A stretch of DNA of 64,000 bases from Acidobacteriota bacterium (lineage in GTDB: Bacteria > Acidobacteriota > UBA890 > WLXD01), in NCBI GenBank assembly GCA_965248695.1, contig CBDFKD010000002.1:1056001-1120000 (forward strand), given 5' to 3'. The first letter of the stretch is position 1; every line of letters begins with the position of its first letter. Below, one piece after another: positions 1 to 64,000 of the stretch. Position numbers and translations under genes: made by a program. The notes under the pieces are model-generated. The model worked only from the letters and a program-made list of their open reading frames with translations. It searched no databases and was not told the origin of the DNA.

Positions 1-232
1 CCATGCGCGGAACCATGCCGATGATGTCGTCACCGAGCTCGGTCCAGATGCAGATCGGGTGCGCGGACCCGTCATCGTCCACCATGCCGAAGAGGGCGCC
101 GTTAACGGTCGGGTCCTCCTGGTAGGCCATGTAGAGCGGCTCCAGCTCCGCCGCGTCGAAGAGACCCCGAACGATGATGAACCCATCGCGCGCGTACGCC
201 GCAATCTGTTCGTCCGTCAGACGCACGCTCAT
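1..232 (-). CDS. Phytanoyl-CoA dioxygenase (PhyH) family Fe/2OG oxygenase, N-terminal part (runs off the left edge)
   Basis: Manual translation gives MSVRLTDEQIAAYARDGFIIVRGLFDAAEL..., a typical PhyH N-terminus; GGAG RBS upstream. Not in the ORF track. Confidence 0.75.
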   Translation of the reverse strand, partial: MSVRLTDEQIAAYARDGFIIVRGLFDAAELEPLYMAYQEDPTVNGALFGMVDDDGSAHPICIWTELGDDIIGMVPRM

Positions 233-301
233 GGCTCTGCCTCCGTTGGTCCTGGGGGGGGGGGTCGCGTACTCCGCGTGCTGGTGAATCTGGAGCAGGG
301 A

Positions 302-2134
302 CTAGCTCCGGCGATATACCAACCTCGACGCGCCCTGGGATGGCAAGCCTTCGATCCTCACTTCGATGGTCATGACCTGAGTATCGTCGCTCAGCGTCAT
401 CACCTCGCGGACCTGAATGACGGTAACGCCGCGCTGATGCGTACCTTCGTTAACCAGCTCGCCGCCGTCCCATCGCGACGCGATGGTCATCGTGTTCGGC
501 TCGCCATCGTCCGCCAGGATGGGCACGGGGCTCTCGCCACCGATGGCGTAGGCGCGCGCCTGGGTGGGGTTGTCCTGGCTCGACAGCAGCAGCGTACCGT
601 TCGCAGCCTGGGTGACGAACAGAACTAGCGGCGCGCCGGCGTCGCCGAGACCGGCGAGCGCGGCGGTGGTTCCGATCTCGCTGGCGGCGCGATCGAGCTC
701 CCAGATGCCCGAGAGGTCCGGGTGGATACTGGCGCTGGTCGCCGCGGGCGTGGCAGCCCTGCTCGGCGACACGTCGGGTGGAGTCGCCGTCTGTTCGCCG
801 TCGGTCATCGCCGCCGCTGATGAAGCCGCCGTCGACCCAGGCACGCCCAGGTCCAGCGCCACGATCCTTTCGCGATCGCGGGCGTAGAGGGTGGTGCCGA
901 CCAGCGTCGGCACGGTCCACGACACCGTGTCGAAGAGCGGAGCGCGCGCCAGCACGGTCATCCCTTCGGGTGTCATGCGGGCCAGCGCCAGGTCGCCGTC
1001 CTCGTCCATGACGATAAACTTGTTGTCGGCGTATACCAGGCTGGCGCGCTTGAAGCCGCGCTGCTGCCAGGCGGGCTCGCCAGTGCGAACGTCGAGTGCG
1101 GTCATGAACGCCGGCCCGAAGGTTCCGCTGGTTCCGTAGACGTAGCTGCCGCGCCGGATCGGATTGAGAAACATGAACGGTATGCGCGACGTGAACCAGA
1201 GTTCCTCGGTCCGCGTCAGCTCGCCGTCGAGTGTCAAACGCAGTCCGCGGCTTCCCGCTCGGTACCCGGACGACACGACCAGGATGTTGTCGTCTCCCCA
1301 TTGCGGCGCGATCATGTTGAGGTCGTTGCCAGGGTCGTGCGGCACCGCCCACAGCACCCGGCCGTCATCGGGATCGACGCCAACGACGCTGCCGCCGGCC
1401 AGATAGACCAGCTGTGTCTGTCCATCCAGGTTGATGAGCACCGGCGGCGAAGGCGAGAACAGAAAGTCGCCGCCGCGCCACACCACGGCGCCATCGCGCT
1501 GCCGGAACGCCATGAGCGACTGTCCGGGTCCACCCACCGGGACGATCACGGTGTCGTTGTACGCGATGGGGCTATTGCCGTATCCCGACTTGACGATCGC
1601 CCGGATGAGGTTGGGCGGAGCGTCGAAGTCGGCGACCAGGTCATGCGACCAGAGCACCTCGCCAGTGCGCTTGTCGAGCGCGAAAAGCTGCTTGTTGGTG
1701 CCGGCAGCGAACAGACGGTCGCCGACCAGCAGCGGCGTAGCGTGCGGGCCGGCGCCGAAATCGAAGTTCTCGTGTCCCGATGGGTAGGTGTGCTCCCAGA
1801 TCGTTGCACCGTCAGAGGCATCGAGGGCAACGATGATCTCCTCCTCATCCCACGGCCCACCGCGATCCGCTCCGTTGCCGACGCGATATTGCGTAAACAG
1901 GCGCCCGTCTTCGGCGAGGATCGCCGAGTGACCGGTGCCGAGCGCACGGCTCCAGAGCACCGGGGGACCTTCTGCGGGCCAGCTGTCGGCAAGGCCGGTG
2001 ACCTCGGAGACGAAGTCGCGTCCCGGTCCACCCCACTGACGCCACCCCTCCGTCTCCTGCAACGGAGAGGCGAGGGATGCCAGACCGGCGAGGGTCGCAG
2101 CGCCGACAGCGGCGACGACGAATGAGTTCCGCAT
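302..2134 (-). CDS. Secreted PQQ-binding-like beta-propeller protein (BamB-like repeats) with an extra C-terminal domain
   Basis: Signal peptide, WRQWGGPGRD start of mature domain, repeated 'ALDxxxGxxxW' tryptophan-docking motifs, Ala/Thr linker, then a 'PDLSGIWELD' beta domain. Confidence 0.8.
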   Translation of the reverse strand: MRNSFVVAAVGAATLAGLASLASPLQETEGWRQWGGPGRDFVSEVTGLADSWPAEGPPVLWSRALGTGHSAILAEDGRLFTQYRVGNGADRGGPWDEEEIIVALDASDGATIWEHTYPSGHENFDFGAGPHATPLLVGDRLFAAGTNKQLFALDKRTGEVLWSHDLVADFDAPPNLIRAIVKSGYGNSPIAYNDTVIVPVGGPGQSLMAFRQRDGAVVWRGGDFLFSPSPPVLINLDGQTQLVYLAGGSVVGVDPDDGRVLWAVPHDPGNDLNMIAPQWGDDNILVVSSGYRAGSRGLRLTLDGELTRTEELWFTSRIPFMFLNPIRRGSYVYGTSGTFGPAFMTALDVRTGEPAWQQRGFKRASLVYADNKFIVMDEDGDLALARMTPEGMTVLARAPLFDTVSWTVPTLVGTTLYARDRERIVALDLGVPGSTAASSAAAMTDGEQTATPPDVSPSRAATPAATSASIHPDLSGIWELDRAASEIGTTAALAGLGDAGAPLVLFVTQAANGTLLLSSQDNPTQARAYAIGGESPVPILADDGEPNTMTIASRWDGGELVNEGTHQRGVTVIQVREVMTLSDDTQVMTIEVRIEGLPSQGASRLVYRRS

Positions 2135-2306
2135 GAGCTTTCCGTGGTTGGTTCGGAAGGTCAGTTCCGGTAGCGCCAGAGCGTACTCTACGCGCGCCAC
2201 GCCGGGCGAACGACACCGTACAAGCAAACCGGTGTTCGGCGCACGGGCATCGACTATGCTGGTTGGAGGTATCCGACCTGGTCACCCTCTTCAAGCAGGG
2301 CCCGCA

Positions 2307-2684
2307 ATGCATGATCGACAATTGCGCATCGTCAGCCTGGCGTTGCTGGTCGGGCTCTCGATAGGCGCCGTTGGACCGCACGCGCACGGACTCGGGGCAC
2401 CTGACGACGGTTGCCTGTGCCGATGTGACACCGGTGCCGCCGATTCGGCGACCACCACCAGCACACTAGACCATCCACAACCGGCCGCCTGGCGCGCTTC
2501 AGCACCCCAGGTCGCCCCGTCCGCGCCGCTCGCCGCCGCGCCGGTAGTCCGCCGGTCGCCGCCTGATCGCGACGACGCTTTTCGATTCGTCGATTCGCTG
2601 GTCCGAGAATCCAGCCCCGTGAACGACGTTTGCTCGAGATCGTCGGATCTTCAAGGATCCGACCACGGCAGGGTCACTTCCTGA
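2307..2684 (+). CDS. Small leader/upstream ORF, DUF2946/CruR-like (hydrophobic N-terminus, HAH, CLCRC, Pro/Ala linker, RRSPP)
   Basis: Motif order resembles DUF2946 proteins found upstream of TonB-dependent receptors; its TGA overlaps the TBDT ATG (TGATG at 2682-2686). Confidence 0.55.
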   Translation: MHDRQLRIVSLALLVGLSIGAVGPHAHGLGAPDDGCLCRCDTGAADSATTTSTLDHPQPAAWRASAPQVAPSAPLAAAPVVRRSPPDRDDAFRFVDSLVRESSPVNDVCSRSSDLQGSDHGRVTS

Positions 2685-4984
2685 TGAAGCACCGATTGAT
2701 CACCATGACGCTCGCCATCAGCCTCGCGCTGATGGCAGCCGCGACGACTTACGCCCAGGAATCCGGCGTCGTCGAAGGCACGGTCACGCTGGAGAACACC
2801 GGCAGTGCGCTTCATGGTGCTCGCGTTCTTCTCATCGACCTGGGTCGCTCGACGTTGACCGACGAGAACGGCACCTTCCGATTCGATGGCGTGCCCGCCG
2901 GGGTCCATGAGCTACTGGCGGTGCGCGAGCACCTGCAGGCAATCCGCCAGGCCGTCAACGTAACCGCCGGCGCCATCGCCACGGTCGATTTTGCCCTGAC
3001 GCTGGCAGCCGTTCACGAGGAGGTAACGGTAACCGCCACCGGCCGAGAGACCACCGCATTCGACGCCTTCAACACCGTGCAGGCGCTCGACTCCATCGAC
3101 CTGGCGCAGAACATGGCGGGGACACTGGGCGAGCTTCTGGAGAACGAGCCGGGGGTCGCCAAGCGGAGCTTCGGTCCCGGCTCGAGCCGGCCGATTATTC
3201 GTGGCTTCGACAACGATCGTGTGCTGCTGATGCAGGACGGCGTTCGCACCGGCGACCTCTCGAGTCAATCCGGAGACCACGGTGCCAGCGTCGACCCGGG
3301 GGCGCTGCACCGCGTCGAGATCCTCAAGGGACCCGCCACACTGCTGTATGGATCGAACGCCATCGGTGGCGTGGTGAACACAATCTCTCCCCAGCAGCAG
3401 TTCTACGAGGATCCACCGAACGAGCTTCGTGGCCAGGTGAACGCCGACCTGGGCTCGACCAACGATCAGGCCGGTGGCAACGCCAACTTCCAATACGGCC
3501 GCGGCCGTTTCATGGCCTGGTTCGGCGGCGGCGGTCGACGGACGGGCGAGTACGGCACCCGCGAAGGCAAAATCGAGAACTCTCAGACCGAGCAGATGAA
3601 CGGACGCCTCGGCGTCGGATGGTTCGACGACAGCAGCTGGCTATCAGCAAGCTACGAGGTCGAGGACGGTAGCTACGGTGTGCCATTTGCCGGCGAGCTC
3701 GTCGAGCATGGCTCCGAACGCGGCCAGCGACGATCCCGGGGCCGCACCCGGCGCAACGGCGAGGAGGTCCTCATCAACCTCGCCCAGCGCCGCCAGGCGT
3801 TTCGAGTCGAGGGCGGCCTGCGGAATCTGAACGGCAAGTTCGTCGACGGAGTGAAGACCGTCTTCAGCTACGTCGACTGGCACCACGAGGAGATCGAGCA
3901 TTTCGTCGCGACCGGCGAGCGCGAGGTCGGCACCCAGTTCGACAACAAGCACTTCATCGGGCGAATCGAGGTACAACAGAGCCCGGTGGGTCACCTCCAT
4001 GGCCAGTTCGGAATCTGGGGCCAGCGCCGCGACTACATCGCCACCGGTACCGAGGCGCTGGCACCACCAACCAAGCAGAGCTCGTTCGCCGGCTTCGCGT
4101 ATGAGGAGCTCGAGTTCGTGGACTTCAGCATCCAGCTAGGGGGCCGTCTGGAGCACAACAGCTACCGCCCGGAGGCAACGGGTGCCGACGCCTCGTTCGC
4201 CGCCCTCGTGCGGGACCGCCGCTTCACGGGGTTGTCCGGGTCGGTCGGCCTACGGTTGCCGCTCTCCAACGACCGCGCCGCCCTGGTGGCCAGCTTCAGC
4301 AGCTCGTACCGGGCACCATCGCTGGAGGAGCTCTACAATTTCGGACCGCATGTCGGGAACCTGGCTTTCGAGATCGGCAACCCCGACCTCGGACCCGAGC
4401 GCTCCAACGGCGGCGAGCTCAGCTTGCGGCTCAACACCGGCCGCATCCACGGGCAGGCGAGCGTCTTCTACTACGACATCCGCAACTTCATCTTCGGTGC
4501 CCCGACCGGCACTGTGATCGAGGGGCTCAACGAGCTCCAGTTCGCACAGAGCAACGCACGGTTTGTCGGCGCCGATCTGGGGCTCAGCTTCCACATCAGC
4601 AACCAGTGGAGGTTGCATGTCGGCGGAGACATCGTTGACGCCAAGCTCACGGGAGCCGATCAGCCGCTGCCACGAATCCCGCCGTTGAGCGCCCGTCTCG
4701 CACTGGACTGGACGCCGCTGTCTGGGCTACAGCTACGACCCGAGCTGATCGTCGCGTCCGAACAGAACCGGGTCTTCGCCGACGAGACGCCAACCGACGG
4801 TTACGCGACGGCCAACTTTATGGCGTCGTACACGCTCGCCGGCTCCAAGATCATGCACATCTTCACGCTCAAGGGCACCAACCTCGGCGATACGCTCTAC
4901 CGGAACCACACGTCGTTCATCAAGAACCAGGCGCCCGAGATAGGACGCCGCATTCTCCTGACCTATGCGCTGCGCATATTCTGA
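2684..4984 (+). CDS. TonB-dependent receptor, ZnuD-like metal transporter, with N-terminal carboxypeptidase-regulatory-like domain
   Basis: Signal peptide; plug motifs SFGPGSSRPIIRG, GDLSSQSGDH, VEILKGPATLLYGSNAIGGVVN; YRAPSLEELY; C-terminal Phe. Confidence 0.9.
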   Translation: MKHRLITMTLAISLALMAAATTYAQESGVVEGTVTLENTGSALHGARVLLIDLGRSTLTDENGTFRFDGVPAGVHELLAVREHLQAIRQAVNVTAGAIATVDFALTLAAVHEEVTVTATGRETTAFDAFNTVQALDSIDLAQNMAGTLGELLENEPGVAKRSFGPGSSRPIIRGFDNDRVLLMQDGVRTGDLSSQSGDHGASVDPGALHRVEILKGPATLLYGSNAIGGVVNTISPQQQFYEDPPNELRGQVNADLGSTNDQAGGNANFQYGRGRFMAWFGGGGRRTGEYGTREGKIENSQTEQMNGRLGVGWFDDSSWLSASYEVEDGSYGVPFAGELVEHGSERGQRRSRGRTRRNGEEVLINLAQRRQAFRVEGGLRNLNGKFVDGVKTVFSYVDWHHEEIEHFVATGEREVGTQFDNKHFIGRIEVQQSPVGHLHGQFGIWGQRRDYIATGTEALAPPTKQSSFAGFAYEELEFVDFSIQLGGRLEHNSYRPEATGADASFAALVRDRRFTGLSGSVGLRLPLSNDRAALVASFSSSYRAPSLEELYNFGPHVGNLAFEIGNPDLGPERSNGGELSLRLNTGRIHGQASVFYYDIRNFIFGAPTGTVIEGLNELQFAQSNARFVGADLGLSFHISNQWRLHVGGDIVDAKLTGADQPLPRIPPLSARLALDWTPLSGLQLRPELIVASEQNRVFADETPTDGYATANFMASYTLAGSKIMHIFTLKGTNLGDTLYRNHTSFIKNQAPEIGRRILLTYALRIF

Positions 4985-4994
4985 GGACACCGGC

Positions 4995-7274
4995 ATGTTC
5001 CCCTGTCGTCCCGGCCGACTCGCTGTAGCGACACTCGTCGCATCAATCGCCCTGGCGGCGAGCCCCGCCACGAGCCAGACAGCCTCCCGCACCTCCGGAC
5101 TCACGCTGGACTCCATCTTCTCGGGGGACACCTACCGAGTCGATCGGTTCGGCCCGGCGCGCTGGCTGGACGGTGACAGCTACACCACCGTGGAGGCATC
5201 CGCGCGCCAGTCCGGCGCTGAGGACATCGTGCGCTACGACGCCGCTACCGGCGAGCGACGCGTGCTGGTAGGCGCAGAGCGGCTCATTCCCGAGTTCAAC
5301 CGCGAACAACCGCTGTCGATCGACGACTACGACTGGTCGCCCGACGGCCGTCTGCTGCTCATCTTCACCAACTCGCAGCGTGTCTGGCGCCAGAACACGC
5401 GCGGGGACTACTGGGTGCTGAATCTCGATTCCGACGACCTGACCAAGGTCGGCAGCCCGACGCGGGACGCTCGGCAGATGTTCGCCAAGTTCTCGCCCGA
5501 CTCCAGCCGCATTGCCTACGTGGCGAACAACGATCTTTTCCTGCACGACTTGCGTACGGATGTAGTGACGCGGCTTACCCACGACGGGTCGAGCACCATC
5601 ATCAACGGCACCTTCGACTGGGTGTACGAAGAGGAGCTCGGACTACGCGACGGGTTTCGCTGGAGCCCCGACGGCGCCCACATCGCCTTCTGGCAACTGG
5701 ACCAGTCGCTGGTGCGCAAGTTCACGCTGGCAAACAACACCGACCAGCTGTATCCGGTGCTCACCGAGATTCCGTACCCCAAGGCGGGGGAGGTGAACTC
5801 GGCGGCGCGCCTCGGTGTCATTCCAGCCGGCGGCGGCGACACCGTTTGGGTCACGTTGCCTGGATCGGCGCGCAACAACTACATCGCTCGCATGGAATGG
5901 GCGGCAAGCTCGACCGAGCTCGTGGTTCAGTACCTGAATCGGCGCCAGAACGAGAACACGGTCTATTTGGCCGACACCGGTACCGGCGAGGCCCACCAGG
6001 TACTCGTCGAGACCGATGAGGCCTGGGTCGATGTCCGCAACGACCTGCGCTGGCTAGACAGCGGACGCGCGTTCACCTGGGTGAGCGAGCGCGACGGCTG
6101 GCGACGCGTGTACCGGTTGTCACGCGACGGACGCTCGGTCGTGCCCCTCACCCCGGCCGGCGCCGACATTCTCGGCGTCGTGCGGGTCGACGAGACCACT
6201 GGCTGGCTCTACTACCTGGCCACCCCCGATCCGACCCAGCGCTTCCTCTACCGCGCCAGCCTCGCGCCAGACGGTGGGGATCCGATCGGCGAGGCCCTGA
6301 CCCCGATGGACACCGGCGGCGACCATACGTACGAGGTCTCGCCAGGAGGTCGTTGGGCATTCCACACGTGGTCGAGCTTCTCCACACCACCTCAGGTCGA
6401 GCTGGTGTCGTTACCGGAGCACGCCTCGGTGCGAGTGCTGGTAGACAACGCCGCGCTGCGGCAGCGAATCGAGGCCCTCGGGCTGCCTTCGGTGGAGTTC
6501 TTCCGGGTGCAAGCCGAGCCTGACCTCGAGCTCGACGCCTGGGTGCTCTACCCGCCCGACTTCGACCCCGATCGTAAGTACCCGGTGCTTTTCTTCGTCT
6601 ACGGCGAGCCCGCCGGGCAGACGGTACTCGATCGGTGGCCCGGAGTTCGGATGCTCTGGCACCGCCACATCGCCGAGCTCGGCTACCTGGTAGTCAGCGT
6701 TGACAACCGCGGCACGCCGGCGCCACGCGGTCGCGAATGGCGCAAGATCGTCTACGGTGAGGTGGGCACGCTGGCCTCACAGGATCAGGCCGCCGCGGCG
6801 CGCCAGATCATCGCTACCCACCCCTATGTCGATCCGGAGCGCATCGGTATCTGGGGCTGGAGCGGAGGCGGCTCCATGACCCTCAACGCGATGTTCCGCT
6901 ACCCCGAGATCTACAGTACCGGGATGTCGGTGGCACCGGTGCCCGACCAGCGCTACTACGACACCATCTACCAGGAACGCTACATGGGAACGCCGCAGGG
7001 CAACCCGGACGGCTACCGCAAGGGCTCGCCAATCACCCACGCGCACGGTCTGAGGGGCAACCTCCTGATCGTGCACGGGACCGGCGACGACAACGTCCAC
7101 TACCAGGGCACGGAAGCACTGATCAACCGCCTCGTATCGGCCGGCAAGCACTTCACCATGATGGCCTACCCGAACCGTACGCACGGCATCTCCGAGGGCG
7201 CCGGAACGACCCGGCATCTGTACGGTCTGCTGACCCGCTACCTGACCGACAACCTGGCTGCTGGCCCACGCTAG
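4995..7274 (+). CDS. S9B dipeptidyl peptidase IV family serine peptidase
   Basis: DWVYEEE motif, YPKAG, GWSGGG nucleophile, DDNVH and C-terminal His of the catalytic triad; signal peptide. Confidence 0.93.
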   Translation: MFPCRPGRLAVATLVASIALAASPATSQTASRTSGLTLDSIFSGDTYRVDRFGPARWLDGDSYTTVEASARQSGAEDIVRYDAATGERRVLVGAERLIPEFNREQPLSIDDYDWSPDGRLLLIFTNSQRVWRQNTRGDYWVLNLDSDDLTKVGSPTRDARQMFAKFSPDSSRIAYVANNDLFLHDLRTDVVTRLTHDGSSTIINGTFDWVYEEELGLRDGFRWSPDGAHIAFWQLDQSLVRKFTLANNTDQLYPVLTEIPYPKAGEVNSAARLGVIPAGGGDTVWVTLPGSARNNYIARMEWAASSTELVVQYLNRRQNENTVYLADTGTGEAHQVLVETDEAWVDVRNDLRWLDSGRAFTWVSERDGWRRVYRLSRDGRSVVPLTPAGADILGVVRVDETTGWLYYLATPDPTQRFLYRASLAPDGGDPIGEALTPMDTGGDHTYEVSPGGRWAFHTWSSFSTPPQVELVSLPEHASVRVLVDNAALRQRIEALGLPSVEFFRVQAEPDLELDAWVLYPPDFDPDRKYPVLFFVYGEPAGQTVLDRWPGVRMLWHRHIAELGYLVVSVDNRGTPAPRGREWRKIVYGEVGTLASQDQAAAARQIIATHPYVDPERIGIWGWSGGGSMTLNAMFRYPEIYSTGMSVAPVPDQRYYDTIYQERYMGTPQGNPDGYRKGSPITHAHGLRGNLLIVHGTGDDNVHYQGTEALINRLVSAGKHFTMMAYPNRTHGISEGAGTTRHLYGLLTRYLTDNLAAGPR

Positions 7275-7375
7275 CCGCGCACGCGTCGTTGGAGAACCCG
7301 GCTCGGAACTGGCAGGTCCTGGAATACGAGCCAGTGGTCGCCGAGCGGCGATTACCGACCAGTTGACCGGCGCCG

Positions 7376-8515
7376 TTATGCTGTGGCGCGTCTGGGTTGC
7401 GGGCGCCGCCACCGGAGCAATCGACTAGCACGATGCCGCATTTGTCGAGCGGCCGGCAACACCGACAGAAGCGCTGCTCCGGCAACCCCGCGCGTCGCGG
7501 CCAGGATAGTGGCCATCGGGCGCGATTCCGGCCAGTAGCGCAACAAGCACGGGCTGGCGTCGGAGCCGCTATCAACCGAGGTCATCGCTGCGTCCTGGTG
7601 CGCCATGCGCAGGACCTCGAGCGTGTTGAAGATGCCCGGCGAAGCGTTGGCGAAGGCCGGCGCATGCGCCACCTTGAACCCGAACACAGTTGAGCCGTCG
7701 ACCAGGTTCGCGGTGATCGACACCGGCTGGTCGTCGACGCTTACCTCGACGAAGAACAGCTCGTCGCGGGAGGCGAGGTTGCGACTGATGGCGCGGAAGA
7801 AAGCGTGCTCGCTCGGTGTTGACTGAATCGCAGTGCCCGCCCGACCCTTCCAACCGTCCGCCTCAAGCGCGAGAAAGCGAGATAGGAGATCGGAATCGTC
7901 CAGACAACGATGTAGTCGCACGTCCAGGCTGCCGGCAGCCTCGAGCTTGCGTCGGCTGCGCCGGTACTCGCGGCGCGTCCGGGGCGAAAGACTGGCGAGC
8001 CAGTCGCCATCCCTCCCGGCGACGGTCATGGCGGCGCGCTAATATTCGTACCGGGGCCACCATCGGCGACCGGCCTCCTCCAGTTGCCGTCGCAACAACT
8101 TCCACGCCAGTGAGTCGAGCTCCATGCTCTCCCACTGGACCATCGACCAGGGGCCCCGAGCGGCCCACTCCCAAATCGCGGCCACGGCTTCGCGCGCCAG
8201 CTCGCCATGGAGCAACGGAGTGGAGGAGTACACCAGGTTCGATCCGCAGGAAGGCAGCACGGTCATGGCGCCCTGCCGCCTCGGATCACCGAAAGGAACA
8301 ACCGCCAGAAGGGTTCGGATACCGGCACTCAGGCGATAAACGAAGGCGACGGTGGTATCGCCGCGGCAGTGGCGGTACAGCTCGCTGAGAAAGGCCGGCG
8401 ACGAGTACACGTTGTCCTCGAGCCGGACGTCGTGCAGATCCCACCAGGCACTGAGGTGGGGCTCAATCTCCTGGCTCGACCGGGCCAGGACAACGTTGAA
8501 CCGTGGAGAGCTCAT
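7376..8515 (-). pseudogene. GNAT acetyltransferase (CelD/BcsL-like) interrupted by an in-frame TAG at 8039-8041
   Basis: ORFs 8039-8515 and 7376-8029 are in the same frame (...PRYEY*RAAMTV...); second half has FLALEADGWKGRAGTA and FKVAHAPAFANASPG motifs. Confidence 0.7.
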
Positions 8516-8768
8516 GGCATCGATGACGGGTGACAGACAAGTCGCGATCGGTCCAAGGTAGGCGACCGCCGGCCAGGATCGCCAGCAGCGCCCGAATGGT
8601 CGTCGGTCAGGCATGGGCTCCTGTGCCCACCCGATGCCCGTGGTAGCGGCGCTTGAACTACACGGCTGTGGCCCAACCGGCTGGTATGGTGACGTCCGCG
8701 CACGGTTCAACGACCACCGCCCGTTCCCACGCTGCCGGCTGTTCACGGCGCCAGATACGAGGGAGACG

Positions 8769-9252
8769 ATGTCCGAAAGCACGCTAGTTCATGAAGGAAG
8801 CTGCGAGTGTGGAGCCGTGAAGGTGGTCGCCACGGGTGACCCGGTCGTCTCCGGATATTGCCACTGTGATTCGTGTCGCCGGTGGCATACCGCCCCGGTG
8901 AACGCATGGGCCGGGTGGGTCGCCGACGCGGGTTGTGGTCACGCAGGGCGAGGACCAGATCCTCGAGTACGACAACCGCGAGCTGGGCGGCGGGAGCGTG
9001 CGGGGCGCCTGTCAGCGATGCGGCTCGGGGGTGTTGAACCGCACCCGAAGCGGATTCACGGTCGTGTACCCGTCAGCACTCGCTGGAACCGACTACTTGC
9101 ATCAACCAACCATGCACCTCTACTACCGTGAGCGGGTACTCGACATGCAGGACGGTCTACCGAAGTTCGCCGATCTGCCGGCCGAGCTTGGCGGCTCGGG
9201 CGAGTTGATCGAGGAACCATCTCGCACCGGTCCAGCCCACCAGCACGACTGA
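8769..9252 (+). pseudogene. GFA/CENP-V family zinc protein, frameshifted near 8931
   Basis: GSCECGAV, CHCDSCRR in one frame; CQRCGS, PTMHLYYRERVLDMQDGLPKF in the next frame; extra G at GACGCGGGTTGTG. Confidence 0.8.
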
Positions 9253-9253
9253 A

Positions 9254-9502
9254 ATGCGGTCCTGGCTCACCGAAAAGGACCGCCGCCGCCGGGCGGGCTC
9301 AAAGGGGCGCCTGGGCCTGGCGTGCGCGCTTGTCCTGACTCCCACATTGATCCCCTCGGCGGCTGGCGGCGAGCCACAGACACCCTCTGCCGTGAGTACT
9401 CATCAGGAGAATGACACCGCGGTCCGGCCTTTCGAGATCGCCGTCGACCAGGCGGTTCTCGGCGATCTCCGCGAAAGGCTCACCAGCGCGCGCTTCCCCG
9501 AT
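9254..9502 (+). pseudogene. Epoxide hydrolase N-terminal (EHN) fragment truncated by IS3
   Basis: Signal peptide followed by VRPFEIAVDQAVLGDLRERLTSARFPD, cut exactly at the IS end (9503). Confidence 0.75.
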
Positions 9503-9507
9503 TGGAG

Positions 9508-10503
9508 TTACCCCGTTTCGGTGGACAGTTGAACGCTTGGATTTGAGGTCGTAGTCGTAGTGCTGTGGGAACTCGTGGGAGCCGCAGAGCGGCTTCCAAG
9601 TGGCGGTGCGGATCGCGGCGCGATCTGCATGGGTACGGCAGTTTCCACAGCCGGTGACGGGGTCTCGGAGTAGCTCCTCTCGTAGGCGATTGGGGATTGG
9701 TTTCCGAGCGCCGAGTGGCGCCGTCGTGGGTTGTAGAACCCCTCGATGAACTCGAACACGGCCATGCGGGCTTCGACCTGGCTCTTGAAGCTCTGCCGCC
9801 ATAGCAGCTCCGTCTCTAGCGTCGCGAAGAAGCTCTCGGCCATGGCGTTGTCGTAGCAGTCGCGAGCTGATCCGGTCGAGGGACGTACACCGAGCTGCTT
9901 GCAGCGGTGGCCGAAGGCGATCGAGGTGTATTGCGTGCCCTGATCAGAGTGGTGGATCACGCTCTCAGGTCGGCGTTGCCAGATCGCCATGTTGAGCGCC
10001 TCAAGCACCAGTTCGGTACGCAGGTGGTTGGCCATCGACCAGCCCACCACCCGCCGGCTGAAGGCATCCATCACCACCGCCAGGTACAAGAACCCCGACC
10101 ACGTAGAGACGTACGTGATGTCGGCAACCCACAGGCGATCGGGTGCACCGACCGCGAAGTCACGTTTCACCAGATCGGGCACCGGCTGCGCGTCAGTACT
10201 GCGGCGCGTCGTGCGCAGCCGACGGCGGCGGCTGACACCCTCCAGCCCCGCCTGGCTCATCAGCCGTGCCACGCGTTTGCGCCCCACCCGAACGCCGTCG
10301 GCGGCCAGTTCCGCGTGTACCCGAGGCACGCCATAGGTCGCACGGCTAAGTCGATGGATCGTCTCGATCTGCTCACGCAGCTGTGCATCCTGTCGTGCTC
10401 GCATACTGCTAGGGCGTTGTCGCCACGCGTAGTAGCCGCTGGTGGAGACCTCCAGCACTCGGCACATCGTGGCGATCGGATAGCAGGCCTGGTGAGCTCT
10501 CAC
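9508..10503 (-). CDS. IS3 transposase OrfB (DDE/rve integrase core)
   Basis: WVADITYV, HHSDQGTQY, DNAMAESFF, YNPRRRHSALG; GTG start overlaps orfA stop (GTGA). Confidence 0.93.
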   Translation of the reverse strand: MRAHQACYPIATMCRVLEVSTSGYYAWRQRPSSMRARQDAQLREQIETIHRLSRATYGVPRVHAELAADGVRVGRKRVARLMSQAGLEGVSRRRRLRTTRRSTDAQPVPDLVKRDFAVGAPDRLWVADITYVSTWSGFLYLAVVMDAFSRRVVGWSMANHLRTELVLEALNMAIWQRRPESVIHHSDQGTQYTSIAFGHRCKQLGVRPSTGSARDCYDNAMAESFFATLETELLWRQSFKSQVEARMAVFEFIEGFYNPRRRHSALGNQSPIAYERSYSETPSPAVETAVPMQIAPRSAPPLGSRSAAPTSSHSTTTTTSNPSVQLSTETG

Positions 10504-10814
10504 GAACCCGAAGACTTCTTGGGTACTGCGCCGGTCTCCCGAGCGAACCAGGCCGCGGCTTTTGCCAGGATCTCCCGCTCCGTCTTCAACTGGCGGTTTT
10601 CCCGGCGTAGCCGCCGTAGTTCTTCCTTGTCCTGGCTACTCAGGCCAGCCGCGCTAAGCCCGTCATCTCGATCCGCCTGCTTGATCCATGTACGGATCGT
10701 CCAGTACGAGGGCTCGAACTCCTCGGCGAGCTCCTGCACGCTGCGTCCTGCCCGCGCTAGCTCGACGATCTGCCGACGAAACTCCGGCGGATAAGGCGGT
10801 CGTGTTCTTCGCAT
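10500..10814 (-). CDS. IS3 transposase OrfA (HTH_Tnp_1)
   Basis: YPPEFRRQIVEL..., EELRRLRRENRQLKTEREILAKAAAWFA; GGAG RBS. Confidence 0.92.
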   Translation of the reverse strand: MRRTRPPYPPEFRRQIVELARAGRSVQELAEEFEPSYWTIRTWIKQADRDDGLSAAGLSSQDKEELRRLRRENRQLKTEREILAKAAAWFARETGAVPKKSSGS

Positions 10815-10868
10815 CGCAGACTCCTTTGGCGTTAGCCATAAGGTGTCCACGGAAGCGGATCAACTCCA

Positions 10869-11466
10869 CCTCTTGTGATTCACTCGCCACCCCTCACGGG
10901 CCAACAGAACCGTGATCCGACGGTACCCATAGCGCCCGTACTGCGTCGCCAACTGGGTCATCCGTTTCACCAGCGTTGTTTCGTCTTGCGGCACCCTGGC
11001 TCGATACTGCTGCGTCGAGCGCACCTGGCCCAGGACTCTGCAGGCTCGCCTCTCGGACACACCCAGCCACTGCTGCGCCTGTTGCACCGCCCGGCGTCGT
11101 CGTGCCGGGCTCAGAAGTTTCCCGACGAAACCTCTTTGAGGATGGCGTTGTCGAGCATCGTCTCCGCCAGCAACTTCTTGAGCCGGCCGTTTTCCCGCTC
11201 CAGCTCCTTGAGTCGCCGTGCCTGATCCACCCTCAGTCCACCGTACTCCTTGCGCCACCGGTAATACGTGTTCTCGCTGATTCCCAGCTTCCGACACGCC
11301 TGTGGTGTCTTGGCTCCCTGCGCCAGCTCGATCTCTGCCTCCCTGAGCTTGGCGATGATCTGCTCCACGGTGTAGCGTTTCCGGGCCATTTCTCCCCCTT
11401 CCCGAGCCTTCCTGAGAGCCTCAAATCCTAACTCTCATACCGGCCCGATTATTGGGGGGCAGGTCA
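10869..11466 (-). mobile_element. Truncated IS3-family (IS407 group) element: left IR, orfA and first ~80 codons of orfB
   Basis: IRL TGACCTGCCCCCCAATAATCGGGCC ends at 11466; orfB breaks at VNHKR, where the other IS3 begins; GGGAAAC slippery site. Confidence 0.88.
11111..11389 (-). CDS. IS407-group OrfA
   Basis: MARKRYTVEQIIAKLREAE...TYYRWRKEYGGL...LKELERENGRLKKL...GNF. Confidence 0.9.
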   Translation of the reverse strand: MARKRYTVEQIIAKLREAEIELAQGAKTPQACRKLGISENTYYRWRKEYGGLRVDQARRLKELERENGRLKKLLAETMLDNAILKEVSSGNF

Positions 11467-11990
11467 CACCTTGTTGAGCACGCCCATCGCGAGCCGATCG
11501 ATCGCACGACGCTTCCGGATCGGAAGCCGAGGGCTGAAATCGACGCTCCCAGACTTGAGCACTCCCAGCGGGAGCGTCACGACGACCCGATCCGCCTCGA
11601 AAGTGGCTCGCTCGGTGTGCACCCGGACTCCGAACGCACCGTGCTCGATCGCTTGGACCACGGTCGACACATGGACCGTCAGGCCGGCGGCCAGCGCATT
11701 GATGATCGCATCGTATCCGCCCGGAAAGACGACATCGCCGCCACCGAACCCCGAACCCTCGTCGAGGCCCCGAACTGACAGCTCGGACGCATCGGCAGCC
11801 CACTCCAGCTCTACGTAGCTGTTGAGCAGGTAGTCGAGCTGCCGGTCGTCGAGTGACGGTAGGTCCCCTGCCTGGCGCGCCGCGTCGACCATGCTCTGAG
11901 TGGTCGCGTTCGGAGATCGACCGACGAACTCCCGCGTATACGAGCGCAGCACGCGCTCCCACTCGTTGTACTGCGTGCCGCTGAGCGGAT
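11467..11990 (-). repeat. 524-bp inverted copy of amine oxidase internal segment 12540-13063
   Basis: Reverse complement matches 12540-13063; one substitution seen (GCC vs GCG); identical peptides appear in the ORF track on opposite strands. Confidence 0.95.
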
Positions 11991-12160
11991 GCTTTGGCGG
12001 TGATCATCATCGCGTCTCCGGTTGAGCCCGGTATCCGTTCGCCGGCGCTGCGTCACTCGTGACGGCCCGTGGACGTGAATCGGATCCCGCCGTCAGGCTA
12101 TTCTCCCATGACGGCGCGTTCCGAACGTCGTTACGATCCCGCAAGCCAAGAGAGGAGCAC

Positions 12161-13537
12161 TTGAGCCTTCGTCGAATCGCGTTCGGGCTGGTGTGGCTGG
12201 CGGCAGCCGCATCCGCCGGCGCGGGCGCCACGAACGCGGTCGGCGCGAACGACGCAGCGATCGAGAGCATCCTCGTCGTCGGCGGTGGGGTCTCCGGACT
12301 TGCCGCGGCGCGCGACCTCCACGAGGCGGGCTACGAGGTCGCCGTGCTCGAGGCGAAGGACCACCTCGGTGGCCGCGTCTGGACGGATCGTAGCGCCGGA
12401 GTTCCGCTCGACATGGGCGCCAACTGGATTCAGGGGGTTCGCGGCAACCCGATCACGGCGCTCGCCGACCAACTCGGGCTCGAGCGCGTCGCGACCGACT
12501 GGGACCGCTGGCTCGACTATGACGCCGACGGAACGCGGGATCCGCTCAGCGGCACGCAGTACAACGAGTGGGAGCGCGTGCTGCGCTCGTATACGCGGGA
12601 GTTCGTCGGTCGATCTCCGAACGCGACCACTCAGAGCATGGTCGACGCGGCGCGCCAGGCAGGGGACCTACCGTCACTCGACGACCGGCAGCTCGACTAC
12701 CTGCTCAACAGCTACGTAGAGCTGGAGTGGGCTGCCGATGCGTCCGAGCTGTCAGTTCGGGGCCTCGACGAGGGTTCGGGGTTCGGTGGCGGCGATGTCG
12801 TCTTTCCGGGCGGATACGATGCGATCATCAATGCGCTGGCGGCCGGCCTGACGGTCCATGTGTCGACCGTGGTCCAAGCGATCGAGCACGGTGCGTTCGG
12901 AGTCCGGGTGCACACCGAGCGAGCCACTTTCGAGGCGGATCGGGTCGTCGTGACGCTCCCGCTGGGAGTGCTCAAGTCTGGGAGCGTCGATTTCAGCCCT
13001 CGGCTTCCGATCCGGAAGCGTCGTGCGATCGATCGGCTCGCGATGGGCGTGCTCAACAAGGTGTGGCTCGTGTTCCCGGAGGTCTTCTGGGACCCCCAAG
13101 CACACTGGATCGGCTACGTGAGCGAGCAGAAAGGGCGCTTCACGGGCTGGCTCAACCTGGCGAGCCACACCGGAGCACCCGTGCTGCTGGCGTTCAACGC
13201 CGGGGCGTACGGAACCGAGATCGAGGCGTTGACCGACGACCAGGCCGTGGAGGCGGCGATGCGTGTGTTGCGGACGCTCTACGGCGCCGCCCCCGAGCCG
13301 GTTGCGTCCCGTATCACGCGTTGGAAGTCGGATCCCTTCGCCTACGGCTCCTACTCGTACCTGCCTCCCGGCGCTCGGCCGGTTCACCGGCGCCGGCTGG
13401 CGAGCGCGGTGAGCGACCGTCTCTTCTTCGCCGGCGAGGCCACTAGCTGGCGCTACCCCGCGACCGTGCACGGCGCCTACCTGTCCGGAGTGCGCGCCGC
13501 CGACGAAATCAAGGCCCGAGCCGATGGCGCGTCGTAG
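12161..13537 (+). CDS. Flavin monoamine/polyamine oxidase family protein with signal peptide
   Basis: VVGGGVSGLAAA FAD motif, EAKDHLGGRV, DMGANWIQG, TLPLGVLK, WKSDPFAYGSYS, FAGEAT...TVHGAYLSG; GAGGAG RBS before TTG. Confidence 0.92.
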   Translation: MSLRRIAFGLVWLAAAASAGAGATNAVGANDAAIESILVVGGGVSGLAAARDLHEAGYEVAVLEAKDHLGGRVWTDRSAGVPLDMGANWIQGVRGNPITALADQLGLERVATDWDRWLDYDADGTRDPLSGTQYNEWERVLRSYTREFVGRSPNATTQSMVDAARQAGDLPSLDDRQLDYLLNSYVELEWAADASELSVRGLDEGSGFGGGDVVFPGGYDAIINALAAGLTVHVSTVVQAIEHGAFGVRVHTERATFEADRVVVTLPLGVLKSGSVDFSPRLPIRKRRAIDRLAMGVLNKVWLVFPEVFWDPQAHWIGYVSEQKGRFTGWLNLASHTGAPVLLAFNAGAYGTEIEALTDDQAVEAAMRVLRTLYGAAPEPVASRITRWKSDPFAYGSYSYLPPGARPVHRRRLASAVSDRLFFAGEATSWRYPATVHGAYLSGVRAADEIKARADGAS

Positions 13538-13632
13538 GGCGACGATCAGCCGCGCCGATCGCGTACGCGACCGGTCGCAGGCGACGCCGTGGCCGATCGC
13601 CGCTTTCCTTGCGTGCGCGGCCGTAGCGGGAT

Positions 13633-14782
13633 TGACCTGACCCCGCGGTTAGTACCATGTCTTATCTCAGTAACTCGGTGCTGACAAGAGGTTGTTGAGG
13701 CCGGCGAAGCGGAGCGCAGCCGGCTTCAACAACGTCGCTTCGGGTGCGGGCGGCCGATAGCTCAGCGAGCTGTGCGGTCGCATGCGGTTGTAGTGCTGAC
13801 GCCATCTCTCGATCAGAACCTTTGCCTCCTTGAGCGTGTAGAAGATCTCTCCATCCAGCAGCTCGTCGCGTAGCTTGCCGTTGAAGCTCTCCACGTAACC
13901 GTTCTCCCACGGCGAGCCCGGCTCGATGAACAGCGTCCCCACGCCCAACCGGCCCAGCCAGTCGCGAACCGCCTCGGCGGTGAACTCTGGTCCGTTATCC
14001 GACCGGATGTGCTCAGGTATGCCCCGGTGTACGAACAACCTCCCGAGCTGCTCCAGCACGTCCTCAGAGTTGAGCTTCCGTGCTACATGGATCGCCAGGC
14101 TTTCTCGTGTGTACTCATCGACGATCGTCAGCAGCCTCATAGCCCGACCGTCGTGCGTCCGGTGGTGCAGGAAGTCATACGCCCAGACATGATCCCGGTG
14201 CTGTGGGCGCAGCCGGATGCAGGAGCCATCGCTCAGCCACAGCCGTGCTCGTTTGGGCTGTTTTCTCGGTACTTTCAGCCCTTCGCGCCGCCAGATACGC
14301 TGCACTCGTTTGTGGTTCACGGACCAGCCCTCCATGCGCAGCAACGCTGTCACCCTCCGATATCCGTAGCGCCCGTACTGTCGGGCTAAATCCACGATCC
14401 GCTCCGTCAAAATCTGCTCCTGTTGCGGCTCTCTTGGCACGTACCGGTGTGTCGTGCGTGGTTGTTTCAGTACCCGACACGCCCGCCTCTCCGAGACGCC
14501 CAGCCGCCCCCGTACATGTGCCACCGCCTCTCGCCGCCGAGCTGGGCTCAGAAGTTTCCCTCCGCCACTTCCTTCAGGATCGACAGGTCGAGTTCCTTTT
14601 CCGCCACCAGCCTCTTGAGCCGGGCATTCTCCTTCTCCAGTTGCTTGAGCTTTCTGGCCTGGTTGAGCTTCAGTCCGCCGTACTCTCGCCGCCACCGGTA
14701 GTAGGTGTGCTCGGTGATTGCTAGCTTGCGGCAGGCGTCCTTGACCGTCGCCCCTCGAGCCAGCTCCACCTCAGCCTCCCGG
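13633..14782 (-). mobile_element. IS3-family (IS407 group) copy 1, lacking the left 110 bp (IRL and orfA start)
   Basis: Direct repeat of 14783-15932 (1150-bp offset, one mismatch seen at 14737/15887); IRR TGACCTGACCCCGCGGTTAGTACCA. Confidence 0.9.
13667..14551 (-). CDS. IS407-group OrfB transposase, copy 1
   Basis: WAYDF, TIVDEYTRE, IRSDNGPEF, PGSPWENGYVESFNGKLRDE; start approximate (frameshift fusion). Confidence 0.85.
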   Translation of the reverse strand: MSPARRREAVAHVRGRLGVSERRACRVLKQPRTTHRYVPREPQQEQILTERIVDLARQYGRYGYRRVTALLRMEGWSVNHKRVQRIWRREGLKVPRKQPKRARLWLSDGSCIRLRPQHRDHVWAYDFLHHRTHDGRAMRLLTIVDEYTRESLAIHVARKLNSEDVLEQLGRLFVHRGIPEHIRSDNGPEFTAEAVRDWLGRLGVGTLFIEPGSPWENGYVESFNGKLRDELLDGEIFYTLKEAKVLIERWRQHYNRMRPHSSLSYRPPAPEATLLKPAALRFAGLNNLLSAPSY

Positions 14783-14816
14783 TGACCTGACCCCGCGGTT
14801 AGTACCATGTCTTATC

Positions 14817-15701
14817 TCAGTAACTCGGTGCTGACAAGAGGTTGTTGAGGCCGGCGAAGCGGAGCGCAGCCGGCTTCAACAACGTCGCTTCGGGTGCGGG
14901 CGGCCGATAGCTCAGCGAGCTGTGCGGTCGCATGCGGTTGTAGTGCTGACGCCATCTCTCGATCAGAACCTTTGCCTCCTTGAGCGTGTAGAAGATCTCT
15001 CCATCCAGCAGCTCGTCGCGTAGCTTGCCGTTGAAGCTCTCCACGTAACCGTTCTCCCACGGCGAGCCCGGCTCGATGAACAGCGTCCCCACGCCCAACC
15101 GGCCCAGCCAGTCGCGAACCGCCTCGGCGGTGAACTCTGGTCCGTTATCCGACCGGATGTGCTCAGGTATGCCCCGGTGTACGAACAACCTCCCGAGCTG
15201 CTCCAGCACGTCCTCAGAGTTGAGCTTCCGTGCTACATGGATCGCCAGGCTTTCTCGTGTGTACTCATCGACGATCGTCAGCAGCCTCATAGCCCGACCG
15301 TCGTGCGTCCGGTGGTGCAGGAAGTCATACGCCCAGACATGATCCCGGTGCTGTGGGCGCAGCCGGATGCAGGAGCCATCGCTCAGCCACAGCCGTGCTC
15401 GTTTGGGCTGTTTTCTCGGTACTTTCAGCCCTTCGCGCCGCCAGATACGCTGCACTCGTTTGTGGTTCACGGACCAGCCCTCCATGCGCAGCAACGCTGT
15501 CACCCTCCGATATCCGTAGCGCCCGTACTGTCGGGCTAAATCCACGATCCGCTCCGTCAAAATCTGCTCCTGTTGCGGCTCTCTTGGCACGTACCGGTGT
15601 GTCGTGCGTGGTTGTTTCAGTACCCGACACGCCCGCCTCTCCGAGACGCCCAGCCGCCCCCGTACATGTGCCACCGCCTCTCGCCGCCGAGCTGGGCTCA
15701 G
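14817..15701 (-). CDS. IS407-group OrfB transposase, copy 2
   Basis: Same DDE motifs as copy 1; expressed by -1 frameshift, so the start is approximate. Confidence 0.88.
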   Translation of the reverse strand: MSPARRREAVAHVRGRLGVSERRACRVLKQPRTTHRYVPREPQQEQILTERIVDLARQYGRYGYRRVTALLRMEGWSVNHKRVQRIWRREGLKVPRKQPKRARLWLSDGSCIRLRPQHRDHVWAYDFLHHRTHDGRAMRLLTIVDEYTRESLAIHVARKLNSEDVLEQLGRLFVHRGIPEHIRSDNGPEFTAEAVRDWLGRLGVGTLFIEPGSPWENGYVESFNGKLRDELLDGEIFYTLKEAKVLIERWRQHYNRMRPHSSLSYRPPAPEATLLKPAALRFAGLNNLLSAPSY

Positions 15702-15976
15702 AAGTTTCCCTCCGCCACTTCCTTCAGGATCGACAGGTCGAGTTCCTTTTCCGCCACCAGCCTCTTGAGCCGGGCATTCTCCTTCTCCAGTTGCTTGAGC
15801 TTTCTGGCCTGGTTGAGCTTCAGTCCGCCGTACTCTCGCCGCCACCGGTAGTAGGTGTGCTCGGTGATTGCTAGCTTGCGGCAGGCATCCTTGACCGTCG
15901 CCCCTCGAGCCAGCTCCACCTCAGCCTCCCGGAGCTTGCGTACGATCTGCTCGGCGCTGTGCCTCTTACTCGGCAT
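15698..15976 (-). CDS. IS407-group OrfA, copy 2
   Basis: MPSKRHSAEQIVRKLREAE...TYYRWRREYGGL...EGNF. Confidence 0.92.
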   Translation of the reverse strand: MPSKRHSAEQIVRKLREAEVELARGATVKDACRKLAITEHTYYRWRREYGGLKLNQARKLKQLEKENARLKRLVAEKELDLSILKEVAEGNF

Positions 15977-16181
15977 TCTGACCTCCCGTTCTTGACCCAG
16001 ATCGTGAGATTACATCCGGATCCGTTTTCGGGGGTCAGGTCACCTCGTCTTTCGCGACAGAGAGGTCGCCGTCGAGTAAGGTCGCCCAGCCTGCGACAAG
16101 ACCAGGATGGAGGCGACCCTGAAAGATCGTCGAGACGGGTGCCCCCCGTTGAGACACTCCTTCCAAACCGAGGAGACGCGC

Positions 16182-16460
16182 ATGTCAACACGATCCGTAT
16201 GCCAGCTGGCCTTGTCGTTGGTCCTGTTGGGCGGAGCGCTGGATGCCGGATTTGCTCAATCGACTCCGACGGGGAGTGCCCTCGTTGCGGGGACCGAGGC
16301 AATCGGTGCCGCCGTACGGCGCGCGAACTGCGCTCGCGGCCGACAGGTGGTGGCCTGCTCCTGGAACGGCAGCCATAGCTGGCCGGCCGGCGATGACGGT
16401 GTCTACTTCGCCCACAAGACCGTCTGGCGCTTCTTCAAGAAGAACCGCAAACCGCGCTAA
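16182..16460 (+). pseudogene. Probable internally deleted secreted esterase (PHB depolymerase/LpqC-like)
   Basis: GAGGAG RBS and signal peptide joined directly to a C-terminal-type 'C...GSHSWP...VWRFF' segment; no GxSxG core. Confidence 0.45.
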
Positions 16461-16589
16461 CGGCGTCGCTCTCCGGCGTCGGGGTAGGTGGCAATACCTG
16501 CTGCGTGTGCCTGCCCCAGGAAAAGCGCCCACCGATGCCGGTAGCGCCGACTCCGCTACGTCGGTGATGACCGCACCCGTGAGCCCCCT

Positions 16590-16769
16590 AGCCTACACGG
16601 CGCCGGCTCGACTACAGGGTAGCTTGGGTGGCCAAACCCGTACCACCGAAAGGGGCCCAAGAGACGGTTGCGCGGGAAGCCAGCGCCGGAGCGTACCGCA
16701 GCGTCTCTGTTGCTGGCAAGGGTAACATCGGGCACCGCTAAAGCCCTGAGACTCAAAGAGATATAGGCT
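16590..16769. ncRNA. Candidate ~180-nt rod-shaped structured RNA (6S RNA-like architecture)
   Basis: Nested complementary segments AGCCTA/TAGGCT, CAGGG-TAGC/GCTA-CCCTG, GGTGGCC/GGGCACC, central unpaired bubble, AGAGACG-GTTGCG/CGCAG-CGTCTCT; judged by eye only. Confidence 0.35.
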
Positions 16770-16814
16770 GCGCTCTCGAAGACTCCCGCAGTAGTCTCGA
16801 TGGCTTGGGTGGTA

Positions 16815-16904
<90 letters not shown>

Positions 16905-16994
16905 GCACGACGGGCGCACGCTCATCCTAGCAGGGGCGCGGTGGGGAGTCTGGCTGCTGGGTACGACGAGGTAACGGGCGGCGTGGACCCCGGA

Positions 16995-18092
16995 TCAGAC
17001 GGTGCCGATGTCGCGCGCCGAAGGGATCCCGTCGAGGCTCGTGGCCTGAGTGATGGCATCGATCACGGCGTTGGCCACCGCGGCGGCGGCAGCGGCATCG
17101 AGCCGATCGAGATCAGAAACCGCGCTGACTTCCGCGCCGTGATTGGTCGCCAGGACGAAGAGCGTGTCGCCATCGAAGATGGTGTGCGCCGGGATAACGG
17201 CGCGCGCGAGTCCGTCGTGGGCCACCGATGCCAGCCGGTTGCACTGCGGCTTGGTCAGCGTTCGGTTGGTCGCCACTACCCCGATTGCAGTGTTCATCCC
17301 GGCCGACCCGCTGCTGCGGCCGCCGTGTTTCAGCAGCACCGCCTCGGTATCTCGCAGCGTGTGGCCGTCCGCGGCTAGCGCACCGGCAATCAGTTGGCCG
17401 TCGGCGGGATCGCGAACGTCGCCTCGGCTGTTGACCGCCATCAGGGCGGCAACCACGGTTCCATCGTCGAAGCGGAAGCCAGCGCTACCGATCCCACCCT
17501 TCATGCGGCCGCTATCCAGCATCTTGCCGATCGTGGCCCCGGCCCCGGCGCCAACGCTGCCACGCGCTACCGGGTCGGCCGTGGCGGCGGCGCAGGCGGC
17601 GTACCCGTCGTCTGCGGTCGGTGAGCTGCCTCCAGTTCCGACGCCAAGATCGTAGAGCACCGCGCCGGGAACGATCGGGATCACCTGGCCGCCGAACTCG
17701 AGACCGACGGCAATCTCCTGCAAGCGGCGCACGACGCCATCTGCGCTGGCCAGGCCGGGGGCGCTGCCACCAGCGAGGACAACTGCATGCACCTGCTCGA
17801 TTGCGTTCTCGGATCGCAGCAGGTCGGTTTCACGAGTGCCCGGCGCTGCGCCGCGCACCGCGACGCCGCCCGTGGCCCCGTCGGAGGTTACCACGACGGT
17901 ACAGCCGGTGGGTCGGTTGGCCAGGGTTTGGTGACCAACGAGCACGCCGGCGACGTCGGTGAGGGTGACGTGGTCCCCCTGGCGCCGGCCACGGCGCCCG
18001 CCCCTCGGTGCCACCGGCGCCCACCCGAAGCCGCTCCCGGCGGGTAGTAATGCCGCGAACGTGAGCGACAAACGGCGACGGCTCCACTTCAT
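16995..18092 (-). CDS. P1/S58 family peptidase (DmpA-like L-aminopeptidase/D-esterase)
   Basis: [57 protein letters not shown]|[20 protein letters not shown]; start uncertain. Confidence 0.88.
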
Positions 18093-18221
18093 GCCGATCA
18101 CCTTAGCAGGTCGTATATCGCCTCGGCCCGGCACGTACCGGAGTTGTACTCGGAGGCGCCGCGCTGGCTTTGCAGGTACGACGTGACGTACAAGGAGAAG
18201 GGGCTGGAGCTGCTCCCAGGA

Positions 18222-18461
18222 CTCGCCCTCGGCATCGCGTCGAGTCTGGGCGTGGATCCGCGCCCGTTCGCCATCGCCGTGGCATTCGCCGGTTCGGCAG
18301 CCTTTTCGACGCCCATCGGCTATCACACGAACACGCTCCTTTACGGGCCAGGTGGGTATCGGTTTCTCGATTACAGCCGCGTCGGTCTGCCGCTGAACAT
18401 CATTCTCTGGCTGCTGGCGACGTTGCGGGTCCCGGTCTTCTGGCCGCTAACGCCAGCCTGA
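18222..18461 (+). pseudogene. C-terminal fragment of an SLC13/DASS family (TrkA-C type) permease
   Basis: [49 protein letters not shown]; N-terminal part absent. Confidence 0.8.
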
Positions 18462-18609
18462 TCGCCCCGTTTGATGACCTGCCGGTGGGCCCCAACCGGG
18501 CGCAAAGCCGGGTATACACTGTGGCTATGGCCCGCCCCTAGGGCGTTCGGAATACCGCTGCCGGCGGCCGTCCCACTGTTATTGAGCTCTGATCGAGCAG
18601 GAGGATTTC

Positions 18610-19362
18610 GTGAAGCCCGCTTCCTCGCGCGCCGTTCTCGTCATCGCCCTTTGTGGCGCCGTCCTCGCGGCCGGCGCAGCGCCGCAACAGGACCTGGCGG
18701 TGTCCTTCACGGTGACCAACCCGGACGAAGGCAGCAACACGATGAAGGCCACCGTCGGCGGCGACCATGCCCGTCTGGACATGAAGGGCGTGTCGATCAT
18801 CTGGGGGCCGCTGGCGTGGATCATGGTTCAGCACGAGAACCAGATGTTCATACGGTTCACCAAGGAGATGATGGATCGCATGCGGCAGATGATGGAGCGG
18901 ATGCCGCCGCAGATGCGTGGCGGGGACATGCCCGATCCGGATGACTTCGATCCGGCGGCCTATTCGTTTCGGCGCACCGGTGCGACCGATACGGTGATGG
19001 GTCACACGGTGTTCGAGGTCGAGATGACCGGACCTGACGGTCAACGCGTCTCGTTGTGGCTGTCGACCAGCAGCGAGGTTGGCCTGTTCGTAGTCTGGAG
19101 CCGACTCGCCGAGCATCTCTCCAAGGTTGCGGGTCCCATGATGGGCGGCGGTCCTGGTGGGCAGAACCCGGCGGCCGGCATGGCCAAGTACATGCAGCTG
19201 GCACGCGCTCGGGGGCTGCCGGATGGTCGCGTCTTACGGATGGACTCCGCCGATGGCGTCAGCATGGTCATCGACGCTTGGGAGTACGGGCCCTTCGGCA
19301 ACTGGAAGGAAGCGCCCGACGATTATCGCGAGCAGAAGATGCCAATGATCCAGCGTCCATAG
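18610..19362 (+). CDS. Secreted hypothetical protein, DUF4412-like
   Basis: GGAGG RBS, signal peptide, ARLDM, Met-rich helix, RRTGATDTVMGH..FEV, APDDYRE tail. Confidence 0.65.
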   Translation: MKPASSRAVLVIALCGAVLAAGAAPQQDLAVSFTVTNPDEGSNTMKATVGGDHARLDMKGVSIIWGPLAWIMVQHENQMFIRFTKEMMDRMRQMMERMPPQMRGGDMPDPDDFDPAAYSFRRTGATDTVMGHTVFEVEMTGPDGQRVSLWLSTSSEVGLFVVWSRLAEHLSKVAGPMMGGGPGGQNPAAGMAKYMQLARARGLPDGRVLRMDSADGVSMVIDAWEYGPFGNWKEAPDDYREQKMPMIQRP

Positions 19363-19407
19363 CGAGAGCCGCTGACTATCGCCGACCAGACGCTGACCGC
19401 GGCCCGC

Positions 19408-19776
19408 ATGGAAGACGCCTCGAATTCTGACTCGCAGCTCGAGTTACTCGAGCTACTGGCCCTGTGCACCGAGACGAAGCGGCTCGATCGGGCGCGCCGG
19501 GAGGCTAGCAAGGTACAGTTTCTTACCGCCGGCCCCGATTTGTGGATCGCCGCCGCCAGCTCCTACAACGTCGTGCTGGATCTGTCTGCCAAGCGTGTAC
19601 AACACGGCTGTAGGGATTTTCTCGGGCAGGCGCGCGAACGCCGGCTTTGCAAGCACGTCGCGGCGTTGCTGTTGGCAATGGACGCCGAGGTGGCGCTGGA
19701 GGTGCTGCGCGGCTTGGCGGTGCCCTACGGTGAATGGCACCTCGAGGTAATCGCTGCTCGGGGCTTCAAGAACTGA
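19408..19776 (+). CDS. Small SWIM zinc-finger-like protein
   Basis: YNVVLD...HGCRDF...LCKHVAALLL (HxC...CxH variant). Confidence 0.65.
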   Translation: MEDASNSDSQLELLELLALCTETKRLDRARREASKVQFLTAGPDLWIAAASSYNVVLDLSAKRVQHGCRDFLGQARERRLCKHVAALLLAMDAEVALEVLRGLAVPYGEWHLEVIAARGFKN

Positions 19777-19846
19777 AGGTCCGTGGCGACCCGAAGTAGC
19801 CCTGCCGTATGGCTCCGTAGCGCCCTGGTCGGCCCAGATTCGGTGC

Positions 19847-19875
19847 TTGACAAGCCTGTCGTCGGCAGGGACAGT
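19847..19875 (+). promoter_or_regulatory. Possible sigma70 promoter
   Basis: TTGACA-N17-GACAGT, about 70 bp upstream of the 19944 start. Confidence 0.4.
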
Positions 19876-19943
19876 GGCGTCGGTCGCTCCCTGTGCGCGC
19901 AACCCGAGCTCCCTGTTCGAAATCTCCAGGTTCCGAAGGAGGA

Positions 19944-20471
19944 ATGATGAGGTCTAGGCTGTTGATCGCAGCGCTGATGATCGCAGTGCTGGCCACGGCC
20001 GGGGCGGCCGAAGCGCAGACGAGCGCCAACATATTTAGCGGCAAGATCGCCCCCGGAATAGTCAAGAAATTCTCGTTCACCTCGACCGAGTCGATCATCA
20101 TCGGGGTCAAGTTCACGGCGTTCGCCAAGACCGACGTCGACATCCTCGTCGTCGACGTTACCAACGACGGCGACGCAGAAGACGATGACAAGGTCATCGG
20201 CGATTTTTCGTCCGGTGTGTCGCGCATGGAGGAGGGCGTCATCAGCGTTGGCGGCGGCCGCACGATCGATATTTGCGTTACCAGCGCAAGCGGCCCGAAC
20301 ACGCGCTACATGCTGTTGTTCTACACCCTGGCGGTGACCGACATCGTGAAGGGTCCGTCCTCTGTTCAGGTGCGCGAGGCGGGTGAGTTCTCGGTAGACC
20401 AGCCGTCAGATGACGCTGCTACTGCAAGCCTGCAAGCGATCGTCAGGGAGCGCCTGCGCGCCAAGAGCTGA
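19944..20471 (+). CDS. Secreted hypothetical beta-sandwich protein (PPC-like)
   Basis: AAGGAGG RBS, signal peptide ending AEA-Q, DVDILV motif, followed by a terminator. Confidence 0.7.
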   Translation: MMRSRLLIAALMIAVLATAGAAEAQTSANIFSGKIAPGIVKKFSFTSTESIIIGVKFTAFAKTDVDILVVDVTNDGDAEDDDKVIGDFSSGVSRMEEGVISVGGGRTIDICVTSASGPNTRYMLLFYTLAVTDIVKGPSSVQVREAGEFSVDQPSDDAATASLQAIVRERLRAKS

Positions 20472-20497
20472 CCTGCGAGGAAGGCTGCGAGACCACG

Positions 20498-20528
20498 ACA
20501 GGGACGGTGATGGCACCGTCCCTGTTTT
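20498..20528 (+). terminator. Intrinsic terminator
   Basis: ACAGGGACGGTG-ATGG-CACCGTCCCTGT perfect 12-bp stem followed by TTT. Confidence 0.8.
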
Positions 20529-20566
20529 CATGCCCAGCGCCCGGGCCGATCATCTGCGTGAGGATG

Positions 20567-21082
20567 TCAGCTCGTCGACAGGCAGCGCGTGATGCGCGGC
20601 GACAGCTCACGCCAGGAGCGCAACGGACACTTTCGGATCTCGATCTCATGCCCGTCGAGAATGACCTCCGCCACCCCGACGAGCTCGAACAGCCTACCGG
20701 CGATCGGGTGCTCGAGTGCCTGCCGCTTGCCCTCGAACACGCTCCGGGGCAGAGGCGAGTCATGCCATGCGAAGCGTCGGCTTCGTGACTCTCCGTCGAC
20801 CAGATCGGAGAGTTGCTCGATGGCCAGACCGTCGCAAAGGATGCGCTCGAACGGTGGCATGATCGCGCCCCAGCGAGCGTCCTTGTGCTTTTGCAAACGG
20901 ACCTTGTAGGCGTTCAGCGACAGCACACGTACGCCAGGGAGCGCAACAACTGCGCACATCCACGGCACCGCCGGCGAGGAACCGGCGAGATACGTCTCCA
21001 CGATCTCGTCGGTCACCAGTGATTCGGTGTGGACGATCAGCGCGTGGGGGTTCGGTGGGAACTCGCGTACGGCGTGCATCAC
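20567..21082 (-). CDS. Hypothetical protein with tandem Nfu/NifU N-terminal (Nfu_N)-like domains
   Basis: PNPHAL; two repeats 'AVVALPGVRVL...LQK...ARW' and 'HPIAGRLFELVGVAEV...IRK...SW'. Confidence 0.55.
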   Translation of the reverse strand: MMHAVREFPPNPHALIVHTESLVTDEIVETYLAGSSPAVPWMCAVVALPGVRVLSLNAYKVRLQKHKDARWGAIMPPFERILCDGLAIEQLSDLVDGESRSRRFAWHDSPLPRSVFEGKRQALEHPIAGRLFELVGVAEVILDGHEIEIRKCPLRSWRELSPRITRCLSTS

Positions 21083-21247
21083 ATGCCCGGATGGATCGTG
21101 GGCTCGCTCGTGCGCCGGTACGGAAGGCGTACTCAGTTGAGGTTAGCAAATTGTCCCGTGCGCCGACAAGGACACGACGCGTCGCTAGCGTCGCACCTGT
21201 TCCCCCGGCGGCGTGAACAGACCCGGCACACCTCCAACCCGGCCCTG

Positions 21248-21781
21248 CTACGCCGCGTCGAACAGGCCGGCGATCTTGTCGAGGATTCTCCAGCCGAAGT
21301 GCTCCGCGCCCTGCGGCTCCAGGCGATGGAGTCGCGCCATCACTGCGCCGCGCCACGCGAGCGCCTGCGCCGGGTTGGCGCTCAGCACGCGCACAAGTGG
21401 CATCAAAGGAATCTCGAGCACCACCGAGTCTTCCCTCGCGGTTGCTGAGTATCGCCGGGAGTCCTCGCCGAGCAGCACCACGTCACCGAAAGACGCGTAG
21501 GGCGCCACGACATCGTACGTGGCGTGACCGCCAGCTTCCTCGAACCGCTCCAGACGCAGCGAGCCATCCAGCAGCAAGTACACCGAATCGGCGTGCTCGC
21601 CCTGGGCGAACAGGCTCTCGCCCTCGTGTACCAGGCGACATTCGGCCATCTTCGAGAGGCCAACGAGGGCCTTGGTGCTGAGATCGTTGAGGTGCGAGCA
21701 GTTTCCGAGTAGCAGCGGGTTGACCCCGGTCACGGCAGTCGACGGGAACTCCTTGCGCAGCGTCTTCATCGAAGTGCTCAT
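21248..21781 (-). CDS. Cyclic nucleotide-binding domain protein (no HTH)
   Basis: GESLFAQGEHADSVYLLLDGSL, FGDVVLLGEDSRRYSATAREDS. Confidence 0.85.
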   Translation of the reverse strand: MSTSMKTLRKEFPSTAVTGVNPLLLGNCSHLNDLSTKALVGLSKMAECRLVHEGESLFAQGEHADSVYLLLDGSLRLERFEEAGGHATYDVVAPYASFGDVVLLGEDSRRYSATAREDSVVLEIPLMPLVRVLSANPAQALAWRGAVMARLHRLEPQGAEHFGWRILDKIAGLFDAA

Positions 21782-22000
21782 TTGTGCCTCTCCTGCGTCC
21801 CGCTCGGAGGGGTGGCCGGCGAGATCTCTACCTCCTTATTCGCCAAATCGACCCATTTGGTTTCGTCTGAGCCCCCTCCCCCTTCGACACCTCCGCTGGC
21901 TGCGCACTCGACCGTGCGGTCGCTGGAAGCGATAATCTCGTTCTGCGTGCCGAAACGGTGTTCGGTCGCCCCCTCACAGAGAACGCCGAGAGGAAACCTC

Positions 22001-22342
22001 ATGAAGCAGCACGAGCGCCGCGTTGACGGCGTGGTCATCATCGAGCTAGAAGGCAAGCTCACGCTGGGCGCCGGCGACGTGCAGCTACGGCAGATCGTCA
22101 ACGACTTGCTCGAACGCAATGAGGACAAGATTCTGCTCGACCTGGGCGGGATCAAATACATGGACAGCGCCGGAACCGGAGAGCTCGTTTCCGCATACAC
22201 CTCCTGTGCGAACCGCGGCGCGCAGCTGAAGCTCTTGAATCTCAGTGCCAAGGTGCGCGACCTGCTGCTCTTCACGCAGCTCATAAGCATCTTCGAGGAC
22301 TACACCGACGTCGCCGAGGCGGTCCACAGCTTCTCGGAATAG
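22001..22342 (+). CDS. STAS domain anti-sigma factor antagonist
   Basis: ILLDLGGIKYMDSAGTGELV with phosphorylatable Ser; GAGG RBS. Confidence 0.9.
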   Translation: MKQHERRVDGVVIIELEGKLTLGAGDVQLRQIVNDLLERNEDKILLDLGGIKYMDSAGTGELVSAYTSCANRGAQLKLLNLSAKVRDLLLFTQLISIFEDYTDVAEAVHSFSE

Positions 22343-22472
22343 CCCTCTACGGCAGTAGACGTCCGCGGCGGCAGCTGTTCCGCCGCCGGCCGACAGGGTG
22401 CGTCATACAACCGACCGGCGCCCGCGACACAGGTTCGAAGGCAAGCCCCTTGCTCCGAGCGAGGTGCCTGTG

Positions 22473-22546
22473 AGCCGCGCGGTGCCGGGAAACGCGACCT
22501 GCCACGATCCCCATCGTCCAAGGTCGGTGCCGCGCGGCTGTTTCTT
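22473..22546 (+). terminator. Branched hairpin plus T-rich tract between the STAS gene and carA (terminator or attenuator)
   Basis: AGCCGCGCGG/CCGCGCGGCT outer stem, inner GACCT/AGGTC and ACGAT/ATCGT, followed by GTTTCTT. Confidence 0.4.
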
Positions 22547-22635
22547 GGGCGTCGAGAGGGGGGCGGAGTAGGCGCACACCCCGCTTCGATTTGCCGTGCC
22601 CTTCCGCAAGTGCTTTCATACGGCGGGGAGAGCAA

Positions 22636-23939
22636 ATGACCGGTCGGATCGGCAGCTTGTTGAACGACGAGCGCCCCGCCGTGTTGGCGCTCGCTGACGG
22701 CTCTGTCTTTCGAGGAATCGGCTTCGGGGCGTCCTGCGTTCGCTGCGGCGAGGTGTGCTTCAACACCAGCATGAGCGGGTATCAAGAGATCCTCACCGAT
22801 CTTTCGTACGCCGGTCAGATCGTCGTCATGACGTACCCGCAGATCGGTAATGTCGGGGTGAACGCTGCCGACGCCGAATCCGCTCGACCCGCCCTCGCGG
22901 GGTTCGTCGTCCGGGAAGTATTCGAGACGGCCAGCAACTGGCGCTCGGAGGAATCGCTCGGCGCCTATTTGACCCGGCACGGGGTGCCGGGAATCTCCGA
23001 TATCGATACGCGTGCGCTGGTGCGTCGCATCCGGGATCGGGGCTGTCAGAACGCGGTGCTCTCGACCGATCCGGACCAGCAGGGCGGCGACGCGCTAGTG
23101 GACCTGGCCCGCGATCTGCCGCCGATGGACGGGCTTGATCTGGTGGCCGACGTTACCTGTTCGGCACCTTACGAGTGGGATGCCGGCAGCTGGGAAGGCA
23201 TCGACGGGCAGATGCCGCTCGCCGACGTCCCTGAGGATCGATTGCGGCTCGTGGCATTCGACTTCGGCATCAAGCACAGCATTCTGAGGTTGCTGGTCGA
23301 TCATGGCTTCGAGGTCACTGTGGTGCCGGCGCACACGACCGCGGCGGAAGTGTCGACAATCGATCCTGACGCGGTTTTTCTGTCCAACGGCCCGGGTGAT
23401 CCCGCCGCGGTGCTCGGCGTGCCTGCCACCGTCCGGCAGCTCGCCGATCGCTACCCCATGTTCGGCATTTGTCTCGGCCATCAGATTCTCGCACTGGCAC
23501 TCGGCGGCTCGACGCGAAAGCTGAAGTTCGGCCACCACGGCGCCAACCAGCCCGGTCGCGACGTCCACAGCGGGCGGGTGTCGATCTGTGCCGAGAACCA
23601 CGGTTTCGCGGTCGATCCGGAGTCGTTGCTCGAGGCCGGCGAGCCGGTCGAAGTCACGCACATAAACCTGAACGATCGCACCGTAGAGGGACTGGCTCAC
23701 CAGACGCGGCCGATTTTCTCGGTTCAGTACCACCCGGAGGCGTCTCCGGGGCCACATGACGCGCAGTACTTCTTCCAGCGGTTCCGCGACATGGTGCTGC
23801 GGCACAAAGCCGGCGAGGCAGTGACCGGTGCCGAGATTGCCCGAGGAGTCGATGTTGGGCGCAGAGACGCGGGGCCGGGCGACCAAGGGCCTGACGCCGG
23901 TCGCAGTAGCGCGGGTCACAGCGCGGCGGGCGTGAGCTG

Positions 23940-23940
<1 letters not shown>
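22636..23940 (+). CDS. carA: Carbamoyl-phosphate synthase small subunit
   Basis: [46 protein letters not shown]. Confidence 0.97.
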
Positions 23941-27176
<3,236 letters not shown>

Positions 27177-27183
27177 CCACGGC

Positions 27184-28671
27184 GTGTCGAACCTTCGCCG
27201 GTGTGCGGTTGCTCTGGCCGCGGCGATCATGGCGCTGGCAGGCGGCGGAAGCGGGGTGATGGTCCTTGCGGCTCCCGACCGTCCGAACGTCCTGCTGATC
27301 CTGGTCGACGATCTTGGTTACATGGACATCGGGGCCAACAACCCACAGACGTTCTACAACACACCGAGCATTGATCAGCTCGCAGCCGAAGGCATGCGCT
27401 TCACCAACGGCTACGCCGCCAACCCGGTGTGCTCGCCGACGCGCTACAGCATCCTTACCGGCAAGTACCCGACGCGGGCACGGGCCACCGATTGGTTTTC
27501 GGGAACGCTGACGCAGCGCTTCTTGCATGCGCCCTTCGCCGATCGGATGCCGCTCGAGGAGCGCACGTTGGCGGAAGTCTTGGGGGAGGCCGGTTACGCG
27601 ACGTTCTTCGCCGGCAAGTGGCATCTCGGTCCGACCCCGGACTACTGGCCGGAAGCACAGGGGTTCGATGTTAACAGGGGCGGTCACGAGCGCGGTGGAC
27701 CCTACGGCCCAGGGCGATACTTCACCCCGTACGGTAATCCTCGACTCGCTGACGGACCTCCTGGCGAGCACCTGCCATCGAGGTTGGCGCGTGAGACGGT
27801 CGAGTTCATCCGCGCCCACCAGGAGCAGCCGTTCTTTGCCTACCTGGCCTTTTACTCCGTGCATACGCCGCTCATGGCCCCGCAGCCGCTGGTCGACAAG
27901 TACGCCGCCAAGGCGGAAGCGATGCAGTTGACGGAGCGCGACCCGTTCGGTGAAGAGGAGCAGGTCTGGCCGGACGCACCGTTGCGACAGGTGCGTGAGC
28001 TTCAATCGCATGCGGTCTATGCCGCTATGGTCGAGTCGATGGATCGCGCCGTGGGCACCGTGCTCAGCGCGCTCGAGTCCGTCGGGCTGGCCGACGACAC
28101 GATGGTGTTGCTGACATCGGACAACGGCGGCCTATCGACCTCCGAGGGCCTGCCGACCAGCAACCTGCCGCTGCGCGGTGGCAAGGGATGGGTCTACGAA
28201 GGCGGCATTCGCGAGCCCTTCATCGTTCGCTGGCCGGGCGTTACGCGACCCGGGTCCGCGTCGGACGAACCGGTAATGAGCATCGACCTGTTTCCGACTG
28301 TTGTGGAGGCGGCCGGATTGTCGCCCGGCGATCCGACGGTCGACGGGATGAGCCTCGTGCCGCTGCTGCGCGATGGCGGTCCGCTGACGCGCGAGGCGCT
28401 CTTCTGGCACTACCCGCACTACTCCAATCAAGGCGGCTTTCCGGGCGGTGCCATTCGCGCCGGGCGCTGGAAGCTGATCGAACGCTACGAAGATGGCCGT
28501 ACACACCTCTTCGATCTAGACGCTGACATCGGCGAGCAGCACGACCTTGCCGCGGCGCGACCACGGCAGGTCGCGGAGCTACGTCAGCGTCTGCACCGCT
28601 GGTACGAGGATGTCGACGCGCTGTTCCTGCGCCCCAAGCCGGGCGGGCCGGCGCCCTGGACGCCACAATGA
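27184..28671 (+). CDS. Cys-type sulfatase, secreted
   Basis: PNVLLILVDDLG, CSPTR formylglycine motif, GKWHLG, SDNGG, RGGKGWVYEGGIREP. Confidence 0.95.
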   Translation: MSNLRRCAVALAAAIMALAGGGSGVMVLAAPDRPNVLLILVDDLGYMDIGANNPQTFYNTPSIDQLAAEGMRFTNGYAANPVCSPTRYSILTGKYPTRARATDWFSGTLTQRFLHAPFADRMPLEERTLAEVLGEAGYATFFAGKWHLGPTPDYWPEAQGFDVNRGGHERGGPYGPGRYFTPYGNPRLADGPPGEHLPSRLARETVEFIRAHQEQPFFAYLAFYSVHTPLMAPQPLVDKYAAKAEAMQLTERDPFGEEEQVWPDAPLRQVRELQSHAVYAAMVESMDRAVGTVLSALESVGLADDTMVLLTSDNGGLSTSEGLPTSNLPLRGGKGWVYEGGIREPFIVRWPGVTRPGSASDEPVMSIDLFPTVVEAAGLSPGDPTVDGMSLVPLLRDGGPLTREALFWHYPHYSNQGGFPGGAIRAGRWKLIERYEDGRTHLFDLDADIGEQHDLAAARPRQVAELRQRLHRWYEDVDALFLRPKPGGPAPWTPQ

Positions 28672-29651
28672 GACGATGTTCGATGCTCCTGGGACTGGTG
28701 CTCGCTACGATGTTGGGCGGCGGCCCGATGCAGGCGCCGGCGCCCGGCGACGCGGTCAGCGTGACGATTCCGGGTACGCCGGTCACGTTCGAGATGGCCT
28801 TCGTCCCGGGCGGCGTATTCGAGCTCGGTAGCCCGGTCGACGAGGTCGGCCGCGACGAGGATGAAGGCCCAGTGCGGCAGGTTCGAATCGAGCCGTTCTG
28901 GATGGGCGTGCACGAGGTAACCCACGACGAGTTCGCGGTCTTTCGATACCGCCGACTGGACGATCACGTCGGCGCCGCTGCCGAGCTGCCATTCGACGCG
29001 GACGGCGTGAGCCGGCCGAGCCCGCCATACGAGGACCCCGCCCACGGGATGAACAAGGCCGGGCATCCTGCGGTGGGCATGACGCGCTGGGCGGCGTTGC
29101 AGTACGCCCGCTGGCTCTCGCACAAAACCGGACAGTTGTACCGTTTGCCCACCGAGGCCGAATGGGAGTACGCCTGTCAGGCCGGCGAAGACCGTGCCTA
29201 CGGGTTTACCGCCGTCGCCGACCTTGGCGCACATGCGTGGCTGGTAGACAACAGCGAGGGCTCGTACCACGCGGTCGGACTCAGGGAGCCCAATGTGTGG
29301 GGCCTGTACGATCTGCACGGCAATGTCGCCGAGTGGGTGGCCGATCGCTACGACGATGCACTCTACGCCAGCCTCGCGGGTGGCGAGCCCGTCGCGGCGC
29401 CGATATCGGGGGCGCCCGGCCAGGGACAGGGCTTGGTTCGCGGCGGCGCCTACGGTGACGGGCCGGCCGAAGCTCGCTGCGCAGCGCGGTTCCCGGAGAC
29501 TGCCTACTGGAAGCGGCGCGACCCGCAGATACCCAAGAGCCGCTGGTGGAACACAGATTCGGAACACGTCGGATTTCGAGTCGTGCGCCCGGCGCGCGAA
29601 GTGACGCTCGACGAGGTCCAAGCGTACTGGAACGCGATCTTCGGCGCGTAG
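28668..29651 (+). CDS. FGE-sulfatase (SUMF1/EgtB/PvdO) fold protein
   Basis: HEVT, RLPTEAEWEYAC, PNVWGLYDLHGNVAEW, RGG, GFRVVR; signal peptide; ATGA overlap with the sulfatase. Confidence 0.9.
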   Translation: MRRCSMLLGLVLATMLGGGPMQAPAPGDAVSVTIPGTPVTFEMAFVPGGVFELGSPVDEVGRDEDEGPVRQVRIEPFWMGVHEVTHDEFAVFRYRRLDDHVGAAAELPFDADGVSRPSPPYEDPAHGMNKAGHPAVGMTRWAALQYARWLSHKTGQLYRLPTEAEWEYACQAGEDRAYGFTAVADLGAHAWLVDNSEGSYHAVGLREPNVWGLYDLHGNVAEWVADRYDDALYASLAGGEPVAAPISGAPGQGQGLVRGGAYGDGPAEARCAARFPETAYWKRRDPQIPKSRWWNTDSEHVGFRVVRPAREVTLDEVQAYWNAIFGA

Positions 29652-29684
29652 TACCGTGCCATCCTAGCCTTGCACGGAGGAGTC

Positions 29685-31007
29685 ATGAACAGGCGAGATT
29701 TCGTAAGGACGAGCACGGCCGCCGCCGTCGGCGGCCTGTCGCTGAGCCGACCAGAGGCATTGCGCGCACAGCCGCCGACGGCCGATGCGATCCGTGTCGG
29801 GGTGGTCGGTTGCGGGGGCCGCGGCACCGGGGCGGCCGTCCAGGCGCTGAGCACGGCGCAGGACGTCAAGCTGGTCGCCATGGCCGATGCGTTCGACGAC
29901 AACGTGCAACGGAGCTACGAAACGCTCATGTCGTTCGAGCGCGAAGACTGGCTCGGCGGCGACAGCGATCTACGGGCACGCGTCGACGTGCCTCCCGAGC
30001 GTCGCTTCTCGGGATTCGACGCCTACAAGCAGGTGTTGCCGTTGGTCGATGTGGTCATCCTGACCACGCCGCCTGGCTTCCGGCCGACCCACTTCGAGGC
30101 GGCGGTCGCGGCCGGGAAGCAGATATTCATGGAGAAGCCCGTGGCCACCGACGCCCCCGGGGCGCGGCGCGTCTACGAGGCCGGCAAGCACGCCCACGAC
30201 AAGAAGCTCAACGTTGTTGTCGGACTGCAGCGCCACTACCAGGACATGTATCGCGGCTGGGTGGATCGGATTCACGCCGGCATGATCGGCGACGTGATCC
30301 TTGGTCGCGTTTATTGGAACGGCGCCGGCGTGTGGGTGCGGCCGCGTACGCCGGAACAGACCGAGATGGAGTACCAGATGCGTAACTGGTACTACTTTAA
30401 CTGGCTGTGTGGCGACCACATTGTCGAGCAGCATATCCACAACATCGACGTGGCCAACTGGGTAATGGACGGGCACCCGGTTCGCGCCCAGGGACAGGGC
30501 GGGCGCCTGGTGCGCACCGGTAAAGACCACGGCGAGATCTTCGATCATCACTTCGTCGAGTTCGAGTACGAGAACGGCAGCCGCGTCCTAAGCCAGTGTC
30601 GCCACATACCGGACTGCATGGACCGCGTCTCCGAGGGCTTCCACGGCACCAACGGCACCGCGCCGCGGCCAGGGGTGATCCTCTCCAAGAGCGGCAAGTC
30701 GCTGTTCGAGTACGATGACGGCGCCGACCCGAATCCCTACCAGGTGGAGCACGACGAGCTGTTCGCGGCGGTAGCCGCGGGCGAGTACACCTACGCCGAC
30801 ACCGAGCGTGGCGTGGTGGCGTCGATGACGGCGGTCCTGGGTCGGATGGCCACCTACTCCGGCCAGGTGGTCGAGTGGGATCAGGCGATTGCCTCGGAGC
30901 TCGACCTGATGCCGCCGCGGCTCGCCTGGGACGCGGCACCGCAGGTGGTTCCTGACGCCAACGGGGCGTACCCGATCCCCACCCCCGGCGTCACTCGAGC
31001 GTTCTGA
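29685..31007 (+). CDS. Tat-exported Gfo/Idh/MocA family oxidoreductase
   Basis: MNRRDF Tat motif, GCGGRGTG, MEKPVA, EQHIHNID. Confidence 0.92.
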   Translation: MNRRDFVRTSTAAAVGGLSLSRPEALRAQPPTADAIRVGVVGCGGRGTGAAVQALSTAQDVKLVAMADAFDDNVQRSYETLMSFEREDWLGGDSDLRARVDVPPERRFSGFDAYKQVLPLVDVVILTTPPGFRPTHFEAAVAAGKQIFMEKPVATDAPGARRVYEAGKHAHDKKLNVVVGLQRHYQDMYRGWVDRIHAGMIGDVILGRVYWNGAGVWVRPRTPEQTEMEYQMRNWYYFNWLCGDHIVEQHIHNIDVANWVMDGHPVRAQGQGGRLVRTGKDHGEIFDHHFVEFEYENGSRVLSQCRHIPDCMDRVSEGFHGTNGTAPRPGVILSKSGKSLFEYDDGADPNPYQVEHDELFAAVAAGEYTYADTERGVVASMTAVLGRMATYSGQVVEWDQAIASELDLMPPRLAWDAAPQVVPDANGAYPIPTPGVTRAF

Positions 31008-31019
31008 GGTAGGCCTCGG

Positions 31020-31968
31020 GTGCGACGACGCGATTTCATGGGAGCGCTGGCCGGCGCGGCGGTGGCCTGGGGACCCTCCGTCGGCGCGACGACTCCAGAT
31101 CCTGTTGCCCTGGCACCGACGAGGCGTTTCCCGGCAGGGGCCACACAAGATCCGTTCGGGCTCGACTACGCGCCGCACCTCGGGATGTTCCGCGAGACTG
31201 GCGGCGAGGATCCGATCAGCCAGCTGCAGTTCATGGCAGCGCAGGGGTTTCGCGCGCTCGAGGACAACGGCATGCGGGGCCGGTCGACTAGCGAGCAGGC
31301 CGACATCGCGGCGGAGATGTCGCGCCTCGGCATGCGCATGGGCGTGTTCGTGGCCCACACGATCTACTGGCGCGAACCTGGCCTCGCCAGTGGCGATGCC
31401 GACAAGCGTGCGGAGTTTCTCTCCGAGATTCGTTCGTCGGTAGAGGTTGCCAAGCGCGTCAACGCAACCTGGATGACGGTGGTCCCCGGGCACGTGGACC
31501 TGAGGGTTCATCCTGACTACCAGACAGCGAACGTCGTCGAGACGCTCAAGCAGGCCACGTCCATCCTGGAGCCCCACGGCTTGGTGATGGTAGCTCGAGC
31601 CGCTGAACCCACGCGACCATCCCGGGTTGTTCCTCAAGGGAATTCCGCAGGCGTTCCAGATCTGCCGGGCGGTCGACAGTCCGGCGTGCAAGATCCTCGA
31701 CGACCTCTACCACCAGCAAATCAGCGAGGGGAACCTGATTCCCAACATCGACGCGGCCTGGGATGAGATCGCCTACTTCCAGATTGGCGACAATCCGGGC
31801 CGCGATGAGCCGACGACCGGCGAGATCAACTACAGCAACGTCTTCCGGCACATTCACGACAAGGGCTTCGACGGGATCCTCGGCATGGAACATGGGAACT
31901 CCCAGCCCGGCCGCGCCGGCGAGTCGGCGGTGATCGAGGCGTACCGGATGGTTGATGTCCGGCGCTAG
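31020..31968 (+). pseudogene. Tat-exported hydroxypyruvate isomerase/xylose-isomerase-like TIM barrel, frameshifted near 31592
   Basis: MRRRDF Tat motif; ...GLVMV then LEPLN...DLYHQQISEGNL...QIGDNPGRDEPTTGEINY in another frame; may be a sequencing indel. Confidence 0.8.
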
Positions 31969-33589
31969 CCCACCCGCGTGGCGGCCAGCCGCGCGCAGCT
32001 CGGCGATCGTGTTGTGTGCGGCGTTGCTTGTCGTCATCGGTGCGCCGGTGCCGGCGGGCTCTCAGCAGCGGGGCTTCCGCCTGCAGGGCGGGGGCACCGG
32101 TGTATTCCTCGACGGCTCGGCGGACCACGTGATGCTGGCGCGCCCGAATCTCGATGGCACCGTTCGACTCGAGTGCGTCAGGGGTGACCGCCACACGGCG
32201 CGGGAGCTGCTCCGCGCGGCGGCCGACAGTCGACAACCGACGGCGGAGATGACGAGCCCGGACGCGCGCGAGGATGACCGGCGGGCGCGCAGCGGGCGGG
32301 CGGCGGTCGCGGCACAGATGCGATTCGATGCTGACTTTCCGACCGGCGTTGACGGTGCCGGCCGGGTACTGCTGTACATGCCCAAGCCGATCGAGTCCGG
32401 GTCGAGCGGGTCGCACTTTGATCGCTCCGCCAGCCCCGACCTGCTCATGGAGCCGTCGGTGTCCGACGTTCTACCATTCGCCGACGTCGATCTGACCGAC
32501 GACGCTCTGCGCGACATGGGGTGGCGGCAAGGAACGTTTCGCTCGGAGCTGCGCTTTACCGACGCCGACGGCAGCGGGTTCAACGACCCGTCGCTGGGGC
32601 CGACACGACAGGCGGCGATGCGCTTCGCGCTAGGCATCTGGGAGCGGCTGCTGGGCAGCGCCGCACCGGTGACGGTGGACGCCGGGTTCGACGACCTGTC
32701 GTGCTCCCCCGACGACGGCGCCGTGCTCGGACAGGCCGGACCGCAGTTCGTTTTTTCCGGATTCGCCGGCAGCAAGCCCGGCGTGGTGTATCCAGGTACT
32801 ACCGCGGAGTCGATCGCCCGGTCGGCGCTCGGGGATTCCGACGCCGCCGACATCGTGATCACCTTCAACTCCGCCGTTGATGACGCCTGCCTGGGGGCAG
32901 GAAGTAGCTGGTACTACGGCCTGGATGACAACGCAGCGCCGTCGCAAGTGGCCTTCCTGCCGGTAGCTCTCCACGAAATGGGGCACGGGCTCGGCTTCCT
33001 CGGGCTGACCAACCTCAACACCGGCGCCTTCAACTCCGGTCTCCCGGACATTCTGGCGACGATGACCTTCGACAACCAGCGCAATCGCACCTGGGACGAG
33101 TTGTCCGCTGCCGGGCGCCGCAAGTCCGCTGTGCGCGACGGCAAGGTAGCCTTCACAGGTGCCAGGACCACGCGCAAAGCGCGGACTCTGCTGCGGGGCG
33201 CCCAGGTCCTGCAGATCACCGATCCGGCGAACCTGGCCGGCACTCACGTAGTCGGCCGCGCGTTCTTCGGCCCGGAGCTCGACGAGGCGGGCGTGACCAA
33301 CGACCTGGCGCTCGTCGATGATGGGACCTCGACGCCGACGCTGGGTTGTGCTGCTCTGGTGAACGGCGACGAGATTGCCGGCAAGATCGCGGTGATCGAC
33401 CGCGGCGAATGCCGCTTCGACGCCAAGGTGCAGACCGCACAAGATGCCGGTGCCGTCGGGGTCGTGGTGATCAACAACGTCAGCGGATCGGCGATCAGCA
33501 TGGCTGGCGAGGACGGCTCGATCGTCATTCCCGCCGTCATGGTGGACAAGAAACTCGGCAACAAGATCAAGCGTCGCCTCAGGAAATAG
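31955..33589 (+). CDS. Secreted zinc metallopeptidase with PA domain (apparently circularly permuted)
   Basis: Signal peptide, HEMGHGLGF, PA domain GKIAVIDRGECRFDAKVQTAQDAGAVGVVVINN, SHFD...LMEP block located N-terminal to HExxH. Confidence 0.8.
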   Translation: MSGASPPAWRPAARSSAIVLCAALLVVIGAPVPAGSQQRGFRLQGGGTGVFLDGSADHVMLARPNLDGTVRLECVRGDRHTARELLRAAADSRQPTAEMTSPDAREDDRRARSGRAAVAAQMRFDADFPTGVDGAGRVLLYMPKPIESGSSGSHFDRSASPDLLMEPSVSDVLPFADVDLTDDALRDMGWRQGTFRSELRFTDADGSGFNDPSLGPTRQAAMRFALGIWERLLGSAAPVTVDAGFDDLSCSPDDGAVLGQAGPQFVFSGFAGSKPGVVYPGTTAESIARSALGDSDAADIVITFNSAVDDACLGAGSSWYYGLDDNAAPSQVAFLPVALHEMGHGLGFLGLTNLNTGAFNSGLPDILATMTFDNQRNRTWDELSAAGRRKSAVRDGKVAFTGARTTRKARTLLRGAQVLQITDPANLAGTHVVGRAFFGPELDEAGVTNDLALVDDGTSTPTLGCAALVNGDEIAGKIAVIDRGECRFDAKVQTAQDAGAVGVVVINNVSGSAISMAGEDGSIVIPAVMVDKKLGNKIKRRLRK

Positions 33590-33604
33590 ACGCGGGTTTT
33601 CGCG

Positions 33605-33742
33605 ATGATCGAGAAGCAGACGGCGTTCGCTGAGCGCCTCGTACACGACGACGACTGGATCACGGTGTGGTGGCGCGATGGCACGCAGAGTCGTTTTCCG
33701 GCCATCTGGTTACGCCACAACGTGCCCGGCGGACGAGCGTGA
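33605..33742 (+). pseudogene. Gamma-butyrobetaine hydroxylase-like (TmpA-like) N-terminal remnant
   Basis: Manual translation MIEKQTAFAERLVHDDDWITVWWRDGTQSRFPAIWLRHNVPGGRA*; matches the GBBH N-terminal W.DG..S.F...WLR.N pattern. Confidence 0.6.
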
Positions 33743-34035
33743 TCGTCGACCAGATTGAAGAGCTCTATCGGGCTCGGGGCCACGAGAGCTACGGCGCCGT
33801 CGACCCGGAGTACGCGAACAGCCTGTCTCACGTTTCGCGACACACGCTCGACAAGCAGGGCGGGCCGATGTCGCCCGACGAGCAGCTCCAGTTCGAAGCC
33901 AACCCGCACCGTCGCGACGGGCTGCGCCTACGCAGGTGGGAAGACTCTCAGGGCAAGCTCACCGGTCACCGACTGGTGGCGTGGTCGCACTTCCGCCCGC
34001 TGCTGGAGAGCCTTGCCACTGCACCCGAGGGGTGA
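33739..34035 (+). pseudogene. PhnZ/TmpB-like HD-domain oxygenase remnant with internal in-frame deletion
   Basis: IEELYRARGHESYG joined to AVDPEY..LS..S..TL..QGGPM...LRLRRWED; the HD motif region is missing; GTGA overlap with the upstream remnant. Confidence 0.7.
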
Positions 34036-34135
34036 ACGCCGATCCGCGAACCGCACGAAGCGACCTCCGCCCGGCTTGAATCCCGCTGAGCGTTTCTCCC
34101 AACCTGCCGAGTCTCGAAAGCCCAGGAGGCAAACC

Positions 34136-35728
34136 ATGCGTTCATCCCGACGATTCAGCGTCGCGTTGCTGTTGGTCCTGACGTCAACGGCGCTCGCTCC
34201 GACCGCCGCTGTGACAGCACAGACTGCCGGCGTCGCTGCCGCCCCGACGACCGGGAGCGAGATCAGCCTGTCAGCGGAGTTCGACGTCTGGGCGCTGGAG
34301 CTGCTCGAGGAATGGCATATCCCGGGCCTGGCGGTGGGAGCGACCGTCAACGGCGAGGTCGTGCTGCTGAAGGGTTATGGCTGGCGGGACGTCGAGAACC
34401 GTCTGCCGGTGACCCCCGACACATTGATGGCGATCGGCTCGAACTCGAAGTCGTTCACGGTATTGCTCATGGCGCAGCTGGTCGACGAGGGAAAGCTCGA
34501 CTGGGACGCGCCGGTGCGCCGCTACCTTCCCGATTTCCGCATGTATGACGATTACGCCACCGAGCACATGCGGGTGAAGGATCTGGTAACTCACGTCTCC
34601 GGACTGCCGCGGCACGATGTCCTCTGGTACGGACGTAGCTTCGATCGGGAGCAGCTCTTTGAGCGTCTGCGCTACCTGGAGCCGACGCTATCGTTTCGCG
34701 CTGGCTACCAGTACCAGAACCTGATGTTCATGACCGCTGGATACCTGGTCGAGCGGATCACCGGGCGCTCCTGGGATGACCTCATCCGCGAGCGCATCTT
34801 CGAGCCCCTCGACATGCAGCGCTCCAACACGTCGGTTATCGACATGCCGGGCTCTGGGGACTTCGCCTGGCCCTACGAGGTCCGCAACGACGAGCCCGGG
34901 CGCGTGCCCTTCCGCAACATCGATAGTGTCGGGCCGGCCGGGTCGATCAACTCCAGCGTGACGGAGATGCTGCGCTACATCGATACGCGAATCGGGGGCG
35001 GCGAAAGCGGCGACGTCCGCATTGTGTCCGAAGAGCAGGAACGACAGATCAAGCGGCCGCACTCGGTTTCATCGGGAGGTATTTCCGGGCCGATCTACCC
35101 GGAGCTCGGGCCCTCGACGTATGGGCTCGGCCTGGCGGTGAGCTCGTACCGCGGACACCGGGTGGTGAACCATGGCGGCGGCATCGACGGGTTCATCTCA
35201 CAGATGGCGTGGCTTCCGGACGCCGGCGTCGGAGTGATGGCGTTGACCAATGGCGCCGGTGCCGCCAACCCGGTGCCGGATCTCGTCATGCGGCGGCTGT
35301 TCGACGAGCTGACCGGGCTCGACCCCATCGACTGGAACGCTCGCGTCCGCGAGCGCATCGCTGAGGGGCTCGCCCAGGCCGAAGCGGAGAGGGAGAAGGT
35401 CGCGGCCTCGAGGGTGCCCGGAACCTCGCCGAGCCATGGGCTGGATGACTACGCCGGTACATACGTGCATCCTGGCTACGGGACGGTGCAGGTCGCCGTC
35501 GGAGAGCAGGGCCTGGAGGTGACGTTCGATCAGTTCCGCGCCGGCCTCAAGCACCACCACTACGATGTGTTCGAGCTCGACGAGGAAGCACTCCCGGAGG
35601 CCGATCGGAGCGAGGGCGTTCTCCAGGGGCTAGTCGCCTTCCGCATGAGCAAGGCGGGAACGATCATCAGCGTCGAGTTGCCGCTGGAGCCGGCCGGAGC
35701 CGACATCGTGTTCGAGCGTTCCGAATAG
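34136..35728 (+). CDS. Serine hydrolase, beta-lactamase class C-like, with DUF3471-like C-terminal domain
   Basis: Signal peptide, SNSK, YQN, HGGGIDGF, YAGTYVHPGYG. Confidence 0.9.
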   Translation: MRSSRRFSVALLLVLTSTALAPTAAVTAQTAGVAAAPTTGSEISLSAEFDVWALELLEEWHIPGLAVGATVNGEVVLLKGYGWRDVENRLPVTPDTLMAIGSNSKSFTVLLMAQLVDEGKLDWDAPVRRYLPDFRMYDDYATEHMRVKDLVTHVSGLPRHDVLWYGRSFDREQLFERLRYLEPTLSFRAGYQYQNLMFMTAGYLVERITGRSWDDLIRERIFEPLDMQRSNTSVIDMPGSGDFAWPYEVRNDEPGRVPFRNIDSVGPAGSINSSVTEMLRYIDTRIGGGESGDVRIVSEEQERQIKRPHSVSSGGISGPIYPELGPSTYGLGLAVSSYRGHRVVNHGGGIDGFISQMAWLPDAGVGVMALTNGAGAANPVPDLVMRRLFDELTGLDPIDWNARVRERIAEGLAQAEAEREKVAASRVPGTSPSHGLDDYAGTYVHPGYGTVQVAVGEQGLEVTFDQFRAGLKHHHYDVFELDEEALPEADRSEGVLQGLVAFRMSKAGTIISVELPLEPAGADIVFERSE

Positions 35729-36054
35729 CCGCGGGCCGCGAGCAGCGCGCACAGTACGGCTCGCCGCACACCACCAGAGGCGGTGACGACGGGGGGCGAC
35801 AAGGGCGCATGCGTCTAGGCATCACTGCGTTTCGGTGACTGTTGCGCACTGTCAAGCGTCAACCGGAGCCTGCTCAGTGGCGTCCCATCGGCGCTGGCGG
35901 CCAGGTCCGGCCGTGGCCTCGGGAATCGGCGACAGCCGCCAGACGCGCGGCGACACGAGTGCGCATAGCTGGCGCCCGGGTGGGGCCAGGCAGACGCAGC
36001 CGCCTGTCGGGCGGCCGGACTGGCAGTCGCGGCGTGCCGCGGGCGCGTCGGGTG

Positions 36055-37470
<1,416 letters not shown>

Positions 37471-37471
37471 C

Positions 37472-37771
37472 TCAGCCCTCTCCCTGGCCCTTCTTGCGGA
37501 ACATCGCGAACATGCGGTCGGTCACCAGATAGCCGCCGACGACGTTGATCGTGGCGCAGGCGACGGCCAGCGTTCCGAGAATGATGGTGACGCGCTCGTT
37601 GCCGCCGCGTAGCGACAGCAACGCCCCGACGATAGTGATTCCGGAGATCGCGTTGGAGCCGCTCATCAGCGGGGTGTGCAGCTGCGACGGCACGCGTGAG
37701 ATGAGCTCGAAGCCGAGAAAGATGGCGAGCATCAAGATGAACAGCAGGAAAACGATCGTCTGAGCGTCCAT
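37472..37771 (-). CDS. pntA: NAD(P) transhydrogenase alpha subunit part 2
   Basis: VPSQLHTPLMSGSNAISG, NVVGGYLVTDRM. Confidence 0.95.
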   Translation of the reverse strand: MDAQTIVFLLFILMLAIFLGFELISRVPSQLHTPLMSGSNAISGITIVGALLSLRGGNERVTIILGTLAVACATINVVGGYLVTDRMFAMFRKKGQGEG

Positions 37772-37826
37772 GGAGATTCGAAAGTGCCTCTGTAGGTGGT
37801 GGCTCGGTGTCAGTTGCCGTCCGGTA

Positions 37827-38969
37827 TCAGTCGCCGGCGTATGCCTTGTTGAGCATCTCGTTGACGATCTCGCCGCCGCAGGTGATGAGCGCACCGGCCA
37901 TGATCTCGTCGTCGCGATCCAGCTTCATGCTCTTGGCTTCGTCGTCCCAGAAATGGGTGAGGAAGTTGATCAAGTTGTTCGAGTACATCTGGCTGGCGTG
38001 AACCGCGACGTGTCCTGGTAGGTTGTCGCGCCCGACGATCAACACCCCGCCTACTTCGACCTCTTCGTTGAGCCGCGTCCCGGCGACGTTGCCGCCCTGC
38101 TCGCTCGCCGCCATGTCAACGATCACGCTCCCGGGCTTCATGCCGGCGACCATTTCCTCATTGAGGATCAACGGCGGCTTGCGCCCGAAGAGCTTCGCTG
38201 TCGTGATGACCACATCGGACGCGGCGCAGACCTTCGCCATTCCCTGGCGCTGTAGCTCGAGTTGCTCGGCGGTCAGCTCCCGGGCGTAACCGCCCTCTGT
38301 CTGACCCGTGTCGCCCAGGTCGATCTTGACGAATCTGGCACCGAGCGACTTGACCTGTTCTTCGACCACCGGGCGCGTATCGAACGCGTTGACGCGAGCC
38401 CCCATGCGCTTGGCGGTGGCGATGGCCTGCAGACCGGCCACGCCGGCGCCGATCACGAAGACGCGCGAAGGTCTCAAGGTGCCCGACGGGGTCATCATCA
38501 TCGGGTAGGCCTTGGCGAGCCGGTCGGCGGCAAGCACCACTGCGGCATAGCCTGCCAGGCTTGCCTGTGAGCTCAGCGCATCCATCTTCTGCGCCAGCGT
38601 CGTACGTGGGATCAGCTCGATGCACACGGCGCTGACTTGCCGCGCCGCCAGCGAGTCGACCAGCGGTTGGTTGAAGAACGGATCGAGATGGCTCACGTGA
38701 ACGCTGCCGGCAGCGAGCAGGTCGACGTCCGAGATGGGCGGCGGGTTCAAGCGCAGCACTACGTCGGCGCCTCCCAGAAGGGCCGCGCGGTCAGCCACGA
38801 CCGCGGCGCCGGCCTCCTCGTAGCTCGCATCGGGGGCGCTCACCGTGGCGCCAACCCCTGCCTCGACACTGACCTCGGCGCCCATATGCACGAGCTTCGC
38901 GATGCCCTCCGGCACTACCGGTACGCGCGGCTCGTCGACCTTGGCTTCGCGCGGAACGGCGATCTTCAT
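37827..38969 (-). CDS. pntA: NAD(P) transhydrogenase alpha subunit part 1
   Basis: MKIAVPRE, AQKMDALSSQASLAGY, GAGVAGLQAIATA, ASQMYSNN. Confidence 0.95.
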   Translation of the reverse strand: MKIAVPREAKVDEPRVPVVPEGIAKLVHMGAEVSVEAGVGATVSAPDASYEEAGAAVVADRAALLGGADVVLRLNPPPISDVDLLAAGSVHVSHLDPFFNQPLVDSLAARQVSAVCIELIPRTTLAQKMDALSSQASLAGYAAVVLAADRLAKAYPMMMTPSGTLRPSRVFVIGAGVAGLQAIATAKRMGARVNAFDTRPVVEEQVKSLGARFVKIDLGDTGQTEGGYARELTAEQLELQRQGMAKVCAASDVVITTAKLFGRKPPLILNEEMVAGMKPGSVIVDMAASEQGGNVAGTRLNEEVEVGGVLIVGRDNLPGHVAVHASQMYSNNLINFLTHFWDDEAKSMKLDRDDEIMAGALITCGGEIVNEMLNKAYAGD

Positions 38970-39177
38970 GCGTAGCTTTCCTTGCTCGGTAGGTGCGTGA
39001 ATGAGGCGCCGCAGCGAAGGGGCAGTTGCGAAGCACGGCGACAGGTTGATTGTCCTAGACCGGCGACGGGGCCGCAAACCACCGTGCCGGCGGCGGCCGA
39101 CGAACCGACCCGCCTCCAGTCGCGTTAAGCGACTGCTACGCGGAGCCTGCGCCGTGATGAAGGACGCCGGTCTGCGC

Positions 39178-41379
39178 TCAGCCCTCGTAGTAGCGGCGCG
39201 GCATCCAGGCGAAGCCTTGACGAGCTCCACCCGCTGCGCTCCGCGCCGACGTGACCTCGTTACAGGCCCCGACGATATCGTCGGCGGATAGAACGCAGAC
39301 CTTCTCGAGTGCCAGTGACTGCGGCACGCCCGGCAGGTTCTTCTGCCCCACAGCGCGGGTGGGCAGGTTGGTGAAGCGCTCCACAGCGTGCCCCTGGATG
39401 GAGCGCGCGAAGCCAGCGAACGGGCGATCTTCGGCCGCCACCACCAGCCGGCCCGTACGGCCAATGCTCTGATAGACCGAGTCGAGGTCGGGAGGTACCA
39501 GGGTGCGAAGATCAATCACCTCCGCCTCGACGCCGTCGTCGGCCAGCGTGTCCGCGGCCTCGAGCGCGGTGTACACGGCTCGTCCCCAGGCCACGATCGT
39601 CACGTCGCCGCCAGAGCGTCGGATGGCGGCCTTGGAAAACGGTACCCGCAAGCTGGGATCTATATGCGGCACCTCGCCACGCATGATGCCGCGCTTCAGC
39701 CGCTCGATCTCGTCCTCGTCTGTCGGCTCGCCCGGCAGCGTCGGTCCGAGCGTGAGGCGGTAGGCAAACTTGGGCTCCAGAACCACCACCGGGCCGCCGT
39801 ACTCGGCGGCGGTCATCAGCAAGCCATAGGCGTCGAAGCTGGTGGACGGCATCAGCAGCACGAGTCCCGGAATGGAAGCGAAATAGCTCTCGCAGCTCAT
39901 CGAGTGATAGATCGCACCGCCACCGAAGGGATCGGTCGGCATACGCAGGATCACGCTCGCCGATGCCTTGCCGTTCGAGGCCCAGTGGAAGTTGCCGAGG
40001 TGGATCAGCCAGTGGAAGGCGTTGAAGGAGTAGTCGCCGAACTGGATCTCGGGCAGCGCCACGAGATCAGAGTGGAGGCTCGCACCCATCGCCGTCCCGA
40101 CGATCAGGGGTTCGTTCAGCGGCGCGTCGAATACCCGGTCCGGGTGCCGCTCCTTGAGGCCGGCAGTTGCCTGCATCACACCGCCGAGTCGTGCTACGTC
40201 CTGGCCCCACAGCACGCCGCCGTGTCGATCGATGATGCGATCGAGGGCACTGCGCACGGCGCCGGCGTAGGTGATGTTCGTGGTGCCCGAGGCGGCGGGC
40301 TCGTCGACCTCCGGGAAGGGTAGGTAGACGTGCTCGAACAACGAGTCTGGCGACGGGTCCGGCTCCGCACGGACCTGCTTGATCAGGGCACGAACATGCT
40401 CCATCTCGGCATCCATGATGCGACCAGGCTCGTGATGCACGAAAAAGTCACGACCCTCGCCCTGCTTGCGTTGCAGGATGTCGTCGTGCTCCAGCACGCT
40501 GCGTTCGACGAGCTGTTCGCCGAACGCGATCAACGGGTCGTCCTGGGACAGATCGAAGGTAACGTCGGCGGCCGAGCTGTGGCCGTTGAACCGCGGTAGA
40601 TGCTTGACGTGGAGGACCACGCCACTCTGCTTGTCGCGCACGTGGCCAGCGACATCCATGGTGGTGCTGTAGACGTCCCAGAAGTCGCGCCCGTCGCACT
40701 CGAAGTGCGCCAGATCGAAGGCGCTGGCATAGGCGGCGTAATCCTTGATGCCCTGGCCTTCCTCCGGAAGCGTGCTGATGGCGACGTTGTTGTCGGTCAC
40801 CATGATGATCAGGGGCAGCTGCCAGACGCTGGCCGCGTTCATCGCGTCGTGCAGGTCACCTTCGGCGGTGGTGCCGTCGCCGATGATCGCCATGGCGACG
40901 CTGTGCTCGCGCCCCTTGATCTTGTAGCCCATCGCATAACCGGCCGCTTTGTCGAGCTGCATTCCGACCGGGCTCTGGAGCGGCAGGATGCCCAGCTCCG
41001 GATAGTAGAGATGGTTGACCATCTGTCGGGCGCGGCTGAGCTCGTCGGTGTCTCGGGAGAACTGCTGGCGCATGAGGTCGGTTACGAAGTTCTCGTAGCC
41101 TTGCAGCTCCAACCACATCGACACCAGGGCGTAGGACCGGTAGTGCGGCACGAAACCGAAATCGTCGCGGCCGAGAGCGTGGGCCAGGGCAAGCGCGGTG
41201 GCTACACCGTGAACCTCCTCGCCCGGACCCCAGATGGCGAACTTGATCTCGCCCCGGTTGACGAAGCGGACGACGAACTCCTCGGCGGCGCGTGAGCGCA
41301 CGGCGACGCGATAGGCGTGCCGGAGCTCTTCGGCAGTGGGTTCTACCTGCGCCAGGGCGTCAGTTTCGGCCTGCTCCAT
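39178..41379 (-). CDS. 2-oxoacid dehydrogenase E1, fused alpha+beta (branched-chain type)
   Basis: TPP motif GDGTTAEGD...DNN, GHSS, GQDVARLGG, DAPLNE, EIQFGDY, EVIDLRTLVP. Confidence 0.9.
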   Translation of the reverse strand: MEQAETDALAQVEPTAEELRHAYRVAVRSRAAEEFVVRFVNRGEIKFAIWGPGEEVHGVATALALAHALGRDDFGFVPHYRSYALVSMWLELQGYENFVTDLMRQQFSRDTDELSRARQMVNHLYYPELGILPLQSPVGMQLDKAAGYAMGYKIKGREHSVAMAIIGDGTTAEGDLHDAMNAASVWQLPLIIMVTDNNVAISTLPEEGQGIKDYAAYASAFDLAHFECDGRDFWDVYSTTMDVAGHVRDKQSGVVLHVKHLPRFNGHSSAADVTFDLSQDDPLIAFGEQLVERSVLEHDDILQRKQGEGRDFFVHHEPGRIMDAEMEHVRALIKQVRAEPDPSPDSLFEHVYLPFPEVDEPAASGTTNITYAGAVRSALDRIIDRHGGVLWGQDVARLGGVMQATAGLKERHPDRVFDAPLNEPLIVGTAMGASLHSDLVALPEIQFGDYSFNAFHWLIHLGNFHWASNGKASASVILRMPTDPFGGGAIYHSMSCESYFASIPGLVLLMPSTSFDAYGLLMTAAEYGGPVVVLEPKFAYRLTLGPTLPGEPTDEDEIERLKRGIMRGEVPHIDPSLRVPFSKAAIRRSGGDVTIVAWGRAVYTALEAADTLADDGVEAEVIDLRTLVPPDLDSVYQSIGRTGRLVVAAEDRPFAGFARSIQGHAVERFTNLPTRAVGQKNLPGVPQSLALEKVCVLSADDIVGACNEVTSARSAAGGARQGFAWMPRRYYEG

Positions 41380-41565
41380 ACAGATCTCCTGTCTGGGGCG
41401 ACCACCGACGTGGTCATGAACGTCTAGCGGACGCCACGCCACGCACCTCGCCCGTTCGGTGCGGCGCTTCGCGACGGCGCGACTCCACGGCGGGGGCTGG
41501 TTGAACCGCCACGGCGCTGCCGTTTGAGCCCTTGGATTGGTGGCGAAAACTGTCGCGAAGGCGGC

Positions 41566-41574
41566 ATTATACCA
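41566..41574 (-). promoter_or_regulatory. Extended -10 promoter for the E1 gene
   Basis: TGGTATAAT on the minus strand about 190 bp upstream of the start. Confidence 0.5.
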
Positions 41575-41676
41575 ACTACAGCTTGGGGCCTGTTCAACCG
41601 GCCCGGGCGAACAAACAATCGGCCCACGCCAGGGAGGTGGCGTGGGCCGGGGGGTAGGCTTGGCAGTAGGGCCAGC

Positions 41677-42333
41677 TCAGCCGGCGTTGACGACGGCGGC
41701 CTCCTTCGCGTACTGGAGCGCATCCAGGACGTAGAACGGGACGAATCCGGGTCCACCGAAGCCACCGTAGATGCGGTAGCTGCTACGTGCCGCGTGCCTC
41801 ACGAACGCGATGGCAACCTGCCCGTAGACGCTGTCGAAGCCGCGATCCGCTCCGCGCTCACCGACCGTGTAGTACGTCCACACCGCTGCGTCACCGGAGT
41901 AGCCGAACACCGGCCGGACATAGTCTGGACGACCGAGGACGATGTGTACGAAGCCGCGATCAGACTTCCAGCCGCGCGGGAAGTCGTGATAGCGATCGTT
42001 GGTCATCGCCACGCGCTCGTAGAACATTCGCTTGAAGTTGTTTCCGGCGACCTTTTGATCCTCATCGCGTAGGTCCCAGAATTCGGCGATGAAGTCACCG
42101 CGCTCCTCGGTGGTATTGAGGCCTTTAAAGACCTTGCGCTCGTTGTCGAGGATGATGTAGTCGACGGGGCCATCCAGCCACGCGTCTGGATTGGCCTCGA
42201 AGTACGCCATTGCCCCGGAGCCGGTCTCGGGGAACTCCTTGAACGGCGCCGAGGCCGACACTACTGCCGGCAGCAAAGCCACCATGCTGACGGTGGCGAC
42301 AAAACTCGTGAGTCGGCGATTTCGAGCTCGCAT
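41677..42333 (-). CDS. GWxTD domain-containing secreted protein
   Basis: Signal peptide, FIAEFW, GWKSDRGFVHIVLGRPD; AGGAGG RBS. Confidence 0.88.
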   Translation of the reverse strand: MRARNRRLTSFVATVSMVALLPAVVSASAPFKEFPETGSGAMAYFEANPDAWLDGPVDYIILDNERKVFKGLNTTEERGDFIAEFWDLRDEDQKVAGNNFKRMFYERVAMTNDRYHDFPRGWKSDRGFVHIVLGRPDYVRPVFGYSGDAAVWTYYTVGERGADRGFDSVYGQVAIAFVRHAARSSYRIYGGFGGPGFVPFYVLDALQYAKEAAVVNAG

Positions 42334-42464
42334 TTCGTTCCTCCTGGTTGGTTTGCCGCGTTGGACAACACGGCCTCGTTCTTGCGACCCTGGCCGGCAG
42401 CGGTCGGTGCCGGGCGCCTAGGGCGCCGACCGCCGGGAGCAGCCTGGGTTGCACCAACCATCTT

Positions 42465-42480
42465 CGCAAGGCGCGTGCCA
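42465..42480 (-). promoter_or_regulatory. Sigma54 (-24/-12) promoter for the GWxTD gene
   Basis: TGGCAC-GCGCC-TTGCG on the minus strand, about 130 bp upstream of the start. Confidence 0.65.
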
Positions 42481-42864
42481 GAAGCCGCCGCGAGCGTCGG
42501 TCGGGCGCGGAGGCTGCGCTGTCAGGCTGCCGAATCGACTGGAAACAATGCGTTTATCGGCTGCAGGTGGGCAGCGCGTCAGTGCGGCAGCGGGTCACGG
42601 GGACGGCGCTGAGGCGGTTCCGCGGGGCTCCGCGAGTGGCGGCGGGCCGACAGCGACGTCCTGACGTCACTTCGAGATGGCGATATGTCGACGCTTCTGG
42701 CGGCTGCCGGTGGCCCTTCCCGGCCGATTTCGGTGCGGCGCTCGGCGCAGACGGGTTTGGTCGCACCGCTGCGTCGGTCGTCGGTCTATTCACGTCGGCC
42801 GCTCGCCTGGGGCCTGTCCGTCCTATAGAACAGGAACCCCACACCTCGCCCGGGGAGTCCGCGA

Positions 42865-45800
42865 TTGGGATCTGCCTCTGTCGTCCACTCCACCAGCGCC
42901 GCGCGGCGCATCGCCCACGCGCACAGCTGGCTGCGCGACGCGGCAGCGCGAGGCCCTGTCCTGGTCGTTTCGGCGACGCGCGGCGCCGCGGACGATTTCG
43001 TCCGCTCGATGCTGGAGCCTGGCGCCGGACTGTTCGGTGTTCACCGCGCGACTCCTGGCCGACTGGCCGCGGACCTGGCGGTGGCGTCGATGGCGCGGCG
43101 CGGTCTGGCGCCGGTCACGGGGCTCGGCATGGAGGCGCTGGCGGCGCGGGCTTCCGAGCGCTGCAGCCAGGAGGGTCTGCAGTACTTCGGACCCGTGGCC
43201 GACTATCCCGGGTTCCCGCGGGCGTTGCGGCGCACCCTCAACGAGCTGCGCCTGGCCGGAGCAGCGATCGATCAACTCGTCGACCTCGGCGAGGCCGGCT
43301 CTGACCTGCAACAGCTGGCGTCGACGTACGCCGGAGAGATCGAGCACTGGAACCTCGCCGATCCCTCGATTCTCTGGCGCCTGGCGCTCGAGGCAGTCGA
43401 TGGCGCGAAGCACGGTCTCGTGGGCATCCCGATGCTGTTGCTGGACCTCTCGCCCGGGAGCGCCCTGGAGCAGGAGACCTGGCATCGGCTGGCCGAACGC
43501 TCACCGGGCGCGCTGGCGACGGTGATCGGCGGCGATCGCCTGGCCCTCGAGTCGCTGTCGACGGCGTTTGGTGTTCGCGCCACCGAGCTCGACGACTTGG
43601 AGGCGGTTGGGGCGAGCCAGCTTGCTCGGCTGCGGAGCGCCGTGTTCGGCGAGGCGGCTGGCCCGCGTGCGGACCTCGACGAGACCTTCGAGATTGTCGC
43701 TGCCCCGGGCGAAGGCCGCGAGGCGGTCGAGGTCGTGCGCCGCATCCAGCGTCTGGCACGTGACGGCGTGCCGTTCGACCGCATGGCCGTCTTGCTCCGG
43801 GATCCGGGCGCTTACCTTGGCCTCGTCGAGGAGGCGATGCGTCGCGCCCGCGTTCCCGCCTGGTACACGCGAGGCACGGTGCGGCCTGACCCTGCCGGCC
43901 GCGCTTTTCTGGCTCTGCTCGCCTGTGCCGCAGACGACCTGTCGGCGTCGCGTTTCGCCGAGTATCTGTCGCTCGGTCAGTCGCCGCCGGCGCCGGCAGC
44001 ACAGGAGCCCGAGATCGAGGTGCCGTGGGTCGAGCCAGCTGGCGCACAACTGGTCTTCAAGACATTCGTCGCCGAGTCGACGAAGCCGGCACCAGAAGAG
44101 CCCGACGGCGACGGGCCCGTTGTCGCCGGCACGGTGCGCACACCACGCCGATGGGAGCAGCTACTCGTCGACGCCGCCGTCGTCGGTGGGCGCGATCGCT
44201 GGCAGCGCCGACTCGCCGGGGTGCGCGCTGAGCTCGAGGAACGACGTCGAGCGCTCGACGACCTGGACGAGACGCGTGACGAGCACCTCCGCGGGCAGAT
44301 CGACGCGCTCGCCAACCTCGAGGAGTTTGCCCTCCCGATCATCGACATCCTGGCGGCTCTGCCGGCGACGGCGCTGTGGGGCGACTGGCTCGTCGCGCTG
44401 CGTCGACTCGCCGCCGCGACCCTCCGCCGTGCCGACCGTGTGCTCGCCGTTCTCGGCGGTCTGGAGCCGATGGAAAGCGTCGGTCCGGTCGATCTCGCCG
44501 AGGTGTGCCGCGTCCTGGAAGAGCGACTCGCCTTCCTGCGGCACGAGCCGACAGGTCGACGCTACGGCAAGGTATTCGTTGCCACGATCGACGAGGCCAG
44601 AGGCCGCAACTTCGACGTCGTGTTCCTCCCCGGACTAGCCGAGGGGATCTTTCCGCGGCGCGCCAACGAGGATCCGCTGCTTCTGGACGACCTGCGCCGA
44701 CAGGTCGATGCGCCGCTGATGACTCAAGATGAGCGCTTCGACAACGAGCGACTGCTGCTCCGCATCGCTGTGGGTGCCGCCGCGCTGAAGCTGGTCGTGT
44801 CCTACCCGACACAAGACGTGTTGCAGGGCCGCGCCCGAGTGCCGAGCTTCTACGCCCTCGACATCGTCCGTGCCGCCGAAGGTCACCTTCCCGACACCCG
44901 CACGCTCGAGGAGCGTGCCGCCTCCGGGTCTGCCTCGTTGCTCGGCTGGCCGGCGCCGCGTGACGCCGAGGCTTCGATCGATGCTGCCGAGTTCGACATC
45001 TCCTATCTCGAGCCCATACTCACGCGTCCGGAAGGCGACGCCACCGGACGGGCTCGCTTTCTGCTCGACACCAACGAGCACCTGGCGCGTTCGCTACGTG
45101 CGCGCGCGCGTCGCTGGCGGCCGGGGTTCTTCGCCGCCGACGGTCTGGTAGACCCCGGTCCGGCGGCGCGTGCAGTGCTCGACCGTCACCGTCTGCAGGC
45201 GCGCAGCTATTCACCCACCGCGCTGCAGCGCTACGCCGTTTGCCCGTACCAGTTCTTCCTCTATGCGATTCAGCGCCTGCGCCCGCGCGAGGAGCCAGTG
45301 GCCCTCGAGCAGATGGATCCTCTGACCCGGGGCAGCTTGTTCCACGAAGTGCAGTACCTGCTGTTTCAACGGTTGCGCGAGACCGACAACCTGCCGATCT
45401 CGGCGGCGAATCGGGCCGACGCCATCACCGCTGCTGACGCCGCCCTGGACGAGCTTGCGGCGAGTTACTCCGAACGCTTGGCACCGGCCATCCCGCGCGT
45501 ATGGGACGACGAGGTCGAGGGCGTGCGCACGGATTTACGCGGCTGGATCCGCGAGGTCGCCGAGTCGGACGATGGCTGGGAGCCGTCGTTTTTCGAGTTC
45601 TCGTTCGGCCTCGGGCACGAGGCCGGGCGCGATCCACTGAGTCATCGTGAAGAGGCCGTTACCGCCGACGGTTATCGGCTGCGCGGCGCAATCGATCTGG
45701 TCGAGAACCAACCCGCACGCGAAGCGTGGCGGGTTACCGATCACAAGACTGGTCGGGCCCTGAGGGCGCGCTATGTCACGATCGGTGGAGGCGAAGTGCT

Positions 45801-46122
45801 CCAGCCGCTGCTGTACGCGCTGGCCGCCGAGCATCACCTCGAAGGCGACGTCGTTGCCGGTCGCCTCTTCTACTGCACGCGTCGCGGCGATTTTCAGGAA
45901 CGGGAGGTGGCGCTCAACGCCGAGAACCGGCTGAAGGTATCGCAAGCTCTCGGGATCATCGATACAGCCATCGCCGATGGCTTCCTTCCAGCCGCCCCGC
46001 GCGAGCGTGCCTGCGACTGGTGCGATTTCCGTTCCGTCTGCGGTCCCTACGAGGAGCTGCGCGTGCGGCGGAAGGACCAGCGACCGCTCGCCAGCCTGCG
46101 AATGCTTCGAGGTGCCGGGTGA
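42865..46122 (+). CDS. addB: ATP-dependent helicase/nuclease subunit B (AddB/RexB-like)
   Basis: Inactive helicase-like body, YSPTALQRYAVCPYQFF, RGAIDLV..TDHKTG nuclease, CDWCDFRSVC Fe-S staple; start uncertain. Confidence 0.85.
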   Translation: MGSASVVHSTSAARRIAHAHSWLRDAAARGPVLVVSATRGAADDFVRSMLEPGAGLFGVHRATPGRLAADLAVASMARRGLAPVTGLGMEALAARASERCSQEGLQYFGPVADYPGFPRALRRTLNELRLAGAAIDQLVDLGEAGSDLQQLASTYAGEIEHWNLADPSILWRLALEAVDGAKHGLVGIPMLLLDLSPGSALEQETWHRLAERSPGALATVIGGDRLALESLSTAFGVRATELDDLEAVGASQLARLRSAVFGEAAGPRADLDETFEIVAAPGEGREAVEVVRRIQRLARDGVPFDRMAVLLRDPGAYLGLVEEAMRRARVPAWYTRGTVRPDPAGRAFLALLACAADDLSASRFAEYLSLGQSPPAPAAQEPEIEVPWVEPAGAQLVFKTFVAESTKPAPEEPDGDGPVVAGTVRTPRRWEQLLVDAAVVGGRDRWQRRLAGVRAELEERRRALDDLDETRDEHLRGQIDALANLEEFALPIIDILAALPATALWGDWLVALRRLAAATLRRADRVLAVLGGLEPMESVGPVDLAEVCRVLEERLAFLRHEPTGRRYGKVFVATIDEARGRNFDVVFLPGLAEGIFPRRANEDPLLLDDLRRQVDAPLMTQDERFDNERLLLRIAVGAAALKLVVSYPTQDVLQGRARVPSFYALDIVRAAEGHLPDTRTLEERAASGSASLLGWPAPRDAEASIDAAEFDISYLEPILTRPEGDATGRARFLLDTNEHLARSLRARARRWRPGFFAADGLVDPGPAARAVLDRHRLQARSYSPTALQRYAVCPYQFFLYAIQRLRPREEPVALEQMDPLTRGSLFHEVQYLLFQRLRETDNLPISAANRADAITAADAALDELAASYSERLAPAIPRVWDDEVEGVRTDLRGWIREVAESDDGWEPSFFEFSFGLGHEAGRDPLSHREEAVTADGYRLRGAIDLVENQPAREAWRVTDHKTGRALRARYVTIGGGEVLQPLLYALAAEHHLEGDVVAGRLFYCTRRGDFQEREVALNAENRLKVSQALGIIDTAIADGFLPAAPRERACDWCDFRSVCGPYEELRVRRKDQRPLASLRMLRGAG

Positions 46123-49100
46123 CCGACGTCGTCGACGATTCGGCAGCGCGCGAGCGTATTCGCGGCGACCTGACACGCAGCTACCTGGTCGAGGCTGCGG
46201 CCGGTACCGGCAAGACTACGATCCTCGTCGCGCGCCTGGTCAACGCGCTGGCGGCCGGGGCACGCATCGAGGCAGTAGTGGCGGTGACCTTCACCCGCAA
46301 GGCTGCCGGCGAGCTCAAGCTTCGGCTGCGCCAGGAACTGGACCGGGCGCGCGCCTCCGAGACCGACGAGGCGCGTCGGTGTTGCCTCGCCGACGCCATC
46401 GCCCGGCTGGAGGAAGCCAGCATCGGCACAATCCATTCGTTCTGCGCCGAGATCCTGCGCCAGCGACCGGTAGAGGCCAAGATCGATCCGGCATTCGGAG
46501 AGATCGACGACGAGCAGGCCGCGACGATTTACCACCGCGCGTTTCGGACCTGGATCGAGCGTCGGCTGAGCGAGATGCCGGAGGGGCTCCGGCGCGCGTT
46601 CAGTCGCCTGGCGGTACGCCCTTCGTTCGATGGATCGACACCGATGGACCGCCTGCGTGACGCTGGCCAACGCCTGCTCGAATGGCGTGACTACCCGGAG
46701 AAATGGGAGCGTCGCCCCTACGACCGGAAGGCGATGATCGATCTGGAGATCGAACGCGTCGCCGCCGTGGCGATGCTCTATCACGAGTGTCGCAGGACCG
46801 ATGATCCGCTGCGCCGGGCGATCGCGCCAGCGGAGCAACTCGACACCTGGATCAGGCGTTCGGAAGATGTGGCGCCGCGCCGTGACTACGACGCGCTCGA
46901 GGCGCGTGTCCTCGACACGCTGCGTGAGCTGCGCCGAGGCCGACGACAGAAGGGGCGTGGTACCTGGGCAGCGGAGGGCGTCTCCCGCGCCGAGGTGGCG
47001 CGCCGGCGCGACGCGTTGATCGAAAGTCTGGAGGAGTTCGAGCGTCACGCCGACGCCGATCTCGCGGCGCTGCTGCGCGACGAGCTCGGTGAAGTGGTCG
47101 AGGCGTACGGGCGTCTCAAGCGAGATGCCGGCCAGCTCGATTTTCTCGACTTGCTGATCCGAACGCGCGATCTGGTGCGCGAGAACACCGCGGTGCGTCG
47201 ATACCTGCAAAGCAGGTTCCGCCACATTTTTGTCGACGAGTTCCAGGACACGGATCCGTTGCAGGTGGAGATTCTGCTGTTGCTTGCCGCCGGCGATGCG
47301 GACGTCTCCGACTGGCGCAACGCCACGCCGGCGCCAGGGAAGCTCTTTCTCGTGGGTGATCCGAAGCAGTCGATCTACCGATTCCGCCGTGCCGACGTCG
47401 TGCTCTACGAACAGATCAAGGAAACGCTGCGCCGCCAGGGCGTCGCCTTCGAAAGGCTGACCCGCAGCTGGCGATCGGTGCAGCCGCTGCAGGAGAGCGT
47501 GAACCAGGCGTTCAGCAGGTTGATGACCGGGGATCGCGAGGCGGGTCAGCCCGACTATGTGCCGCTGGCGAACCATCGCCAACCGATCGACGGTCAACCG
47601 GCGGTGGTGGCGCTGCCGGTGCCGGAGCCCTACGGGCAGTACCGCATCACCAAGTGGGAGGTGGACCGCGGTCTCCCGGACGTGGTCGCGGCGTGGATCT
47701 CGTGGCTGCTGACGGAGAGCGGTTGGCAGGTCGACAATCCCGATCAGCCCGGCGATTTGGTGGCGATCCGACCGCGCCATATCGCGATTCTCTTCCGGCG
47801 ATTTCTGTCCTGGCGCAGCGACGTGACTCGACCCTACCTGGCGGCCCTGGAGGCCCGCGGCATTCCGCACTTGCTTTCCGGGGGTCGCTCGTTCCACCAG
47901 CGCGAAGAAGTCGAAATACTTCGGGCGGCGCTGCTCGCGGTGGAGTGGCCCGACGATGAGCTGTCGGTGTTCGCTACCCTCAAGGGCGGCCTGTTCGCCA
48001 TTCCCGACGCGGCGCTGCTGCGATTTCGCCAAGAGATCGGACGGCTCTATCCGTTCCGGCGCGATGATCCCGAGCTCGACGACGAGCTCGCGCCGATCGG
48101 TGTGGCTTTGTCGTTGCTCGGCAAGCTGCACCGCGGGCGCAATCGGATACCGATCGCGCAGACGATTCTCGAGCTGCTGGAGGCGACGCGCGCGCACGCG
48201 GGATTCGCCATGCGGCCCGCGGGCAATCAAGTCCTGGCGAACGTGCAGCGCGTGTGCGACCTGGCGCGCGCCTTCGAGCTACGCGGGGGTATCTCCTTCC
48301 GTGGTTTCGTTCGTCGGCTCAGCGCCGAGGCCGAGAGGGCGGGCTCGACCGAGTCGCCGGTTCTCGAGGAGGGCGCCGAGGGCGTGCGCGTGATGACGGT
48401 TCACGGCGCCAAGGGCCTGGAGTTCCCGGTCGTCATCTTCGCGGACATCACCGCCAACCTGACGCACATGACGCCGTCCACACACATTGATCCCGAGCGC
48501 GAGCTGAGCGCCACGCGTCTCCTCGGGTGCTCGCCGTGGGAGCTGGTCGAGAACGCCGACCGTGAGCGCGGACGGGATGCAGCGGAAGCGGTGCGGGTCG
48601 CGTACGTGGCGGCGACGCGCGCTCGTGATCTGCTCGTGGTTCCAACCGTCGGCGACCACGCTTGGGAGGACGGTTGGGCGTCGCCCTTGAACCCGGCCAT
48701 CTACCCGCCGCGCGAAAACTATCGGCGCAGCGCGCCCGCTCCGGGCTGTCCGGAGTTCGGCGATCGCAGCGTGCTGGCGCGGCCGCATCCTGCACCGGGC
48801 GCGGCCGAGATCTCCGTGCGTCCCGGTCTCCATACATCCGACTGCGGCACCCCCGTCGTTTGGTGGGACCCAGCCCTGCTGGCAGTGGACGTACCGCGGA
48901 CCTTCGGGCTGCATCAGGAGCTTCTGCTTGCCCCCGATGAAGCCGCGGGCGGCGTTGCTGCTGCCGCCGGTGCGGCGAGGCACGACGAATGGCGGCAAGG
49001 TCTCGAAGCAGCGATCGATCGCGGATCCCGACCCGAGCGCACCGTGACGCTCGTCTCGGAGGTCGATACGCCGCCGGATGTCGAGGCCGAGGTGGTCGTC

Positions 49101-49559
49101 GAGCATGTCGAGCGGAGCGCCGACCGACCGAGCGGACGCCGGTTCGGCACGCTCGTGCATACCGTCCTACGGGATGTGCCCTACGCCGCCGACGAGCCTG
49201 TCGTTGCCGGTTTCGTTCGCGTTCACGGCCGCACGCTGGGTGCATCGCTGCCGGAGATGGACGCCGCCACGAACGCCGTGTGTGGTGTTCTCCGGCACCC
49301 GTTGCTGAGCGCGGCCGCCGCGGCGACGCAGTGCTACCGCGAGGTTCCGTTCACGGTTTGTCCGCAGGAGGGGCAGGTTGTCGAAGGGATCATCGATCTG
49401 ATCTTCGATAGTGGCGATGGTTGGACCATCGTTGACTTCAAGACCGACGCGCTGACCGACGATCTGCTCGAGCGCTACCGGCCGCAGGCACTTTGGTACG
49501 TACACGCCGCCAGGTCGCTGCTCGACGGTGACGCTCGCGCTGTGCTGCTGAGCGTGTAG
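46119..49559 (+). CDS. addA: ATP-dependent helicase/nuclease subunit A (AddA/RexA-like UvrD helicase)
   Basis: AAAGTGKT, TFTRKAAGEL, VDEFQDT, VGDPKQSIYRFR, MTVHGAKGLEF, YVAATRAR, GIIDL..VDFKT; GTGA overlap with addB. Confidence 0.92.
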   Translation: MTDVVDDSAARERIRGDLTRSYLVEAAAGTGKTTILVARLVNALAAGARIEAVVAVTFTRKAAGELKLRLRQELDRARASETDEARRCCLADAIARLEEASIGTIHSFCAEILRQRPVEAKIDPAFGEIDDEQAATIYHRAFRTWIERRLSEMPEGLRRAFSRLAVRPSFDGSTPMDRLRDAGQRLLEWRDYPEKWERRPYDRKAMIDLEIERVAAVAMLYHECRRTDDPLRRAIAPAEQLDTWIRRSEDVAPRRDYDALEARVLDTLRELRRGRRQKGRGTWAAEGVSRAEVARRRDALIESLEEFERHADADLAALLRDELGEVVEAYGRLKRDAGQLDFLDLLIRTRDLVRENTAVRRYLQSRFRHIFVDEFQDTDPLQVEILLLLAAGDADVSDWRNATPAPGKLFLVGDPKQSIYRFRRADVVLYEQIKETLRRQGVAFERLTRSWRSVQPLQESVNQAFSRLMTGDREAGQPDYVPLANHRQPIDGQPAVVALPVPEPYGQYRITKWEVDRGLPDVVAAWISWLLTESGWQVDNPDQPGDLVAIRPRHIAILFRRFLSWRSDVTRPYLAALEARGIPHLLSGGRSFHQREEVEILRAALLAVEWPDDELSVFATLKGGLFAIPDAALLRFRQEIGRLYPFRRDDPELDDELAPIGVALSLLGKLHRGRNRIPIAQTILELLEATRAHAGFAMRPAGNQVLANVQRVCDLARAFELRGGISFRGFVRRLSAEAERAGSTESPVLEEGAEGVRVMTVHGAKGLEFPVVIFADITANLTHMTPSTHIDPERELSATRLLGCSPWELVENADRERGRDAAEAVRVAYVAATRARDLLVVPTVGDHAWEDGWASPLNPAIYPPRENYRRSAPAPGCPEFGDRSVLARPHPAPGAAEISVRPGLHTSDCGTPVVWWDPALLAVDVPRTFGLHQELLLAPDEAAGGVAAAAGAARHDEWRQGLEAAIDRGSRPERTVTLVSEVDTPPDVEAEVVVEHVERSADRPSGRRFGTLVHTVLRDVPYAADEPVVAGFVRVHGRTLGASLPEMDAATNAVCGVLRHPLLSAAAAATQCYREVPFTVCPQEGQVVEGIIDLIFDSGDGWTIVDFKTDALTDDLLERYRPQALWYVHAARSLLDGDARAVLLSV

Positions 49560-49646
49560 TGCCGCCGTGGGCGGCACCGACAACGTGGGAAGATGCGGCG
49601 CCGATACGCCGGACTACCCCGCAACCGGTAACGAGAGGACGCCGCC

Positions 49647-52600
49647 ATGTCGCTATTCCCCTGTTGCAGGCCACCAGTATCGTCCACCGCTGAGATCGAT
49701 CGCCTGCGTCGCTCCAGTGAGGCGACGTCGCGCCGCGACAGTGCAGCACGACCGGCGGTCGTTCTTGCCGCGCTGTCCGTGCTGCTGGTCACCGCCGCTC
49801 TCGGCTCGAGCGTCGGACAGCAGCAGGACGCCCAGCTGGACAGCGAGGCACTCGCCGGTCTCGAGCTGCGCACCATCGGGCCGGCGGCGATGTCCGGGCG
49901 ACTCGTCGACATCGCGGTGGTCGAGAGCGACCCGTTTACTTTCTACGTTGCCTCCGCAACTGGCGGTGTTTGGAAGACCACGAACAACGGGGTCACCTTC
50001 GATCCTGTGTTCGAGAGCGAGTCGACGCATTCCGTGGGCGATATCGCAGTCAGCCAGCAGCGCCCCGACACCGTATGGGTCGGTACCGGTGAGCGCGCCA
50101 ATCGCCAGAGCTCGTCCTGGGGCGACGGTGTCTACAGGTCGACCGATGCCGGCGAGACGTGGACCAATATGGGGTTGCGGGACACCCAGCACATCGGCCG
50201 CATCGTGTTGCATCCCGGGAACGAAGACGTGGTGTATGTCGCCGCGCTCGGTCACCTCTGGGGCGCGAACGACGAGCGCGGCGTCTATCGCAGCAACGAC
50301 GGCGGTATCACCTGGCGCCGGATACTCAGCGTCGACGAGGACACCGGGGCGGTGGACCTGGCGCTCGATCCGAGCAACCCGGACGTCCTGTTTGCCGCCA
50401 TGTATCAGCGCCGGCGCACTCCGTACGCGTTTCACGGTAGTGGTCCCGGGAGCGGTCTGTATCGGACCACCGACGGCGGTGACACATGGACGGAGCTGAC
50501 CGCGGCACGCATCGATGCGGATGCTGCTGCCCATCCGGACCATCCGGACGGCACGCTCGTGAACGGGCTCCCGGCCGGCGAGTATGGACGTATCGGTCTG
50601 TCTATCTATCGGACCGATCCGCGGATCGTCTACGTGACCATCGAACAGGGTGATCGTTACACCGCGTCTACGTCGTACGAAGGCGAGCGCTATGCCGGCA
50701 TCTATCGTTCGGAGGACCACGGCGACACCTGGAAGCACATCAGCGACTGGAACCCGCGACCGATGTACGCCAGCCAGATCCTCGTCGATCCCAGCGACGA
50801 TCAGCGCGTGTACCAGCAGAACGCGTTCAGCTGGTCGGATGATGGTGGACGTACCTGGACGGTGCCTCGCCAGTCGATCCACAGCGATGATCGCCACCTG
50901 TGGGTCAACCCGAACGACTCGCGCCATCTGATCAAGGCCAGCGACGGTGCGCTGGGCATCTCTTACGACCGCGGCGAGACCTGGCTGTGGGCCTCACACC
51001 TGCCGGTGAGCCAGTACTACCGCGTAGCTGTCGACAACGACGATCCGTACAACATCTACGGTGGGCTGCAGGACAACGGAACGTGGGTAGGCCCGAACGA
51101 GACGTTCCGCACCGAGGGCGTCCTCAACGAAGCTTGGGTCCGAATCGGCGGCGGTGACGGATTTCTCTCGATCCCTGACCCGGCAGACCCGACCGTCGCG
51201 TACGCGGAATCGCAGTACCTCGGCCTCACGCGAGTGGATCGGACCACGCTCGAGCGGCGCGCGATTCGCCCCGGGAATCCGCGCGGCTACACGTTCAGCC
51301 GTCGGATCTGGCGCCTGTACGGAACCGGGGCCGAGCCACGACTGCTGGAAGAGGAGATGGAGCCGGCAAACTGGAACGGACCCTACCTGCTGTCGCTGCA
51401 CGACCCGGCGACGCTCTACGCCGGCACCCACAACCTCTACGTGAGCCGGGATCAGGGATCCACGTGGCGCGATCTCGGGCGCATGAGCAACGAGTGGGAA
51501 CGCTCCGAAGTGCAGGTCATGGGTCAGGATCCTACGGCGCGGGTAGCATCGCTCGACGACGGTGTTCCTTACTACGCCACGCTCACGGTGATCGCCGAGT
51601 CGCCGCTGCGCGAGGGGCTTCTGTATGTCGGTACTGACGACGGTAACGTGCAAGTGACCCTGGACGATGGCGAGTCCTGGACCAACCTCGCCGACCGTTT
51701 CCCGGGCCTGCCACCGCGTACCTGGGTTGCCGATCTGGACCCGTCGCCGCATCACGAAGCCACGGTGCTTGCGGCGTTCGATGGCCACCGCGCCGATGAC
51801 CACACCAACTACATCTATCGGTCGGATGACTACGGGGAGACCTGGAGGTCTGTGGTCGCCGACATGCCGGCAGATCGGGTTGTCCGTGCGGTACAGCAAG
51901 ACGCGGTCAATTCCGACCTGCTGTACGCCGCCACCGAGCTCGGCTTCTTCGTGTCGATTGACGCAGGCGCGCACTGGGTCGAGCTCGAAAGCAACATGCC
52001 GACGCTGGCCTTCAACGATTTCGTGGTCCATCCGCGCGACCGTGACCTGGTGTTGGGCACACACGGTCGGGGCATCTGGATCCTGGACAGTGTTACCTCC
52101 CTCCGCGAGTTGACGGCGGATGTGGTCGCGTCGCCGTCCCATTTGTTCTCGATCGACCCGGCGCGGATGATGCGCCGCCACGGAACGCGGGCACAGACCG
52201 GCGACATGGTGTTCCGTGGTGCGAACCCGCCGAACGGTGCCCTCATCGATTACTGGCTCAGCGAGGCAGTTGCAGAGCCGTCGGTGTCCGAACCAGAAGA
52301 GAGTGGCGTCAATGCATCGGCGGAGAGTGATGTCGATGCGCCGGCGTCGGCAGACGATGGCGGAGACGTCCCAGTGAACCTGACCGTTGTCGACGCCTCC
52401 GGCGCGACCGTACGGACTCTCGAGCCAGGCCTCCGCCGCGGCATGAATCGCGTCGTCTGGAACCTTCGTGGCGCGGCCCTTCCGCTGATGGCGCGCGTCG
52501 CAGACGCGCCCGACCCGGCACGCGCGGACAGCCCCCGGCCCGCCACGCCGCCGTCCGGAGCGCTCGTGGTGCCCGGTACATACACCGTTCGGCTAGCGGT

Positions 52601-53006
52601 CAACGGCGCGGTGCATGAACGCATGGTAGAGGTGCGCGACGATCCGCGATTGCGCGTCAGCGCCACGGCGCGACGCAGCTGGACGACGCTTCAGAACGAC
52701 CTCGGCGAGCTGTATCGCGAAGCGAACGCACTTGCCGCCGAGGTCATCGCGCGCCATTCGCCGGCGGCGAGCCAGGAAGGCAACGCGGAAGCGGAATCGG
52801 AAGCGCGGGCGTTGTCGGAGCCCGAGGAGGTCACCATCCTGCGGGAGCAACTCGAGCAGCTGCAAACGCGGATCCTGGGACTTCGACGACAGATCGCGGG
52901 ATGGACGGGCTCGCCGACTGCCGACCAGCGCGCCCAGAGAGGCTACTACAGCGAGGCGCTGCGCCAGCTGACGGTGCGCTGGGGCGATCTGACCGGCGCC
53001 AGTTGA
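49647..53006 (+). CDS. VPS10/BNR (Asp-box) repeat secreted glycosyl-hydrolase-like protein
   Basis: RTIGPAAMSGR, many SxDxGxTW Asp boxes, GGLQDNG, GTHGRGIWILD, C-terminal coiled coil; start uncertain. Confidence 0.88.
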   Translation: MSLFPCCRPPVSSTAEIDRLRRSSEATSRRDSAARPAVVLAALSVLLVTAALGSSVGQQQDAQLDSEALAGLELRTIGPAAMSGRLVDIAVVESDPFTFYVASATGGVWKTTNNGVTFDPVFESESTHSVGDIAVSQQRPDTVWVGTGERANRQSSSWGDGVYRSTDAGETWTNMGLRDTQHIGRIVLHPGNEDVVYVAALGHLWGANDERGVYRSNDGGITWRRILSVDEDTGAVDLALDPSNPDVLFAAMYQRRRTPYAFHGSGPGSGLYRTTDGGDTWTELTAARIDADAAAHPDHPDGTLVNGLPAGEYGRIGLSIYRTDPRIVYVTIEQGDRYTASTSYEGERYAGIYRSEDHGDTWKHISDWNPRPMYASQILVDPSDDQRVYQQNAFSWSDDGGRTWTVPRQSIHSDDRHLWVNPNDSRHLIKASDGALGISYDRGETWLWASHLPVSQYYRVAVDNDDPYNIYGGLQDNGTWVGPNETFRTEGVLNEAWVRIGGGDGFLSIPDPADPTVAYAESQYLGLTRVDRTTLERRAIRPGNPRGYTFSRRIWRLYGTGAEPRLLEEEMEPANWNGPYLLSLHDPATLYAGTHNLYVSRDQGSTWRDLGRMSNEWERSEVQVMGQDPTARVASLDDGVPYYATLTVIAESPLREGLLYVGTDDGNVQVTLDDGESWTNLADRFPGLPPRTWVADLDPSPHHEATVLAAFDGHRADDHTNYIYRSDDYGETWRSVVADMPADRVVRAVQQDAVNSDLLYAATELGFFVSIDAGAHWVELESNMPTLAFNDFVVHPRDRDLVLGTHGRGIWILDSVTSLRELTADVVASPSHLFSIDPARMMRRHGTRAQTGDMVFRGANPPNGALIDYWLSEAVAEPSVSEPEESGVNASAESDVDAPASADDGGDVPVNLTVVDASGATVRTLEPGLRRGMNRVVWNLRGAALPLMARVADAPDPARADSPRPATPPSGALVVPGTYTVRLAVNGAVHERMVEVRDDPRLRVSATARRSWTTLQNDLGELYREANALAAEVIARHSPAASQEGNAEAESEARALSEPEEVTILREQLEQLQTRILGLRRQIAGWTGSPTADQRAQRGYYSEALRQLTVRWGDLTGAS

Positions 53007-53070
53007 CCGGAGCTGCGCCCGGTGTCGGTCGGACAATCGACACGGCGGGTCGAGCTGAGGCGATGGTCGA

Positions 53071-53943
53071 TCAGAAGATCGTGTCGTTGAGCAGCGTTCG
53101 GAGGTAGCGCCCGTACTCCGAGTTGCCCATTGGCGTCGCCAGTTGACCCAGCTGCTGCCGGTCGATGAACTTCATCCGGAAGGCGATCTCTTCCGGGCAG
53201 CAGATCTTCAGGCCTTGCCGTTTCTCGATGGCGCGGATGTAGACGGCCGCGTCCATCAAGGCGTCGAACTTGCCGGTGTCGAGCCAGGCGAAACCGCGTC
53301 CGAGGATCTCCACGTGGAGTTGGTCCGCTGCGAGGTAGGCTCGATTGACGTCGGTGATCTCGAGCTCGCCGCGCTCCGATGGCGTCAGGCCGGCGGCGAT
53401 CTCGCTGACCTTCGAATCGTAGAAGTAGAGTCCGGTTACTGCGTAGCGCGACCTCGGTTGGCTCGGTTTCTCCTCGATGCTGACGGCGACGCCGTCGCGA
53501 AACTCGACCACCCCGTAGCGCTCCGGATCGTTCACCGCGTACGCGAACACGGTCGCTCCCACAGCACGCTCCGCCGCTTGTCGGAGCTGGGCGGAGAAAT
53601 CGTGTCCATAGAAGATGTTGTCGCCGAGGATCAGCGCACACGCATCACCGCCGACGAAGTCGCTGCCGATGATGAAGGCTTGCGCCAGCCCTTCGGGCCG
53701 CGGCTGTACGGCGTACTGGAGGTTGATACCCCAGCCGGATCCGTCGCCTAGCAGGGACTGGAAGAGTGGCGTGTGCTCCGGGGTCGAGATGATGAGAACG
53801 TCACGAATACCTGCCAGCATGAGAGTCGATAGCGGGTAGTAGATCATCGGCTTGTCGTAGACCGGCAACAGCTGCTTGGACAGCGCCGTTGTCAACGGGG
53901 CCAGCCGCGTGCCGGAGCCGCCGGCGAGAATGATCCCTTTCAT
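53071..53943 (-). CDS. rfbA: Glucose-1-phosphate thymidylyltransferase
   Basis: [45 protein letters not shown]. Confidence 0.97.
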
Positions 53944-54045
53944 CGCTGCTCGTGTCCCGTTGCTCGGAATCGACAGTGCGGGACAAAGTCCGCATCTGCG
54001 GTCGTCGACCGGGCGCCATTATAACGGCGTTGCTGGCGGTGCCGG

Positions 54046-55824
54046 TCAGGGCCAGACGACCCGCCGCACCTGGCTGCGCTCTTTTGCCAAGACCGGAGTG
54101 TGACCCGGCCAGGCGAGCGCCGACACGAAGATATAAACGACCTCGCCGGACTTGGGAGTCCAGCTATTGAGCGGCGAGAACTTGATGTGCGTCTTCATCA
54201 CCGAGGCGATCGTCGAGGACGGTGGCTTGGTGCCCATTCCCTTACATGTACCACCTGGCACGAACCATTCGAAGATCCCGGCGTACCAGGTGCCGTTCAC
54301 GTTGGCGATGACCCACGGATTGCCCTCGACAGAGACCCCGCCGCCGGGCTCGATCGCCACCGGCCACTTGCCCGCCTTGGTATGCGGCATGCAGATCTGA
54401 CCGGGCGAGATCGATACGCCGGTGAGCGTGGAAGTGATCTGCCATGCGCTGATGTTGTGGTTCAGGAACACGACCTGCGACAGATCGAGCTCGTCCTGGG
54501 AGTTGCCGCCGCCACCACCACCATCGCCACCACCGTCTCCGCCATCGCCGCCACCACCGGTATCCTCGGGAGCGATCACTACCTTGATCGCGGCCGACGC
54601 GGTGCGGCCGTCCCCGTCCTCGAAGTCGATCCGTGCGGTGTAAGCTCCTTCGCTGGCATAGGTATGTGATGCGCTGGCAGCGCCGGAAGTCACCGCTCCG
54701 GTATCCGAGGTGCCATCGCCATAGCTCAGCTTTGCGGTGCCGTTTGGTGCGGCGCCGTTGCTGAGCCTGGCCGCGACCGTGAACACGGTCGGTTCGCCGA
54801 ACAGGCCAACATCCGCGGTCAGATCGATCTCCGCGGTCAGTCGAGGATCGACGCGGATGCGCACGTCGGCGCGCCCGCCCTTGCCGTTCGCCGCGGTGAC
54901 CGATGCAACGACGCGATAACTGCCCGGATCACGGAACGTGTGCTCTACTGACGTTGACCCGCTGACCTCGCCGAGGTTCGTGCTGCGGCCGTCACCCCAG
55001 TCGATCGTCACGCTGCCGCTGGCTCGGGCCAGGCGCGCTCGATCCAGCCCGATGTTGAAGTTCAACGGCTCGCGGGCGTACGTTTCGGCGGTCGCGGCGG
55101 ACAGAGCAATCGTCGTCTCGGTCGTGTCGTTGACCCGCAACGACGCCGTATTGCTGCTGACCTCGCCGCCGCCCGTGAACAGCGACGTCACCACGTTGAA
55201 GAAAGAAGCCTCTCGATAGGTGTGCTCGACGGTCGTTCGTCGCCTGAAGTCCGGGATGCGAGTCGACTTGCCATCGCCGAATTCGATCTTGAGCGCACCC
55301 TGCGCTGCACTGCCGTCTTCGTTGGTGGCGGTAACCTTGATCTGTACCGGTCGGTTGAGCTCGGCGGGCTTGGGGGTGAACTCGACCTCGAACTTCACCT
55401 TGCCGGTCGGCACGACCTCGTCGCCGACTTCCAGGCGCCCAGCGCTCGACTCGGTCAGTACGATGCCGCCCGCTTTGATGGCGGCCGTGACTTCGGCAGT
55501 GGTGCTGGTACGGAGCGTTACCCGGGCCTTGCCGTTGTCGTCGGTCCTTGCCGTGTCGCCGTCGGGAAACTCACCGGCGGTGGACGCGAACGACACGAGA
55601 ACCCCGATCTCGGGGGCGTCGGCCACCAGGACGGTTGCTTCGATCTCGACGTCACCACCGCCGTCGGGCAGCGAAACGGGGCTCATGGACAAGGTGATCG
55701 TACGCAATAGGGCATCGGTCGCCGGCGCGGTGAGGTTCTCGATGATCTGGCAGCCAGACATTGCCGTCGCCAGCGCGCCGAGCAGGACCAACGGTCGGAT
55801 TTGATTCGGAGAGCCCACAGCCAC
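54046..55824 (-). CDS. Ig-like/PKD-domain lipoprotein with uncharacterised C-terminal domain
   Basis: Lipobox-like AMSG-C, invasin-like TDDNGKARVTL, three FGDG/WGDG/YGDG PKD repeats, poly-Gly linker, Trp-rich C-terminal domain. Confidence 0.8.
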   Translation of the reverse strand: MAVGSPNQIRPLVLLGALATAMSGCQIIENLTAPATDALLRTITLSMSPVSLPDGGGDVEIEATVLVADAPEIGVLVSFASTAGEFPDGDTARTDDNGKARVTLRTSTTAEVTAAIKAGGIVLTESSAGRLEVGDEVVPTGKVKFEVEFTPKPAELNRPVQIKVTATNEDGSAAQGALKIEFGDGKSTRIPDFRRRTTVEHTYREASFFNVVTSLFTGGGEVSSNTASLRVNDTTETTIALSAATAETYAREPLNFNIGLDRARLARASGSVTIDWGDGRSTNLGEVSGSTSVEHTFRDPGSYRVVASVTAANGKGGRADVRIRVDPRLTAEIDLTADVGLFGEPTVFTVAARLSNGAAPNGTAKLSYGDGTSDTGAVTSGAASASHTYASEGAYTARIDFEDGDGRTASAAIKVVIAPEDTGGGGDGGDGGGDGGGGGGNSQDELDLSQVVFLNHNISAWQITSTLTGVSISPGQICMPHTKAGKWPVAIEPGGGVSVEGNPWVIANVNGTWYAGIFEWFVPGGTCKGMGTKPPSSTIASVMKTHIKFSPLNSWTPKSGEVVYIFVSALAWPGHTPVLAKERSQVRRVVWP

Positions 55825-55921
55825 GATCCCCCAGCCGCCCGATCATAACGAAAATAGTTTGAAACAGCCCCAACGCCTTATCAATCATAACAAACCATTA
55901 TTAGTCATCGTCAAGTATCTA

Positions 55922-55941
55922 TTGATATCTTGAGATATCAA
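55922..55941. promoter_or_regulatory. Inverted-repeat operator (perfect 9-bp arms) in an AT-rich divergent promoter
   Basis: TTGATATCT-TG-AGATATCAA; a TGTTATGAT extended -10 lies nearby on the minus strand. Confidence 0.6.
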
Positions 55942-56106
55942 CACCGGTCACCAGTGTCCGACAGTGTCCATTCGGGCCCACCCGACGCGAGAAGCCGACC
56001 GGGGAAGCCGGCGCGGGCGCCCGGCTGGTAGGATTCTTGCTCCCACCCAACACCCACGGCTGGTCGAGCCCGACGCGCTGTCGACCACGATTCCGCTGGC
56101 TTGCTG

Positions 56107-57210
56107 ATGTCTGCACGAAGGCTCTTGGTCACCGGCGGCGCCGGGTTTATCGGCGCCAATTTCGTGCACCGCTGGTGTGCCCGCCATCCTGGCGATCGCG
56201 TCGTGGTAGTGGACGCTCTCACCTACGCCGGCAATCGTGCCACGCTGAGCTTGCTCGGCGACAACCCCTGCTTCCGCTTTGTCCAGGCCGACATCACCGA
56301 GCTGGAGCCGATACGGGAGATCCTGCACGACGAATCGATCGACACGCTGGTGCACTTCGCCGCCGAATCGCATGTGGATCGATCGATCGAGGGGCCGGGG
56401 GAGTTCGTCCGCACCAACGTCGTCGGCAGTTGGAGCCTCCTGGAGGCGGCGCGGATCGAGTGGGTCGAGGCGAGTCCCCGCGAGCATCGCTTCCACCACG
56501 TGTCCACCGACGAGGTGTACGGCAGCCTCGATAGCGACGACTCCGCTTTCACGGAGACCACTCGCTACGAGCCCAACTCGCCCTACGCAGCCAGCAAGGC
56601 CGCATCCGACCACCTGGTGCGAGCCTACCAGCACACCTACGGCTTGCAGGTCACCACCAGCAACTGTTCCAACAACTACGGGCCCTACCAGTTTCCCGAG
56701 AAGCTCATTCCGTTGATGATCGTCAACCTGCTGGCCGGCAAGGAGCTGCCGGTCTATGGGGATGGTCTGAACGTTCGCGACTGGCTGCACGTGGACGATC
56801 ACTGCGCCGGCATCGAACGCATCCTCGAGCGCGGTCGGGTGGGTGAGACCTACAACATCGGCGGCGATAACGAGTGGCGCAATATCGACCTGGTGCGCCT
56901 CTTGTGCCGGCTGGTCGACGAGCAGTTCGCAGCGGATTCTGGGCTGGCGCGGCAGTTCCCCGACTGCGTCGCCGGCGCCGGTGGCAGCTGCGCGGATCTG
57001 ATCCGTTTCGTTCGTGACCGCCCCGGGCACGATCGGCGCTACGCGATCGACGGCTCCAAGCTGGAGCGTGAGCTAGCGTTCAGCGCTTCCACGCCATTCG
57101 AGGACGGGCTCCGAGCCACGCTCCGCTGGTATCTCGACAACCAGGACTGGTGGGGCGCGATCCTCGACGGTAGCTACCGCGAGTGGGTCGCCAAGCAATA
57201 CCAGGAATGA
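56107..57210 (+). CDS. rfbB: dTDP-glucose 4,6-dehydratase
   Basis: TGGAGFIG, DALTYAGN, HFAAESHVDRSI, STDEVYG, YAASK, DRPGHDRRY. Confidence 0.97.
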   Translation: MSARRLLVTGGAGFIGANFVHRWCARHPGDRVVVVDALTYAGNRATLSLLGDNPCFRFVQADITELEPIREILHDESIDTLVHFAAESHVDRSIEGPGEFVRTNVVGSWSLLEAARIEWVEASPREHRFHHVSTDEVYGSLDSDDSAFTETTRYEPNSPYAASKAASDHLVRAYQHTYGLQVTTSNCSNNYGPYQFPEKLIPLMIVNLLAGKELPVYGDGLNVRDWLHVDDHCAGIERILERGRVGETYNIGGDNEWRNIDLVRLLCRLVDEQFAADSGLARQFPDCVAGAGGSCADLIRFVRDRPGHDRRYAIDGSKLERELAFSASTPFEDGLRATLRWYLDNQDWWGAILDGSYREWVAKQYQE

Positions 57211-58949
57211 AGCGCACTCCGAGCGAGTTGCAGGGGCGTCACTACGACGTGCTGATCGTCGGTGGCGGCATCACCGGTGCCTGCCTTGCCTTCGACGCCG
57301 CCTTGCGCGGACTGACGGTGGCGCTGATCGACAAGGGCGACTTCGGTGCCGCAACCTCGGCAGCTTCGTCCAAGTTGCTACACGGTGGCCTGCGTTACCT
57401 TCAGCAGCTGCGGTTCGACAAGGTTCGGGAATCGGCGCTCGAGCGCATCTATTTTCAGAATCTCGCGCCGCACCTGACACACTACGTTCCATTCGTTGTG
57501 CCGACCTATCGAAGCCTGTCCAAAAGCAAGACGCTCTTGAATGCCGGGATGCTCCTGTACTCCACGCTTTGTGCCGGCCAGCATCGTCTGCTGCGCGATC
57601 CTGCCAAGCGCGTGCCGGCGGGTCGAGGTCTCGGACGCGAACAGGTGCGAGCGCGGATTCCCGGGCTCGCCGACGCTGGACTGACCGGCGGCCGGCTCTT
57701 CTACGAGAGCCACATGCGTAGCTCCGAGCGCATGACGCTCTCGTTCATCGACAGCGCCACGCGTGCCGGCGCGGTGGTGGTCAACTACATCAAGGCAGAG
57801 CGCTTTCTGGTGGACGGCGATCGCGTGCTGGGTGTCGAGGCAACGGATTGCCTTGCCGCCGGGGCCGGCGCCGACGCGTCGACCGATCAACCGATTGGTG
57901 GCGACGCTGTCGGGACGTTCGAGATTCGTGCCAGCATTGTCGTCAACGTTGCCGGCCCGTGGATCCGTCGACTGAACGCGCAGCTCCAGACCCGCACCGT
58001 GGCCCCGGTTCTTACCGGAATCTCGAAGGGCAGCCACATCGTCACCCGAGCGCTGACCGATGGCTGTGCCGTTGCGCTGCCGACATGCCGACCGAGTCAG
58101 GCGGTAGTCGACCGTGGTGGGCGTCACGTGTTCATCATTCCCTGGCGCGGCCACTCGCTCATTGGCACCACGTACGGGCCGTATCACGGCGACCTGGATG
58201 ATCTGCGGCCGACGATCGCCGACGCCGAAGAGCTCATCGAGGAGATCAACTCGGCATTGGGGCCGGGGACGCTATCGACGGCCGACGTTCTGTATGCTTT
58301 TGCCGGCCTGTATCCGCTAATCGACGACGACATCCGACCGGCCGTCTACCAGGGCACCGGCGAGTACCGCGTCGTCGACCATGAGGCGAGGGATGGCGTC
58401 GCCGGGTTGTTCTCGGTTTTCGGTGCCAAGTACACCACCGCTCGACTGCTCGCCGAGCGCGCTCTCGACCGTATCGCTGGCCGCCTCGGCAAGGGGGCCG
58501 AGTCCGGGCTCACGCGCAAGGCAAGCCTGGCGTCCGGCGATATTCCGGACCTGGAACAGTTTCGCGCCCAACAACACGAGCGCTATGCGGCGCTCCCGAC
58601 CGTCACCATCGATCACCTGGTCAACCACTATGGCACCGCCTGTGGAGCACTGGTCGAGCTGGCCGAATCGGCAGCCGGGCTTGCTGATGAGCTCGCTCCG
58701 GGTCGTGGCGTCATCGCGGCGGAGGCGATATGGGCGGCGCGCTCGGAGATGGCGTGCCGCCTCGACGACTTCGTCTTCCGGCGCTCCGGCCTCGGTACGC
58801 TCGGTCATCCGGGCAACGCCGCCCTGGAGCGCGCCGCGAGCCTGATGGGTGCCGAGCTGGGTTGGGATCCGACGCGCCGTGCCATGGAGGTCGAACGGGT
58901 CGTGCGGCAGTTCCCCGACGATCTGGGCTGCGAGAGCCCGCCGCGATGA
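57207..58949 (+). CDS. Glycerol-3-phosphate dehydrogenase/oxidase family FAD oxidoreductase (GlpD-like)
   Basis: IVGGGITG, DFGAATSAASSKLLHGGLRYL, KGSHIV, IGTT, KYTTAR; ATGA-coupled on both sides. Confidence 0.88.
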   Translation: MKRTPSELQGRHYDVLIVGGGITGACLAFDAALRGLTVALIDKGDFGAATSAASSKLLHGGLRYLQQLRFDKVRESALERIYFQNLAPHLTHYVPFVVPTYRSLSKSKTLLNAGMLLYSTLCAGQHRLLRDPAKRVPAGRGLGREQVRARIPGLADAGLTGGRLFYESHMRSSERMTLSFIDSATRAGAVVVNYIKAERFLVDGDRVLGVEATDCLAAGAGADASTDQPIGGDAVGTFEIRASIVVNVAGPWIRRLNAQLQTRTVAPVLTGISKGSHIVTRALTDGCAVALPTCRPSQAVVDRGGRHVFIIPWRGHSLIGTTYGPYHGDLDDLRPTIADAEELIEEINSALGPGTLSTADVLYAFAGLYPLIDDDIRPAVYQGTGEYRVVDHEARDGVAGLFSVFGAKYTTARLLAERALDRIAGRLGKGAESGLTRKASLASGDIPDLEQFRAQQHERYAALPTVTIDHLVNHYGTACGALVELAESAAGLADELAPGRGVIAAEAIWAARSEMACRLDDFVFRRSGLGTLGHPGNAALERAASLMGAELGWDPTRRAMEVERVVRQFPDDLGCESPPR

Positions 58950-60145
58950 GCGCCGGAGACGTGCAGGCGCCCAGCGAACCGACGCGCGTGCTCCACATCG
59001 GTCCGACGCCGTTCTTTTCCGATCGCGGCTGCCACATCCGTATCCGAGGACTGATCGGCGCGCTGCAGCGGAGCGGCGTCGAGTGCTGGTTGTGCACCTA
59101 TCAGCACGGTCGCGAGGTGGACGGAGTCGAGACCGAGCGCATCCGTCGCATTCCCGGTTACGATCGCATCGACGCGGGTCCCTCGCCGTTCAAATACGTC
59201 GCCGATGTGCTGTTGTTCTTCAAGGTGTGTGGTTCCATCGCGCGCCGGCGTCCGGACGTGCTGCACGGGCATCTGCACGAGGGGGCGCTGATCGGATGGG
59301 CGGCGCGAGCGGTCTTCTTCTGGCGCCGTCCGCAGCTGGTGTTCGACATGCAGGGTAGCCTGAGCGGCGAGCTCGAAGCGCACGGGTACTTCCGTCGCCT
59401 ACCGCTCCTGCGTTGGTTGTTCGAGCGCGTCGAGTGGCTCATCGATCGGCTTCCGGCGCACATCGCCTGCTCCTCGTCGAGCAGTCTGGAGATCGCGCGC
59501 GACCGCTTTGGCGTCGCTGCCGCGCGGCTGCACCTGGTCGCCGACGGCGCCGACACGGTGGTTGCACCGAAAGCGCAGACGGATCGGCTGCGCCACGAGC
59601 TCGGGTTGCCTGCCGGCCTGCCGGTGGTTGTATACACCGGGTCGCTCCTCGCGGTGAAAGGTGTGGACACGCTGCACGCGACGATCCGGCGAACGGCAGA
59701 GCGTGATCTGTCGGCTCACTTTCTCCTCGTCGGCTATCCGACCGACGAAACGGCGGAGTTCCTGCGATCCGAGGAGCTCGAATCCCGTTGCACGCTTGCC
59801 GGGCGGGTACCGTTCGAGCGCATCGGCGAGTATCTGGCGCTCGCCGACGCGGCGCTGGAGCCGAAGGACACCGACAGCGGTGAGGCCAGCGGCAAGCTGC
59901 TCAACTACATGGCCGCGGGGCTGCCGGTAGCGTGCTTTGACACGCCGAACAACCGGGACATGCTGGCAGATAGTGGCTGCTATGCTTCCTCGGGTTCGGT
60001 CGATCAGCTGGTCGACTGCATCGAAACGCTGACCACGTCGTCCGATGTCGCCAGCGAGCTAGGCGAGCGCGGCCGGGCGCGGGCGCGAGCCGATTTCTCC
60101 TGGGACGCCTCCGCTGCAGTCCTGCGGCGCATCTACGGCGCCTGA
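58946..60145 (+). CDS. Glycosyltransferase family 4
   Basis: PFFSDRGCHIR, YTGSLLAVKG, KLLNYMAAGLPV, FSW. Confidence 0.9.
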   Translation: MSAGDVQAPSEPTRVLHIGPTPFFSDRGCHIRIRGLIGALQRSGVECWLCTYQHGREVDGVETERIRRIPGYDRIDAGPSPFKYVADVLLFFKVCGSIARRRPDVLHGHLHEGALIGWAARAVFFWRRPQLVFDMQGSLSGELEAHGYFRRLPLLRWLFERVEWLIDRLPAHIACSSSSSLEIARDRFGVAAARLHLVADGADTVVAPKAQTDRLRHELGLPAGLPVVVYTGSLLAVKGVDTLHATIRRTAERDLSAHFLLVGYPTDETAEFLRSEELESRCTLAGRVPFERIGEYLALADAALEPKDTDSGEASGKLLNYMAAGLPVACFDTPNNRDMLADSGCYASSGSVDQLVDCIETLTTSSDVASELGERGRARARADFSWDASAAVLRRIYGA

Positions 60146-60166
60146 CGCAGCCATAGCCGATCTGAT

Positions 60167-60242
60167 GACGATGAACATCTTGCCCACCGGCGGCACCGGC
60201 TTCAGACGATGAGAATCCTGGTCACCGGGGGCACCGGTTTCA
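60167..60242 (+). repeat. Imperfect 38-bp tandem duplication of the SDR gene start (mini-ORF MNILPTGGTGFRR*, 60171-60212)
   Basis: GACGATGAACATCTTGCCCACCGGCGGCACCGGCTTCA vs GACGATGAGAATCCTGGTCACCGGGGGCACCGGTTTCA. Confidence 0.75.
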
Positions 60243-61192
60243 CCGGCAAGGCACTCGTCAAGCGGCTGCTCGAAGATGGGCATCAGCTGGTGGCGCTGGA
60301 CTACAAGGAAGGCGTCAAGACGCAGGAGCTGCGTGACTGGGGTGCCGAGGTGGTGATCGGCAGCGTCACCGACCCCGAGGTCGTGGAGCGCTGCACGGAG
60401 GGCGTCGACGTCGTCCACCATCTGGCGGCGGCCTTCCGCGAGCTCGACGTGCCGAACAGCTACTACGACGAGGTCAACGTCGGCGGCACGCGCACTGTGC
60501 TGGAGGCGTCCTTACGACACGGCGTCAAGAAGCTCATCTACTGCAGCACCTGTGGCGTGCACGGCAACGTCGAACGGCCGCCGGCCGACGAGGGAGCGCC
60601 GATCAACGCCGCCGACTACTACCAGCAGACCAAGTACGACGCCGAGCCGGTGGTGCTCGAGTACCCGGCGCGCGGCCTACCCACCGTCATACTGCGCCCG
60701 GCGGCGATCTATGGTCCCGGCGATCCGGAGCGCTTCTTCATGATCTTCCGTCGGGTCGGCAACGGCTCGTTTCCGATGTTCGGAGGCGGCCGTACTCTCT
60801 ACCACCCGTTGTACATCGACAGCCTCGTCGATGCCCTGGTGCTGGCGCAGGAACCGGGCAGAGGGGACGGGCAAGCCTACCTGATCGCCGACGCCGAGTA
60901 CGTGTCGATCGAGGAGCTGGTACGGGCGGTCGGCCGCGCCATGGACGTCGACGTACGGATCCGCCACTTCCCGGTATGGCCTCTGGTGGTCGCCGGGCAT
61001 GTCTGCGAAAAGGTCTGCAAGCCGTTTCGCATTGCGCCGCCGATCTTCCCGAGGCGCGTTGACTGGTATCGCCAGAACCGTGCTTTCGATATTTCCAAGG
61101 CGCGTCGCGATCTCGGCTACGCTCCGAGTGTAGGACTCGATGAGGGCCTGCGGCGGACCGCGGACTGGTATCGCGGCGAGGGATACCTCTAG
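60209..61192 (+). CDS. NAD-dependent epimerase/dehydratase (extended SDR)
   Basis: TGGTGFTG, HLAA, YQQTK, RPAAIYGPGD. Confidence 0.92.
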   Translation: MRILVTGGTGFTGKALVKRLLEDGHQLVALDYKEGVKTQELRDWGAEVVIGSVTDPEVVERCTEGVDVVHHLAAAFRELDVPNSYYDEVNVGGTRTVLEASLRHGVKKLIYCSTCGVHGNVERPPADEGAPINAADYYQQTKYDAEPVVLEYPARGLPTVILRPAAIYGPGDPERFFMIFRRVGNGSFPMFGGGRTLYHPLYIDSLVDALVLAQEPGRGDGQAYLIADAEYVSIEELVRAVGRAMDVDVRIRHFPVWPLVVAGHVCEKVCKPFRIAPPIFPRRVDWYRQNRAFDISKARRDLGYAPSVGLDEGLRRTADWYRGEGYL

Positions 61193-61271
61193 TCGAAGCC
61201 TCTGTTACAGGACCGAGTCGGGGACGAGCACCGGCGTCACCCCGGCGACCCCCAATGCGAGCGAATACGCC

Positions 61272-63221
61272 ATGTGTGGCATTACTGGCATCCTGACCCG
61301 CGACCACCACGACGTGGTCGGGCCGATGACAGAAGCGCTGTCGCATCGCGGCCCCGACGGCGACGGTTTCTTCCGCGATGCATCGGTGGCGCTCGGGCAT
61401 CGGCGCCTGAGCATCATCGACGTTGCCGGCGGCGCCCAGCCGCTCGCCAACGAGGATGACACCATCCAGATGGTGTCCAACGGCGAGATCTATAACTCGC
61501 CCACGCTTCGCACCGAGCTCGAGGCCGCGGGCCATGTCTTCCGCACCCATACCGACGTCGAGACCATCCTCCACCTGTATGAGGACCACGGTCCCGATTG
61601 CGTCAAGTATCTTCGCGGCCAGTTCGCCTTCGCCATCTGGGACAGCAGGCGCCGCCGACTGATGCTGGCGCGCGATCACATGGGTCAGAAGCCGTTGTTC
61701 TTCGCCCACGTCGGCGATCAGCTGCTGTTCGCCAGCGAGATCAAGGCGTTGCTGGCCTCGGGGTTGGTCGATCGGCGTGCCGACCTGAACGCGTTATGGC
61801 ACTACACGTCGTTGCGTTTCATCCCCGATCGCTACTCGCTGTTCGAGGGGATCGAGAAGCTGCCGGCGGCGTCGCGGTTGATCTGGCAGGACGGCAAGGT
61901 CGAGATCGACCGGTACTGGAGCTTCGACTTCGACGACAAGCTCGACGCCAGCGAGACAGAGGTAGCCGATCGTCTCGAGGAGCTGCTGCTTGAGACGGTC
62001 GAGATGCACATGCTCAGCGACGTGCCGGTGGGCGCGTTCCTGAGCGGTGGCATCGACTCCAGCCTGATCACCGCGATGATGTCGAAGGTGTCCGGCAGAT
62101 CGATCCCGACCTTCTCGATCGGTGTCGAGGAGCAGGACTACAACGAGCTGCCGTTTGCGCGCATGGTGAACGAGCGCTACGGCGCGGTGGCCAACGAGCG
62201 CATCGTCAGGGCCGATCTGATCCACCTGATGCCGAAGATGGTCTACCACCTGGACGAGCCGTCGGACCCGTTCGGCGTCGGCGTGTATCTCGTTTCCCAA
62301 GTTGCCGCCGAGCAGGTGAAGGTGGTGCTTTCAGGCGATGGCGGCGACGAGAACTTCGCCGGCTACGACCGCTTCGCCGGCCAGCGCCTCGTGGACCTGT
62401 ACTGCCTGCTACCCGCCTTCCTGCGCCGTCAGGTCATGCGAAGGATCTTCAATCTGGTTCCCGAGTCGTTCGGCTACAAGAGCCTGGCGCAGAAGCTCAC
62501 CTGGGTAAACGAGATGTCGTTCTACGACAGCGGCGCCCGCTACGCGCATGCGATGAGCTTTCTGCGCTTCACGCCCGACGCCAAGCGGCAGCTATTCACC
62601 GCCGACGCAAGGGCTCGGATCGACGATCACGACTCGGTGGCGAAGATCCTGCGCTGGTTCGACGCTGAAGGCGTCGACGATCTCGTCGATCGCATGCTCT
62701 ACACCGATCTCAACACGCGCATGCCCGACCACCTGTTGCCGATCGTCGACCGCATGTCGATGGCCCACTCGCTCGAGTCACGGCCGCCGTTGATCGACTA
62801 TCGGGTGGTCGAGTTCGCTGCCTCGATCCCCGGCGCCATGAAGCTCAAGGGTCGCGATCTCAAGCACATCCTCAAGGTAGTGGCGGCGCGCTACCTGCCG
62901 CGCGAGCTCATCGAGCGCGAGAAGCAAGGTTTCGGTTTTCCGCTCGGACGCTGGATGCGCACCGACCTGCAGCCGTTCATCCGCAACCTGTTCGCCGAAT
63001 CGAGGTTCGTCGATAACGGCATCTTCGAGCCACAGACCGTGCAGCGGATTATCGACGAGCATATGGCCGGCAGCGTGAACCACGACTACCGGCTGTGGAT
63101 CCTGATCAACCTCGAGTTCTGGCACCGGCTCTACTTCGAGAACGAGAGCGTCGACTCGCTGCTCGAGCTCACCGATCGCCTGTCGGGTGCCTCCCGGGAA
63201 TCGGCAAGAGCGACGGCCTAG
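61272..63221 (+). CDS. asnB: Asparagine synthase (glutamine-hydrolysing)-family amidotransferase, EPS-associated
   Basis: MCGI, HRGPD, HRRLSIID, NGEIYN, FLSGGIDSS, SGDGGDE, DRMSMAHSLESR, KQGF. Confidence 0.92.
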   Translation: MCGITGILTRDHHDVVGPMTEALSHRGPDGDGFFRDASVALGHRRLSIIDVAGGAQPLANEDDTIQMVSNGEIYNSPTLRTELEAAGHVFRTHTDVETILHLYEDHGPDCVKYLRGQFAFAIWDSRRRRLMLARDHMGQKPLFFAHVGDQLLFASEIKALLASGLVDRRADLNALWHYTSLRFIPDRYSLFEGIEKLPAASRLIWQDGKVEIDRYWSFDFDDKLDASETEVADRLEELLLETVEMHMLSDVPVGAFLSGGIDSSLITAMMSKVSGRSIPTFSIGVEEQDYNELPFARMVNERYGAVANERIVRADLIHLMPKMVYHLDEPSDPFGVGVYLVSQVAAEQVKVVLSGDGGDENFAGYDRFAGQRLVDLYCLLPAFLRRQVMRRIFNLVPESFGYKSLAQKLTWVNEMSFYDSGARYAHAMSFLRFTPDAKRQLFTADARARIDDHDSVAKILRWFDAEGVDDLVDRMLYTDLNTRMPDHLLPIVDRMSMAHSLESRPPLIDYRVVEFAASIPGAMKLKGRDLKHILKVVAARYLPRELIEREKQGFGFPLGRWMRTDLQPFIRNLFAESRFVDNGIFEPQTVQRIIDEHMAGSVNHDYRLWILINLEFWHRLYFENESVDSLLELTDRLSGASRESARATA

Positions 63222-63382
63222 CCGCGCGAGCTGTTGGGCCCGCACCGGGGGCAACGAGGCGGGAGACCAACTGCCAGACGGCGAGACTAGCAGGAGCGAG
63301 CTCCGCTGTTGGCGGAGCCAGCTGCACAGCGGTTGCCCCGACGCGTGACCAACGGCGACGGCTTCCGCTAGGGTTAGACGCT

Positions 63383-64000
63383 ATGGCCAAGCAGACGAAG
63401 ACGCAGGGGAGCGTCACCGACGGCGGGTCCGCGTTGCAGCGTTACCGACGGGTGATCGTCGGGCAGCCGGGCTGGGGCGCGCTCGTTTACTTCGAGATCT
63501 GCGCCTGGCTGGCGATCGTTCCGGGGGCGTTGGGGCTGTTTCTGCGCCGGAGCCTGTGGCCGGGGTTGCTCGGCAACTGCGGCAAGGGGGTGGTGTTCGG
63601 AGCCAACGTGACGCTGCGCCATCCGCATCGCGTTCACCTCGGCGATCGGGTGGTGGTCAGCGATGGTTGCATCCTCGACGCGCGCAACGAGAGCGCCGAG
63701 AAGACGATCGACATCGGCGACGACGTGATCCTGGCCAACAACGTTACGATCTCGTGTAAGGGAGGTACCGCGCGGGTCGGCGCGGGCTCGGGGATCGGCA
63801 CCCAGACCGTCATCCACGCCGTCAATGGCTGCCGGGTCGAGCTCGGCGCCGATCAGATCGTCGGGCCGGACTGCTACATCGCCGGCGGGGGCAACTACGA
63901 CATCGATCGGGTCGATCTACCGATGGGCCAGCAGGGGCTGCGGGAGTCGGAAGAGGGCGTGACGCTCGAGGGCGACAACTGGCTCGGGGCCAAGGTATCG
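63383..64000 (+). CDS. Hexapeptide-repeat (LbH) acyltransferase, partial (runs off the right edge)
   Basis: Manual translation MAKQTK...CGKGVVFGANVTLRHPHRVHLGDRVVVSDGCILDA..IGDDVIL...DNWLGAKV. Confidence 0.85.
   Translation, partial: MAKQTKTQGSVTDGGSALQRYRRVIVGQPGWGALVYFEICAWLAIVPGALGLFLRRSLWPGLLGNCGKGVVFGANVTLRHPHRVHLGDRVVVSDGCILDARNESAEKTIDIGDDVILANNVTISCKGGTARVGAGSGIGTQTVIHAVNGCRVELGADQIVGPDCYIAGGGNYDIDRVDLPMGQQGLRESEEGVTLEGDNWLGAKVS

Follow-up and report, generated by a model that had tools for sequence, protein, structure and literature searches.

Introduction

In metzincin proteases, the active-site elements follow one another in a fixed linear order: the HExxH motif, then the third zinc ligand, then the Met-turn. 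Leishmanolysin (GP63; MEROPS M8; PDB 1LML) carries an HExxHxLGF-type helix, a distant third His within a GSxxSH motif, a Met-turn within LMxP 11 residues past that His, and then an LT...DxG helix, with a large insert separating HExxH from the third His and a pro-peptide at the N terminus of the precursor. In 1LML we take H334 to be the zinc ligand, M345 to be the Met-turn residue and the helix motif to be HExxHALGF. Metzincins are regulated in several ways, including the cysteine switch of the matrix metalloproteases (MMPs) and ADAMs, and an inhibitor encoded by a gene adjacent to that of serralysin.

A family of bacterial proteins shares the sequence motifs of these leishmanolysin elements and also has a large insert, which here is a PA domain. 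It comprises 2264 clusters at 50% identity (E <= 1e-30), its members are currently annotated only as 'PA domain-containing protein', and a Pfam scan of the member described here found no catalytic-domain model for it. Proteins with the usual (canonical) layout are known from Xanthomonas, Lysobacter, Massilia, Acidobacteriota and Eisenbacteria. Throughout, NSD denotes the N-terminal (upper) catalytic subdomain with HExxH, and CSD the C-terminal (lower) subdomain with the third His, the Met-turn and the C-terminal helix. A search mainly of the open literature turned up no study of a permuted metzincin or of this family, none that, judging by title and the opening of the abstract, concerns a permuted metallopeptidase, and nothing joining leishmanolysin, the PA domain and bacteria; PMC3650047 was the only paper to combine circular permutation, metalloproteases and the Met-turn, and in the passages searched circular permutation occurs only in the title of a reference. 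Here, we describe a member of the family encoded in a 64,000-nt stretch of a contig from an environmental Acidobacteriota bacterium (hereafter, the window) in which the CSD precedes the NSD.

Results

The gene and its product. The gene is a single uninterrupted ORF encoding 545 amino acids from a TTG start (ORF listing; Table 1). An ATG one codon downstream (31955) would give a 544-aa protein identical to the recorded P0002, and the gene is present as a single copy in its own genome. The initial annotation, made from the letters alone, had proposed the order signal peptide, Cys-containing module, SH/LMEP block, HEMGHGLGF and terminal PA domain; the translation confirms this order, and the positions proposed for H155 (nt 32414), M166 (nt 32447) and H341 (nt 32972) are right. 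The module motif GTGVFLDGSADHVMLARPNLDGTVRLECV corresponds to residues 47-76, the stretch GRVLLYMP..GSSGSHFD..LLMEP..DLTDDALRDMGW to residues 137-191, and GFNDP to residues 209-213.

An AlphaFold2 (AF2) model of the protein has a mean pLDDT of 87.4 and a pTM of 0.84, and within it the moved CSD block reaches a pLDDT of 81-97. The signal-peptide-like region contains a helix (residues 18-28) of low pLDDT, and its cleavage site is a putative one read from sequence. The linker at residues 97-115 varies in both length and sequence among aligned proteins of the permuted order. The PA domain was matched by PF02225 over residues 453-539 (score 68.3 bits, cut-off 23.9; E 6.5e-19), and the corresponding part of the model (residues 416..545) matched PA domains at Z 13-15 by VIA-align, including 2EK8 (Z 15.0) and 4TJV (Z 13.9). 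No lower subdomain follows the PA domain.

Identity among 53 aligned proteins of the permuted order falls to 39% overall, and H155, L165, M166, E167, P168, H341, E342, H345, G346, L347, G348 and F349 are invariant in all of them; the HExxH and His/Met motifs are therefore not chance occurrences. Cys466 and Cys487 of the PA segment are invariant in the same 53 sequences. A scan for sigma-70 promoters returned 0 sites, and terminator-like matches (3 against 1.5 expected) are uninformative in this region of 67% GC. The gene directly upstream of the protease gene appears frameshifted.

Table 1. Features of the permuted protease gene in the window (nucleotide positions are those of the window; residue numbers count from the TTG start).
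Feature	Position	Strand	Basis or remarks
Whole gene, predicted secreted metalloprotease precursor	31952..33589	+	TTG 31952; alternative ATG 31955; stop 33587-33589
Signal-peptide-like region, residues 1-35, basic stretch then hydrophobic AIVLCAALLVVIGAPVPAGS	31952..32056	+	sequence reading
Partner/pro-domain-like module, residues 36-96, invariant Cys75 in LECV	32057..32239	+	AF2, profile, neighbour loci
Charged low-confidence linker, residues 97-115	32240..32296	+	pLDDT 51-62; residues 97-102 below 50
Transposed CSD: return strand, GSSGSH155, LM166EP Met-turn, helix DLTDDALRDMGW	32297..32536	+	BLASTP, alignment, AF2
H155, candidate third Zn ligand	32414-32416	+	invariant in alignment
M166, candidate Met-turn residue in LM166EP	32447-32449	+	invariant in alignment
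NSD with HEMGHGLGF (residues 341-349; nt 32972-32998) and invariant Cys251/Cys313	32537..33196	+	BLASTP, alignment
PA domain, C-terminal end of protein	33197..33586	+	Pfam PF02225, structural matches

Circular permutation across the family. HMM-based architectures of 268 family proteins fell into 172 with the order NSD-PA-CSD, 82 with CSD-NSD-PA, 11 multi-unit giants and 3 partial proteins; at the level of species-genome loci, 74 could be classified (67 canonical, 7 permuted). The statement in the initial annotation that the GSSxSH..LMEP..DLT..D.GW block normally follows the PA domain thus holds for 172 of the 268 relatives, and the permuted order, at 82, is not that of most homologs. When the window protein was compared with canonical members by BLASTP, all nine that were tried gave two HSPs in swapped order, and permuted relatives were collinear with it. 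Against canonical P0060, for example, residues 204-543 aligned with subject residues 34-389 (41% identity, E 1e-77) and residues 132-195 with subject residues 406-469 (58% identity, E 1.6e-18), the latter segment following the PA domain of P0060. By HMM, the CSD, NSD and PA domain are each present exactly once in the window protein, as expected of a circular permutant. The swapped HSPs, together with the division of the family into 172 canonical and 82 permuted architectures, establish that the circular permutation is real and uphold the earlier suggestion that the C-terminal catalytic subdomain has moved to the N-terminus.

The window protein is neither a singleton nor the product of misassembly. 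The same order recurs elsewhere: 82 independent protein clusters have it, as do all four other genomes of the window's genus, which excludes misassembly, and it is shared by a clade drawn mostly from Acidobacteriota/Thermoanaerobaculia. The protein is hence a natural circular permutant, as had been proposed, although the rotation characterizes an entire clade and did not happen in this gene alone.

The canonical relatives (e.g., P0060 and P0115) are built from the same three segments, with 35-41% identity to the window protein in NSD-PA and 40-58% in the CSD, and have the same invariant motifs and the same upstream partner gene. They differ in that their PA domain lies internally, separating the two catalytic subdomains, whereas that of the window protein is terminal, and in that their CSD is often followed by FlgD-Ig or T9SS sorting domains, of which the window protein has none.

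Relationship to leishmanolysin. The segment HEMGHGLG (residues 341-348) fits the pattern HExxHxxG; H341, E342, H345 and G348 are invariant in the 53 permuted sequences, as are their counterparts in 57 canonical sequences. H155 and M166 align with the GSxxSH-(11)-LM stretch of 1LML, with the identical His-Met spacing of 11 residues. In searches of profiles against the PDB, the His/Met block matched 1LML at E 0.015 when the full canonical profile was used, and the block alone again had 1LML as its top match, albeit a weak one (E 0.83), with GSxxSH-(11)-LMxP..LT..DxG aligned.

Structural comparison led to the same fold. The model of a canonical relative (pLDDT 89.3) had 1LML as its best VIA-align match outside the PA domains, with Z 14.0 and an rmsd of 4.3 over 208 aligned residues, in an alignment (model 20..465, chain 102..371) that crosses the PA insert into the His/Met block; it also matched MMP-2, -9 and -12 (Z 8.4-8.5), serralysin (7.0), snapalysin (6.8) and ADAMs (~6), which places the family in the metzincin fold. 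The window model, by comparison, matched 1LML with Z 6.4 over 159 aligned residues (193..518) and MMPs at ~5.5, covering the upper subdomain only. Since the aligner is sequential, a match that begins only at residue 193 and has a low Z is what would be obtained with a permutant. The catalytic fold was visible only with the wide VIA-align search and was missed by Foldseek, which, for the whole permuted model against the PDB, returned 24 matches at E <= 0.001, all to PA domains.

At the family-profile level, Pfam Peptidase_M8 (PF01457) gave no match at E <= 1 in the window protein, and the only metallopeptidase-family Pfam match at that threshold was a weak one to Peptidase_M10 (E 0.12). The resemblance to M8 is therefore one of structure and motif only. 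NF038122 (metallo_LGF) matched the HExxHxLGF region in 110 of 110 proteins scanned (best E 6e-17), with the window protein scoring 42.7 bits, under the curated cut-off of 80. Relative to leishmanolysin, then, the family is bacterial, has a Cys-bearing partner, separate or fused, where leishmanolysin has an N-terminal pro-peptide and, in the clade of the window protein, has its subdomains rotated.

The Cys-bearing module and its partner gene. In the AF2 model, the N-terminal module consists of four strands (residues 41-43, 49-52, 59-65 and 71-77) and a helix (80-93) with pLDDT 78-93. Our own HMM of the module detected it in 36 of 81 loci: in 33 as a separate ORF immediately upstream on the same strand, predicted to encode a small secreted protein, and in 3 as a fusion. 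The statement that the 'DG...CV' module is a small upstream gene of its own is accordingly true of those 33 loci, and its fusion to the protease at this locus is borne out. The fusion is not limited to the permuted order: the module is present N-terminally in 3 of the 172 canonical-order proteins as well. Of the 82 permuted proteins, 65 are without it.

The module's Cys is kept in 36 of 36 copies. The protease itself has four invariant Cys residues (251, 313, 466 and 487); as these are able to pair among themselves, C75 would be left free. The window copy matched the library family NF047450 (post-PEP-CTERM-1) weakly (12.7 bits against a cut-off of 28 bits; E 0.17), and among relatives the same family matched 12 of the 53 permuted proteins (best E 5e-8) and 2 of the 57 canonical ones (best E 2e-14); our module HMM ties the window copy to these NF047450-matching relatives with E 4.5e-27. 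A protein atlas search with module residues 36-100 gave no usable match, and our literature search found no paper using the term post-PEP-CTERM.

Predicted docking at the zinc site. The complex of the module (residues 36-100) with the protease (residues 113-545) plus Zn was predicted alongside three controls. The complex scored 0.82 and the best control 0.00; the score expresses how confident the model is about two parts of a single natural chain and is no measurement. Of 80 solved complexes, 58 attained that mark, as did 2 of 110 mismatched pairs; these counts serve only as a rough benchmark since our prediction used its own alignment and a zinc that rode along. At least 89% of contacts were common to the runs, and the pLDDT of the partner was at least 72. 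On the protease side, the predicted interface includes residues 154-155, 168-172, 253-272, 337-338, 341-342 and 345, which puts the module into the active-site cleft, where it contacts H155 as well as H341, E342 and H345. Since this interface covers both regions, H155 and the HExxH residues are predicted to line one pocket; together with homology to the relatives, this suggests that they form a single zinc site.

Within the predicted complex, module strand 59-63 runs along the edge strands at 257-269, against H341, E342 and H345. The substrates and pro-peptides of metzincins lie along the edge strand of the cleft in a like manner. The lowest-error contacts of the module to the HExxH residues are made by H59 and M61 and not by C75, with H59 nearest H345; C75 lies within the module's interface range of 70-80, and the H59 column is variable among module copies. 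As the best contacts come from H59/M61, the initial annotation's idea of a cysteine switch is unsupported in detail, and such a role for the module is a hypothesis.

Discussion

We consider it probable that the gene encodes the precursor of a secreted, leishmanolysin-like zinc endopeptidase whose segments have been rotated and to which the partner has been fused as a latency or pro-domain, a reading that draws on the exchanged positions of the segments, their invariant residues, the distribution of the permuted form across its clade, the occurrence of the partner gene both apart and fused, and the docking model. The starting point would be a bacterial leishmanolysin-like metzincin with HExxHxLGF and the usual layout, in which the PA domain is inserted between the upper and lower subdomains. 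Cyclic rotation from NSD-PA-CSD to CSD-NSD-PA would have opened the chain just past the last helix of the PA domain and joined the former C-terminal helix (..DMGW) to the former first strand through a linker of ~10 residues. The folded permutant would keep the zinc site of its relatives, with H341, H345 and H155 as ligands, E342 as the general base in catalysis and M166 beneath the metal. The N-terminal module, of 60 residues, would be a fused copy of the small secreted protein that relatives encode in a separate upstream gene; lying in the substrate cleft, it may hold the enzyme latent, possibly by placing the invariant, unpaired Cys75 on the zinc, and would be removed by cleavage within the disordered linker (97-115).

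Such a module would compare with the pro-domains of MMPs and ADAMs and with the serralysin inhibitor in being small, in having a single conserved Cys and in being predicted to dock in the cleft at the zinc-binding residues. Its fold of four strands and a helix is unlike the helical MMP pro-domain, and the arrangement is closer to that of the serralysin inhibitor in that the module is often a separate adjacent gene, whose secreted product may act on the protease in trans. The conserved Cys-bearing partner, which is fused in the window protein, is a candidate pro-domain that usually has a gene of its own. A natural clade with the lower subdomain before the upper one would imply that a rotated chain is still able to form the metzincin fold and its zinc site, and the matched natural canonical and permuted pairs (35-58% identical) could be used to explore in what order the chain folds, how the zymogen is kept latent and what the Met-turn does. 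For annotation, motif- or profile-based methods that look for the third ligand only after HExxH will overlook the permuted enzymes or label them wrongly.

A less probable reading accepts the permutation and sees in the module, instead of an inhibitor, a chaperone for folding, an element for secretion or sorting, or an adaptor binding substrates or surfaces. Its only library name, post-PEP-CTERM-1, hints at exosortase sorting, most permuted proteins lack the fused module, our HMM detected a module in only 36 of 81 loci, and H59, the residue nearest H345 in the model, is unconserved. An inhibitor is nevertheless favored by the substrate- or pro-peptide-like docking predicted for strand 59-63 against H341, E342 and H345, by the invariant lone Cys, and by the tight same-strand adjacency or fusion to the protease, which fits a dedicated regulator; chaperone and inhibitor roles are, moreover, mutually compatible.

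As to the number of origins, we think it less probable that the family gained or lost the permuted order repeatedly than that the order arose a single time in an Acidobacteriota ancestor. The order label needs four changes on both trees, and the starred branches force at least three (FastTree, 160 rows) or at least two (IQ-TREE quick, 83 rows); canonical P0154 is nested in a 37-row permuted clade (SH-aLRT 95), while permuted P0181 and P0201 sit among canonical proteins and have differing, membrane-anchor-like C-terminal tails. Yet an AU test did not reject a tree uniting all 38 permuted rows (delta lnL 18.87, p 0.371), the branches near P0181 and P0201 are poorly supported (51 and 73), the cut point is identical in all permuted proteins, and P0154, P0181 and P0201 are library entries without genomic context. 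Rather unlikely, in our estimate, is the combination of repeated subdomain rotation (in the P0181 and P0201 lineages, with a possible reversion in P0154) and a dedicated secreted cysteine-switch pro-domain acting in trans or in cis; if true, it would constitute a split-off pro-peptide system of a kind undescribed for metzincins.

It is very improbable that the His/Met block is only what remains of a protease copy that once lay upstream and was lost, left on a protein that is inactive or has a different set of zinc ligands. The absence of a lower subdomain after the PA domain and the weak match of the permuted model to 1LML (Z 6.4) would fit such a relic, but a relic would be expected to decay, and H155, M166, E167 and P168 are instead invariant in 53 sequences; the block is confidently placed (pLDDT 81-97) within the overall model, its residues 148-155 and 168-172 share the predicted pocket with H341, E342 and H345, and a low Z is the normal outcome of a sequential aligner on a permutant. 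That the domain order is an artefact of faulty assembly, of chimerism in the contig or of an erroneous gene call, as the draft state of the genome (2 contigs) and the apparent frameshift just upstream might suggest, is effectively refuted by the uninterrupted ORF and by the recurrence of the order, which was seen in 82 protein clusters of several sources, at 7 of the 74 species-genome loci that could be classified and in all four other genomes of the genus.

With regard to the route by which the rotation took place, neither of two possible duplication intermediates, CSD-NSD-PA-CSD or a tandem NSD-PA-CSD x2, was found by HMM among the 268 proteins, nor in 5 longer proteins (E <= 1e-20), where negatives are weak evidence; self-BLAST detected no internal repeats in P0078, P0095, P0091, P0112 or P0113. 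BLASTP had given an extra match beyond the CSD in P0095 and P0078, which the self-BLAST and architecture checks did not confirm. The giants (P0122-P0125 and others) contain several NSD-CSD units without a PA domain, spaced hundreds of residues apart; as these units are not immediate tandem repeats, the giants are not obvious intermediates of the permutation.

Gene, Segments and Domain Order

The product of the protease gene carries its catalytic subdomains in rotated order, with conserved putative zinc-site residues, and has fused to it a module that elsewhere is encoded by a small partner gene. The gene occurs once in its own genome (5.89 Mb), and its translation agrees with the protein described in the initial annotation, including the exact coordinates of the candidate third zinc ligand (H155, nt 32414), the candidate Met-turn (M166, nt 32447) and the HEMGHGLGF motif (starting at nt 32972). 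In a Pfam scan of the protein, the sole domain recognized was PA, at the C-terminal end (residues 453-539, 68.3 bits). The NCBIfam model NF038122 ('metallo_LGF') matched the HExxH region at 42.7 bits, under its cut-off of 80, and NF047450 ('post-PEP-CTERM-1') matched residues 36-79 faintly (E 0.17). Four HMM segments were defined: the lower catalytic subdomain with the third His and Met-turn (CSD), the upper subdomain with HExxH (NSD), the PA domain, and the N-terminal Cys module (MOD).

Features of the region and segments of the protease
Feature	Position	Strand	Remarks
FGE-sulfatase family protein, GFO/IDH/MocA oxidoreductase, secreted beta-lactamase-fold protein	within 28668-31007 and 34136-35728		
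Xylose-isomerase-like TIM barrel gene (Pfam AP_endonuc_2)	31020-31968	+	split across two overlapping frames
Protease gene	31952-33589	+	one uninterrupted ORF, 545 codons
PntB	36055-37470	opposite to protease	
MOD	residues 36-96		N-terminal module; fourth HMM segment
CSD	residues 116-195		lower subdomain; HMM segment
NSD	residues 196-415		upper subdomain; HMM segment
PA	residues 416-545		HMM segment

A word-indexed search returned 255 relatives, 120 of them listed, and a motif scan of 121 proteins divided these cleanly by the order of HExxH and the GSSxSH..LMEP..D.GW segment (the moved block). Among the matches listed, LMEP lay ~175-210 residues ahead of HExxH in 56/121, HExxH lay near residue 185 in 61/121, with the block past the PA domain at around residue 430, and four proteins (P0019, P0029, P0036, P0065) were incomplete. 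When the window protein was compared by BLASTP with 9 canonical (NSD-PA-CSD) members, each of the 9 showed two HSPs whose order was swapped; in P0060, q204-543 aligned with s34-389 (41% identity, 1e-77) and q132-195 with s406-469 (58% identity, 1.6e-18). All five proteins of the window's order that were tried aligned collinearly.

When the HMMs were applied to 268 proteins from an exhaustive profile search, 172 were NSD-PA-CSD (MOD in front in 3), 82 were CSD-NSD-PA (MOD in front in 17), 11 were giants in which multiple NSD-CSD units occur and PA is absent, and 3 were partial. Each segment occurs once per unit, so the change is a cyclic rotation rather than a duplication. The block's position after the PA domain, which the initial annotation had given for bacterial PA-domain peptidases, thus holds for 172/268 proteins, and the window's order is not that of most homologs (82 permuted vs. 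172 canonical).

The giants (P0122-P0125, ~4960-5260 aa; P0130, P0136-P0138, P0140 and P0142, ~3500-3730 aa) each repeat this catalytic domain, with 3-5 copies in the canonical NSD-CSD order that lack the PA insert and lie hundreds of residues apart, and look like multi-protease polyproteins of the same family.

Genomic Distribution

An HExxH ORF was recognizable in 74 of the 81 loci, which comprised the window's own (L001) and 80 found in species-representative genomes. Seven were permuted (L001-L007; named records Acidobacteriota, Thermoanaerobaculia, Sulfomarinibacteraceae and Multivoradales), 63 were canonical by LMEP position and 4 further by SH position. Canonical hosts included Gammaproteobacteria (Xanthomonas, Lysobacter, Dyella), Betaproteobacteria (Massilia, Duganella, Roseateles), Acidobacteriota, Eisenbacteria, Krumholzibacteriota and others. 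We also surveyed 40 relatives of the window's genome, from the same genus, its family, a sister family and other families of the phylum. A full-length gene was present in 4/4 same-genus genomes (63-71% identity) and in 2/6 genomes from the family's other genera, where one copy is apparently broken; the gene was absent from the sister family (0/15), and 2/15 genomes of other families had a match, one of them PA-only. The three same-genus loci examined were all MOD-CSD-NSD-PA. Since the order recurs in 82 independent protein clusters and in the other same-genus genomes, misassembly is ruled out.

In G007 (C2:3903635-3905192), a genome from another genus of the family, the ortholog appears as a match to query 21-231 followed directly by one to 233-544; a TGA lies within the latter, and the copy is probably broken.

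Predicted Fold and Conservation

From a 53-row alignment, AF2 modeled the window protein at a mean pLDDT of 87.4 and a pTM of 0.84 (moved block 81-97, module 78-93), with poor definition solely in the signal region and linker 97-118; the model of canonical P0115 reached 89.3 and 0.83. A Foldseek search matched PA domains alone. Using VIA-align against 48,161 PDB representatives, the canonical model matched leishmanolysin (1LML) at Z 14.0 (rmsd 4.3, 208 aligned residues), ahead of MMP-2, -9 and -12 (8.4-8.5), serralysin (7.0), snapalysin (6.8) and ADAMs (~6). Since this match spans model residues 20..465 (chain 102..371), the likeness extends past the PA insert and takes in the His/Met block. 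The window model matched 1LML at Z 6.4 (159 residues, from residue 193 on), a lower value expected of a sequential aligner once the lower subdomain sits at the opposite end of the chain. The canonical profile found 1LML with an E of 0.015, and the match fell exactly on the block. For a block-only profile of 60 sequences 1LML was again the top PDB match, at an E of 0.83 that is by itself not significant; in that alignment leishmanolysin likewise has GSxxSH, LMxP exactly 11 residues on, then LT...DxG. This stretch of leishmanolysin holds the third zinc ligand H334 and the Met-turn M345. The models thus show a leishmanolysin-like metzincin fold for the family.

Comparison of secondary structure in the two models locates the opening of the chain. 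The canonical model has strand 256-264 leading into the PA domain and, once helix 377-385 is passed, strand 392-402 leading out of it. The window protein instead ends with the PA helix (533-544), its moved block begins with the 'return' strand (119-126), and the old C-terminal helix (182-188, ..DMGW) leads through ~10 residues to the old first strand (198-202).

Across 53 permuted sequences (identity down to 39%), H155, L165, M166, E167, P168, H341, E342, H345, G346, L347, G348 and F349 were invariant, as were four cysteines (251, 313, 466, 487). The matching motif residues were likewise invariant in 57 canonical sequences, so the putative zinc-site halves are equally constrained in either order.

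The N-terminal Module and Its Partner Gene

A module HMM (15 module-bearing permuted proteins plus P0095; E < 0.01) found the module in 36/81 loci. It lay within the protease ORF in three (L001, L002, L006) and, in 33, in a separate same-strand ORF ending just ahead of the protease gene: 4/7 permuted loci (L003, L004, L005, L007) and 29 canonical ones. Therefore, the separate small upstream gene described in the initial annotation is real, its proposed fusion to the window protease is borne out, and within the clade the fused state is derived. The partner products are ~120-190 residues long; they start with a signal-like region, usually have one Cys after it, and carry the module at their C-terminal end. 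The module Cys was C in 36/36 copies, and position H59 was variable (H 7, N 7, S 7, D 4, E 3, Q 3, other 5). NF047450 matched 12/53 permuted (best 5e-8) and 2/57 canonical proteins (best 2e-14).

In a Pyrinomonadaceae MAG (L024), a partner gene (2293-2868) lies between two tandem canonical protease genes, one ending near 2230 and the other starting near 2769, and its product apparently has two module copies (HMM matches at residues 23-52 and 127-173). In P0010, a close permuted relative (621 aa), a glutaredoxin-like domain (PF05768, residues 7-79) precedes the module; either the gene call has fused two genes, or the domain may provide a thiol-redox connection with the module Cys.

Complex prediction with residues 36-100 and 113-545, two pieces of one chain with zinc riding along, supported binding at a score of 0.82 (runs 0.84, 0.82, 0.81; best of three controls 0.00), a model confidence that may include memory of pro-metzincin structures. 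That mark was attained by 58/80 solved complexes and 2/110 mismatched pairs, counts that hold roughly given the custom alignment and small molecule. The runs shared ≥89% of contacts, with partner pLDDT ≥72. The predicted protease interface comprised 148-151, 154-155, 168-170, 172, 247-274, 337-338, 341-342, 345 and 350-352. In the lowest-error pairs, module residues 49-52 and 59-63 lay beside strands 257-269, with residue 59 facing H345 and residue 61 facing V338, H341 and E342. The lone module Cys, C75, fell within the interface range 70-80; a Cys-zinc contact was not among the reported contacts. The module is thus predicted to occupy the substrate cleft like a pro-peptide; we know of no like complex. 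The predicted pocket lined by the HExxH residues is also lined by H155 and the segment that follows the Met-turn, indirect support for a single zinc site.

We propose that the protein would be secreted via Sec and, after folding, bind zinc on H341, H345 and H155, with E342 as the likely general base and M166 the Met-turn. The module may keep the protease latent, C75 being a possible fourth ligand, until cleavage within linker 97-115 activates it, and the PA domain may aid substrate binding. The enzyme class is ordinary, its chain topology is unusual and clade-wide, and it has a split or fused putative pro-domain partner. A literature search with poor coverage of subscription journals, so that absence is not proven, found no description of circular permutation in a metzincin or zincin peptidase, or of the PA-inserted LGF family.

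Evolution of the Order

Trees were built on the NSD-PA region, and a second on NSD-PA plus CSD, from 50%-identity representatives and 23 hand-picked proteins of the 254. In FastTree (160 rows, 38 permuted), the order label needs four changes, and starred branches force at least three. Quick IQ-TREE on 83 rows (all 38 permuted and 45 canonical, i.e., every third canonical leaf plus 6 named) placed 36 permuted proteins and canonical P0154 in one clade (SH-aLRT 95), with permuted P0181 and P0201 among canonical proteins; four changes are needed, at least two forced. A single clade of all 38 was not rejected by the AU test (delta lnL 18.87, p 0.371), so a single origin stays compatible with the data and the trees do not demonstrate several. 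No duplication intermediate was found by self-BLAST, by the architecture HMMs on 268 proteins or among longer relatives, which leaves the classic duplicate-and-trim route unsupported, if still conceivable.

P0181 and P0201, which fall outside the main permuted clade, end in a short motif (PTL / IPTV), then a hydrophobic helix and basic residues; this tail resembles a signal for C-terminal sorting or anchoring and is absent in the window protein.

Neighboring Genes

The end of the TIM-barrel gene overlaps the start of the protease gene. Its two ORFs cover AP_endonuc_2 profile positions 2-123 (31020-31766) and 139-234 (31627-31968), an apparent frameshift reflecting either a pseudogene or an assembly indel. 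The sulfatase-family, oxidoreductase and beta-lactamase-fold neighbors appear unrelated to the protease; the oxidoreductase has a twin-arginine-like N-terminus and the beta-lactamase-fold protein a DUF3471.
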